From contig OX597826.1 of the NCBI GenBank assembly GCA_951406725.2, forward strand, positions 30,628,001 through 30,692,000: a stretch of DNA of 64,000 nucleotides, read 5' to 3'. Made by a program: the position numbers and the translations under genes. The DNA comes from Octopus vulgaris. Lineage: Eukaryota. Numbering within the stretch: position 1 is the stretch's first letter; each line of letters opens with the position of its first letter. The notes below the pieces were generated by a model. It was not told the origin of the DNA, ran no database searches, and worked only from the letters and a program-made list of their open reading frames with translations. This document shows, in pieces, positions 1-64,000 of this stretch.

Positions 1-265
1 AAAGATAAAAAAAAAAGAAAATATCTTTGTCTTTCCACCCACCCTCACCACCACCAACAACACCGTCGCTTAACAACCAGTGATGGTTTGTTTACGTCCT
101 CGAAACTTAGCTAGTGACAAGTCAGGACAATAGACTAAGTACGTGGTACCATGCAGTGGAACTGAACGCGGAACCATGTGACTGAGAAGCAAGCTTCTTA
201 CCACACAACCACACCTGAAATTGTTTTTCTTTGCATCGTTTAGTCCATACCATAGAATGCAGTAC

Positions 266-409
266 CACTAGCGTAGCTGTGGAGGAGCGGTCCACCCCGG
301 GCGGCGCTTTTGGGTCTACTGTATGCAATATGTATTTTTTGTGGGATCCGGGGGGGGGTGGCACACGGAAGAGGCGCCTCGGGCGGCACACACTCTAGCT
401 ACGCTAGTG
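266..409. mobile_element. hAT-type MITE
   Basis: 13-bp TIRs CACTAGCGTAGCT / AGCTACGCTAGTG and a degenerate 8-bp TSD (tgcagtac / agcagttc). Confidence 0.7.
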
Positions 410-946
410 AGCAGTTCCTTATTTTACCGTATAATATATCACACTTGTTTCGACTTTAGTCACAATGATGGCAGTTTAGGAAGGACACTTTAGTCGATTA
501 CAGGTTTCTTTTTAAAAAGAAAATAAGCAACAAGACGGTGCCCCAGCATGGCCGCAGTCTAATGACTGAAACAAGTAAAAAAAAAAACTCATCGCCGACT
601 GTATTTGAACCATGTAATTATTGATTACGGTTGGACCACCTTATCGAATTCACCCACTGAATTTACCTTGTTGCAGTAAATATTGATTTTCTTAATCACT
701 AGCATTGACATACGATCACATAATTTATGCGGTTTGCTTCTATACTATAGCCTCGTCTCCACGAGGCTAAATTCGCTCGAATGATTAATATACATAGCTG
801 ATTGGTACTATATTTTATCGATCTCAAAAGGAACGAAAAATATCATAGAACTCGGCAGGATTCAATCTTAGAACATAAAGGTTCATTAAAACTTTGGAAT
901 AAATATTTAAAATCAACCACAGCGAACACACATTCATATAATGCCT

Positions 947-1382
947 CAAGGCGGCGAGCTGGCAGAAACGCTAGCACACCAGGAGGAATGCTTAGCAGTA
1001 TTTCGTCTGCCGTTACGTTGTGAGTTCAAATTCTGCCGAGGTCGACTTTGCCTTTCATCCTTTCGGGGTCGATTAAATAAGGACCAGTTACGCACTGGGA
1101 TCGATATAATCGACTTAATCCGTTTGTCTGTCCTTGTTTGTCCCCTCTGTGTGTAGCCCCTTGTGGACAATAAAGAAATAAGAAACGTTAGCACGTGGGT
1201 GGAATGCTTACCTCTATTTCGTCTGCCGCTACGTTCTCAGTTCAAATTCCGCCGAGGTCGACTTTGCCTTTCCTCCTTTCGGGGTCGATAAACCAAGTAC
1301 CAGTTGCGTACTGGGGTCGGTCTAATCGACTGGCTTCCCCACCCAAAAAAAAATTTGGGGCCTTGTATCTAAAGTAGAAAAG
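947..1382 (+). mobile_element. SINE family A (tRNA-derived, Meta-like central domain), dimeric copy
   Basis: Head GGCGGCGAGCTGGCAGAA..., B-box GAGTTCAAATTC, domain GCCTTTCATCCTTTCGGGGTCGAT..., 15-bp TSD attcatataatgcct (932-946, 1383-1397). Other copies near 2903-3298(-), 5028-5220, 19656-20055, 22150-22533(-), 27995-28205(-), 29314-29532, 30590-30800, 35420-35810, 43210-43430(-). Confidence 0.85.
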
Positions 1383-2027
1383 ATTCATATAATGCCTTGC
1401 TGTATTCGTTTCAACTCTCTGGGCTCTTAGTTCGAATTCAAGTGGCTGTTAATTTTGGCTTTCCTCATTTTAGTGTCAATAAAATTGTAAGAGTATTGAA
1501 TGGTATACCTTGAGGTACCAATTCCAGATCCGTCCATTCGAGTTCAAATTCCACCCTATCGCCGAAAACAACTGACATTTGTGTTAGGAGTTGCAGCCTT
1601 TAGTATCAGTTTCCCTGATTCGATCAGCCTTTAGTATCGTAGTTTCCCCAGATTCGATCAGAAAATCGACTGCTGCCAGCCATCACACACACGCGCACAC
1701 ACACACACTGGCATGCGGCTATGCTGGAGCACCGCCTTGAAGGACTAAGTTGAACAAATCAACCCCACTTCTTATTTATTTTTAAGTCTGGTACTTTATC
1801 GGTTCCTTTGCCAACTCGCTAGGTTACAAGGGCATAAACAAACGAACATCGGTTGTCAAATGAGGTTGAGAGTTTAATACATGCACAGTTTACGTCTGCT
1901 AATTTCATTCACAAGACATTAATCGGGTCGACTCGGAATTATAGTAGAACATGTCCGGTAAGTTCACCGTCATCAATTCACCGATTTCTTTTCTTTTTCT
2001 TTTCAATAAAATAGTTTTTAACTATCA

Positions 2028-2189
2028 ATGGTTGTGTGGTAAGAAGCTTTCTTCCCAACCACATGGTTCCGGGTTCAGTCCCACTGCATGACACCCTGGA
2101 TAAGTGTCTTCTACTATAGACTCGGGCAGACCAAAGCCTTATGAGTGGATTTGGTAGACGAAAACTGAAAGAAGCCCGTCGTATATATA

Positions 2190-2224
<35 letters not shown>

Positions 2225-2428
2225 ATTTATTTGTATGGCTGTCCCCACCTCCGTCATCGCTTGACAACCGATGTTGGTGCGTTTACGCTCCCGAAATTAA
2301 ACAGTTCGACAAAAGAATCCGACAGAATAAGTACTAGGCTTACAAAGAATAAGTCCTGTGGCCGATTTGTTTGACTAATGGCGGTGCAGCATGGCCGCAG
2401 TCAACTGATTGAAACGAGTAAAAGAATA
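2028..2428 (+). mobile_element. SINE family B (CORE-type, internal microsatellite, gtaaaaga-like tail)
   Basis: Head GTGTGGTAAG...GGTTCAGTCCC, CORE-like segment, internal (TG)n, tail CAGCATGGCCGCAGTC...GAAAC. Many copies, e.g. 3415-3730(-), 16000-16370, 18975-19290(-), 23155-23500(-), 37685-38100(-), 40990-41430, 41510-41920, 42255-42615, 59975-60475, 63430-63620(-). Confidence 0.85.
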
Positions 2429-2902
2429 CTCCGAATGGATTTTCCTCGCGGTGAACTTTCTTCAAGGTGAATTAATGGCGGTGCACTTACCTGTAATCAT
2501 AGAAGACACACACACACGGCTAGGGTGTCGCACAGTGAGATTGAACCCGTTTCAGCAGAGTTGCAAAGCTAGCTTCTTAACTACACAGCCTTGCCCGCTT
2601 CTGTAATAAATATGTTCAATGAAAGACTGACAGAATATATCTGCAGAACATTATGCTACCGATTGTTCAGTTGTTGCTGTACCGCATTTTGAGTTCAAAT
2701 TTATTGATTTCAGATCGATAAATTCGTACTAGTTATAGAAATATTAACACCCATTCTATTGAACATCTCTTTCGTTAACAAAAAGAGAGAAAAATATTGG
2801 CCCTTTCCACTACTCGAGTAATTTTTTGTTATGCTTTACTTAAAAATAACAAAATTCACCAAATCATTTCTTGTTATGTAGAAAATTTAAGTGGAAGATG
2901 CT

Positions 2903-3298
2903 CTTTTTTACTCTAGGAACAAGGCCCGAAATTTTGGGGGAGTTAGATCATCCCCTGGTACACAACTGGTACTTAATTTATCGACCCCGAAAGAATAAAA
3001 GGCAAAGTTGACTTCAGCGGAATTTGAACTCAGAACGTAAAGACAGACGAAATACCTATTTCTTTACTACCCACAGGGGGCTAAACACAGAGAGGACAAA
3101 CAAGGACAGACTAACGGATTAAGTCGATTATATCGACCTCAGTGCGTAACTGGTACTTAATTTATCGACACCGAAAGGATTAAAGGCAAAGGCAAAGTCA
3201 ACCTCAGCGGAATTTGAACTCAGAATGTAACGGCAGACGAAATACGGCTACGCATTTCGCCCGGCGTGCTAACGTTTCTGCCAGCTCGCCACCTTATA
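2903..3298 (-). mobile_element. SINE family A, dimeric copy
   Basis: Reverse copy flanked by TSD aagtggaagatgct (2889-2902, 3299-3312). Confidence 0.85.
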
Positions 3299-3655
3299 AA
3301 GTGGAAGATGCTAACGTACCAATATCTCACATAGGCATGGTTAACAAACTTTCTTTGCAAACGATGTGGTTTCGGGTTCATTCCTAGTTCATGGCATCTT
3401 GAATAACTCTCTTTTTTCTCTTTTACTTGTTTCAGCCATTTGATTGTAGCCATGCTGAGCACCGCCTTTAGTCGAGCAAATCGACCCCAGGACTTATTCT
3501 TTGTAAGCCTAGTACTTATTCTATCGGTCTATTTTGCCGAACCGCTAAGTTACGGGGACGTAAACCCACCAGAATTTGTTGTCAAGCGATGTTGGGGGAA
3601 CAAACACAGACACACAAACGTATACACACACGCACACACACACACACACACACAG

Positions 3656-3688
<33 letters not shown>

Positions 3689-3787
3689 CATATATACAAC
3701 GGGATTCTTTCAGTTTCCATCTACCAAAGCATTCGAAAGCTAAAACGATGCAAAGCGCATTGTGAATCCCAACTGGATAGGGTTGGT

Positions 3788-3836
<49 letters not shown>

Positions 3837-3926
3837 TTCTTTTACTGGAATGGTGTTGAGGGTGACTTTGAAATTTCAGCTTGATACGACATTGTCAGAC
3901 AGTCCGAAACTTCGAAGTCACTATCA

Positions 3927-4830
3927 ATGCAATTTTAAGTTACCTACGGACGTACGTTTCGAGATCAAGCTTTAGGATATCATAAGAATTATGATCTCGA
4001 AACGTACGTCCGTAGGTAACTTAAAATTGCATGATGGATTGCCGTCATTTCATTCTTTCTTTCTTACCTGTCTGTGTTTGCCTTTTAAGTGCTGTGTTTT
4101 TACTGAGATCCCCCCTTTTAGTAGAAGGAATAGCTATATCTCTTTGACTGCTATTTCTAAATTCGGTGTGTTGGTGAGGCAATTCGTTGCTAAACCCTTA
4201 ATTACTTAGTATTACTTAAATTTTCCTCGAATGGGGCTTTTACATACCGAAATCTACTTGGTGTAATTGATAATTATCCCTAATTAATTAATTTCACCCT
4301 TTTATTATTACTGATAACCATATTTTATCCCAGTAAATGACCACAGCATTTTGTCTTGGCCGCACGCGGGTGGAAGGGGGCTGGTGACACAAACTTTCAT
4401 TCAAACTTTGAATTTCGTGGTACTGGTCATGCTTTGGCTCGCTCTGACACTGAGTTGAGATGACGCATTCTAGTATCTCAAAATTTAATATACAATTATT
4501 CACAATTGTAGTATCCTGCGCCGATGAGAGAAGAAGTCTGGGTAAAGTAGAATTTTCTAATTCTTATGATATCCTAAAGCTTGATCTCGAAACGTACGTC
4601 CGTAGGTAACTTAAAATTGCATGATGGATTGCCGTCATTTCATTCTTTCTTTCTTACCTGTCTGTGTTTGCCTTTTAAGTGCTGTGTTTTTACTGAGATC
4701 CCCCTTTTTAGTAGAAGGAATAGCTATATCTCTTTGACTGCTATTTCTAAATTCGGTGTGTTGGTGAGGCAATTCGTTGCTAAACCCTTAATTACTTAGT
4801 ATTACTTATATATATATATATATATATATA
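3927..4830 (+). mobile_element. non-coding PLE/retrozyme-like element: inverted 5' fragment + 590-nt partial tandem + (TA)n
   Basis: 227-bp direct repeat 3992-4218 / 4582-4808 (1 mismatch seen). 3927-3991 is the reverse complement of 4558-4622. Contains a hammerhead. Confidence 0.8.
4515..4606 (+). ncRNA. type I hammerhead ribozyme (U4C core variant, long stem II)
   Basis: Stem I CCTGCG/CGTAGG; core CCGATGA; stem II GAGA...TCTC with a long hairpin; GAAA; palindromic stem III ACGTACGT; cleavage triplet GTC ending at 4600. Confidence 0.75.
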
Positions 4831-6246
4831 GTATTCTTTTACTGGAATGGTGTTGAGGGTGACTTTGAAATTTCAGCTTGATACGACATTGTCAGACAGT
4901 CCGAAACTTCGAAGTCACTATCAATGCCATTTTTATTAATGGCTAGTGAATGTGTATGTACTCTGCAAAAAGTGTTGTTGAATCCTTCAGTTAAATGTAA
5001 AATTGTTTTTAATATAATCCAACATGAAGGCAACGAGCTGACAGAATCGTTGGCAAACCGGGAAAAATGTTTTGCAGCATTTCGGCAGTTTCTACGTTCT
5101 GAGTTCAAATTCCGCCGCGGTCGGCTTTGACTTTCATCCTTTCGAGGTCGATAAATAAGTACCGATTGAATACTATAATCGATTTATCCCCTCCCAAAAT
5201 TGCTGGTCTTGTTCCGATATTTTAAACCAAAATAAACATAAAAACAAACCTTCGCTCCTTTTTTTTTTTTTTTTTTTCGTTCTCACTCCATTGTTTTTCT
5301 TCTCAATGTTATCTGTGAAAGAGCGTAGGCTCGAAACGTCAAAGCTTTTCCCATTCTTTTCGAGCGTTAAACTAATACACATGCTTATTGTTCCCTCACC
5401 TGTCTTCGTCTTTTGTTTTCTCTAAATTTGAAATTTATATATATATATTCAAAAGAAAATTCAGCGAGGTAGACATAAAATTTAATACATTAATTTATCA
5501 AACTTTCAAGATATACAAAACAAATGGAAGGAAATTCGTAAACATTTCAATGGATTCAAACGTAATTAGCGTTAATTAAAATTACAGCTGATTATCTCTT
5601 TCTCTGCGACTTCCATTGTGTTCTGTCAAACACAAAGAGAGAACGAATGAAATGATATATAGCAGCTTTCTCTTCACCGCCTCTTACTTTATCTACGAAT
5701 AGTATTCTTCAGAGATTGTCGTCGGATTGTGTTTAAAATGATGGCAATTAGTTATCGTTAAGAGTTTAATATTTAATTACCTGGAGGAATTTCTTGTGAC
5801 ATTCAATAAAAACTAAGCGAGTACACTCATTGGTAACCTGTTTCAATGAAATGTCTAGCCTCATGAATAGTTTTATAAGTTTCAACATGCGGTTCATGAG
5901 CAAATGCCAATTACTGTAACAAACGTCTGTGTATAGAATGAAACATACACGAAATAAGCGTTTGAATTCCTTCGTTGGCAATGGCTGTTTTTGTAGTGTA
6001 TCTAATCGGTAGTAATACGTGATTGGCTCTTTACACTATTGACAAAAGCAACGTCTATCCAAAATATAGGGTTTGGGACTGTTTTGGAGGCAGTATCTAA
6101 GGGCTTCCACGCATATATATATATATATATATATATTACGTTTATATATATTTTTTGTTCAAGATTTTTTATGTTAAGTCGTGTGTTGAAACAGACATTG
6201 TTGTATTTCGGAATGGTCATTTTGCCAGTTTAGCCAATAAAAACAC

Positions 6247-6510
6247 ACGCACTATATATTTGGTGTTACTTTGCTTCAGTGTTATTTGTTTTTTACATTA
6301 ATCTTAATCTTATTTCGGGCAAAGTTCTTTCGTCACACTTCTGTGACCGCATCAGTAGTCCTTTGCTTTCTTCTTTCTTATTTGTGTCTCTCCTTACTAA
6401 CCGTCAGCCATTTCAGGAGTGTGACGAAAGAACTCTGGCCGAAATAAGATTAAGATTAATGTAAAAAATAAATAACACTGAAGCAAAGTAACACCAAATA
6501 TATAGTGTGT
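6247..6510. repeat. inverted repeat (PLE pLTR-like)
   Basis: About 93-bp arms 6247-6339 and 6418-6510. The minus strand has a decayed HHR-like CTGATGC-g-GTCAC..GTGAC-GAAA. Confidence 0.75.
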
Positions 6511-6704
6511 ATCTGTGTGTTTTGTAATAATAATATGTTAAAATTTGTCTCACACCTACCTATTGGTCCGGCTTCCATGGCGTTGAGCTAGCTACCTAGT
6601 CAACAAGACTACTTATTGAACGGGATGCAAGTAAAGAAGGTATTAAATGTTGAAAATACTACGCATACTAGACTATGGATTAGCAGTATGCATAGTATTT
6701 TCCA

Positions 6705-6975
6705 TAGGCTGAAAATATATTTGTCAAATTGGGGGTACCTTAAGAATAAATCTGCCCTGATGTTAAAGCCGTTCGCTGAGTTTTCCAAATACCTCAAGAT
6801 ATGCATGTTTTTGCTGTACATAGGCAACATTTCTTGATCTCTTTGGTATATGGATTACTCCGTTCTAACGTCTTTTGCTCTGTTTCATGTCATAGTCAGT
6901 GTCGTGGTCCTTCAGATTTCAAATATAGTTGGCAAGCGTAGCTGTTTTTCTTATCCTTCAACATTTCTGAAAGAC
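6705..6975 (-). pseudogene. decayed PLE GIY-YIG endonuclease C-terminus
   Basis: Frameshifted translation SFRN...ATLANYI*NLKDHDTDY...SNPYTKEIKKCCLCT...MHILRY...FNIRADLF..KYIF fits the PLE pattern SFR..T.LS.YIW.LK...PY....C.LC..EK..I...LN.R.EL. Confidence 0.75.
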
Positions 6976-7290
6976 GTGATATGATGAATATAATATCACA
7001 CGAAATTGACCTGAACTATTGCTACGTAATGATTCTGTTTGTTTGGTTGGTATCAGGCTCAAATGAAACAGGCTCAAGGTTGGAGATCTGGTTTAATGGA
7101 CATGTGGAAACAATTCTATTAAAACACCCTGGTAATGTTAGTTTGACATATATAGGAGCAATGAAGGTTTCTATATGAGAAGTAGCACTGTCACTAACTT
7201 TAACTCATTTTTTCTTATGATTTTAATGTCAACGTCAAACAATACAATGTGTGTGTGCGTGTGTGTGTATAGTCAGTATGTATACACACA

Positions 7291-7324
<34 letters not shown>

Positions 7325-7339
7325 TATATATATAGAGAG

Positions 7340-7372
<33 letters not shown>

Positions 7373-7373
7373 C

Positions 7374-7448
<75 letters not shown>

Positions 7449-7773
7449 CATAATCTCCAACAGATACTCAATGTATGTGACTTGATTGTTAGCCAGTAGG
7501 CTGCAATTTAGCGTATGGGGATGACTCCCTCAAAGCGAATGGTATTAAAATATCTGAAAGTCATAGACAGGCATGACAACTCGCCCCAGATTCCAGAAGC
7601 AATGGAGATCGATCTTTGGCCCTTTTCGTGGCTTTTCAATATCATGTACCTGAACCAAATTGGAGGCGAACTGAATCACAACTCCATGTCTGTATGCTAA
7701 TAGTATAAAAACTATTGAGTATGTGTTTTCGATAATGTTTACAACACTAACGCTGTTTCTTATTTACATTTGA

Positions 7774-7817
<44 letters not shown>

Positions 7818-7898
7818 ATGTGTATGTATGTGAGTGTGTGTGTGTATGTATGTATATATACGTGCGTGTGTGTGTATGTATGTATGTATGTATGTATG

Positions 7899-7956
<58 letters not shown>

Positions 7957-8141
7957 CATATATATAAAGTTAATCCAAACATGAAAACACAAAGAGAGAA
8001 CACAACAACGCGAGGAAGTGGAACAAGTATAGTATTATTGGACGCTCGGGAAAGGAAAGAAAGAAGGAGGATTTAATGCTTCGAGCGAAGATCTTCGTCA
8101 GAAACATAGGAAAAGAAAAGATCATGTATATATATATATGT

Positions 8142-8228
<87 letters not shown>

Positions 8229-8304
8229 ATATATATATATATGAATATATATATATGTACATGTATAGCAAAATATATATAATTTATATACAATATATAT
8301 ATAC

Positions 8305-8413
8305 TATATATATAATATAAATACAGTGTACATTTAAACACATAAGAGGCATCCCATCATTGATACTTCTTATGTGTTTAAATGTAGACTGTATTTATAT
8401 GAATAATATATAG
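8305..8413. repeat. short inverted repeat within TA-rich DNA
   Basis: ataaatacagtgtacatttaaacacataaga / tcttatgtgtttaaatgtagactgtatttat with a spacer of about 20 nt. Confidence 0.6.
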
Positions 8414-8506
8414 TCTATTGACTAATTTTTCTACACGCTAGACCACTTCTAGTAAATATTTCAAAGTTTTTTCTGTACCATGATATTATTAATTATACAT
8501 ATATAT

Positions 8507-8554
<48 letters not shown>

Positions 8555-8659
8555 CCCCTACTTTCCCCTTCCCGTCTGACCATTCTGTCCGAGTCAGACG
8601 CCATGATAGATCGTTAGCTACTACACACATTTTTTTCTCTCCTTGTTTTTTCTGCGTAC

Positions 8660-8695
8660 CTTTCTGTAGAAGAGCGTAGGCTCGAAACGTAAAAG
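8660..8695 (+). ncRNA. minimal type I hammerhead-like motif (A6U variant) in a ~200-bp repeat
   Basis: cttt-CTGTAGA-a-GAGC gtag GCTC-GAAA-cg-TA-aaag. Siblings at 5309-5344 and 10924-10959; minus-strand relatives at 8071-8105 (CTGACGA) and 63734-63769 (CTGAAGA, G12A). Confidence 0.65.
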
Positions 8696-9532
8696 ACTTT
8701 TTCTATTCCTGAGCGCTATACTAATACATCTGTTTTTTTGTACACCACCTGCCTTCGTCTTGTGTTTATTTTCGTAAACTTTCCCTTTATATATATATAT
8801 ATATATATATACAGATATAATATACATATATAATATATATAATATATACACATATATACATATATGTCACCACTAGAGAGTAGGGGTTCGATCCCTTGCT
8901 CGCAGTATATCGGACACAGGTTGTGTTGTTAACCAACTGGAGGAGATGTCCTCCTGAGGTTGAAATAAAATTGTAGTGACGTAGTTCCGTTCGGAACAGC
9001 CATGTTGATGTGGCGAAAAACTCTACTATAGCTTTGTGTGTGTGTGTGTGTGTGTGTACGTACTTTGGTATTTCGCCGATAATGGCTTCTCAAAATAGTC
9101 TTTAGAATCCAGCACCAGAAATCTTTGGTAAAAGGTCACCATATATGTATATAATATATTATATACATACACATATAGGTATGTAAATATATATAATATA
9201 TTGTAATACATGGCTATGCATGCATTTATGTGTGTTTATTATATAGAAAAGCTGACAGCCTACCGTTAGTTTGACTCCACAGCCAAGGCGCGAAACTGAG
9301 TAGATTGTCAGATTGGTTTATAATAATCATCTCCATCCACTCTAACAAGCGTATTACGTTCTGTGTCAGTTTCTATTTGTAATATATAGAATATATTTTT
9401 GATATATTTTACAAACCTTACATAATGTACATATGTGTGTGTGTGTCTGTGTTATAAATGTACAATAACTATATATGTGTGTGATGTATGTGTATTATAT
9501 GTATGTGTGCGTGGTGTGTGCGTATGTATGTT

Positions 9533-9572
<40 letters not shown>

Positions 9573-10127
9573 CATATATATGGGAGAGGAAAAATTATAA
9601 TAACACTGAATGCTAAATTGAAAATAAATTTTAATAAAAATGGGTGTATGAAAAATTAAAAAAGAAAAAATAATATATGAAACCGGCTTTCATTGCAAGA
9701 CAAATTTTCAAGATTTGAAAGGGGAAAATTTTTTATTTTTTAATTGAGGAAGGGGAAAAAAGAAATTTACAATGTTTTTTAAAAAAAATAATAATACATA
9801 TATACAAAAATTTATAAATAAGTATACCAATACATTGTAGAGTCTTTATGCTTTTAGAGTTCAATTATAGTCCTTGAAAAAACTTCTTTGGAGGATTAGG
9901 ATGCATGTGTTTAAATGTAGTGTATATTTTGAAAGAGTGGGGTGTGTTGTGTGTCAAAACAAGAAATGGGTAGGAGTTATCCAGTGCCTGTGAGTAAGGG
10001 GAGACAAATCTGTGGATTTTATGCTCTTTAATTGGAATGATGGATTTTTTGTCAAACAGGATGCTTATATCAATTTTTTGTTAGATAGGATGCTAGAAAA
10101 AGGAGTATGGTCACCGTGGAGTTTGTA

Positions 10128-10325
10128 TATTAAGACGCGTTTGAAATTTTTCAATAAAAAGATTCTCCTTGTTGATTCCTTCTTGTGTAGAGATTCTGTC
10201 TTTATATTGGTGGAAAGGGAATATGTGAAATTTGGATTTTTTTATCTCTAGCGCAAGAGTCTATGTGGCTACTGAGTGGAATTTAACGGTATTGTAGGAG
10301 ATTTATCTGTTCTTTATGGACTAGC
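10128..10325 (-). pseudogene. decayed PLE GIY-YIG endonuclease C-terminus (second, distinct clade)
   Basis: VHKEQI..QYR*IPLSSHIDSCARDK-/-IFPFHQYKDRISTQEGINKENLFIEKFQTRLN fits the H..QI....R..PLS.H...C....F.IFPF...KE..FI.KF...LN pattern. Cut by (TA)n at 10331. Confidence 0.75.
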
Positions 10326-10593
10326 AGTCCATATATATATATGTATATATGTGTGTGTATGTGTGTGTCACCGTCACACATCGCCGGTCACAATGCGCTT
10401 CGCATTGCTGTAGCAGGGATCGCCACCAGTCCCTGCCGGAGCATCGTTGAGCTATAGGTGATTTCGTTCAATAAACACAACGCCCGGTCTGGGAATCGAA
10501 ACCGCAATCCTACGACCGCGAGTCCACTGCCCTAACCACTGGGCCATTGCGCCTCCATGTATATATATGTATATATGTGTATATATATATATA

Positions 10594-10646
<53 letters not shown>

Positions 10647-10923
10647 ATCTATATATACATGTATATATGCATATGTATATATATATATGTATATATATAT
10701 ATATGTATATATATATGTGTATATATGTATATATATACATATATATATATGTATGTATTTATGTATATATATATGTATGAACCCTATTATCTCCCCTAAT
10801 TTCGCTCTTGCGTCTCACGTTTGATCTTTGACTTCTGGCCGAAATCAGATCGCCATGTTGATTCGCTAGCCTCTGCACGCATATTTTTTTCTCTCCTTCT
10901 TTCTGTGTTTTTTCTCTGTGTAT

Positions 10924-10959
10924 CTTTCTGTTGAAGAGCGTAGGCTCGAAACGTTAAAG
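10924..10959 (+). ncRNA. minimal type I hammerhead-like motif (A6U variant)
   Basis: cttt-CTGTTGA-a-GAGC gtag GCTC-GAAA-cg-TT-aaag, with palindromic AACGTT in place of stem III. Confidence 0.65.
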
Positions 10960-11089
10960 ACTTGTTTTATCCATATTTCCTGAGCGCCATGCTAATACAA
11001 TTGTTTGTTTGTATTCCACCTGCCTTCGTCTTTTGTTTATTTCCGCAAACCTGCCTTCGTCTTTTGTCTATTTTCATAAAGCTTCCCGT

Positions 11090-11198
<109 letters not shown>

Positions 11199-11555
11199 AT
11201 ATGTATTTATATATACACACATACACGCGTGTATTTATTCCATAAGACTATTATATATCTTGACTTTCTCGCATCTCGTTATAAATTCTGTATTTTATCG
11301 CCATAGTGATAACAAAGTGCTCTGCAGAGAATATATTTCCCCAAATGTAGATATAATCTTTATATATATAATTTTAATTCCTCCTACTTATTACATTAGG
11401 ATTTCCTGATAAATCAATTCCACTTCGTTTGATAAATTTGACACATTTGTAAATTCTTCGCCTCTTCTAACACAAGAATACTGAAGCTATTGTTTTGTTT
11501 TCAATATATATATATTTATATTTACCTCTCTCTCTGCCGCGCATATTTCTATCTG

Positions 11556-11673
<118 letters not shown>

Positions 11674-11820
11674 CACATATATATGTATATACATATATAC
11701 ATACCCATATATATATATATTTATGTATATATGTATGTTTATATATACATATATATGCGTGTATGTGTGTACATATAAAAATGCATATATACATATTCAT
11801 ATATATGTGTGTGTATATGT

Positions 11821-11873
<53 letters not shown>

Positions 11874-11989
11874 TACATACCTATATATATATGTCTGTAT
11901 GTATATATATACACTTACATATATATGTATATATATATATATACATGTGTATAATATATATTTATATGTATATATATACACACACAATT

Positions 11990-12026
<37 letters not shown>

Positions 12027-12872
12027 CAGAGAGACAGAGAAGGGTTGGGAATGGTGCTTTTCAAAAACAAAGTATTATGCGAAAAGCTGGATGTTCATCG
12101 TCAATTAATTCGGACCGTCAAATTTTCAATTGTATTAAGCTCAATCCATCTAAACTGATCTATTTCCAATATTTTGTTTATACAAAGCATCATTTATGGT
12201 TTTGGCATTCAAGAATCCTTAAAAAATATTCAAAAAATATTAACATATAATACCTGACTTTTCAAAACCTATTACAATAAAACAATTTGGATAGAATTGA
12301 ATGATGGGCACAGAATGTCATTTCGTGTTTCGTTGGAATTATTTTGGTTTCAAAGTCTGCCTAAATCCACCTTGGCATCGAAGAAACTAAATTGTTACGG
12401 TGCTTATTTGTAATAGAATCCCCGGTGGTTTTCTATAGCAATTTTCAGTTCCGTTTGGCACACTAACACCAATCTTCAAGCAATAGTGGAAAACACACAT
12501 ACACACATACATATTGTTGAGTCTAGAGAGAGTCATTATGCCAATCTTATTAACACACACACGCACTGTTTCCTTTCCACTCCTTTCTTAATCAATTGGT
12601 TAAATATCCAACTAACTGACTGATTGTAACGTGGTTAAACAGAAAGTAATTTGTTTTGTTTTTGTTTGTTTTTATTTTTGTCAAAGCCCTTTCGTTACTA
12701 TTAGCAACCTTTACAGTGGCTTTTCTTTTAGTGCGTTACAAAGGCCGTAATTGCCTGTGTGAAACCTTGTTGCATGCGTGTGTGTGTATCCCTAGACACA
12801 ACAAAATTTGTTTCAACAAACGAATTCACATGAAGTATCTTGCAAGCCAAATACAAAAACGAAGTGTATATA

Positions 12873-13682
12873 CAGCTGAAATTGCGAGGATGATCCGGTT
12901 CTTGACTGAAGATTGAAGGCTTCGAATGTCACGTCCGTGTTTTTTGTATCGTCTTCTAAATGTTTTGCGTTCTTGTCCCAGTTTGTATCTTTTTACATAT
13001 ATATATATAGCGACGCACGTACCCTTTTGTCTTATATGTAAGTACATATCTCTTTAAACTTGGTACGACTCTAAAACACTGTCTCTTCCCCCTCTCCTAC
13101 ATTTCTCTGCGCTTCTCACTTTGCACTTCACTTTGATCTATCTCTTTCTCACTCTCTCTCTCTCTTCTTCTCCTCCTTGGTTCCTTCTCCCCTCTTTTCT
13201 CTCTCTTCTCCCCCTCCCTAATTCCTCTGTCCCTCTTTTCCTCTTTCTTCTCCTCACACGTGACTAACTGACCGATTACCGGCCTTTTGTGCGGCAAGAC
13301 ACATTTTTTCTCTCTGCCCTAAGGCATTTTTCTAACACGCCAGCTCAAAGTTTACTCTTCTGTCGAAAGATACCTGTTTGTGACGTCCTGCTTTTGTTAT
13401 TATTATTATTATTGTTTTTACGTATTTTTGTATTCATATTCGTGTAATATCGTCCGTTTTTCCGTCTTTGTTTTGTATTCATTCGAGGCTTTCTTCCAAG
13501 GAATCTAATGCGCTTGGCTTAAATTTTCCTTGGAGCTGGCCAGATTGGAGCAATCTCAAGATTAATCAGCCGAAATTGCGAAGATGATCCGGTTCTTGAC
13601 TGAAGATTGAAGGCTTCGAATGTCCCGTCCGTCTTTTTTGTATCGTCTTCTAAATGTTTTGCGTTCTTGTCCCAGTTTGTAT

Positions 13683-13690
<8 letters not shown>
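12873..13690 (+). mobile_element. non-coding partial-tandem element (694-nt unit, 124-bp terminal direct repeat)
   Basis: 12873-12996 is repeated at 13567-13690; each copy is followed by a microsatellite. No credible ORF. Confidence 0.75.
13550..13615 (+). ncRNA. candidate non-circularly permuted hammerhead ribozyme
   Basis: GCAAT-C-TCAAGA ... AGCC-GAAA-TTGC ... TCTTGA-CTGAAGA-ttgaa-GGCT. All three stems and the core are present but in scrambled strand order. Confidence 0.5.
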
Positions 13691-13721
<31 letters not shown>

Positions 13722-13886
13722 CATATATATATATATATACACACACACACTTGGAAATGGATGCGTCGCGTTCAATTAGATAATAATAATAAATTATATA
13801 TATATATGCATATATATATATATATACATACATATATTTATATATATATATATATATACACACATATATATATATATATATATACA

Positions 13887-13922
<36 letters not shown>

Positions 13923-14337
13923 TGTATGTATGTGTATATATATATATATATATATGAACACACACATATATATATATATGGTATTTTTACACCTCTTAAA
14001 ACAAGAGAGAATTCTTTTCTCTACATTAACCGCAGTGAATTTGCCTTTAGAATTTTGTCAGAAACATTTTAACAAACCAAAAGTTCGTGAGTGTGTGTGT
14101 TTGTGTGTGGTTTTGTATTTGGTTTGCAAGATTCTTTATGTGAACTCGTGTGCTGAAGCATATTTTATTGTGTCTGAGGAAAGTCATTCCGTTTTAATGC
14201 CTTATTAATTAACACACTCACTGGTTCGATTTCCACTCATTTATTTATTTAATAATTTTTTTCTAAAATTTCTTCTTGCAACCTTTTGAAGGTTTGTAGC
14301 ACGTGATCGTCGCATTGACCATAACAGAGAAAGTTGT

Positions 14338-14810
14338 CTTGGAGATACCTGCTCAGAGGCCTACGCAAAGTTTCAAAAAGTGTACGGAGAGGAGTGCATG
14401 AGCCGCACACGAGTGTATGAATGGTTCTGATGTTTCTTGGAGGGGCGAAAAAATGTCGATATTGACGAACCTTCTAGGATACTCACAACCAGCAGGACTA
14501 AGAAAAACATCACAGATGTACTTGCAGCTCTGAGGGGAAATCGTCGAATCACCATCCGTGTGTTATCAGAGGATGTCGAGATTTGTTACGATTCCATCAT
14601 CACTGATGATTTGGGTATGAGACGCGTGTCTACCAAGTTTGTGTCAAAACTGCTTTCAGCTAAAGGCGGTGCTCCAGCATGGCCGCAGTCAAATGACTGA
14701 AACAAGTAAAAAAGTAAAAGAGTAGCTGAGCAAAAGGACACTCGGGTTTCAGTTGCACAAGATCTCCTTGATTGTGTCGAGAACGATGAAAACTTTTTGA
14801 AAACTTTGCA
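14338..14810 (+). pseudogene. mariner transposase N-terminal fragment
   Basis: LGDTCSEAYAKFQKVYGEECMSRTRVYEWF*CFLEGRKNVD...NRRITIRVLSED...LGMRRVSTKFVSKLLSA|EQKDTRVSVAQDLL, interrupted by a SINE-B tail at about 14661-14723. Confidence 0.85.
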
Positions 14811-15127
14811 TAGGACTCTCAGCAGGTATCGCCAAGCTTTTGGCAGAATTTGATACAGATTCTCTGCTATTTTTGATTTAAGATTTTCTTCGATTTTGAA
14901 CTGCAATTGTAATTTCATACAGCCGGTTATTGAAAAGACTGTTAGTTGAAAGGACCAATGAAATAAAACCATTTTCAAATGTGTGTCTATCAAAGTAATT
15001 GTATATTTATGCATATAAACTTACTCCGTTCCATTCGAAACAAAACTGTCCGACGAACAGTTTTTGTGATTTTTTGCTGCTATATATAGGCGCATGAGTG
15101 GCTGTGTGATTTTTTGCTGCTATATAT

Positions 15128-15550
15128 AGGCGCATGAATGGCTGTGTGGTAAGTAGCTTGCTTACCAACCACATGGTTCCGGGTTCAGTCCCACTGTGTG
15201 ACAGCTTGGGCAAGTGTCTTCTACTATAGCCTCGGGCAGACCAAAGCCTTGTGAGTGGATTTGGTAGACGGAAACTGAAAGAAGCCCATCGTATATATGT
15301 GGTTATATATATGTGTGTGTGTGTGTGTGTATGTTTGTGTGTCTGTGTTTGTCCCCCCCCCCCCCCAAATCGCTTGACAACAGATGCTGTTGTGTTTACG
15401 TCCCCGTAAATTAGCGGTTCGGCAAAAGAGACCGATAGAATAAGTACTAGGCTTACAAAGAATAAGTCCTAGGGTCGATTTTCTCGACTAAAGGCGGTGC
15501 TCCAGCATGGCCGCAGTCAAATGACTGAAACAAGTAAAAGAGTAAAAGAA
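15128..15550 (+). mobile_element. SINE family B, near full-length copy
   Basis: Complete head-CORE-microsatellite-tail layout. A 40-bp tandem duplication (15065-15148) straddles its 5' junction. Confidence 0.85.
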
Positions 15551-15551
15551 T

Positions 15552-15805
15552 ATATATTGTATAAAGGATCGTGGGTAAGGCCAGAGCAATGCGAAGTAAA
15601 TACAAGGTAAATCACAAGAAAAGAAATATATGAATTAATGTAGACTTACCTTGTATTCAATATTTCGGGGTTATGACCCCATTTTCAAGAAATTGACGAA
15701 TTTTGCCGATGTACGTGTTAATTCACATATTTGTTTTCTTGTGATTTACCTTACATTTACTTAGCATTGTTTTGGTCGTACCCACGATATTTTATACAAT
15801 ATATG
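15552..15805. repeat. inverted repeat enclosing a minimal hammerhead
   Basis: Arms of about 87 bp at 15552-15638 and 15717-15805. Confidence 0.75.
15656..15691 (-). ncRNA. minimal type I hammerhead, U3-A8 covariant core
   Basis: ttc-TTGAAAA-t-GGGGT cata ACCCC-GAAA-ta-TT-gaa, with palindromic AATATT. Confidence 0.6.
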
Positions 15806-16834
15806 TATATATATTTTGATCATGATTATTCGTATATCATTAGGTAGCGAACTGGCAGAATCGCCAGCGCTTTCAGTTTAAATCCCGCTGAGATAAAATT
15901 TGCCTTTCATCCTTTCGGAGTTCGATAAAGTAGCAGTCAAATGAGGTCATTTTTATTGATTTTTTCCCCACCCCTTGTGCCAAAATTAGAATGATGACAT
16001 GTATATGGCTGTGAGATTAAGATCGCTTTGGAGCCAGGTGATTACATGTTCACTTCCATTATGCATTACCATGGACAAGTGTCTTCTACAACTTCGGTCC
16101 AACCAACGCTTTGAGAGTGGCAGACAGAAACTGTATGGAAGCCCATCGTATATATTTGTGCGTGCATGTATGTGTGTTTGTCCCCTCATCGCTTTACTAA
16201 TGCTGCTGGGCTACTTTACATGGCCGCAAATTAGCGCTTCGGCAAAACAGACGGATAGAACAATTATCGGATTTATAATTAAGCAAAAAGTATTGGGGTC
16301 GATTTGTTCAACTAAACGCTTTAAGGTGATACCCCAGAATGGCCGCATTCCAATGACTAGAACAAGATACGGTGAACTATTTATACATAGCTTTTCACAC
16401 ATATTTTCGAGACACACGCAATATTACTGTCAATCACAGACCTATTACATCTCTCGTCCTGTTATCTTCTAATACAGTTATTCACAAGTCCCTCCATATG
16501 TGACCTCCCTCTTTGATTTCCTCTTTTTTTAAATCTCATTCATCTTTATTCGCTTTCAATTTGGGACTTTATGCTGCAAATTCTGCGATGTGCATTGATG
16601 CATGTCACCAATATTCACCGCCAAACTCTAAAACTTGAACTCCACAGGAGAATCTTATTAAGATATATGTGCGAAATAAGTATGGATGTGTGTATGTATG
16701 TTTTCGGTCACGTTAGCCTCTTCTGTATAGGAAACAATATATACAGACATGGATATATATTTATATGCATTTACATATATGTGCATATGCCTATATGTGT
16801 ATACGTATGTGTGGTATATGCATGTGTGTGTGTG

Positions 16835-16871
<37 letters not shown>

Positions 16872-16972
16872 ATATGTATACATATATATGTACACACTCA
16901 CACACACACACATATATATGTACATATATATGTGCGTGTATGAGTGTGTACATATATACATATATGTATGTG

Positions 16973-17003
<31 letters not shown>

Positions 17004-17290
17004 ATGTATATATATATATATATATATATATACATACATATATATATATATCCTTGATTAAGAAGTTGGAATTTTAATAAATTAATCTTTCTGAGCACTT
17101 CTTGGTAACTATATATATATATACATATATATATAGATATGTATGTATGCAATTCAATATACTGTATATGTGTCTGTGCGCGCGCGTGTGTGTAGATATG
17201 TATATGGACGTGTACATATGTGTGTGTTCGCGCGCGCGTTTACACATTCGCATAAGTAAAACAGTGCTTGCGTTCAATACACTAGTAAGT

Positions 17291-17354
<64 letters not shown>

Positions 17355-17441
17355 TACAGTTATATTGAACAATGGCACAAGTATAGATACGTGTATTTAT
17401 AGGAATATATATCTCACAGTTTCTTTTGATCTGTGTATGCC

Positions 17442-17480
<39 letters not shown>

Positions 17481-17688
17481 ATGTGTGTGTGTATATATAT
17501 ATGTATTTATATATATATATACACATATATATGTTTATATCATACATATGCATCATATATATATACATACATACATACATGCACAAATTTATTCATATCT
17601 ATACATATGTATAGAAAAGAGAGAGTATGTAACCATATGTATACATATGTCTGTATATACATATATATATACATATATATGTTGTATT

Positions 17689-17747
<59 letters not shown>

Positions 17748-17910
17748 AATGTGTATGAATGAGTGGGTAGTACATGTATGCCACTCATCATCTTATTGAA
17801 CAATTTTATAGGTATTGACATTATATGCACTTATGCTCATCTATTTCAATTTCTACTACCTTGTAGAATTGGAAACAACAACAACAACACTAAGAAGAAG
17901 AATAGAATTA

Positions 17911-17979
<69 letters not shown>

Positions 17980-18076
17980 TGCTCTTACGCATATTGTATG
18001 TTTGGATCACGACCGTGATCAACTGACATGTAAGAGATAGATAGCAAGATAGATAGATAGATAGATGGGTGGATGG

Positions 18077-18126
<50 letters not shown>

Positions 18127-20079
18127 ACGTATGTATGTATACGTAACTATGTGTGTGTATGTATACATATCTGTATGTGCAAATATTTCTGTAACTCTAC
18201 AAATCTGTATGGATGCTCGCGCATATACGTACATATGAGCATGCTTTGTATGGCATGTATGTATATATATATATATATATACATAAATATATATATTCAT
18301 ATATATATACATATTTATATATATACATATATATTCATATATATATATATATATATAATATATATATAATATATACACTTATATATACTCATATATATAT
18401 ATACATATATATTCTTATGCACACACGACGATGCTTGAGCACACTTCACTTCATCCTACCTGGATATATGGATATCAATATATTTCTTGAAACGTTACAA
18501 TATTAACAACTTTCGCATCACTTACTCTATATTGCACTTCCGCAACAACTACGCTGCAGCACAAATTTCTGTAGACAATGTGATGATAGAAAACTACGAC
18601 GTCAAATTGCTTAAACCTCATGGTCAGAGTTATTTTCTAAGTGTCGCCATGAAAACGAATTCATATTTTAAACCTCAACAACACTAATGAACCAATTTAA
18701 CAAACGCGCAGATTTAAAAAGACTAATCCAAATAAGTCAGGGGATTATCCACTGTGCGTGCGTCAATATTATACCGTATTTGTCAGGGTATAAGATGCAT
18801 CCCTGCTTTACAAGTGTATTTTTTAAAAAAAGCAGATTTACTTCATCATGCATAATGAAAGATATTCTGAAGTGGTTTTGTAGGGGAAGATGTATAAGTC
18901 TCCGCATCATAAGTACACGCTTACTCTATTTCCACTCTATCTTCTTTTAGATCAACAGCATAGGTTATCTTATACTTGTTTCAGTCATTAGACTGCGGCC
19001 ATGCTGGGGCACCGCTTTGAAGAACTTTTGTCAAGCCTGGTACTTATTCTGTTATTTTTTTGCCGAACCCTATCGTACAAGAAGGTAAATGCACTAACAC
19101 CGGTTGTCAAACTGTGTGGTGGGGGACTTACACACATACACATACACACACGCTGAGCTTCTTTTTGTTTCCGTCCAACAAATCCACTCACAAAGCTTTG
19201 GTCGGTCTGACACTTGCCCAAGTTATCACGCAGTGGGACTGAACCCTGAACCATATGATCGGGAAACAATCTTCTTACCACACAGGCACGCCAGGATTGT
19301 CATTCAGGATTAAGCTTGTATTTCTGACTGATGTCTTGTATAACAACTGTCGGCCACCAGGCTGGCGCTCTAGTTCTTTAGTCATCCTTTCGTCTCGAAT
19401 AGCTAAGAGACAAGTGAAAACTTAATACAGCTTTCATTTTCCGAAAATTTTTCATAAAGATGATAAACAGATGTTTCTTGAAGGTAAGATAGTCATTTAA
19501 TACTGTAAGACATAGATCAGGCGTGGGCTTTGTATGTATTATGAGATGATGTGCCTTCCCCACATAACAACCGGCATACAGCAAGCAATTTTTTGTAAAT
19601 TTGTGCTAACAAACATTGATAATTTAACATGTTTCCAGTATCTTATTATTTTGTATGGCAGCGAGCTGGCAGAATCGTTAGCACGTCGGGCGAAATGCTT
19701 AGCGGTATTTCGTCTGCCTTTACGTTCTGAGTTCAAATTCTGCCGAGGTCGGCTTTGCCTTTCATCCTTTCGGGGTCGATTAAATAAGTACCAGTTATGC
19801 ACTGGGGTCGATATAATCGACTTAATCCGTTTGTCTGTCCTTGTTTGTCCTCTCTGTATTTAGTCCCTTGTGGGTAGTAAAGAAATAAGTATTTCGTCTG
19901 TCTTTACGTTCTGAGTTCAGATTCCGCCGAGGTCGACTTTGCTTTTCATTCTTTCGGAGTAAATAAATTAAGTACCAGTTGCGTGCTGGAGTCTATCTAA
20001 TCGACTGGCCCCTCCCCAAAATTTCGGGCCTTGTTCGTAGATTGGAAAAGAATATTTTTCTTATTGATAATCACTGTAC

Positions 20080-20214
20080 CTGGCGGAACTTATGGTCATC
20101 CGGCTCTCTAACATACGGTGCTTGGCCTGCTACCTGCGGTACGGCCACATTAAACGCATGGCAATTTTGGGATAGATTTAAAAACAAGTTCTTCTTATAC
20201 ACCGGTAAATATTG
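20080..20214 (-). CDS. candidate 135-nt exon of an unidentified gene
   Basis: tgttag|...|gtacag flank an open 45-codon phase 0-0 frame QYLPVYKKNLFLNLSQNCHAFNVAVPQVAGQAPYVREPDDHKFRQ in non-repetitive, GC-richer sequence. No homologue recognised. Confidence 0.3.
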
Positions 20215-20831
20215 CTAACATTCAACACGCAAAAGTCGAATAGCCACGGTAGGGGTTATGGAAATTATATAAATGCTAACAATTTCAAATAAAAGACTTA
20301 GAATTGATATTTGCAAACCTGCTTTCAATGTAAAACTGAATAAACAGTCGAGAAATGAGTTGAAATGAAAGGCATTGGGGGAAAAAAATCATAAACGAAG
20401 ATTGGCTTAACAGGAAAATTTCTTCCGCACAAAGAAGTGGTCAAGTGAACGGTCATTTGATTTGAAATCCATCCATTCCTGCGAAGATTAATTCACTTTG
20501 AACATCTTCCAACTGAACAGCAGTTGATATTTGATGTTAGAGATTTGCGCAATAACAAATATATTTATGTAAATATATTCCGGTGCTGCAATATTTTACA
20601 CATATATACACACATTCATAGACGTGCGTGTATATCTATTTGTTAATCTATCTATCTGACTGTTTCTTTATCTGTCTATTTGTTAGTCTGTCTTTATTTG
20701 TCTGTCTATTTATCCGTTTATGTCTGTCTGTGCATCTATCCATCCATGCAGCTGTCTATTTGTCCAGCCATAGATACATCTAAATATCGTTCTTTGTGAG
20801 TTTGTGCCAGCCTAAATATACAAGCCGAGTG

Positions 20832-21211
20832 TGGAGGCGCAATGGCCCAGTGGTTAGGGCAGCGGACTCGCGGTCGGAGGATGCGGTTTCGATTCCTAGA
20901 CCGGGCGTTGTGAGTGTTTATAGAGCGAAAGCACCTAAAGCTCCACGAGGCTCCGGCAGGGATGGTGGTGATCCCTGCTGTACTCTTTCACCACAACTTT
21001 CTCTCACTCTTACTTCCTGTTTCTGTTGTACCTGTATTTCAAAGGGCCGGCCTTGTCACTATCTGTGTCACGCTGAATATCCCCGAGAACTACGTTAAGG
21101 GTACACGTGTCTGTGGAGTGCTTAGCCACTTACACGTTAATTTCACGAGCAGGCTGTTCCGTTGATCGGATCAACCGGAACCCTCATCGTCGTAACCGAC
21201 GGAGTGCTTCC
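20832..21211 (+). mobile_element. SINE family C (tRNA-like head)
   Basis: GGAGGCGCAATGGCCCAGTGGTTAGGGCAGCGGACTCGCGG...GGTTTCGATTCC with A/B boxes. Related copies at 25170-25455(+), 10367-10557(-), 36645-36952(-), 21617-21925(-), 31128-31460(+). Confidence 0.8.
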
Positions 21212-24116
21212 ATCACAAGCCGAGTACAAATACAACTCGATTGTGTCTAACTATAGAGAAGCAGTAAATTGTTTCAACGTGGTTAAAGTGTCTTATGAAA
21301 TACCCTGCGGTATTTGTTCCGAAACTCGGAGCTCAGAATTCAAATCGCTCTGAGGACAGCTTTGCTTTTTATTCATTCGGAGTCGACAAAAACGGCACCA
21401 ATCCATAACAGGAAAAATATCCTATATTCCAAATGGCTATTGGTGCTGTTCTAAGTATCTTTATATAATGTTTCATCGTTTTTCTTTTAATTGCCATCAT
21501 TGTTTAAACTGTACAGTATGTGCTTGCTGTTGAAATGTTAATCAAGAATGGTGAATTTGAGAGGGTTTTTTTTCTTTTGCCGTACCCTGTATACAAAATA
21601 TATTTTTTAAAAAAAACTGGTACTCCGTCGGTGACGACGACGTGTGTTCCACCTGATCTGATCAGCTGAACAGCCTGCTCGTGAAATTAACGTGCAAGTG
21701 GCTGAGTACTCCACAGACACGAGTACCCTTAAAGTAGTTCTCAAGAAGATTCAGTGTGGCCAGAATGTGACGAGGCTTGCCCTTTGAAATACAGGTACAA
21801 CACAGTTTTGCCAGCTGAGTGGACTGGAACAACGTGAAATGAGTATCTTGCTCAAGAACACAATGCAGGAATCGAAGTTATGATCGGGAGCCGAATTCCC
21901 TAACCATTAAGCCACGTGCCTTCACAGAACAAAATAAGTTCACATATTGGCTTCAAATTTTGGCACAAGGCCAGCAGTTTCTGGGGAGGGGGTAAGCTGA
22001 TTATACCAACCCCAATCTTCAACAGGCATCTATTTTATCAACCATGAAAGAATGAAAGGTAAAGTCGGCTAAATCAAAGATTAACTTCATATGTAAGGAA
22101 ATATATATTCACACATAAATCTACATCATCTCACAGTTTCTCTCAGATGTGATATCCTTTCTGCTATAGACACAAGGCCTGGAGTTTGGTGGGAGGGAGC
22201 CAGTCGATTAGATTGAACTGGTACTTAATTTATTGACTCCGAAAGGCGGAATTTGACCTCGGCGGAATTTGAACTCAGAACATAAAGACAGACAAAATAT
22301 TTATTTCTTTACTACCCACAAGGGGCTAAACACAGAAGGGACAAACAAGGACAGACAAACGGATTAAGTCGATTATATCGACCCCAGTGCGTAACTGGTA
22401 CTTAATTTATCGACCCCGAAAGGATGAAAGGCAAAGTCGACCTCGGTTGAATTTGAACTCAGAACGTAACGGCAGACGAAATATGGCTACGCATTTCGCC
22501 CGGCGTGCTAACGTTTCTGCCAGCTTGCCACCTTCTCACTGAGATGAAATATATTGTAGTAAAACATGTGGATGGCTATGCATTGGGCATAAATAACATT
22601 ATTTTTTTGGGTTTTATTTCACACATTACATTTTTTAATCATACAATTCTGACTACAACCATGGAATATTTCCAATACTTTTTTTTTTTGTTGTTGTTTG
22701 TATATCAGGATAGAAGACATCAAAATAATTCATTAAACAAATGAAAATTCTTGTATCTTTATTAGATTCCATTTAGTGCGATTCTGTCCCAAGAAGATTC
22801 AATCTGACAAAGAGTACTCGAAGAATTTAACAAAATAGTAGAGGATTGCAATTCTTCTTCTTGTTGTTTTCTAATACAAAATATCCAACGTTTGGTAAGT
22901 GGAGATATAACATTTCATTTATCTCTTCTGACGGAATTAACAGATTAAAATAATTGATTGCATCATTCTGCAATGGTTCAATGGTTCTTGGTAAGATTCC
23001 ACCTCGATACATATTTATTTTGATCTTGTTTTATTTGGAAACAAATTTTTGGCTGAGCAAACATCAAAGGGGAATTTGTGTTTGAAAAAGAATGGCGAGT
23101 CTCGTGATTATTTGTATTTATTTATTTAATTATTTACTACTTCTTTAATTTTTTCTTGTTTCAGTCATTTGACTGCGGCCATGCTGGGGCAACGCCTTGA
23201 AGAATCTTTAGTCGAACAAATCGACACCAATACTTTTTTCTTTCAGCCTGTTATTCATTCTATCCATACCTTTTGTCGAACCGCCATGTTACGGGGACGT
23301 AAACACACCAACACCAGATGTCAAGCTGTAGGGCCTCACACACTTATGTACAACAGGCTTCTTCATCAACAAAATCCACACATAAAGCTTTTATAGACCC
23401 AAGGCTATAATAGAAGACACTTGCCCAAGGTGCCACTCATTGGGGCTGAACCTGGAACCATGTGGTTGGGAAGCAAACGTCTCATCAAATAACCACATCT
23501 GGCCCATATATATTTATTGTAATTTTCAATAATTAAATTATGGATCATGCTCTAAATTAAAAAGCAAAAAGTGAGTACTACAGATCCCTTTACAAGATGA
23601 TGCCCAGATGATTCTTCATTATTATAAGGATTTTTTTCTGTGAGTTTCTCTAACAAATTCGAATTTGTCCCTGAAGATATTTGGTCTCTCTTCTTACATA
23701 ATTATCTAGCTTCTTTATTCCGTTTTTACCGGTGTCTGTATGTCTGTCTGCCACAACCGTTGTTGGTTTGTTTACATCTCCGTGACTTAGCAGTTCGGTA
23801 AATGACACCGATAGAATTAGTACTAGGTTTTAGAAATAAGTAGAGGATTCGATACGTCCGACTAAAACTCTTCGAGTTATGTCCCAGTTCAATAACTGGA
23901 ACAAGAGAAAATATTTTTTAAAAAGTGTTGACAGTGACTTCGAAGTTTCAGCCTTCTTAGTCTTTATAAAGCTGTGGTACATTTGAATTCGCTTTGATTT
24001 TACATAATCTCTATTAACATTTTCTGGAGCAGGGAGAGAGCTCTCTTGATAATTAAGTATTGTAGAGTAGGTAGTGATGGTAAGAGAATATGGATGCTTC
24101 TTATTGATATATATAT

Positions 24117-24480
24117 ATCGTCATCGTTTAACGTCCGTTTTCCATGCTAGCATGGGTTGGACGGTTCGACCGGGGTCTGGAAAGCCAGGAGGCTGCACCA
24201 GGCTCCAATCTGATTTGGCAGTGTTTCTACAGCTGGATGCCCTTCCTAACGCCAACCACTCCGTGAGTGTAGTGGGTGCTTTTTACGTGCCACCGGCACA
24301 TGTACCAGGGGAGGCTGGCAACGTCCACGATCGGCTGGTTGTTTTTATGTGCCACCTACACGGAAGCCAGTCAAAGCGGCGCTGGCATCGGCCACGTACG
24401 GATGGTGCTTTTTACGTGCCACCGGCACAGGTGCCAGAGTAGGCTGGCAACGGTCACGAACGGTTGGTGCTTTGTACGTG
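24117..24480 (-). mobile_element. repeat family D, probable LINE-related 3' end with (GAT)n tail
   Basis: CATCGTTTAACGTCCGTTTTCCATGCTAGCATGGGTTGGAC...CTGGATGCCCTTCCTAACGCCAAC recurs at about 29068, 38853 (opposite strand), 46108, 51626, 52060 and 54710 (tandem). Confidence 0.65.
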
Positions 24481-24922
24481 CCCATTTATGGTACACCGTA
24501 TACAGATAAAAGTTACTAATAGTTTCATGCTGTGGAGACACGTATCTTGCCAGGATTTTATTATACGGCTTGTGTCTTCAAGCAATCTTCAGGTTATTAT
24601 ACTCGGAGGACTTTTTCATAGAATTATCTCCTTACATGTCTCATCAGCCAGATATATCAGTAATATGCTGAACATATAAGGTGGATTCAGCCAGAATATT
24701 GGTTCAGGCCTGGGAAGGTAAGAAACTATTAACAGCCCGTATCTTCTGTGTGCATTAAATTATATTTATCTCTCACTATGTATAATGTTTGTGTCACTGT
24801 GACTTGGGTATATAATGCTATTTAACCCGTGAACTGTCAATGTTACTGCTGTTAATATTATCAATTAAAAATATTCACCATAGATGGTATTAACAGAAGA
24901 AACATCTTATTTTGAATGCTTT

Positions 24923-24959
<37 letters not shown>

Positions 24960-25108
24960 CAGTTATATTTAAAATTAAACTTTAGATAGATTTTAAAATG
25001 TAGTATCCAAACCTTGCTTTAGGTATGTCCCTAGTAGTGTGCCTTGAGAGGACGTTTACCATTACAGCTACCAGGTGTCATCTGCCATACTGCACTTTCC
25101 TCACAGGA

Positions 25109-25163
<55 letters not shown>

Positions 25164-25456
25164 GTGTGTGGAGGTGCAATGGCCCAGTGGTTAGAACAGC
25201 GGACTCGCGGTCGTAGGATCGTGGTTTCGATTCCCATACCGGGCGTTGTGAGTGTTTATTGAGTAAAAACATCTAAAGCTCCACGAGGCTCCAGCAAGGG
25301 GTGGAGATCCTTGCTGTACTCTTTCGTCACAACTTTCTTTCTTCTGTTGGCCTGCTCTCTTAGCCAGCAGGGTGGGATCATTTGAAGGCTAAAACAATGC
25401 GAAGCGCATTTTGACCAGCGATGTGTAGCAACATCTGATAGCCTGGTTGTCACGTG

Positions 25457-25488
<32 letters not shown>

Positions 25489-25495
25489 ACACATA

Positions 25496-25782
25496 CAGTG
25501 GCAGAATGGCCAGCTTGCCCAATGGCAAGTGGGTGCCTGCACCATTAGAATCCATATATGGGAGCCTGTGTCAGTATATAAGGTGCCCATCCCCTCAAGT
25601 TTGAGAATTTTTTATTCACTCCTGGAAGAACGCATTAATTATTTCAGCCTGGCTGTTTGTAGACAGTTGAAAAGAATACTTTTTACAAAAAAAAAATAAT
25701 AAATTAAATGAGAGCATTGTAGTTGCAGGTGGGCCCCCATAGTCTCCTGGCAACCAATATTTTTAGACCCAGTCAGCCACTG
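25496..25782. mobile_element. hAT-type MITE
   Basis: TIRs CAGTGGC / GCCACTG and a degenerate 8-bp TSD (tacacata / cacacaca). Confidence 0.55.
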
Positions 25783-26332
25783 CACACACATGCATATTTT
25801 TTAAGCATCAATGTAATGTAGGGAGCATTAAGAAACTAACAATATCTCACATAAAGCGTTATTATACACCAAGAACTCTTTCATAGGATTATCTCCTTAC
25901 ATGTCTTATCAGTCAGGAAAAAAATACAGTTTTATTCCATGTTGCCAGATTTCTCTGCAAGGCCCTGGTTATAAAAGGGAGGTTGATCTAGTGGTTGTTA
26001 TTGCTGTTGTTTAGCCCCAGATGAGTCCTGAGCGAACAAATCTAGCTGGGACCACCTCTTCATTTTCCTAAGTGCATTGGACCCAGGACCACATAAACCA
26101 AAGCGTCCTTTGTTTTTAAAACAGAAGAATGTAATATGAGGGAAACTTGTTGCCTTTTTCTAGCAAGTCGAACAATCACGCAGAGGCTCTATTGATGGTT
26201 TACAGTTCCAGTGGTGATAGCAGCAGCAGCAGTAGTGGTAATAGTAGTAGTTGGAAAAGTAGCAGGTGACTAGGGACAGTAGAAGTAGTAATTTAAGAAG
26301 CTTAGTAGTAGTAGTAGTAGTAGTAGTAGTAA

Positions 26333-26382
<50 letters not shown>

Positions 26383-27213
26383 TAGTGATGGTGGTAGTGG
26401 TAGTTATGTTGGTGATAGTAGTAGTGATGGTGACAAGATATTAATTGCTGTTTTCTGTAGTAGTAGTAGTAGTAGTGATGGTGGCATTCATGGCAGTTCA
26501 GTAGTGATGATGATGATGATGATGATGATAGTGATAGTAGTCATATAAAACTAAACAAAAAAAAAAAAGAATTTCTTGTGGTGTTGATGGTGTTGTTATA
26601 GTTGTGGTCCTGTTGGCTGATTCCCAAACCAAAAGTTTAAATATTGGCATTCTCCAGTCAATTTTCACCTAGTTTATGTCAATAAAGGGCAGGTTGCAAT
26701 ATATTTAAGAGCCAGCACTGTTAAGATGACCATGATGATGATGATGGTAATCATCATCATCGTTATTGTCGTCATCATCATCATCATCATCATCACCGTC
26801 AGCAGCAATATTAGCTGCAGCAACATTGCCATAATTATTATTATTGTTGTTGTTGTTGTTGTTGTTACAGAGAATGAAAGACAAATCGCATAATTTAAAC
26901 AACATCCGGGCAGAGGAATTGAAACAGAAATTATAAACACTATACACACACGACTGTGTGTGTGTATGTGTGTGAGCCTGGACCAGAATGCATGTGCAAA
27001 TCTGTATGCATTTGTACATGAATGTTACATTATATATATACACACACACACAAACATATATATATACAGCTATAAATAGATATATATATACACACACACA
27101 CATATAGAGAGATATAGATAGATATATACATATATATGTACACACACACACGCACACACATATATGTACATACACGCACGCATATATATATAGATATAAA
27201 TACATATATATGT

Positions 27214-27245
<32 letters not shown>

Positions 27246-29557
27246 GTATGTACATGTGAACATACGCATATATACATGTACATGCATGTACATGAGTAGA
27301 TATGTGTGCATATATAGCATATTTATGCATGTGTACAAATATAATAATGTGTATATACACACATACATTTACATGAATGCATATATTTATGTGAGCATTT
27401 ATGCATCTGTATGAGACACAAAGTATGGATTGAATTCTAGGTAAAAAGAGCTTTCAGGATGTGTATATGCCAACAGTAAACTCTAGCAGAACAATATACC
27501 ATTCTTTATCAATGGAATTTGCTAGATTCGAGTTGCTAATAAGGTTTAATTTAGGTATCATTATCTTTACATAATTTTGAAACCAGAAGTTTCAAAATTG
27601 GAATTTGTCCAAGATTCTTCATAAAACTAATAGACACAACATAACAGAAGTGACCATATATAATAAATATTCATGGAAGGAACCAGTGGCAGGGGTGGGG
27701 AGGTAATTTAGAGTAAAGGGGACGATTTAGCCCTGCCAGATACAATGTCCCTTATGCCGGTTTGTTTGTTCATTTGTTCTTGTGTCAACTTTTCTATGCT
27801 AGAATGAATTAAGTGAATACATTGCTGAGATATTGTTTTGCAGGTGAATGCCCTTCCTGTTGCTAACTCTTAACTGTTTTTTCAAGAACAGTATCTTTTA
27901 TTTCATGCATCTTTGAAAGCACAAAGCCATCGGACAATTTGCTGAATGCGAAATGACATCAAGCGCAAATGTAAACAAGCACTCACATATTCTTTTCTAC
28001 TCTAGGCACAAGGCTCGAAATTTTGCGGGAGGGGGCCAGTCAATTTGATCGACTCTGGTACACAACTAATACTTAATTTATCAACCGTGAAAGGATGAAA
28101 GGCAAAGTTGACCTCGGTGGAATTTGAACTCAGAACATAAAGACAGACATAATACCGCTAAGCAATTCAACCGGCATGCTAATGTTTCTGCCAGCTCACT
28201 GCCTTATAAAACACTCACATATTATTTTCTACTCTAGGCACAAGGCCCGAAATTTTGGAGTCAACTTGTTTGACTAAAGGCAGTGCTCCAGCATGGTTAC
28301 AATCAAATAACTAAAACAAATAAAAGAACAACAGAATGTATATGTGTATGTTTAATCTTTGTATGCTCTTCAATGACTCTTTGGCAAGATTTTTTTTTTT
28401 ATTCCAGTGTCCATACCCAGCTTTAGTTATTTGTAAAAACAAGTACAACCTCAAAATTATTACTAACACACACAGGATAGTTACATTATACTTGATACCA
28501 CTTCTAAACTTTATGTACTCAGTGACAGTTTAGTATCAACAGCCCACTCTATCAAACAGTATTATTCATATATTTTAATGACATATTCATTATAACTAAT
28601 TAAAGAATACAGAAGCTGCTGTTTTAATTAGTAGCTACAGAATGTAGTGTATATTCTGACAAAAAACATCATTGTTTTCATATTGTTATGTCTCTATTCA
28701 AGTGATACAATAAAGTTCTAAGGGATATTTTATTTACAATAAGGTTATAAAATATATTTTTACTAAAACTGTCATCTTAAAAATCATACATCATAAATTC
28801 CACACCTCTGCACTTTGTAAGAATAGCACCAATTTGTGTGATGGGTGTGTGTGTGTGTGTGTGGTGTGTATTTCTCTTACATAAATATTGTTGTCATAGC
28901 GCCAATTAATTTTTGATTATTTTTAAAGAGCACTTTTCAATGAAAAATATCTCACTATAAAATTGAATTGTGTAGTGTACCAGGCTTTTATTCACACAAA
29001 TATATACGTGTGTGTGTGTGTGTATTTTTATGTGTGTGTGTGTGTATGCATAGATATACAAACTGCACATCATCATCATCATCGTTTAACATCCATTTTC
29101 CATGCTGGCATGGATTGGACAGTTCGACTGGGGTCTGAGAAGCCAGGAGGCCGCACCAGGATCCAGTCTGACCTAGCAGTGTTTCTACAGCTGGATGCCC
29201 TTCCTTATGCCAACCCCTCCAAGAGTGTAGTGGGTGCGTTTTTATGTGCCCACTTTCCCAAAAATTTCAGACCTTGTGCCTAGAGTAGAAAAGAATATTT
29301 GACATTTATCCTAAGGCGGCAAGCTGGCAGAATTGTTAGCACGCCAGGTGAAATGCTTAGCAGTACTTTGTCTGTCTTTGTTCTGAGTTCAAATTCCGCT
29401 GAGGTCGACTTTGCCTTTCATCCTTTCGGGGTCGATAAATTAAGTACCAGTTACGTACTGAAATCAATCTAATTGACTGCCCCCCATAACCTCCCCAAAA
29501 ATTTCAGGCCTTGTGCCTAGAATAGAAAAGATTATTTGACGTTTATCCTATTCACTA

Positions 29558-29588
<31 letters not shown>

Positions 29589-32240
29589 CCTATGTTTGTT
29601 GACATCTGTTCTCTAGATGTCATGAGCTACGATTTTGTCATTTCTCCCTCCAAGAAATGAACAAAAGTGCTTCTGAAGACATGTGAAATGAGAAATTCTG
29701 TACTTTAGAAAGCTAGGTAAAAGTTAGTGACAGCAAAGTTATCCAGTTATAAAACAATGCCCCGATAATGTATTCACCTAACCCATGCCAGCATAGAAAA
29801 CAAGCATATAAACAAACAACACACACACATATATACACACATACATATACTTAAATGTACACACACATGTATATGCATGTGTGCAAGTACATGCATCAGG
29901 CTGGGTTTCAACACTCCTAACAAAGATATCACAATATTATACAGTTATTATTATATATAAGCCTAATTCTATAACGAGTTATTAATTAGCTTTTCAATAC
30001 ACTCCCTACCCACTATATATATATTTATTCCCTAATATTATTATTACATATATATATATATATATATATCCACTCTTCTGTATTACTGAGTTTTCAATGA
30101 GGGTTTATTGTTCAAAATGGAAACTTTCGTTATAGTACTGCATGTGCTTTTTCTCTCAACAACTCATGCATTTTCTATAGAAAATTGGCAAATAATTGAC
30201 CTCCCACAAAACAAGTAGCATTGAGGTTAAGGATGTCAGAACCATGATTAAGTATTCTGGAACCATGCTATCATCCCATTGGATACAAAGGAATAATAGC
30301 ATAAAATTACATAACTGGTTATTAGTTCAGTAATATATTAGCTTGTACAACCACAGGTACATACTTACATTCAAGAAAATGTGGGAGTATCTATGGAGTC
30401 ATTGCGCTTGCAAGACATAGCAGCTAAATCACTCTCACATTACACCCTACCATCTCATATAAAGACAGGATACTTTAACCATTTAGCATTTAAACCTACC
30501 ACACAAAAAGTACATGCGCTAGTGTCACATAAAAAGCACCCACTACACTCTGTAAAGGGCATCCAACCAGAGAAACCATGTCCAAAAGTGGTGAGCCGGC
30601 AGAAACGTTAACATGCTGGGCGAAATGCTTAGCGGTATTTCGGATGCCATTATGTACTGAGTTCAAATTCCGCCAAGGTCAACTTTGCCTTTCATCCTTT
30701 CAGGGTTGATAAATTAAGTACCAGTTATGCACTGGGGTCGATGTAATCCTCTATTGTCCCCTCTATGTTTAGCCCCTTGTGGGCAATAAAGAAATAAGAA
30801 ACCATGTCCAAATAGACAATTGGAGCTTGGTGAAGTTCTCCTGTTCGTCAGCTCTTTATCAAGCTGTCCAACCTATGTCAGCATGGAAAAACGGATGTTA
30901 AATGATGATGATATTCAACCCAAATATTCTACATGTTTTGTGTTCAAACTGGCCAGATCCAGCCTCTCACACCTACCCTACAATGTCATTCCAAAAACAA
31001 CCAGTCCCATCCTCAAAATCTCAAAACTATGCAGGACTAATTCAAAACAACGTGAATAAACAAGCATTACATTTGACAGAGTACTCTGAATGTTGAAGAG
31101 ATGAATAATGTAACCCTTCACATTCCTAGGTGCATGGTTCAGTGGTTAGAGCATCACCCTCACAATCATGAGCTAATGAGTTCAATTTCTGGACTGGGCT
31201 GTGTGTTGTGTTCTTGAGCAAGACTATTTCATGTTGCTCCAGTTCACTCATCTGTAGAAATGAGTTGCGATGTCCCTGGTGCCAAGCTGTATCGGCCCCT
31301 TTGCCTTTCCCTTGGATAACATTAGTGGTGTGAAGAAGGGGAGACTGATATGCATGGGAGACTACTAGTCTTCCATAAACAATCTTGCCTGGACTTGTGC
31401 CTTGGAGGGTAACTTTCAAGGTGCAATCTCATGGTCATTCATAACTAAAGGGGGTCCTTTCATATTCTTAAAAGGAAGAATGATTGTGACTGAACTGACT
31501 AGGATCATAAAACTGGTCGATCAGAGTTGGCCTAGGGTTAAACAACTACAACAACAACAACATACATGTGCACATGAAGCAATGTCTTGCTTCTGGAACT
31601 GCCTAAAAGAATGTGTGTTCTATGTTTGCAATGTGCAGAGTGAAATTGCAAAGGCTCCAGGAAAAAGAATGTAACAAAACCATGAAAACGAGTTTCAAGA
31701 AATTTAAAGCTGGCCTGAGTCAGCACCCTAACCTCAAATAGATGTTGTTAAGATTTCTTGTAAAGAACAGGTTTGTATCAAGTGGAAAGAGATGAATTCT
31801 GGGGTTTCAAAAAGTCAACTTTTTGGGCAAAGAACAGAGACAATTCTTTAAGGAAAGCCATTTTAGAAATTGTAAACAATATATTTAGAGCACAATTTAT
31901 GTGTGCAAGAATTTTACTTGTGATATTAATATTGGTTTTAAATTTTAGCACAAGGCCAGCAATTTCTGGGGAGGTGTTAAGTTGATTATGTCGGCTCCAG
32001 AACTCAATTCTTTCTAATTTTGGTACATGGTCACCATTTTGAGGGCTGTGGGTAAGATGATTGTATCAACTCCAGTACTTGACTGGTATTCTATTTTATT
32101 ACCCCCACCCTGAAAGGATGAAAGGCAAAGGTGACCTCAGCAGGATCTGAACTCAGAATGTGAAGAGCCAGAAAAAATGCTGCTAAGGATTTTGTCCAAC
32201 ACATTAACAATTCGGCCAGTTCAATCCCTTTCAATATATC

Positions 32241-32276
<36 letters not shown>

Positions 32277-32897
32277 AATAATAATTGTAGTAGGTACAGG
32301 TGTGGTTCTGTGATAAGAAATTTACTTATTAACCACATGGTTCTGGGTTCAGTCTCAGAGCACTGTATCTTGGGTAAGTGTCGTCTACTATGGCTCCAAA
32401 ATGACCAAAGCCTTTGTGAGTGGATTTGATAAGCTTGTCATATGTGTGTGTGTCTGCATCTGTGTGCATATGCATGCATGCGTGTATGTGCATGCATGTG
32501 TATGTGTTGTGTCCCTTTGTCTTGACATCACATGACAGTCGTAAAATAAGCGTCATTATCATTTGAGTAGTTCCAAACATTTTTGCAATATTCAGCCAAA
32601 ACATGTCTGGTCATGGGCAAAAAATGACCTTGTTCGGAAACAGGTGAGGACTGGTGAAAGAAAGGTCATCCTGCCATAGAGAATCTGCCACAATAAATTC
32701 AGTCTGACCCATACAACATGGAAAAATGGACATTAAAAGGAATAATAAAATCTATACAGCATAAAAAAAAAGTATTTTGTGTGGGAAAACACCACAGAGT
32801 ATTTTTATTTGAAAGTATTGGGGTTTTTCTTTTGGTTTTTGTGGTTTCTTTGTTGACATTTTACACCTTTCACCAATATATCACACACACACACACA

Positions 32898-32947
<50 letters not shown>

Positions 32948-32979
32948 TATATATACATATATACATATTATATTATGAT

Positions 32980-33170
32980 GGACTATCCTTTCTGACAGTC
33001 ATTTGGAATCAGTACATGAGCTGGGAATTATGAGTACCGATGTGTTGTTTCATAAACATATTACCAAAATGGCAACAAACTACAGAGAGGACCAGCAGGA
33101 TATGCTCTAAAAACATTTGCATCAACGAAACACAGTCATGTCGGTCCTGTGGAAGACCCTTTTCTCCATC
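32980..33170 (+). pseudogene. decayed LINE reverse-transcriptase fragment (CR1/L2-like)
   Basis: ESVHELGIMSTDVLFHKHITKMAT...KTFAS...VMSVLWKTL resembles the ..DLGV....L.F..HI......LRTF thumb region; frameshifted. Confidence 0.55.
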
Positions 33171-34456
33171 TTCAGAATTTCTACTCTTCCCAGCAAGGGT
33201 CCCCTCATTAAGTAAATCTCATGCTTAACTAGAAGCAATCAAATGGTCCAAAAGTGCTAACCTAATGACCACCACCATATAAACCCACCCCATGTTCCCC
33301 CTTTTATTCAATACTTCTCTTAGCCTTTCTAAAAATTTGAAATACTGGTCTGGATTCTTTTTCAATTGTATTTTCTAGCATACAAGTCAACATTATATAT
33401 TGTGTACACATTCAAACCTTGTCACTATCTTTCCAAATCCTGCTACATTCTGCATGTAATTTTTGGTCCGCCAAAGTCACCTTGGTATCTAAATCAACCT
33501 GCCTTTTGTGGTTCTAAATTTTGGTCCAAAAAGTTCAACGAGTATGCCAGAAAATGCAGTAATTTTTCTTCTAAAGAATGGCTTTCCTCTAAGTCTTTCT
33601 CCTCTAGGTCTGTCTTTTAGAATAGCTTTCTTCCAGGTCTGTTCTACACATAATTTTCTCCCATTTTAAAAACTGCAATAGTTCAAATTCTTTATTTGAT
33701 GCACTAATCTTTCCAGATTATTATCCCTGTGGAGGTGCATGGTCTTGTAATTCAAGTGTTGGGTTCATAAATTTTGAATTGTGGTTTCAGTTTTCAGATA
33801 AAAGCTGCATGTTGTGTCCTTGACCAAAACATTTCTTTTCACATTTCTAAAGTACAATGCATTCACCTTTCAGGCACCAGTCACCACTAAAGAAAAGAAG
33901 TTTAACTCTGCAAGAACTAGCATCCCATTAAGAAAGGGAGGGTCTCTGCACTCCAAATAAATTCCAGCCTCATGATCCTGTTCACAAGACACGCATAATG
34001 GGGTCGACAATAGCTATGACTATTTCCTCTCTTCTTACTCTTTGAATGGATAAAAACAAATTCTTTATCTCATTTAAGTCTTGTGAAGTTATTATTTAGG
34101 GGTTAATATAAATAGCTTACATGTAGGCTTTCACATGTGGTTACAAGTAAGTTTGTCAGGAAGACTAATATGAAGATATTGGCATGTAGATTTTTCTCAT
34201 AAGTTTTTCACATGTGGGTTTTTTAAACTTTTGAACAAAGTAGGATTTGTTCTGTGTAGGGTTGGTATGTAGAACAAAGTAGAACATAGGAGCAATGAAT
34301 AGAGATCACATGTTGCCATAACCTGTATCAGTAACATATAGGAGTGTTATGGAGGAGTGACATGACATGTAGGATAAACATGTAGGGTTGAGGTGTACAG
34401 GACTCAAATATAAGTTTGTTCCTATAGGCATTGCCAATTTTGATGTAATGTTCTGG

Positions 34457-34631
34457 TCATGTGGTACTGACATTAGATGAGCCAACGCAGTTGAGATTGA
34501 AAAGGATAGAGCGCAGGTTCAGTTCTAGGAAAGAGTAGTCTTGTTGATTAGAACTGCAAGTAGAAGTGGAACGACTTAGTTCCTGGATCAATGCTGTGAT
34601 GGAATACACATCAAACAGCTTTTTGTTATGC
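34457..34631 (-). CDS. CCDC138: CCDC138 terminal coding exon
   Basis: Acceptor tcttttcag|G, then (R)HNKKLFDVYSITALIQELSRSTSTCSSNQQDYSFLELNLRSILFNLNCVGSSNVSTT* with TGA at 34459-34457. Resembles the recalled vertebrate CCDC138 C-terminus (NKKLFE...FLCINLNSTLFNL). Phase matches the preceding exon. Confidence 0.88.
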
Positions 34632-34891
34632 CTGAAAAGAAACAAAAATATAGCATATAGATATATATATAGAAACATATAGATATACATAGAAACATAT
34701 AGATAAATATATATAGAAAAAGTAGATATATAGAAAAAGTGATAAGATTTTTCTTCATTTAGAAGAATGATAGTAGTGATGGTGATAGATAGGTAACCAA
34801 TAACAATAAATGGTAATGATGGTGAAGGAAAGAAGGAAGGAACCCCGCCCTTCAGTGCTTAAAATATAAGAAATAACTGAATTAGTCTTAC

Positions 34892-35082
34892 CGAATTTTT
34901 GAGAGTTTCTGCAAAATGATGCTGAGTTTCTCAAATATTTTATCATCCATATTGACTGCACGCAGCACTACAGCAACCGTCCGGAACCAAGTTTCATTGC
35001 TGCAACTCGTTAGGAATTGGTTCAAATGAGGAGACTCCATTGACAACGGCAAGAACACGTCAACGGCATTGTTAACCAGAGT
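34892..35082 (-). CDS. CCDC138: CCDC138 penultimate coding exon
   Basis: aatttcag|...|gtaaga, 191 nt (63 codons + 2 nt): TLVNNAVDVFLPLSMESPHLNQFLTSCSNETWFRTVAVVLRAVNMDDKIFEKLSIILQKLSKI(R). Contains the CCDC138-like EKLSIILQKLSKI. Missed by the ORF track. Confidence 0.9.
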
Positions 35083-35371
35083 CTGAAATTTAGGAATCTT
35101 GGGTCATGATTCTCTTAACATTTTGGGGGTCAATGTTACAAAAGGACCAACACTCTATCTGCACAGTATCAGTTACACACAGACTCATTTCACACCAAAA
35201 GCTGTCTTTTACATGTACACTTGACTGGCTAGAATTAGCAGCCTAATTTCCTTCAAATCACACCTGATGATCTTATAAAAGTATTCCAAAGTCAGCTTTG
35301 CTGTTAATCCTGCTGTTCACTTGAAATTGTTGGCCCTGTGCTTGAATGAGAAACCATTATTATTATTATTA

Positions 35372-35426
<55 letters not shown>

Positions 35427-36269
35427 ATTCTGAGTTCAAATTCTGCCGAGGTCAACTTTCGTTTTCATCTTTTCGGGGTTGATAAAATAAGTACTAGTTG
35501 TACACTGGGGTCAATGTAATTGCCTCATCCCCCACCTCCCCTAAGCTGCCCTTGAAGCAAAAGCTTGAAATTATTATTATTATTATTATTACTATTCTTC
35601 TTATTATTATTATCATTATTATTATGAAATGCTTAGCAGTATTTCGCCTTTGCTACATTCTGAGTTCAAATTCCATTGAGTTTGACTTTGTATTTCATCC
35701 TTTCGGGGTCAATAAAATAAGTACCAGTTACATACTGGGGGTCAATCTAATTGACTCATCCCCCCACCTCCCACAATTTTCAAAGGTAGTGAACTGGCAG
35801 AATTGTCAGCATGGAACTCAAAATTGATAAAGTGTGTAGAATAATGGTTAGCATATCTGTCATGGATCCAGATGATGTGGGTTCAAGTTACACATGCAAC
35901 CTTTAGCTTTTTTTTCCCCATCCAAGATAAATTAGCTGTATTTAAGAAGCACATCCATCAATAGAGGCCTCGTGAGAAAATTAACCACATGAACAAGATG
36001 CAGTCCTGTAATTCCCCTAAGGAAGCAGTGCTTCCAATTATGCCCTGACTTTGACCAAGGTAACCCATCCAGGTCACACAACCATAGAAAACATACATGA
36101 ACCCACACATGCACAAATACATATACAAAGAAAAGCATACACACATATGCATATGTACACACACACACATGCATATGTACACACAGAAACATACACAGAT
36201 TTGTCGCAAATGAACAAAATCTCGCAAAAGCAAAGAATGAGACAGTTAAAAAGATTTCAATTGTCAAAC

Positions 36270-36394
36270 CTTGTGAATGGGTTTCAAATACTGCAACACA
36301 ACAGGAGTTCCTTGATAAAAGAGGAACAATTCTTTACCACGATCAGATTTCAGCTCATTCTTCAGGTCATCGAGTACATTGGCTAAGAAATCCA
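36270..36394 (-). CDS. CCDC138: CCDC138 antepenultimate coding exon
   Basis: aatttccag|...|gtttga, 125 nt (2 nt + 41 codons): DFLANVLDDLKNELKSDRGKELFLFYQGTPVVLQYLKPIHK, similar to recalled DYLAQAFDSLCLDLKTEEGKTLFLEYQAVPVILSHL. Phase-0 end fits the next exon. Confidence 0.88.
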
Positions 36395-38811
36395 CTGGAA
36401 ATTGGAAATAAAAAAATTAAAAAATGTATATGTTATTCTTTAACTTGTTTCAGTCATTTAACTGTGACCATGCTTGAGTACCACTTGTAGCCAAACAAAT
36501 CAACCCCAAGTCCTATTCTTTGTAAGCTTAGTACTTATTCTACCACTAAGTTACAGGGGATGTAAACACACCAGCATCGGTTGTCAAGTGATGGTGGGGA
36601 GACAAGCACAGATACACAAATGCATATGTGTGTATATATATATATCACCATGATCACCATGATCGACCAGGCTATCAGATGTTGCTACACATCACTGGTC
36701 ACAATGTGCTTCACATTGTTTTAGCCTTCAAGTGACGTTACCTCGCTTGCTAAGCAAACAGGCCAACAGAAGAAAGAGTGAGAGAGAGTTGTGGTGAAAG
36801 AGTACAGCAGGGATCACCCCCCCCCCTACCAGAGCCTCATGGAGATTTAGGTGTTTTCACTCAATAAACACTCACAACGCCCGGTCTGGGAATCAAAACT
36901 GCGATCCTACGACTATGAGTCCGCAGCCCTAACCATTGGGCCATTGCGCCTCAACTTATATATATATACAAATGTGAGTCAAAAAGTAAGACCATTTTGT
37001 TTAGGACAGGTTATTCAGGTTATAAAATTCCTTTTTCTTTTAAGTATTCCCCCCAGAAGGGGTAAGCTTCTATACCTCAACAATTACAAGTTGGCTCTTT
37101 TTGTACTATGCTTGTTTACAATATTTTTGCCATGGGGAACTTATATGGAGGATGATGTGTTTCTTTATGAAGCTGAAGCTCACCTTTATAAATATTACCA
37201 GCTGCTGAACAGGAGTTGAACAACTGGTATCATTTATGGTAGTTTTCCAAATAATTTCAATAACACCAAATAGGAACAGGCTTAAACCACAGTGACTCAT
37301 CCGATCCATGCTAGCATGGAAATCCATACATGCACACAAATTGACATCACTGGCTTGAGTGCAAGGACTCATAGGACAGGTTACTCAGCTTCCATGGTGC
37401 ATAATTGACTGAGATGATAACATTTCCCCTGGATAAGATGTCAGTCCACCACAGGATTACAGGTTTAGAGCCAGCTGGACTGGAGTAACACAAGAACACT
37501 ATGCACCTCCTGGTCCAAAGATAGAAACCATGTTCTTGTGAATGTGAGTGCAACACCATAACCATAAGGCAATGCATCTTCACATACGTATGTGTCAAAT
37601 GAGAGTGTGTATGTGTATGCATGTGCCCGTGTGTATTTTTGTGTGAGTGAGTGTGTATAGACACACAGACATCTTTTATCTATTATCTTTTACTTGTTTC
37701 AGTCATTAAACTGTGGCCATGCTGGGGCACCGCCTTGAATTTTTAGTCGAATGAATCAACCCCAGTACTTTTTTTTGTAAGCCTAGTACTTATTCTATCG
37801 GTCTCTTTTGCTGAACTGCTAAGTTACAGGGATGTAAACACATCAACACTGGTTGTCAAGCAGTGATGGGTGAACAAAGACATATACACATAGATATATA
37901 TACATATATATATTTGACAGGCTTCTTTCAGTTTCCGTCTACCAAATTTACTCACAAGCACACAAACACACACACAAACATATACGACAGTCTTCTTTCA
38001 GTTTCCGTCTACTGAATCTACTCACAAGGCTTTGGTTGGCCCATGGCTATAGTAGAAGACACTTGCCCAAGGTGCCATGCAATGGTACTGAACCCGGAAC
38101 CTTGTATACCATCATAATCCTTTAACTTCTGTCTTCCATGCTGGAATAAGTTGAATGGTTCAACAACATCCTCAAAGCCAGAGGACTGCAGTGAGCTCCA
38201 ATGTCTGCTTCGTAATGCCAGCCACTCTACAGGCTGCACTAAGTGCTTTTCTCCATGGCACCAACACTAGTGAGGTTACCAAGCAACTCACAAGACAAGA
38301 TCCTCCACACACACACACGTGCATCACATACATACACAGACATATATGCTATAAGAGGCACACTCGCTTCACCTGTCAGAAAGTATAGAAATACCTCCAA
38401 ATGTGACCAGATCTGGTTCAACATTCAAATATATCATTTCACACATGTTCACAGGGGAAAATGGCTATGGAATGGTGATGGTGATGGTTGTGGTGGCGGT
38501 GGTGGTGATGGTGGCAGTGGTGGTGGTGTGTAATGATAATACTTCACAATTACAAAGAAGGAAGGTGGGAAAATAATAACAAAACTGAAATATATTATAA
38601 TGATGGGAATAGTTTAATACAATTAAATATTTCGTTATCTGTGTGATGTATGTGAGCATTATTGAGAGTATATGTATATAAGCATTAATGTGTGCAAATA
38701 TATATTTATATATATAGATATGTAATATATACACAGATACACACACACATAATATATACATACATATATGTATATATATATGTGTGTGTGTGTGTGTGTA
38801 TATATACATAC

Positions 38812-38854
<43 letters not shown>

Positions 38855-39196
38855 CAGCCTTCTGGCTTCCCAGATCCCCAGTCGAACCGTCCAACCCATG
38901 CTAGCATGGAGAATGGACGTTAAACGATGATGATGATGATGATGATATATATATATATATGATAGGTATGTGTTTATGAATGTGTGAATTTCCTTGTTTC
39001 TAAGCATATGTATAAAGTTGTGTGTGCGCGTGAGAGAGAGAGGGAGAGAGTGAGATGTAGCAGCATCCGTTTTTAACATCTGGCAACAAATCATTAGTGA
39101 AAAGTAAAAAAGTAAAATAAAATAAAAACAAAATGAAATTATTCAGGTGCACACTGATATATACATAAGAACAGATAATTTATATATACATTAATG

Positions 39197-39280
<84 letters not shown>

Positions 39281-39441
39281 GATAAGCATATTCATATACA
39301 CACACATTAATACAAATATACATCCACACACAATAAGGCAATTATATCTGCATGCATAAATATGCACACAAGTTAATGCAAATATATCAACACGCAAAAG
39401 ATACAGCATGTAGGGAGAACATTGCACACATCTTACACACA

Positions 39442-39485
<44 letters not shown>

Positions 39486-39679
39486 CACTCAGAAATGCAT
39501 AACATGATATGTATATATGTTTGTGTGTGTGTATATATGCATGCATGTATGTATGTATGTATGCATGTACATACATATATGTATGCATATAGTTATAAAT
39601 GCACACATGTATGTATATATGTATGTATGTCTGAATATATGTATGCATGAATATATGTATATACATACACATATGTATG

Positions 39680-39710
<31 letters not shown>

Positions 39711-39729
39711 ATATATATGTGTGTGTGTG

Positions 39730-40355
<626 letters not shown>

Positions 40356-40872
40356 TACACAAACCATTGAGGCTTTATACATATTCAACATTTCAGTAAC
40401 TGCAATTACCCAAGCCCGCTACTACCACCACCGCAACCACAACAACCACAACAACAACAGCAACAGGAGCGGCAATTAAACAAAACAACACAAAGCAGCT
40501 TCTCCAACAATTCCAGACTATTTTATGTGGAATTAGATATTCATGAAATAAGAAATGAAGAGAACAATTTAGCAGTGAATGCTTTGCAATCAAGTTGCGA
40601 CATGCATCTAATTATCCAGGCTTATCCTATGTCTTTAAACCACAATGAGTAGTAATGGCTGCAGGCGATTTTGGCAGCAAGCAACACCGATTCTAAAGAC
40701 TATAGACATGACAAGTAATATCAATCTAGCACACACTCACACACATTTGTTACATTTATTAATACATACATACATCTCTCTCCCTCTCTTTATATTTGTG
40801 TTGGTGTGTGTGTGTATGGATTAATAAATGTATACATTAATACACATATCACACACATAATATACCTACATA

Positions 40873-40917
<45 letters not shown>

Positions 40918-43088
40918 GTATATGTATTTATATACACACATGCAAATATAATGCATACATTCAAGCGTGTGCAGATATAGATGTAGATAGGTGCAGGTGT
41001 GGCAGTGAGGTAAGAAGCTTGCTTCCCAACCACATGATTCTGGGTTCAGTCCCACTGTGTGGCACCTTGGCCAAGTGTCTTCTGCTATAGCCTTGGGCCA
41101 ACCAAAGGTTTATGAGTGGACTTTATGAGTTGATGGAAACTGAAAGAGGCCATTGTGCATGAGTATATGTGTATATATGTGCATGTGTGCGTGCATGCTT
41201 ATATGTATGTCTCTTTGAATTTGTATTGTTTGTACTCCACCACCACCACCATCACTGTTTGACAAGTGGTGTTGGTTTATTTATGTTCCCACTACCTAGC
41301 AGTTCAGCTAACGAAACAGATACAAAAACTATCAGATTTTAAAAAAGGTGTGTTTTGGGGTGAATTTGTTCAACTAAACTCTTCAAAGCAGTGCCCCAGC
41401 ATGGCCATAGTCCAGTGTTTGACATAGGTAAATGATATATACACATACATTCATATATGTGTATATACTGGTCAATAGAAGCTGCAAAGATTCATGATGT
41501 ATTTTTTTTATAGGTGCAGATATGGTTGTGTGGTAAGAAGCTTGCTTTCTAGACACATGGTTCAATGGTTTTGGGATCAATCCCACTACATGGCACCTTG
41601 GGCAAGTGCCTTCTACTGTAGCCTCAGGTTGACCAAAGCCTTGTGAATGGACTTGGCAGACAGAAACTGAAAGAAACCCATCATATGTATGCGGGTGTGC
41701 ATGTGTCTTTGTCTGTGCTTGCCCCCCCCCCCCAACCACCACCACCACTTGTTGGTTTGTTTACATCCCCATAAGTTAGCAGTTTCGCAAAAGAGACCGA
41801 TAGAATAAGTACCAAGATGGAAAAAAATAGATAAATAAGAAGAGGGGTTGATTTGTTCAGCAAAAAAATTCTTCAAACAGTGCCCCAGCATGGCCACAGC
41901 ATGACTGAAACGAGTAAAAGATTATTGTTTGTTTTTCCTAATCTCTTTCGTTCTTCAAAATATAATTAAAACCTGCACCTTTGTTCCATAATTAACGATA
42001 ATAAAAGTCTTTTTTCCCCCACTCCCTTACCAACAATTATATGGTATTACAACATGCTGTCATAATTGGTACTTCATCAAAGACTGAGTCTTAACAACAT
42101 TCACAGCAATAGAATCTTTCTAATTCGCTTTAGGCATTGCTTTGTGCAAAGAATTCTTCTGAGTAAAAGAAACACTACCCAAAGAATTCAAAATGTCAAA
42201 GTGAAAGTATCAGCTTATATTTTTTAATCTATTTTTTAATCTATTTTTAGCAGTAGTAAGAAGCTTGCTTACCAACCACATGGTTCCGGGATCTATTGAT
42301 CCACTGCATGGCACCTTGGGCAAGTGTCTTCTACTATACCCTTGGGCTCACCAAAGCCTTGTGAGTGGATTCGGTAGACAAAAACTAAAAGAAGCCTGTC
42401 GTATATATATGTGTGTGTGTGTGTGTGTCCAACATCGCTTGACAACCGATGCTGGTGTGTTTACATCCCCGTAACATGGAAGTTCAGCAAAGGAACCCAT
42501 AGAATAAATACTAGGCTTACAAAGAATAGGTCCTAGCATTGATTTGTTCAGACTCAAAGGCAGTGCTCCAGCATGGCCGCAGTCAACTGACTGAAACAAA
42601 TAAAAGAACAAAAGAATACTAAAAACAAAACCATAATCAGGATTTATTTTTAATTCCATTCATTAATTTTCTTTTAATTGATTTTATCTCATTACCTGTT
42701 TTTGCTTTTTTGTTTGTTTGTTTTTTGCTTTATTAAGTCATTTAATTTGATGTTTCTTTCACTCAGTTTATTAAAGGAATTCTCCAAACTGTAAAATTAG
42801 TCATTTTATTTGTTTATATTTTGTTTGTTTCAGTCATTATTAGTCTGTGGCCATGCTGGGGCACCACCTTGAAGAATTTCAGCTGAATATATCAGACCCC
42901 AGTACTTTTTTATTTATTCATTTTATTTATTTATTTATTTTTTCTGTTAAGCATGGTTCTTATTTTATCAGCCTCTTTTGCAGAACTGCAAACTTACAGG
43001 GATGTAAACAAACCAACATTGCTTATCAAGTAGTAGCGGGGCACAAACAGACACAAAAACATCCCACCACATACACGCACGCATGCAT

Positions 43089-43147
<59 letters not shown>

Positions 43148-43544
43148 TGTGCATATATATATATGTATATATATATGTATGTATATATATATATATTTTT
43201 TTTTCTTCATTGCCCACAGGGGGCTAAACACAGAGGGGACAAACAAGGACAGACAAAGGGATCAAGTCAATTACATCAATCCCAATGTGTAACTGATACT
43301 TATTTAATTGACCCTGAAAGGATGACAGGCAAAGTCAACCTTGGCGGAATGTGAACTCAGAACGTAACAGCAGACAAAATACCGCTAAGCATTTTGCTCG
43401 GCATACTAACGATTCTGCCAGCTCGCCGCCATATGTATATATATATATACACACATAACACACAAGGAGAGGCTTCTTTCAGTTTCTCTCTACCAAATCC
43501 ACTCAAGAGACTTTGATTGTCTTCAAGCTATAGTAGAAAGTACT

Positions 43545-43828
43545 TTTAAGATCTTAATAATGTGTAAGAACAAAAAAAAAAAATGAAATATCAAATATTC
43601 TCTGTGCTTTCTTCTCTATTTTTTGATTTAAAATTCAAACTCCTAATCTTGCCTTAACTTGATCAAGAAGGAATTGTATCCCCTAAGATAGCTGACCACC
43701 AGGACACACTTTGTGTATGAAGATTCCTTTAATTAAAATGAAATAAAATAAATATATCATATGTATATTTGCAGTAAATGTATATTATGAATAACATTAA
43801 TACTGTTTAACATTATCTGATATCACCC
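43545..43828 (+). repeat. ~280-bp AT-rich repeat inserted in a SINE-B; inverted partner at 45518-45797
   Basis: The SINE sequence resumes at ...cccaaggtgcc after the insert. Reverse-complement similarity to 45518-45797 runs throughout. Confidence 0.75.
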
Positions 43829-44749
43829 AAGGTGCCATGCAGTGGGACTGAACCCAGAGCCATGTGGCTGGGAAGCAAACTTCTTACCACACAGCCAATT
43901 CCTCTGCTTCTCACTGATGTTGGTGTTGTCTATGGCAATGATTTCCACAACCTTCTGGTACCACCCATTCACCCTGCACCATAATTCTTTGAGTCTTTGG
44001 GCAAAGTGTACTAAATCTTACAGAGCAGCAACAACAACATCAACAGTAACAGCCATAGCAACAATAGAACAACGTGGTCTTCAGCGTATACAGTACTTTC
44101 CCCTGCCCCCAACAACAACAACAAGATAGAGCCATGATAGCTTCTATGTGGTAATACCGTCTGCTAGAAATAGAAACCAAAGCTCCCTTAAAATAAATCC
44201 AAAACATCTTTAAAAAAAAGGAAAAGGAGGATATGTAGGATGGGCGCAGTCTTGGGTTCCCTATACATAATATATAGGCTAGAGGGCCATGACTGGAATG
44301 CCTTTAATCATAGGCTTGCTCAACTGAAGATTGGCCTGGGGTTAAACAACAACGTTAATTAAAAAAACAATAGAATTAATACTACTAGTACTACTAATAA
44401 CATCAACAACGAGAACAAAAGCTACAACAAAAACAACAACAACAGCAGCAGCACCAGCGGCAACAGAAGCAGCAACGGATTACATAGTAACTTAACAGCA
44501 GAATATTTACTAATTTTCTCATCACATGCTCAGTTAAATCTGTTTTGGTAAATTTATTCATTGTAATAAAATATGGCCAAAGAAGAGGGATGCTGGGGGC
44601 CGGGGGCGGAGGCGTAGGATAGGAGAGGGCAAGATAGAGATAGGGAGGGAGAGAGAAATGGTTGGCTCAAGCTGGCAACCATTCCTGAAAGCGTTACTAG
44701 CGTGCATGACAACACATATATATATCAGCCAAGTCAAGGAGGCATTTAG

Positions 44750-44793
<44 letters not shown>

Positions 44794-44862
44794 TATACAT
44801 ATACACACACCTACATGTACTTAAACATATACATAAATATTTAAATATATATATATATATAT

Positions 44863-44915
<53 letters not shown>

Positions 44916-47900
44916 TACATACATATATATACATATATATATATATAAAATTATACATATATATGTACATATACATATATATACATGTGCATATACATAT
45001 ATATACACACACACATATATATATACACACACACTCATATGCAGATACATGTCTATTTATACACACACACACTGGTGGAACACATTGGATAATCAGTCAG
45101 AAAGTGTAAGTCAGAGCTAATAATCATCAAAATCATAAATTCGGCTTATGGAGATATTCTACACTAGGATAATATAGTGAGCTGTCAGGTTAAGCAGTTC
45201 ACTTTGCAAACATGTGGTTCCAGATTAGCAGGTTCAATTTCACCACAATCCAATACCTTGAGGAGCTATCCTTTAATCCATACAGCCTTGAATTTACCAA
45301 TGCCTCTGGAATGATATTTGGTAGATGGAAATGGATGCAAGCCCAGTGTATCCATTAATATAAATGGCAGTAGGTCTCTTGATTTCTTTGTTTGTCCATC
45401 CCCCTAAACACAGATATCTCTGCACAGTTTGGATTTATCTCCCTTGATTAGCATATGCTAACCAGAGTGTAGCCTATCATATGACAGGTATTGTGGGGAA
45501 CATACTCAGCCAATACTGGTAATATCAGGTAATGTTAAACAGTATTAATGTTATTCATAATATACATTTACTGTAAATATACATATGATATATTTTTTAA
45601 ATTTAATTTTAATTAAATGAATATTCATACATAAAGTGTGTCCTGGTGGTCAGCTGTCATAGGGGAGACAATCCCTTCTTGATCAAGTTAAGGCAAGATT
45701 AAGAGTTTGAATTTTAAATCAAAGAAAGAGAAGAAAGCAGAGAGAATATTTGATATTTCTGGGGGTTTTTTCTTACATATTATAAAGATTTTAAAATACT
45801 CAGTTGTTTGTAGCCACATACAGCACCATTTCATCCTTATTTAGAATCATCAGCCCAGCATAACTTGAAACAAATAAATTATGCTAAAGTAAAAGTTTAA
45901 TAAATATTTTTTATTTTGAAAATTAGCATTCATTTCATTAATACTTAATGATCCTTAAAAGCAATCCTTAAAGCAGAATTGTAGTAAATTATTTTTGCTG
46001 GTGGAACATGAAATAGATAAAGCTATAAACAACAGCTTGTAGAATATTGGATTAGGAAAATCTCTTTGGTGGAAAGAAATGTTGAATAATAAGATATTTG
46101 AAAATGCTATCATCATCATCATCATTTAAGATCCATTGTCTATGCTGGCATGGGTTGGACAGTTTGACCAGAACTGGAGAGCTGGAAGGCCGCACCAGAC
46201 TCCAGTCTGATTTGGCATGGTTTCTACGGTTGGATGCTCTTCCTAACCCTAATGGGTGCTTTTACGTGCCACTGGCATGGGTGCCATTTGCGTGACACCA
46301 GATTCTGCCACAACTGCGATTTTACTTGCCTTGATGGCTCTTCTTCTCAAGCACAACATAATGCCAAAGGTCTTGATCATTCGTCATTGCCTCCGTGAGG
46401 CCCCAACACTCGAAGGGAGCTTTTCCATGTGCCACCAGCACTTTGCCTACATGAGACCCAATACTTGAAAGGTGCTTTTTATATTCCACCAGCATGGGTC
46501 CCTGTGACATGATACCAGCACCAGCCGCAACTACAATTTCACTTAATTTGACAGGTCTTCTCCTCAAGCACAGCAGATCGCCAAAGGTCTCAAGGAATCG
46601 AACCCACAACCTTATGATCATTAGCCAAACACTCTAACCACTAGACCACATGACTTCACATCTTAAACTATTACAAAATAATGAGAATATATTTGAAATG
46701 TGAGGTGTGGTGTCAGATTATTTCAACCAATCTGTACTGACAGAACTATTTCTAAAACAATAAAGTCACAAGCATCTTTGGTTTCTTTCTTTTTCTTCTT
46801 ATTTTATCATTGTTGTTGTTGTTGTTGCTATTGTCACTGCATTTTCTTTGTACTTTTGTAGTAAATTTCGTTTTGCTTTTATCTTCTTCTTCTTCTTCTT
46901 CTTCTTGTGTTCTACAATGGTTAGTTTTGAAATAGTTCCACAACAAGTTTTTACTTTGTTTCTGAACACAATGAGACAACACATAACAAAATAAAAAAAA
47001 ACAAAAATCATTGGAATTAAATTTCTTGCCTCTCTCTCTCTCTCCCCTTCTCCTTCACCCCCTCTCACTCTACACCTAGACACACATACCTCCAATTAAA
47101 TTCCTTGCCTCTCTCTTTCTCTCTCTCCCTCTCTTTCTATCTCTCCCCTATCCCTCTCTTTCTCGCTTTCTCGCTCTCCTCTCTTTCTCTCTCCCTCCCT
47201 TTTTCTCTCTCCCCTATCCCTCCTTTTCTCTCTCTCCCTCTCTTTCTCTGCCCCCTCCCTCTGTACACACCTCTAATTTTATAATACCAACCTACCTTTA
47301 TTGACAATTCTACCCCTATCTCTCCCTCCCTTCCCCACTCTCTCTCTCCCTATTTTATTTATTCATGTTTTACTTTATTTTCTTTCCATTTATATTCTAA
47401 CATTGTTCCTTTCAAATGTTTATGTGATGACAATGACACTGATGATGATGACGATGACAACGATGATGATAATGGTGATGAAATCAAGGGTTCTAATTGT
47501 CTTCAAAATTTGATACGGCTTAACACCCAACCCCACACACATTTTGCATACACACACACATACACAATGTACTCATCCATACGTACACACACAGAGGTAA
47601 ACATACATACACATACTGTTATACACACGCACACATGCATTCACATGTATGCACATACACACACTGATATGCACATACACACACACATGCACTCATACAT
47701 ACACACAAACACACACATGCACTCAGATACACACACACACATGCACTCAGATACTCACATGCAAACACACACATGCACTCAGATACACACACACAAACAC
47801 ACACATGCACTCAGATACATACGCATGCACACTCAGTTACATTCATGTACACACAAGTACTCACAGCTATGCTCGCACACACACACACACACAAATGATA

Positions 47901-47954
47901 TGACACAGAAATAGTAACTAGAAAGCCAACTAAATTTTTTGGTAAAGCAACAGC

Positions 47955-48790
47955 TGTGGTGGTGGTGGTGGTGATGGTTGTGGTGGTAGTTGTGGTGGTG
48001 GGGTGGTAGTGGTGATGGTGGCTGTGGTGGTGATGGTGGTGGGGGTAGTAGTAGTGATGGTGACTGTGGTGACAGTGGTGGTGGTGGTGGTGGTGGGAGT
48101 GGTAATGGTCGGTGATGGTGGTGGTGCTGTTAGTAATGTCAGTGGGGATGCTGGTAGCAGATACACTAGGATTAGTGGTGGTGATGGTGGTGGTGGTGGT
48201 GGTGGTGAGAGGAGAAACAGTGATAGTAGTAGTATGAGTAGTATAGCAGTGATGGAGAGGGGTGCAGTCAGTAACTATACTGTTGGTAGCAGTAGTAACA
48301 GTTGTGGTAGTGGTAGTAGTAGAAGTTATTAGTAGTTGATAACTGTGGTGGTGGTGGTGGTAGCACTAGTGGTTATGATGGTGATGATGAAGATGGGAGT
48401 TGTAGCAATGGTAGTGGTAATGGCAATAACAGAAGCGGGGGTTGTAGTAGTCATGGCAATAGTAGTAGTTGTGGCAGTGGTGGTGGTTGTAGTAGTCATG
48501 GCGGTGGTGGTGATGGTGGTTATAGTAGTTGTGGAAGTGGTGGTGGTGGTGGTGGTGGTGGTAGTGGTTGTAGTAGTAACGGCAATGGTTGTGATGGCAG
48601 TGGTGGTGGTTGTAGTAGCTATGGCAAGGGTAGTAGTTGTGGTGGTGGTGGTGATTGTAGTAGTCATGGCAATGGTTGTGGTGGTGGTGGTTGTAGTAGC
48701 CATGACAATGATAATAGTTGTGGTAATGGTGGTGGTAGTGGTGGTAGTTGTAGTAGTCATAGTAATGGTAGTAGTAATTGTGGTGGTGGT
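47955..48790. repeat. cryptic (GGT/AGT)n trinucleotide tract
   Basis: Degenerate GTG/GTA repeats that produce the poly-V and poly-T ORFs. A similar (AGT)n tract lies at 26220-26540. Confidence 0.9.
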
Positions 48791-49349
48791 CATCATCATC
48801 GTTGTAACCACAGACATAAAAACCTGGACAGGAAGAATGGTTCGGTGCTTCATGCTTTTCTTGCAGAATATATCACTTACACACGAAAGTACGCGTGCAT
48901 ACATGTGCAACATTAAGCATCAGTATACAGCATGTTTGCATGCATGTGCACTCAGTGTTAAGCGCATGCAGACAATATGCACGTATGTGCACTTTTATGT
49001 ACATGTAGATGGCATGTGTACAGGTGTGCATCTATGTGCAACACGATGTAAGGTGCATACAGGTGCTATGCATGTATACAGCTACTGCACTTTGAACTGT
49101 GTCACCTGTTGCAGCAAATGCACAGCATGTACAAGAGATATCTCTAATTGCTTTTAGTGTCACAGCAATATATTTGTAAATGCATTTCTTAGCTACATAA
49201 TAAATTTTCTTTTATGGCATATATTTACAAGAACATGCCAACAAATTTCGGTACGCTTAATATATAATGTTTGGCGGAAGAAGAGAATGTTCAACAAAAT
49301 TTCAAATTTACATTTGATGAATATATTTGTCCTCATCTTGTTTATTGTT

Positions 49350-49395
49350 AACACAACATTTCGGCGGATATACCCTCCAGCCTTCATCAGGTGTC
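49350..49395 (-). ncRNA. minimal type I hammerhead (slightly decayed twin)
   Basis: gacac-CTGATGA-a-GGCTG..CCGCC-GAAA-tg-TT-gtgtt. Confidence 0.65.
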
Positions 49396-49468
49396 TGGGG
49401 GAAATTTCGAGCCTGGGTTCTCATTCCTAAGGTATTTTTCGATATTATTAAGAATAATAATAATGGTA

Positions 49469-49503
<35 letters not shown>

Positions 49504-49593
49504 AACGATAATAATAATAATAATCATAATAACAACAACAACAACATCGAAAAATACCTTAGGAATGAGAAACCAGGTTCAAAATTTCCCCGA

Positions 49594-49639
49594 GACACCT
49601 GATGAAGGCTGGAGGGTATGTCAGCCGAAACGTTGTGTT
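49594..49639 (+). ncRNA. minimal type I hammerhead ribozyme
   Basis: gacac-CTGATGA-a-GGCTG..CAGCC-GAAA-cg-TT-gtgtt; canonical core with palindromic AACGTT. Confidence 0.8.
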
Positions 49640-50834
49640 AACAACAAACAAGATGAGGACAAAAATCCGTCAAATGTAAATTATGTAAATAATTTGGCAT
49701 AAATTCCAACCACTTTACATAGTGTACCAGCTGCTTTTCATGTAACAACAAGATGTGGGTATGTATGTGTATGCACCAATGTGCAATAATGCAGACACTT
49801 CACTTACCACCGTTTGAGTATAGCAGCACTGATGTTAACATTCCTTGTTGACATCATGAGTGATAGCTCTGTGCTTTTGAATATAAAATCCCTTTTCTGT
49901 AAGCAAGTTGGTGACAGGAAGAGCATCTAAATGTAAAATCCCTCAAATCCAGACCACTCACGCTGTTATACAACCACTGTAACTGTAGACACACTAGTAC
50001 CCTCTCTCTCTCTCTCTCTTAGAGACATGCTTTAACAAAAGCCAAGAGGTGCCTTACTCCCAGTGGTCATATTTCCAAGCCCTTGGGCTATTATTAGGTA
50101 GTCTTTCACACTGCATTAGACATATCCTTCTAGATTTCTACCAACCTTCATAAGGCAAGCCAACTGAATGGTTTAGGTGCCAACAACCTAACCATGCAAG
50201 CGTAACATGTAGCCCATGTATTGAACTACATGTTAGAACTCCATAAATGGCATCATGGCAATTATCATCATTATCCTTTATGCTGGCACAGATTGAAAGG
50301 TTTGACAGGAATTGACAAGCCAAAGAGTCACACTAGACTCCATTTGTCTTCCTAATGCCAACTGCTTTACACAAAGTACTGGGTGCTTCTTAAGTGGCAC
50401 CAGCATGGATGTGGTACCTGTACCCAATATTAAAAAAAAAAGAAATTATGGGAGTAGGATACATTACAGATTTTTAGGTACAAAAAATAGTGAAGGAACC
50501 ACATTATATGCATGATTCCTTTGTACAATACAGTAAGCCAAAAATGCCCACCACATCTGCTGGTCTTCAGCAAAATAAATTCTGATAATTTTGCTGCAAT
50601 AATTATATTAGACTGAATTAATTTATTTCTCATAAATTGCTTCTCTTAATTAAGTTTTCCTATTAAGTGTGGCTTGTCTGTATGTCTCCTGATAAAGATT
50701 CTCACCCACTCCAATACTGTAAATAATGGTTATGAAACTGAGATACAGGAATGATTTATAGTAGGTGTGGGGCTTGGGAATGGATAGCGTTAATAACAAG
50801 CACTGCAATCATACCACAACACTACACAACATAA

Positions 50835-51240
50835 AATGCCACTCCAAACATTGCCATGCCACTCCACACATTGCCATGTTCCCATGCCACTCCACACATT
50901 CTCATGCCACTTCACATATTATTGTGCCACTCCATGCATTGCCATACCACTCCACATATTGCCATGCCACTCTGCACATTGCAGTGTTACTCTGCTCCAT
51001 GCATTGCCATCTTGCTCCACACGTTGTACAGCCACTCTACACATTGTTGAGCCACTCTGTACATTGCCATGCTGCTCCATGCATTGCTATTGCTATGCCA
51101 CTCCACTCCACACATTCCCATACCACTCTGCACATTATCACGCCACTCCACACACTGCCATGCCACTCTGCACATTAACACACCACTCCACGCATTGCCA
51201 TGCCACTCTACATGTTGCAGCACTCTACTCAGTGCTACAC
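50835..51240. repeat. 20-bp minisatellite
   Basis: About 20 degenerate units of TGCCATGCCACTCCACACAT. Confidence 0.85.
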
Positions 51241-52059
51241 TTGAAAAACAAAAAACAACCCACTTCAAACAACAACAAACCAAACCACAAAACTCTGTTC
51301 CACACCATACAACACCAACCACCCCATGATCCACCTTTTCACACTACATCGCACCCCCTTCACACTGCATCACTCCACCACACAATGCCACCCCATAAAG
51401 CAACACCAACACAACACACACACACACAATGGGGCTTGTTTCAGTTTCTGTCAACCAAATCCATTCACCTAGCTTTGGTTGGCGTGGGATTTACAGCAGC
51501 AGATGCTTACTCAAGATGCCACTTGCATATATATGAGTGCATGCTTTTAGTTCATCTGTTTTACAAATGCAAAACAAGACATTACACTGTATAAATGTGT
51601 TTATATGTATGTGCGTGAGTGTGTTCATCATCATCATCATCATCCGTTTTTCATTCTGACATAGATTAGACGGTGTGACTGGAGCTGGTGACCGGGAGAG
51701 CTGTAACAGACACCAGTCTGATTTTGGCCTGGTTTCTACAGCTGGATGCCCTTCCTAATGCCAAAAGTGTAATGGGTACCTTTTATGTGCCACCATCATG
51801 TATGACTTGTATATGTCACTATCACAGGTGCCATTTACTTGTCACCACCACAGTGCCATTTACATGTTGCTATCACAGTTGCCTTTTATGTGTCACCACC
51901 ATGGGTACCTTTTATGTGTTGTGGATATTATATTATTTTGTGTACAAAACATTATGTTTATGCACTGCTTGTAAATATTTCTTGTTTTTAGCGATCCAAC
52001 CAAACTTCAATTTAATTTACTTAAAATTAGCACACAATGTCAAAGAGAGAAACATAGAT

Positions 52060-52091
<32 letters not shown>

Positions 52092-52466
52092 TTAACGTCC
52101 ATTGTCCATGCTGGCATGGGTTAGACACTTTTACTGAGAACTGGCAAGCCAGGAGGCTGCACAAGGCTCCAATCTGATCAGACAGACATGCACACACACA
52201 ATGAGCTTCTTTCAGTGTTTGTCTACAAAATAAATCCTCTAGCAGGGTTTTGGGTGACTTGGGTCCATAACAGAGGACACTTGCACTGAAACTGTAAACA
52301 ACATGGCTGGGAAGGGACTCCCTTAATCACACAGCCATGCCTATATATAAACAAACCTGTTGTGTATATATGCATGTGTGTGTAGTGTGCATGTGTGTGT
52401 GATATATATGTGTGGTGTGCATGTGTGTGTGATATATATGTGTATGTGTATATGTGTATGTGTATA

Positions 52467-52533
<67 letters not shown>

Positions 52534-52848
52534 GTGTGTGTGCATGTGTGTGTGCGTGTCTTTGTGTTTGTGTTTGTTCCCACCTTCACTGCTTGACAAC
52601 TGTTGCCGGTGTGTTTACATCCCCTGTAACTTAGCAGCTCAGCAAAAGAGACCAAGAGAATAATGACCAAAGTACTAGGTTTTAAAAAAAGAATAAGTGC
52701 TGGTGGAGGGGGAGGGCGATACATTTGGCTAAAAATTCTTCAAGGTGGCGCCCAAGCATGGCCACGGTCTAATGAGAAAAACAAGTCAAGAAATAAAAGA
52801 TAAAAGGTGTGTGCATGCGTGTGCATATGTGTGTGCATATGTGTGTGC

Positions 52849-52887
<39 letters not shown>

Positions 52888-53896
52888 TGAATGAATCAAA
52901 GTTCCTGTTTGATGCCAGCCTTCCTAAAACAATACAGTGTCTATGGACAAAAGCCAACCAATAACAAGCAAATATTTTCACTTTGTTCATTATTATACTT
53001 GTTTTCTTTTTATTTGGTTTTGTTTCTTTACGCATGAGCTGTTAGTGGTTTTTATAAATAGTCTGTGAACAAATCATTATCATAATTTATTCTTTGTTGC
53101 CATATTTTGCTTTGGTTGTTTGCTTTCTTTGTATTTTCATTCTTTTAAAAATTTATTTATTTATTTACCTGTTTTGCATATTTAATTCATTGAATAAATT
53201 TGACCACAGGACATAAAGAATTGTTTAAGTGAATGTGTGTAACTATGTGTGTTTGTGTGTGTGGTTGAATGCATGAGTGATTCGCTGTGTGTATGTGTGT
53301 GATTCCATGTATGAGTAATTTTGTGTGTGTATGTGTGTGTGTGTGTGCATGTAATTATGTATGATTTTTGTGTATATATGTGTATGTGATTGCATGTGTC
53401 ATTATGCATGTGGTTGCATATATATATATATATATATATTAGATTGTGTGTGTGAAGGATGTGAAAGACAGCAAGGAGTGTGTGTATGGGAGCATACATA
53501 TGAGTTCAATTGTAGTGTGTGTGTGTAAACATGTATGTATATGTGTAGGGAGTCTAAATGTGTACATCATGGGAAGTATTATTGTTTTTATGTGTATATA
53601 TCTTCATGTGAGTTATAAATTCACAATATGTACATTGTTATTCAGTTTACTTCAAGATTTCTTGCCAACAGAGAAAGAACCGGTTTCTAACCTAGATCCA
53701 AGGATCCTTCATTGGAACTTCAACATCAACAACAGGATACATTTGTTTATTTCTATGTATGTATGTATGTATGTATGTATGTATGTATGTATGTATGTAT
53801 GTATGCATGCATGCATATGTGCAGACTTGTATGTTTTGTTTTATGTATGTGTTCTCATGCATATAGTTGCATATCTAGACATGTTCATATATATAT

Positions 53897-54105
53897 TTAA
53901 ATAATAAACTTCTGGGAACTCTTACAGATTTTTACAGTTCCAATGATGGATTGGATCTGTAGTATTCGAATTAGCTTTCTCTTTTCTGCTTTTGAGAAGC
54001 CTAATTTTCTCAACATTGGTATTTAGGCAGTGTGTTACATATCCCAGGACCCCAATAATTACAGGTATAAACCTGAACTTGTAATCTGGATAGAGTAACT
54101 GCAGG
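53897..54105 (-). pseudogene. C-terminus of an R4/Dong-like non-LTR retrotransposon (restriction-like endonuclease)
   Basis: LQLLYPDYKFRFIPVIIGVLGYVTHCLNTN-/-LGFSKAEKRKLIRILQIQSIIGTVKICKS..* fits P.VIG.LG....LQ....GT..I. Probable 3' UTR extends to about 53600. Confidence 0.75.
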
Positions 54106-55596
54106 TATATATGCATATATATGTATGTATATATGTATGTGTGCATGTATGTATGTATGCATGTCTGTATGCATGCATGTATGTATGTACGTATGTATGT
54201 GTGAGTGTGTGTATCTAAGCAAAGAAAGGTTATATATAAATGTATATGTATGTTCAAGTGTTACATGTGCATGTTTTTACTATAAATTATATTTATCGGT
54301 GTCTGTTGGTCAAGGTAGACAATGCATAATAACATTTTGGTGCAGTTGTGAGCAAGATATATTTTAGAGGAAGACTGGTTGTTGCCCCTGAATGCGAGTT
54401 TCCCCTTTTTAATGCTACCAATGTCTTTCCAAGGGAAAGGCTGTTGTCTTGTACTGATACAACTTGGCACCAGTATCATTGCAGCAGAACATAAAGAGTA
54501 GAACAAACACCACAAGGCATCTAATAGGACCCTTCTCTAATAGTTCTATTGATCTACCTTAAGATTAGTAACCTTTTTTTTTAGAACAACCCTGAAAAGA
54601 CGAAAGGCAAAGTTGATTTCAGCAGGAATTGAACCCAGAGCACAGAGAATTTGATAAGATAACCTGAAGAACTTTAATCCTTACAGTGATCGTTACTATC
54701 TCCATCATTATCATTAATTGTCTGTCTTCCATGCCGGCATGGGTTGGACAATTTGACAGGAACTCGCAAGCCAGAGAACTGTACCAGTGTCTGTTTTAGC
54801 AGTGGTTTTACAGCTGGATGCCTTTCCTAACACCAACCACAGACTGAAATGTGTGTTTTTATGTGGCACCAGCATCATCATCATTAAATGTCTGTTTTCC
54901 ATGCCGGTATGGGTTGGACAATTTCACAGGAGCTGGCAAGCCAGAGGACTGCACCACTGTCTGGTTTGGCAGGGTTTTTACAGCTGGATGCCCTTCCTAA
55001 CACCAACTACAGACTGAACTGTGTGCTTTTATGTGGCACCAGCACTGGTGAGGTCACCAAGTAACATGCAAGACAAAGATCCCTCGATTGAGATGTGGAG
55101 TGGTATTGAGGGTGGTGGCCTTATGCTAGGTGATGAGAGGTCAGGGTATGGAAGAGGGACAGAAACAGGTGTTTCACTGTAGAGAAGATTCATGGTTAGC
55201 TCAGCTGGAGGGAGACAGCAAGAGAAAGAGAGTGTGAGAGGGATGGTGGTGATGTAGGCATACTTGAGCGCTTACTCTCAAGGTACAAGGATGTGAATAT
55301 AAATGTAATGGGAGAGGATTGCCCAGGGTGCATGAGTAGGGAGTTAACGAAAGTGCAAAATCAAGAAACGGTCAGGGTAGGGGGAGCGCAGTGAGGGGGA
55401 GGGGAAACAAAGGTGTATGCGGTGGGGACCGATAGGATAGCAACGATACAGTTGGCAGGGGTAGGACAGGAGAGAGAGAGAGATGACAAAGCGGTGTTGG
55501 GCTGCAGGAGTGGGGAGGGAGAGATAAGCACAGGGCATGATGAACAGATGTCGTTTGATTCCTTGTCCCCCAATTCACTGACCATTCTACGTTGGA

Positions 55597-55952
55597 AGGA
55601 CACACATACACACACAAAAATATGAAAGGCAAAGCTGGCACTGGTGGGATTTGAACTCAGAGCACAGAGAAGCAGAACAAATAATACCCTAAGGCACTTT
55701 AAAATCAAATGCTCTCATAGTGCTTAGTCAAGAAGTTGTCTATAGTGAGTTGAGAGCATGCAAACTCTCATACATAACATGGTGATAGCTCCATCTTCTT
55801 GACTAAACACTAGGAGGGCATTAGATTTTAAAGTGCTTTAGGGTATTATTTGTTCTACATCTCTGTGCTCCGAGTTCAAATCCCACTAGTCACAATTTAT
55901 GTCAGCTTTGCCTTTCATATTTAAAATTTTGTGTGTGTATGTGTGTGCTTCC
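55597..55952. repeat. inverted duplication (~150-bp arms) of an old SINE-containing segment
   Basis: Arms 55597-55743 and 55786-55952 are imperfect reverse complements. Confidence 0.75.
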
Positions 55953-56424
55953 TTGATGCTAACCCACCTGAAACTGCCTCTGGCTTTGTTGTACAAATGT
56001 CTTGTTTGCATAAGTTTTGAATTAAAATCTTCCATCAAACCTTAGTCACAATTTATGTTCTTAACACTAGCTTAATGATAACCAAGTTATTTTATTAAAT
56101 TCTTTGTTATATTTAAAATTAATTGAAAGAAAGACAAAGCATCTCAACACAAATACAGTAACAAAAGGATTAGAATATATAATAGAGAAACAATTCTTAA
56201 CCCTTTTGATACCAACCCACCTGAAACTGCCTCTGGCTTTGTTGTACAAATGTCTTGTTTTCATAAGTTTTGAATTAAAATCTTCCACCAAACCTTAGTA
56301 ACAATTTATGTTCATAACACTAGCTTAATGATAACTAAGTTATTTTACTAAATTCTTTGTTATATTTAAAATAATTAAAAGAAACCCAGAGCATCTCAAA
56401 ATAAATACGGTAGCAATATGGTTA
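55953..56424 (+). mobile_element. two tandem piggyBac-type MITE copies
   Basis: ~220-bp unit at 55953-56173 and 56197-56424; TTAA-CCCTTT start and decayed AAAGGG-TTAA-like ends. Confidence 0.7.
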
Positions 56425-56464
56425 TTCCTGTTTCAGATCAGCATAATCTGAAGCAATGGTGACT

Positions 56465-56923
56465 GACAAACGCTCACGAGAGCCCATGAAATAAATGGCA
56501 CAAACTGTCTATCTATATGCGTAGACGCCAGACTGGGTGAAAGCAGAAGAGAATGTCCGTTGAGATAGTTCGAGGTCAGAATCCGGTTAGCAGAAGGGGG
56601 GTACAGGAAAATCAAAGAGTGTGGATGTATTCTGTATGACTGGTGTTTATATTTGAATTATTTTAAGAATGAGTGCTAGAGTGTTTGAGTGTGAGAAATT
56701 TAGCACTCTAGCACTCATTCTTAAAATAATTCAAATATAAACACCAGTCATACAGAATACATCCACACTCTTTGATTTTCCTGTACCCCCCTTCTGCTAA
56801 CCGGATTCTGACCTCGAACTATCTCAACGGACATTCTCTTCTGCTTTCACCCAGTCTGGCGTCTACACATGTAGATAGACAGTTTGTGCCATTTATTTCA
56901 TGGGCTCCTCGTGAGCATTTGTC
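56465..56923. repeat. near-perfect 219-bp-arm palindrome
   Basis: Arms 56465-56683 and 56704-56923, 20-nt spacer, few mismatches. The ORF track shows mirrored translations. Confidence 0.95.
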
Positions 56924-56965
56924 GAAAAGCTTGCTGTGCATTTTGTTGGAGAATTAAGTTCCTGG

Positions 56966-57051
56966 ATTTTCCTGAAGAGAAGGCTGCAAAATGGACTCCT
57001 TATTCAATCCGAATTAGGGACTTTGCAGCCTTCGAAACATATGTAGAAAAT
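56966..57051 (+). ncRNA. intact type I hammerhead ribozyme
   Basis: Stem I ATTTTC/GAAAAT; CTGAAGA; 12-bp perfect stem II GAAGGCTGCAAA/TTTGCAGCCTTC with an extension; GAAA; palindromic stem III ACATATGT; cleavage triplet GTA ending at 57045. Confidence 0.9.
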
Positions 57052-57337
57052 AATAAAAAGGAATTTTGTTAAATCTTCGTTCAGCTCCATTTCTTCCTAC
57101 ACTTAATATATAAAACTTCAAATTTCCGCACTAAGGCACGGATTTTATGCCCCATGGTCGTAACTTCAACAGTGCTTTTTCTGTTGTGATTTTTGCTACC
57201 CAGGTATCGGTTATCATTTGAATTATCCGTAATAAGATAATTCATTTATCTACTTCAATATGTATATATATATCAAATCACCTGGGCATTAACACAGGAT
57301 CTCCTAACAACAATGTAAACTTCATATAACCAAGGTA

Positions 57338-57430
57338 CCCTTGGCCTGAAGAGTAGCTCATGGTCCACTCCTCGTCTGGATAATTACTACTTCTGAGGTT
57401 CTACTAGCTACGAAATATATGTAGTCTGGG
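57338..57430 (+). ncRNA. type I hammerhead ribozyme (partly decayed)
   Basis: cccttggc-CTGAAGA-GTAGCT...AGCTAC-GAAA-tatatg-TA-gtctggg. Confidence 0.7.
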
Positions 57431-57456
57431 TCTTATCTACTCCATTCCCTAATTTT

Positions 57457-57492
<36 letters not shown>

Positions 57493-58233
57493 TTATAACG
57501 GTCCTGTTTTCATACCAAATTCTACTTGGTGAAATTTATTGATTACTTCTTAATTAATTAATTTTACCCTTTGTTATTATATATATATATATTATTTAGT
57601 CATTGTGATACTAATAACCTGGTGTAGTACTCAATATGTGTTTGCTTCTGAACAAAGCATTAGTTGAGTACAGAGCAGTAATAAGAAAAGAGATGAAAAA
57701 GGAATATATCATTATCTTATGGACTTAGTTACTCACACACTCAACTATGGATCCACCACACCTTATAATTGAAACAGTTGTAAGTTTATGAAGTTCTTAA
57801 GATAATTAGAGAGAGAGAGAGAGAGTATCATTGTTAATAATTTGAATAGTGATATCTTTAAAAACAAAAGTGCTCTAAGTCACCTGGATATGCACTGTAG
57901 ATGCTGAAGTTATCGAATTTCTTTCTGCAAAAGAGATGTCTCCATAACCTTTAAGTTTCCAAGATAAATAAAATTATGTTCTGCCATAACTCGAAAATAA
58001 TTTCATTAAATACGAGTTACAAATATTGAAACAAAAATGAAAGATTTTACCAAATATTGTAGCGTGATGCAGTTCACTGAGACTTTATTGTATCAGTTCT
58101 TTTGTTAAATATTGTATTGTATGACTGTGTGATTAAGCTCGCTTTGTGTCCATATGGGTTTTGGATTCAATCCCATGTGTGTCTTCTATTATAGTCCCAA
58201 GCCTACAAATACCTTGGTAGCCTATTGAAGATA

Positions 58234-60180
58234 CAGGGTGTCCCTAGAATTAACTATTTTAGTGAAACCAGGCAATTTTTTCAAAAACACTTTTATTTAT
58301 GTTTATCATCTAATATAAAAAATGTGAATGTCAGTGTGTCACACTTTTTCAACTTTATTCCTTGACGCTGTAGCCCAACATATACCGTTTTGGAATCAGG
58401 TCAACTCTGTGAGTAAATTAAAAACATTCCAGGCCAAATCCAGACATGCAATCCTGAAATTTTTGATTCCCAAGTTTCCATTATTGCAATTGTTTTCAGC
58501 AATTTTTTTGTGACATATATTTTTGTACAATAACAATTTTTACTAGCTGGAGCCATGGAAACTTCATGGAAAACAAAAAATGTAAGCATCTGTAAATAAT
58601 AACTTCATTTACTAACTATCAAATAATTATGGGCATAACTATAGATGTGTACCCTACTTATTTTGTTGCCTCGTAAATTCCATAAACAATCGCTTAGATC
58701 CTGTTGTTTGAGTGTATGTTAAGATTAGTTGGAAAAATTTTTTCTGGGGAGCTAAGGAGAGTAGTTTCAGAAAATTCACATGACCTAACATTTTCCGCCT
58801 CATAACTTTCAGGAAAATTGGATTTTTAATGAAATTTTATACAAATACCTTTCAAATGACATAGAATAACTGTCACAATAGCTTTATTATATATCATCCA
58901 AAACAAAAAGTTTTCTCGCATTTTCCCTCTGAGAATAGCTTCATTCTCTTTCACTATCATTTTCTTCCCCCTCCCTCCTATATGTCTCCTTGCCTCTAAC
59001 CATTTCTCCTGCATTTAACGCAGTATATTCCTCTTACCTCTCAGTGATCTCTCTCACTCTCATTCTCTCATGTTTTCTTACTCTCTATTCTTTGCTGCCG
59101 TGCCTCTTACTTCAACTATACTTCTGCTTAACATGTTTCATTTTTCTCTTTTTACCACTTCCTTTCAACTAAGTGTGACACACACCACAGGTACATACGT
59201 ACATAACTACGTAGGTATTAGCATATTAATATAATGATTTTTATAACTTGGAAATAAATTTGGGAATAATCAAAATAAATTGCAAAATCCAGCGAGAGTC
59301 ACCCATGAAATAGCCAAGGCTGCAGTGAGGAAAAAAAGTCCCGTGCAAATGAAAACCCAGATCAAACAGTAGCCAGGAGAGCTTCCAATGCTGAGAATAT
59401 GCAAATGCTTAGGAACTCTGAAACTCCTGAAAAGGCTGCATCCATGATAGCATCGAATGCTCTTACCAAGAGAAGAGGAGAGCTTCCAGTGTAACCAACA
59501 TGAGAAAAATAAGGGATTCAGAATCAGTGGAGCAATCAGAAACCAGGAGAGCTTCTAATATTGTACAGGGGCTAGCTTAAAAGCTGTCCAATAGGGTGGC
59601 TTTTAAGCTTGTGTTTAATATGTTTAAAATTTTGCTTATAATTTTTATAATTTTTTATACAATTTTATTTTTATTCCTGTTGGAACCCCCTTATCTGTCC
59701 ACAACAGCTTTTTTTTTTTTCAATTTGGCTGCAATCATTTTCTCTACTTCCATCGCCAGGATGGAGCATTAGTTTAGGTGAACTTAAAGAACGCATTCAA
59801 TTAGCAGTGCAGGAGATAAATACTGACATGTTTCAAAATGTGTTTCACAATGCTGAAGATAGATTTGAAATTTGCAGGGACAGAGATGGAGCACATACTG
59901 AAAATTTTCAATCAAGTTTTCACGTAAGATATATAAATCTATTTGTTTTGATATCATAATTAAGTAATATAGGTGTGAGAGTAGCTGTGTGGTAAGTAGC
60001 TTGCTTACAAACCACATGGTTCCAGGTTCAGTTCCACTGCATGGCACTTTGGGCAAGTGTCGTTGCCCCCGTGCCGCTCTCGAACCGATCGTATGCCGGA
60101 CCCTATAGCCTCGGGGCCAACCAAAGCCTCATGAGTGGTTTTGGTAGGGCATCCACAGAAACTGAAAGAAGCCCGTCGTA

Positions 60181-60240
<60 letters not shown>

Positions 60241-60556
60241 TATATATATATGTGTGTGTGTGTGTGTTTGTGTGTCAGTGTTTGTCCCCACAACATTGCT
60301 TAACAACCGATGATGGAGTGTTTATGTCCCCGTAACTTAGCAGTTCAGCAAAAGAGACCAATAGAATAAGTACTAGGCTTACAAAGAATAAGTCCTGGGG
60401 TCGATTTGCTCAACTAAAGGTGGTACTCCAACATGCCCACAGTCAAATGACTGAAAGAAGTAAAAGAGTAAAAGTGTAATAAATATAAAAAATTCTGATA
60501 GTTTTTATAAAATTATCTCAATTTCACTGAAACATAGTTAATTCTGGGACACCCTG
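58234..60556. mobile_element. non-autonomous Tc1/mariner-type element with a nested SINE
   Basis: ~35-bp TIRs CAGGGTGTCCC(T)AGAATTAACTAT...AGTGAAA flanked by TA; no transposase ORF recognised. SINE-B at 59975-60475. Confidence 0.8.
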
Positions 60557-61113
60557 TATTTATAAGATCAGTTAGATATGACAATTTTCCCTATACTACA
60601 ATGCCTTTTAGCTGCAAAACTAAAAAATCTATATACCAAAATCTTTCCCTTTTCAAGACTCAAAGCAAAAATGTGACTCATTTTTCCTTGTTTTCTTTGT
60701 TATTTAGGTTTGTATGTTATATATCTCAAACTCACTTTTAGAATACATATACCAATATTTCACCTGAACTACAACACAAACACATATATTCAGCAAAAAC
60801 ATATCTTTATATTTTTATTTTTCATATATATACATGCATAGAATAAAAATATTCCCCACTTACATTAAGAAGGTAGACTTGTTTTAATTGCACAAAAATA
60901 TATATGCATATAAATTAGAAAATATTGATACACTTTCAACATTTTTTGACAGTATTTTTCATACACACACACCTGTTTTGGCTGAGATCATACAGAAATT
61001 ATATGAAAATGATAAATTTTTAGTCACCACTCATACCTCTGGATCTTATAAACACACACATAGACACACACATATATTATATATACACAGAAATACACAC
61101 ACATACACTCAAG

Positions 61114-61144
<31 letters not shown>

Positions 61145-61152
61145 ATATATAT

Positions 61153-62453
61153 ATATCAGGTCATGAAGAATGAAATATCCTATTTTGAACTGAAAGTTTA
61201 TTTTACTTATTTTACTTTATCTCAACATAAAGCAATGCAATTAATCAAAGTATGCACCTAAATTATCAACACGACTTTGCCATTTTACCAGTAGCTTATT
61301 TATGCCGGTAGCAAAGAATTCTAGAGAGTAAGAGGTGACGAAGTCGCGAAAGGCTGTTTTTGCATCTTCTTCAGATTTGAAGTTTTTTCTTGCCAAAAGT
61401 TGTCTTATGCCTGAAAAATGCGATAGTCAGTTGGTGTAAGGGCTGAGGAATAAGGTGGATGACAGAGTACTTCCAAGTTCAGTTCCAGTAACTTAAGTAG
61501 CATTCTTTGTGCAACATGTTGTTGAGTATTGTCTTGCAAGAGAATCGGTCTGTCTCTATTGACCAATCTCAGTTGTTTAATTGCAAGTTCATTCATCATT
61601 TCATCCAATTGGTTGATGTATACATCTGCTGTAATTGACTTACCAGGTCTCATGAAGCTGTAGTGGATGATACCAGCGCTGGACCACCAAGCAGACACCA
61701 TTAGCTTTCTTTGATGAATATTCTGTTTTGGATTGTGCTTTGATACTTTGTCTCTATCCAACCACCATGCAGAATGCTTGCTAGTGTTGAAAAGAATCCA
61801 TTTTTCATCACACATAACAATACAATGCAAAAATGGTTCACTTTTATGCCTGGACAGCAAAGAACAGCAAGTTTCAAGATGACATGTCATTTGATGCTCG
61901 TTCAGTTTGTGTGGTATCCACTTGTCCAGCTTCTTTACCATGCCGATTTGTTTCCGATGGTCCAATACAGTTGGAATCAAAACATCAAACCTTGCTGCTA
62001 ACTCATGCATAGTTTGAGATGTATCCGCTTCCACTACAGTTTCCGGTTCATCATTATCCACCTTGGTTTCAGGTCTACCACAGGGCTGATTTTCAAGAGT
62101 AAAGTCACCAGACCAGAACTTCTCAAACCATCAACATACATCTTCACCAAATGCCACATCTTCACCAAACACCTCATTGATGTTTGGAGCTGTCTGAGAT
62201 GCATTGGTTCCACTATGGAACTCATATTCATAAACAACACAAATTTTTTATCTATCCATGGGAACACAGAAATTCATTTACAAGAGAAAACCCACAATAT
62301 AATCAAACACCATGAACTGCATTTCAAAAAGTGATTATGTAAGTCTTCAATGTTTTAAAACAAAGAATTGTCAGGATAAAACATTAGAGTTAATGACTGT
62401 CAAGCTTGGTGCATAAGAAAATCGGACATTGCATTCTTAATGACTTCATACTA
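61153..62453 (-). mobile_element. full-length decayed mariner transposon (~1.3 kb)
   Basis: Imperfect ~30-bp TIRs (GTCATGAAGAATGAAATATCCTATTTT vs reverse complement GTCATTAAGAATGCAATGTCCGATTTT) around a transposase. Confidence 0.85.
61241..62259 (-). pseudogene. mariner (D,D34D-type) transposase pseudogene
   Basis: WIPHKL, CDEKW, LQDN and HPPYSSALTPTDY motifs; in-frame stops near the N-terminus and at 61405. Confidence 0.92.
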
Positions 62454-63372
62454 TACACACACACACACACACACAAGCTCCGTATAACACCTACCAAATT
62501 TCACTTACAAGGCATTGATCTACCAGAGGGCCATGAAGCGGAAGCAAACCCAAAGCCACACAGTTACATAACAAACATGTTAACCACACAGCCACGCCTG
62601 TATCAGAGCTGAATCCTTAAAGAGACAAGCCAATCGTGGGGAGGGTCACGTCATGATTATTTGATTTGCTAGAAACAGTAACTTGTAAATTTCACTCAAA
62701 CCCACATCCCTATGATCTTTCAACAAAAGTAAGGAATCAGGTTAACAGAAATCAGTTATTAATGAAAAGCTGCGATGGTCACATGTGGAAAGCCTTCAAT
62801 GTTAAGTTTAGTCAATCAGAGCTGACCTGGTTGGCTAAACAGCACAACGAAGAAACAGATGATTTATGATGCAGTGTCCACTTTGCTCCAATCTGGGTTG
62901 AAATTCTGCTTGGAGGTAACTTTACCTTTCATACATAAAAGTTTAATAAAATGAAATCAATGTCATGTACTCAGATCAATCACATTATAAACCCTTGCTT
63001 CGAACAGTTCTGGCTTTGTGCCAAGTGGAAAAAAAAAAGTAAAAGAAAAAATCTATATTTATTTAAATTGAATTTGGCTGATAATCTTCAGAAGTGTGTG
63101 AGATGAACTTCACTGGCCCTGTTAGGTCATCAGAGCACTGACCAGTTGGTCTTCGCATCATTCATACAATATAAGATTTCACACACATACATACACCACC
63201 ACAACCACCAACACTACCCCCACCACCACCACCACCACAACCACCACCACCATCATCATCATCATCATTAGTACAATTCTACAAGTTTTTATATTGCTTC
63301 TTTTAATGCAAACAATGTCACTTCTGCAGCATTATATTTTGTAAATCTATAAATATGAAAGTTCTCTTTATT

Positions 63373-63404
<32 letters not shown>

Positions 63405-63611
63405 ACACACACCCTTTCTGTTTTGCCTTTTTACTTGTTTCAGTCATTAGGCTATGGCCATGCTGGGGCACGGCCTTGAATGGCTTAGTCAAACAAATCG
63501 ACCCCAAGACTTCTGCTCACTTTCTTGCTGTACTGCTTAGTTACAGGGACATTAATAAACCAACACTGATTATGAAGTGGGGGAGATAAATACACATGCA
63601 CGCAAACACAG

Positions 63612-63648
<37 letters not shown>

Positions 63649-64000
63649 ATAAAAAAAAACAAAGGAAGAGCATAACGTAAGGACATGGTACATGCAAAGA
63701 TTTAGCAGATGCACAGGAAAGGAAAGAAAGTTAGTTTTACATTTTGAGCAAAGCTCTTCTTCAGGAAACAGGAGACAGAGGAAAGTTCAAGAGAAAAGGA
63801 AGACAGAGGGAAAAAATTGCCAACGATCCACATGTAGTTACATTTATATATATATGATGGGCTTTCAGAATCCATCTACCAAATCTGCTCAGAAACTTAA
63901 CCAAGGTGGAATCATGCAGTTGGGAAGCAGATTTCTTACCACGCAGCCATGCCAGCACCTATATGTGTGTGTATGTGTGTGTGGCTGTCTGGTAAGAAGC

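Follow-up and report, generated by a model that had tools for sequence, protein, structure and literature searches.

What kind of mobile sequence leaves a near-perfect inverted repeat directly before a hammerhead motif, and is that motif likely to work as a ribozyme? Both questions arise at 56465-57258 of a 64-kb stretch of Octopus vulgaris DNA (the window, to which all positions refer), where a first-pass annotation had proposed a young insertion of the kind left by Penelope-like elements (PLEs). The element probably lies antisense within a long intron of the host gene CCDC138, assuming that the remaining exons of this gene lie beyond the window. Its last three coding exons occupy 34460-36395 on the minus strand, with a splice acceptor before the first of them; an exon at 34891-35103 shares 94% identity with CCDC138 from Octopus sinensis, and residues 1-435 of CCDC138 were not found in the window.

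Results

Depth profile of the locus

Twenty of 24 public runs listed contain part of the stretch, under four organism labels and one metagenome label, and we compared the contigs of four of the 24, namely X1 and X3 (DNA) and X14 and X16 (presumed RNA), leaving out among others an insect-metagenome run with a 0.04 share. Summed contig depth was 10^6 over a very abundant repeat ending at ∼56437 and near zero at 56438-56480, where low cover in X1 carries no evidential weight. In X1 and X3 it lay at ∼10^3 to 2 × 10^4 over the two arms of the palindrome and at 0.7-5.6 × 10^5 over 56911-57254; past a short TA tract it was ∼1-2 × 10^4 over the repeat at 57274-57458. The high plateau marks a hammerhead-bearing unit of ∼350 bp (56911-57258, plus strand; the start is approximate, being a bin edge), which we take to be pseudo-LTR-like. 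Its depth relative to the arms was 35.5 in X1 and 23.7 in X3, and in both DNA runs the depth fell about 12- to 22-fold over the TA tract at the 3′ junction (57259-57273), the probable target, where the element had been correctly annotated to end. Scaled to one zero-difference contig of depth 55.9, the arm would have ∼150 copies, the hammerhead unit 4000-5000 and the downstream repeat 200-300; as summed contig depth is not copy number, these figures are trusted for magnitude order and ratio alone. One X1 contig (record 6, 57244-57399, no differences, depth 55.9) crosses the TA tract, with 30 letters to the left of 57274, one under our 31-letter rule for crossing.

The hammerhead HHR1

Within this unit lies a type I hammerhead, HHR1 (56959-57063, plus strand). 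As annotated, its helix I starts 43 nt after the end of the right arm, and its canonical core is present on the plus strand as CUGAAGA (56972-56978) and GAAA (57034-57037). Helix I (56966-56971/57046-57051) consists of six Watson-Crick pairs, five of them A-U, and a distal helix of 5 bp (56959-56963/57059-57063) is predicted beyond an internal loop. Twelve Watson-Crick pairs (56979-56990/57022-57033) form helix II, which is capped by a further hairpin, for a total of 55 nt, while helix III is formed by the self-complementary ACAUAUGU (57037-57044). The perfect stems I and II and the palindromic stem III claimed earlier could all be retraced, and the GUA triplet places the predicted cut where it had been expected, after 57045. 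HHR1 thus has the features of the type I class: a CUGANGA core, GAAA, an NUH triplet, three helices and an open helix I. It also keeps the G10.1-C11.1 (56979-57033) and A15.1-U16.1 (57037-57044) pairs. Since much of the family depth has T at 57033 (46-100% of the summed depth, among the 40 of 141 variant rows listed), this copy, with its G10.1-C11.1 pair, stands nearer the canonical form than many of its relatives. The family also varies at 56982, and the 40 of 141 rows include no matching change at the paired position.

A descriptor requiring at least 5 pairs in helix I and at least 8 in helix II gave one match in the 64-kb window and none in 150 windows resampled from its local dinucleotide (Markov) composition. 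Likewise, none of 200 shuffles was as stable as the fold of 56940-57080 (z = −3.4). In nearest-neighbour folding the predicted catalytic secondary structure takes a 2.9% share for 56950-57070, or 8.8% if helix III is not required; with more flanking sequence the share drops to 0.03-0.2%. The computed energy of the helix III homoduplex is −7.0 kcal/mol. HHR1 is a probable self-cutting RNA. By analogy with known hammerheads, its cleavage is expected to be slow as a monomer and better as a dimer formed via the 8-bp palindromic helix III, and the long helix II probably excludes the usual contact between loops I and II. A contig of X16 (record 24, 56957-57091, one difference) spans HHR1 uncut, in a run whose strand and RNA origin are uncertain. 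As the host gene is read from the opposite strand, HHR1 is likely to be a mere passenger at this locus.

How does HHR1 relate to hammerheads already described? Rfam hammerhead models gave no match at gathering score in the whole window, nor at E ≤ 10 in 56400-57400, a range that takes in HHR1 and part of a second hammerhead, HHR2 (see below). The catalytic core is that of Rfam hammerheads by direct reading, so that the term 'intact' used in the first-pass annotation holds for the sequence but is not backed by an Rfam hammerhead match even at E ≤ 10. None of the 17 Rfam matches obtained in this range at E ≤ 10 reached the gathering score; the best were miRNA precursor models over the hairpin, all below that score, and a miRNA reading was rejected.

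The minimal hammerheads of PLEs (PMC4209133) share with HHR1 the type I topology, the CUGANGA and GAAA core, the G10.1-C11.1 pair, a palindromic helix III, a U-rich 5′ flank and an AU-rich 3′ flank. In that study helix II of PLE hammerheads has up to 7-8 bp, with low activity in vitro, and the descriptor allows 3-7 bp and a loop of ≤ 10 nt; the helix II domains of HHR1 and HHR2, in contrast, measure 55 and 59 nt, and the annotated departure of stem II from the minimal form agrees with this source. HHR1 further differs in its 2-bp helix III with a tetraloop, its 6-bp helix I with a distal helix and the lack of an extra nucleotide after A9 (between 9 and 10.1). The minimal form calls for a helix II of 3-8 bp with a short loop, an extra nucleotide between 9 and 10.1 and a helix III that is minimal or absent. 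Judged by sequence, HHR1 falls outside this definition because of its long helix II, and in helices I and III it resembles canonical type I hammerheads of invertebrates rather than minimal ones. When spacings modelled after the published descriptor (PMC4209133) served as a filter, only the hammerheads at 49.4-49.6 kb were recovered, and both HHR1 and HHR2 were missed. Elsewhere, the 'long helix II' of PMC13725137 means 6-8 bp, and PMC6962438 gives 235 Rfam hammerheads in giant squid. The literature on octopus, cephalopod or long-helix-II hammerheads, of which subscription papers are thinly covered, yielded no description of this form; existing repeat libraries, including the octopus library, may already contain the HHR1 family.

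Motif searches beyond the octopus gave an exact 22-nt motif in no viral contig and a 26-nt degenerate motif in no metagenome contig, and a loose core pattern at six metagenome loci and one viral locus (L007). We dismissed the six metagenome loci as chance matches, since none of them shows helix I or II flanking the core or resembles the element in DNA sequence.

Coding capacity and identity of the element

The element had been said to lack credible coding capacity, and this was borne out. None of the 28 stop-free frames of at least 25 aa in 56400-57470 reaches the Pfam cut-off, and searches with two frames support no protein relative. For the frame 56730-56954, none of 47 candidates among longer proteins reached E ≤ 0.1; the frame 56875-57069 gave one match (E = 1e-4 among 1.84 billion proteins), a Cna-B repeat surface protein, a relationship that pairwise BLAST (E = 0.36) did not support. 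A search for an autonomous partner, as once suggested for this element, was equally negative: Pfam found no reverse transcriptase (RT) or GIY-YIG domain in the element, nor in the window's filtered frames, of which the 150 longest out of 244 were scanned.

We consider it likely that a 5′-truncated copy occupies the locus, either of a Penelope-like retroelement family or of a non-autonomous element that such a family mobilises. Endonuclease-containing PLEs (Penelope/Poseidon, Neptune) are described as having a head-to-head inverted 5′ copy, a 5′ truncation gradient, a type I hammerhead in the terminal repeat, an AT-rich target and often no target-site duplication (PMC8557442, PMC3846280, PMC8969392), all of which recur here. 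The 3′-terminal repeat is far commoner than the sequence before it, measured as a depth ratio and not as true copy number; HHR1 lies inside this high-copy unit; and an inverted head-to-head 5′ copy is present, shorter than an inverted pseudo-LTR. Against the PLE reading, the inverted copy stops before the hammerhead and leaves out the 3′ end, whereas the pattern described is usually an inverted pseudo-LTR, and the 30-40-bp tail of PLEs was not identified. Because the searches returned no RT or endonuclease partner, PLE membership is unproven; as a truncated copy need not carry RT or GIY-YIG, their absence from the element itself is indecisive. Two words read by eye downstream of HHR1, a TATA-like one at 57103-57117 and a potential splice donor (CAG followed by GT) at 57202-57211, would be expected if the unit were a pseudo-LTR with a promoter and the start of an intron.

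Could the 350-bp unit instead be the monomer of a non-LTR retrozyme, arranged in tandem elsewhere, self-cleaving, circularising and mobilised in trans, so that the locus is a dispersed monomer with extra sequence upstream? Such repeats are described from Mytilus, coral and axolotl as low-GC, non-coding units of ∼350 bp in thousands of copies, with canonical-type helices I and III, and mussel retrozymes comprise about 5000 hammerheads in 350-390-bp repeats (PMC7229834). The octopus unit (∼348 bp, GC 0.36, copies on the order of thousands) matches them, as do its helix I (6 bp and an internal loop) and helix III (2 bp and a tetraloop), both of canonical invertebrate type; contigs of the two presumed RNA runs also cover the unit, with no firm bearing on expression or cleavage. 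Retrozymes form head-to-tail tandems of 150-450-bp units, each with a hammerhead, and give abundant, highly self-paired circular RNA. The octopus unit is not repeated head to tail at the locus, and upstream of it other copies carry arm sequence instead of the unit's own end. Folded as a circle it pairs with itself only weakly (z = −1.8 against 60 shuffles, 58% paired), and no go-back joint of ∼350 nt occurs among the 15 of 113 joints listed. A retrozyme monomer is the main rival to the PLE reading, and we regard it as unlikely. Since retrozymes have been proposed to be PLE derivatives (10.64898/2026.07.22.740005), the two readings differ in part only. Among the family contigs, 43 records of X1 and 33 of X3 diverge at 57091 into AT-rich letters, probably marking a shorter subfamily that ends about 45-60 nt past the cut site.

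The palindromic arms

If the insertion is PLE-related, is the palindrome part of it? The left arm (56465-56683, minus strand, 219 nt) repeats the insertion's 5′ part in inverted, head-to-head orientation. It is separated by a 20-nt spacer at the fold-back point (56684-56703) from the right arm (56704-56923, plus strand, 220 nt), the low-copy upstream part of the element, which in other copies continues colinearly into the hammerhead unit. The near-perfect inverted repeat with 219-bp arms was confirmed: the arms differ at four of 220 positions, by three substitutions (56471/56917, 56516/56871 and 56520/56867), two of them CpG-type, and a 1-nt gap (56480/56908). The left arm begins exactly where the unique flank (56464) meets the repeat, and the spacer is bordered on either side by short GAGTG/CACTC repeats. 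No target-site duplication was found, the left flank having no common string of ≥ 5 nt with any of three candidate right ends.

Both arms carry states at 56815/56572 and 56864/56523 that are rare in other copies. Among the 40 of 141 variant rows listed, the C of the arms at 56815 faces T in 2616 of 2731 units of other-copy contig depth in X1 and in 2350 of 2473 in X3, and the T at 56864 faces A in all contig depth of all four runs (one or two contigs each). Two rare alleles common to both arms point to a single template for both. At the three arm substitutions, by contrast, the family state is that of the left arm (at 56917, G in 77648 of 80027 of the depth in X1; at 56871 and 56867, each run contributing one or two contigs), and at the gap it is that of the right arm (one contig, X3), so that each arm has changed after the fold-back.

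Other contigs connect the arm to the hammerhead unit. X14 record 15 (56737-56960, 11 differences) and X1 record 5 (56804-56933, 12 differences) run from the arm across 56923, and X14 record 16 (56893-57078, 25 differences) from the arm into the unit. At least three contigs from diverged copies thus pass 56923, so that arm and hammerhead unit are one element. This makes it highly improbable that the palindrome is separate from the insertion, whether as a MITE-like or fold-back element or through later, repair-type duplication in inverted orientation, with the hammerhead repeat an independent neighbour. The outer end of the arm (56923) does lie near the depth jump (bins 56868-56953), and DNA repair is reported to yield fold-back duplications in other systems (PMC7467729, PMC11724301); yet 56465-56923 as a discrete unit has no flanking target-site duplication, and the exact start of the left arm at the border of repeat and unique sequence speaks against it as well. 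A MITE or fold-back DNA transposon was rejected on the same absence of a duplication and on the continuation of family copies past 56923.

We give very little credence to an assembly artefact such as a fold-back chimeric long read. In its favour, none of the contigs listed from the four public runs crosses the left junction or the palindrome centre, the arms are identical over their inner ∼160 bp, and complex PLE insertions are reported to trouble assemblies (PMC8557442). Read errors, however, would not be expected to sort as the arm differences do, with ancestral and derived states found on either arm and two CpG-type changes among them; and the window contains two further palindromic repeats, older and diverged (arm identity 81% and 78%). 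The palindrome is probably biological.

The arms also date the insertion. With a distance of 0.09 set to 25 Myr, as quoted in PMC13282606, the three substitutions over 219 sites correspond to 1.9 Myr (range 0.4-5.6); CpG sites push this figure up and gene conversion pushes it down. All four differences sit in the outer quarter of the arms (p ∼ 0.004), which may reflect conversion near the centre, in which case the estimate would come out too young. By sequence divergence, the element is a fairly recent copy with a rough age of ∼2 Myr (range 0.4-5.6). The earlier term 'young' is apt to that extent, but a very recent insertion is not supported, its arms having drifted at four sites.

Proposed route of insertion

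By what steps could a PLE-related insertion take this shape? With the enzyme and the order of steps inferred from the PLE literature, a PLE protein would nick the TA tract, and uncleaved RNA would be reverse-transcribed from ∼57258 through the hammerhead to ∼56690. The new strand would then fold back on itself, self-primed at the short GAGTG/CACTC repeats, and 220 nt would be copied back before the strand was joined to the other target end. The ribozyme would act as in type I hammerheads of PLEs and retrozymes, the monomer having a 2-bp helix III and an AUAU loop.

Elements of this route have precedents. PLE insertions are often flanked at their 5′ end by an inverted, 5′-truncated copy, and pseudo-LTRs typically carry hammerheads (PMC8557442); palindromes are found at head-to-head PLE junctions, for which self-priming has been proposed (PMC3846280); and AT-rich targets and pseudo-LTR hammerheads are both described (PMC8557442, PMC3846280, PMC4209133). 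The main in vitro insertion substrate of a PLE is unprocessed RNA (PMC11167929), which fits copies that retain the whole ribozyme, and Penelope families are listed among the recently active repeats of Octopus vulgaris (PMC13282606). What was annotated as a recent PLE-type insertion with 5′ inversion stands as a mobile copy with an inverted duplication made from one template, and its assignment to PLEs is probable. The '5′ inversion' is indeed inverted and is, in full, a fold-back duplication of the 5′ part; as it stops 43 nt short of the hammerhead, the inverted copy holds no second ribozyme. Taken together, the insertion architecture is ordinary for PLEs, and the ribozyme is a modestly new variant.

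A second hammerhead downstream

The neighbouring repeat (57274-57458, plus strand, start approximate), which ends at (AT)16 (57459-57491), belongs to a second, lower-copy family and contains HHR2 (57339-57430, plus strand), a decayed type I hammerhead absent from the first-pass annotation. The hammerhead proper spans 57346-57423, with the core starting at 57346, a 59-nt helix II domain and a predicted cut after 57423, 378 nt from that of HHR1 on the same strand. In local folding its helices have a pairing probability of 0.02 or less, and there is no local hammerhead fold. The family majority alleles are C at 57416 (11150 of 13381 of the depth in X1), with which helix III is identical to that of HHR1, and C at 57425 (15380 of 17544), with which helix I has a Watson-Crick pair. 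Helices I and II are present in both hammerheads but built from different sequences; both helix II domains contain ACUCCU, and outside the cores the two align about as well as shuffled sequences (score 47, against 38 ± 6). Helix II domains of 55 and 59 nt in neighbouring families indicate a trait of two families rather than a quirk of one copy.

Might a plus-strand transcript be cut at both 57045 and 57423 through a helix III heterodimer, releasing a circularisable 378-nt RNA as a nascent chimeric retrozyme? The two hammerheads do lie on one strand at this distance, their palindromic helices III are near-identical (heteroduplex −5.1 kcal/mol, versus −7.0 for HHR1 alone), and the joining sequence is present in X1 at single-copy depth, but this seems extremely unlikely: the two families, with their ∼13- to 22-fold difference in depth, are joined across the TA tract and align beyond their cores only at shuffle level, this copy of HHR2 is decayed, the 378-nt inter-cut circle is not unusually structured (z = −1.3) and the known host transcript runs on the opposite strand.

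Other repeats in the window

An older head-to-head palindromic repeat at 49305-49682 (81% arm identity) has a short-helix-II hammerhead in each arm; the core at 49599 (plus strand) has a palindromic helix III, ACGU, and in the one at 49390 (minus strand) the palindrome and helix II are altered. Three of the four hammerhead cores in the window (49390, 49599, 56972 and 57346) are on the plus strand, antisense to CCDC138, and the sole sense copy is decayed, a bias that fits selection against self-cleavage in host pre-mRNA, with n = 4 too small a sample. A third head-to-head palindromic repeat (55594-55952, 78% arm identity) is apparently SINE-like. Next to it, 55953-56424 holds two adjacent copies, 253 bp apart, of the extremely abundant repeat with a summed depth of 10^6; its ends resemble TTAA-CCC...GGG-TTAA, pointing to a piggyBac-type MITE. 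The window also contains a mariner-type transposase remnant at 61408-62130 (minus strand; Pfam Transposase_1, E = 4e-23) and a 170-bp repeat tandemly duplicated at 54703-55044, the copies 89% alike.

Discussion

What does the locus mean for ribozymes in cephalopods? A probably abundant hammerhead type that escapes standard searches implies that cephalopod ribozyme counts may be too low. HHR1 lends itself to testing, on a natural sequence, what a long helix II does to cleavage, and HHR1 and HHR2 together to testing for pairing between families through one palindromic helix III; the locus also dates a fold-back insertion from its own arms. In the host, the arms would put a near-perfect hairpin of 220 bp into an intron, plausibly a substrate for A-to-I editing.

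A broader reading, which we put forward tentatively and rate as distinctly doubtful, is that at least two octopus families, one of them probably with thousands of copies, encode active type I hammerheads in which a helix II domain of 55-60 nt is functional and a shared, self-complementary helix III allows heterodimers through which the families activate one another. If it is true, Rfam and the published descriptors overlook both families. The long arm, in which ACUCCU is kept, would then serve in a different tertiary contact, or be bound by the RT that mobilises the element, and adjacent insertions such as those of HHR1 and HHR2 could seed new circular RNAs.
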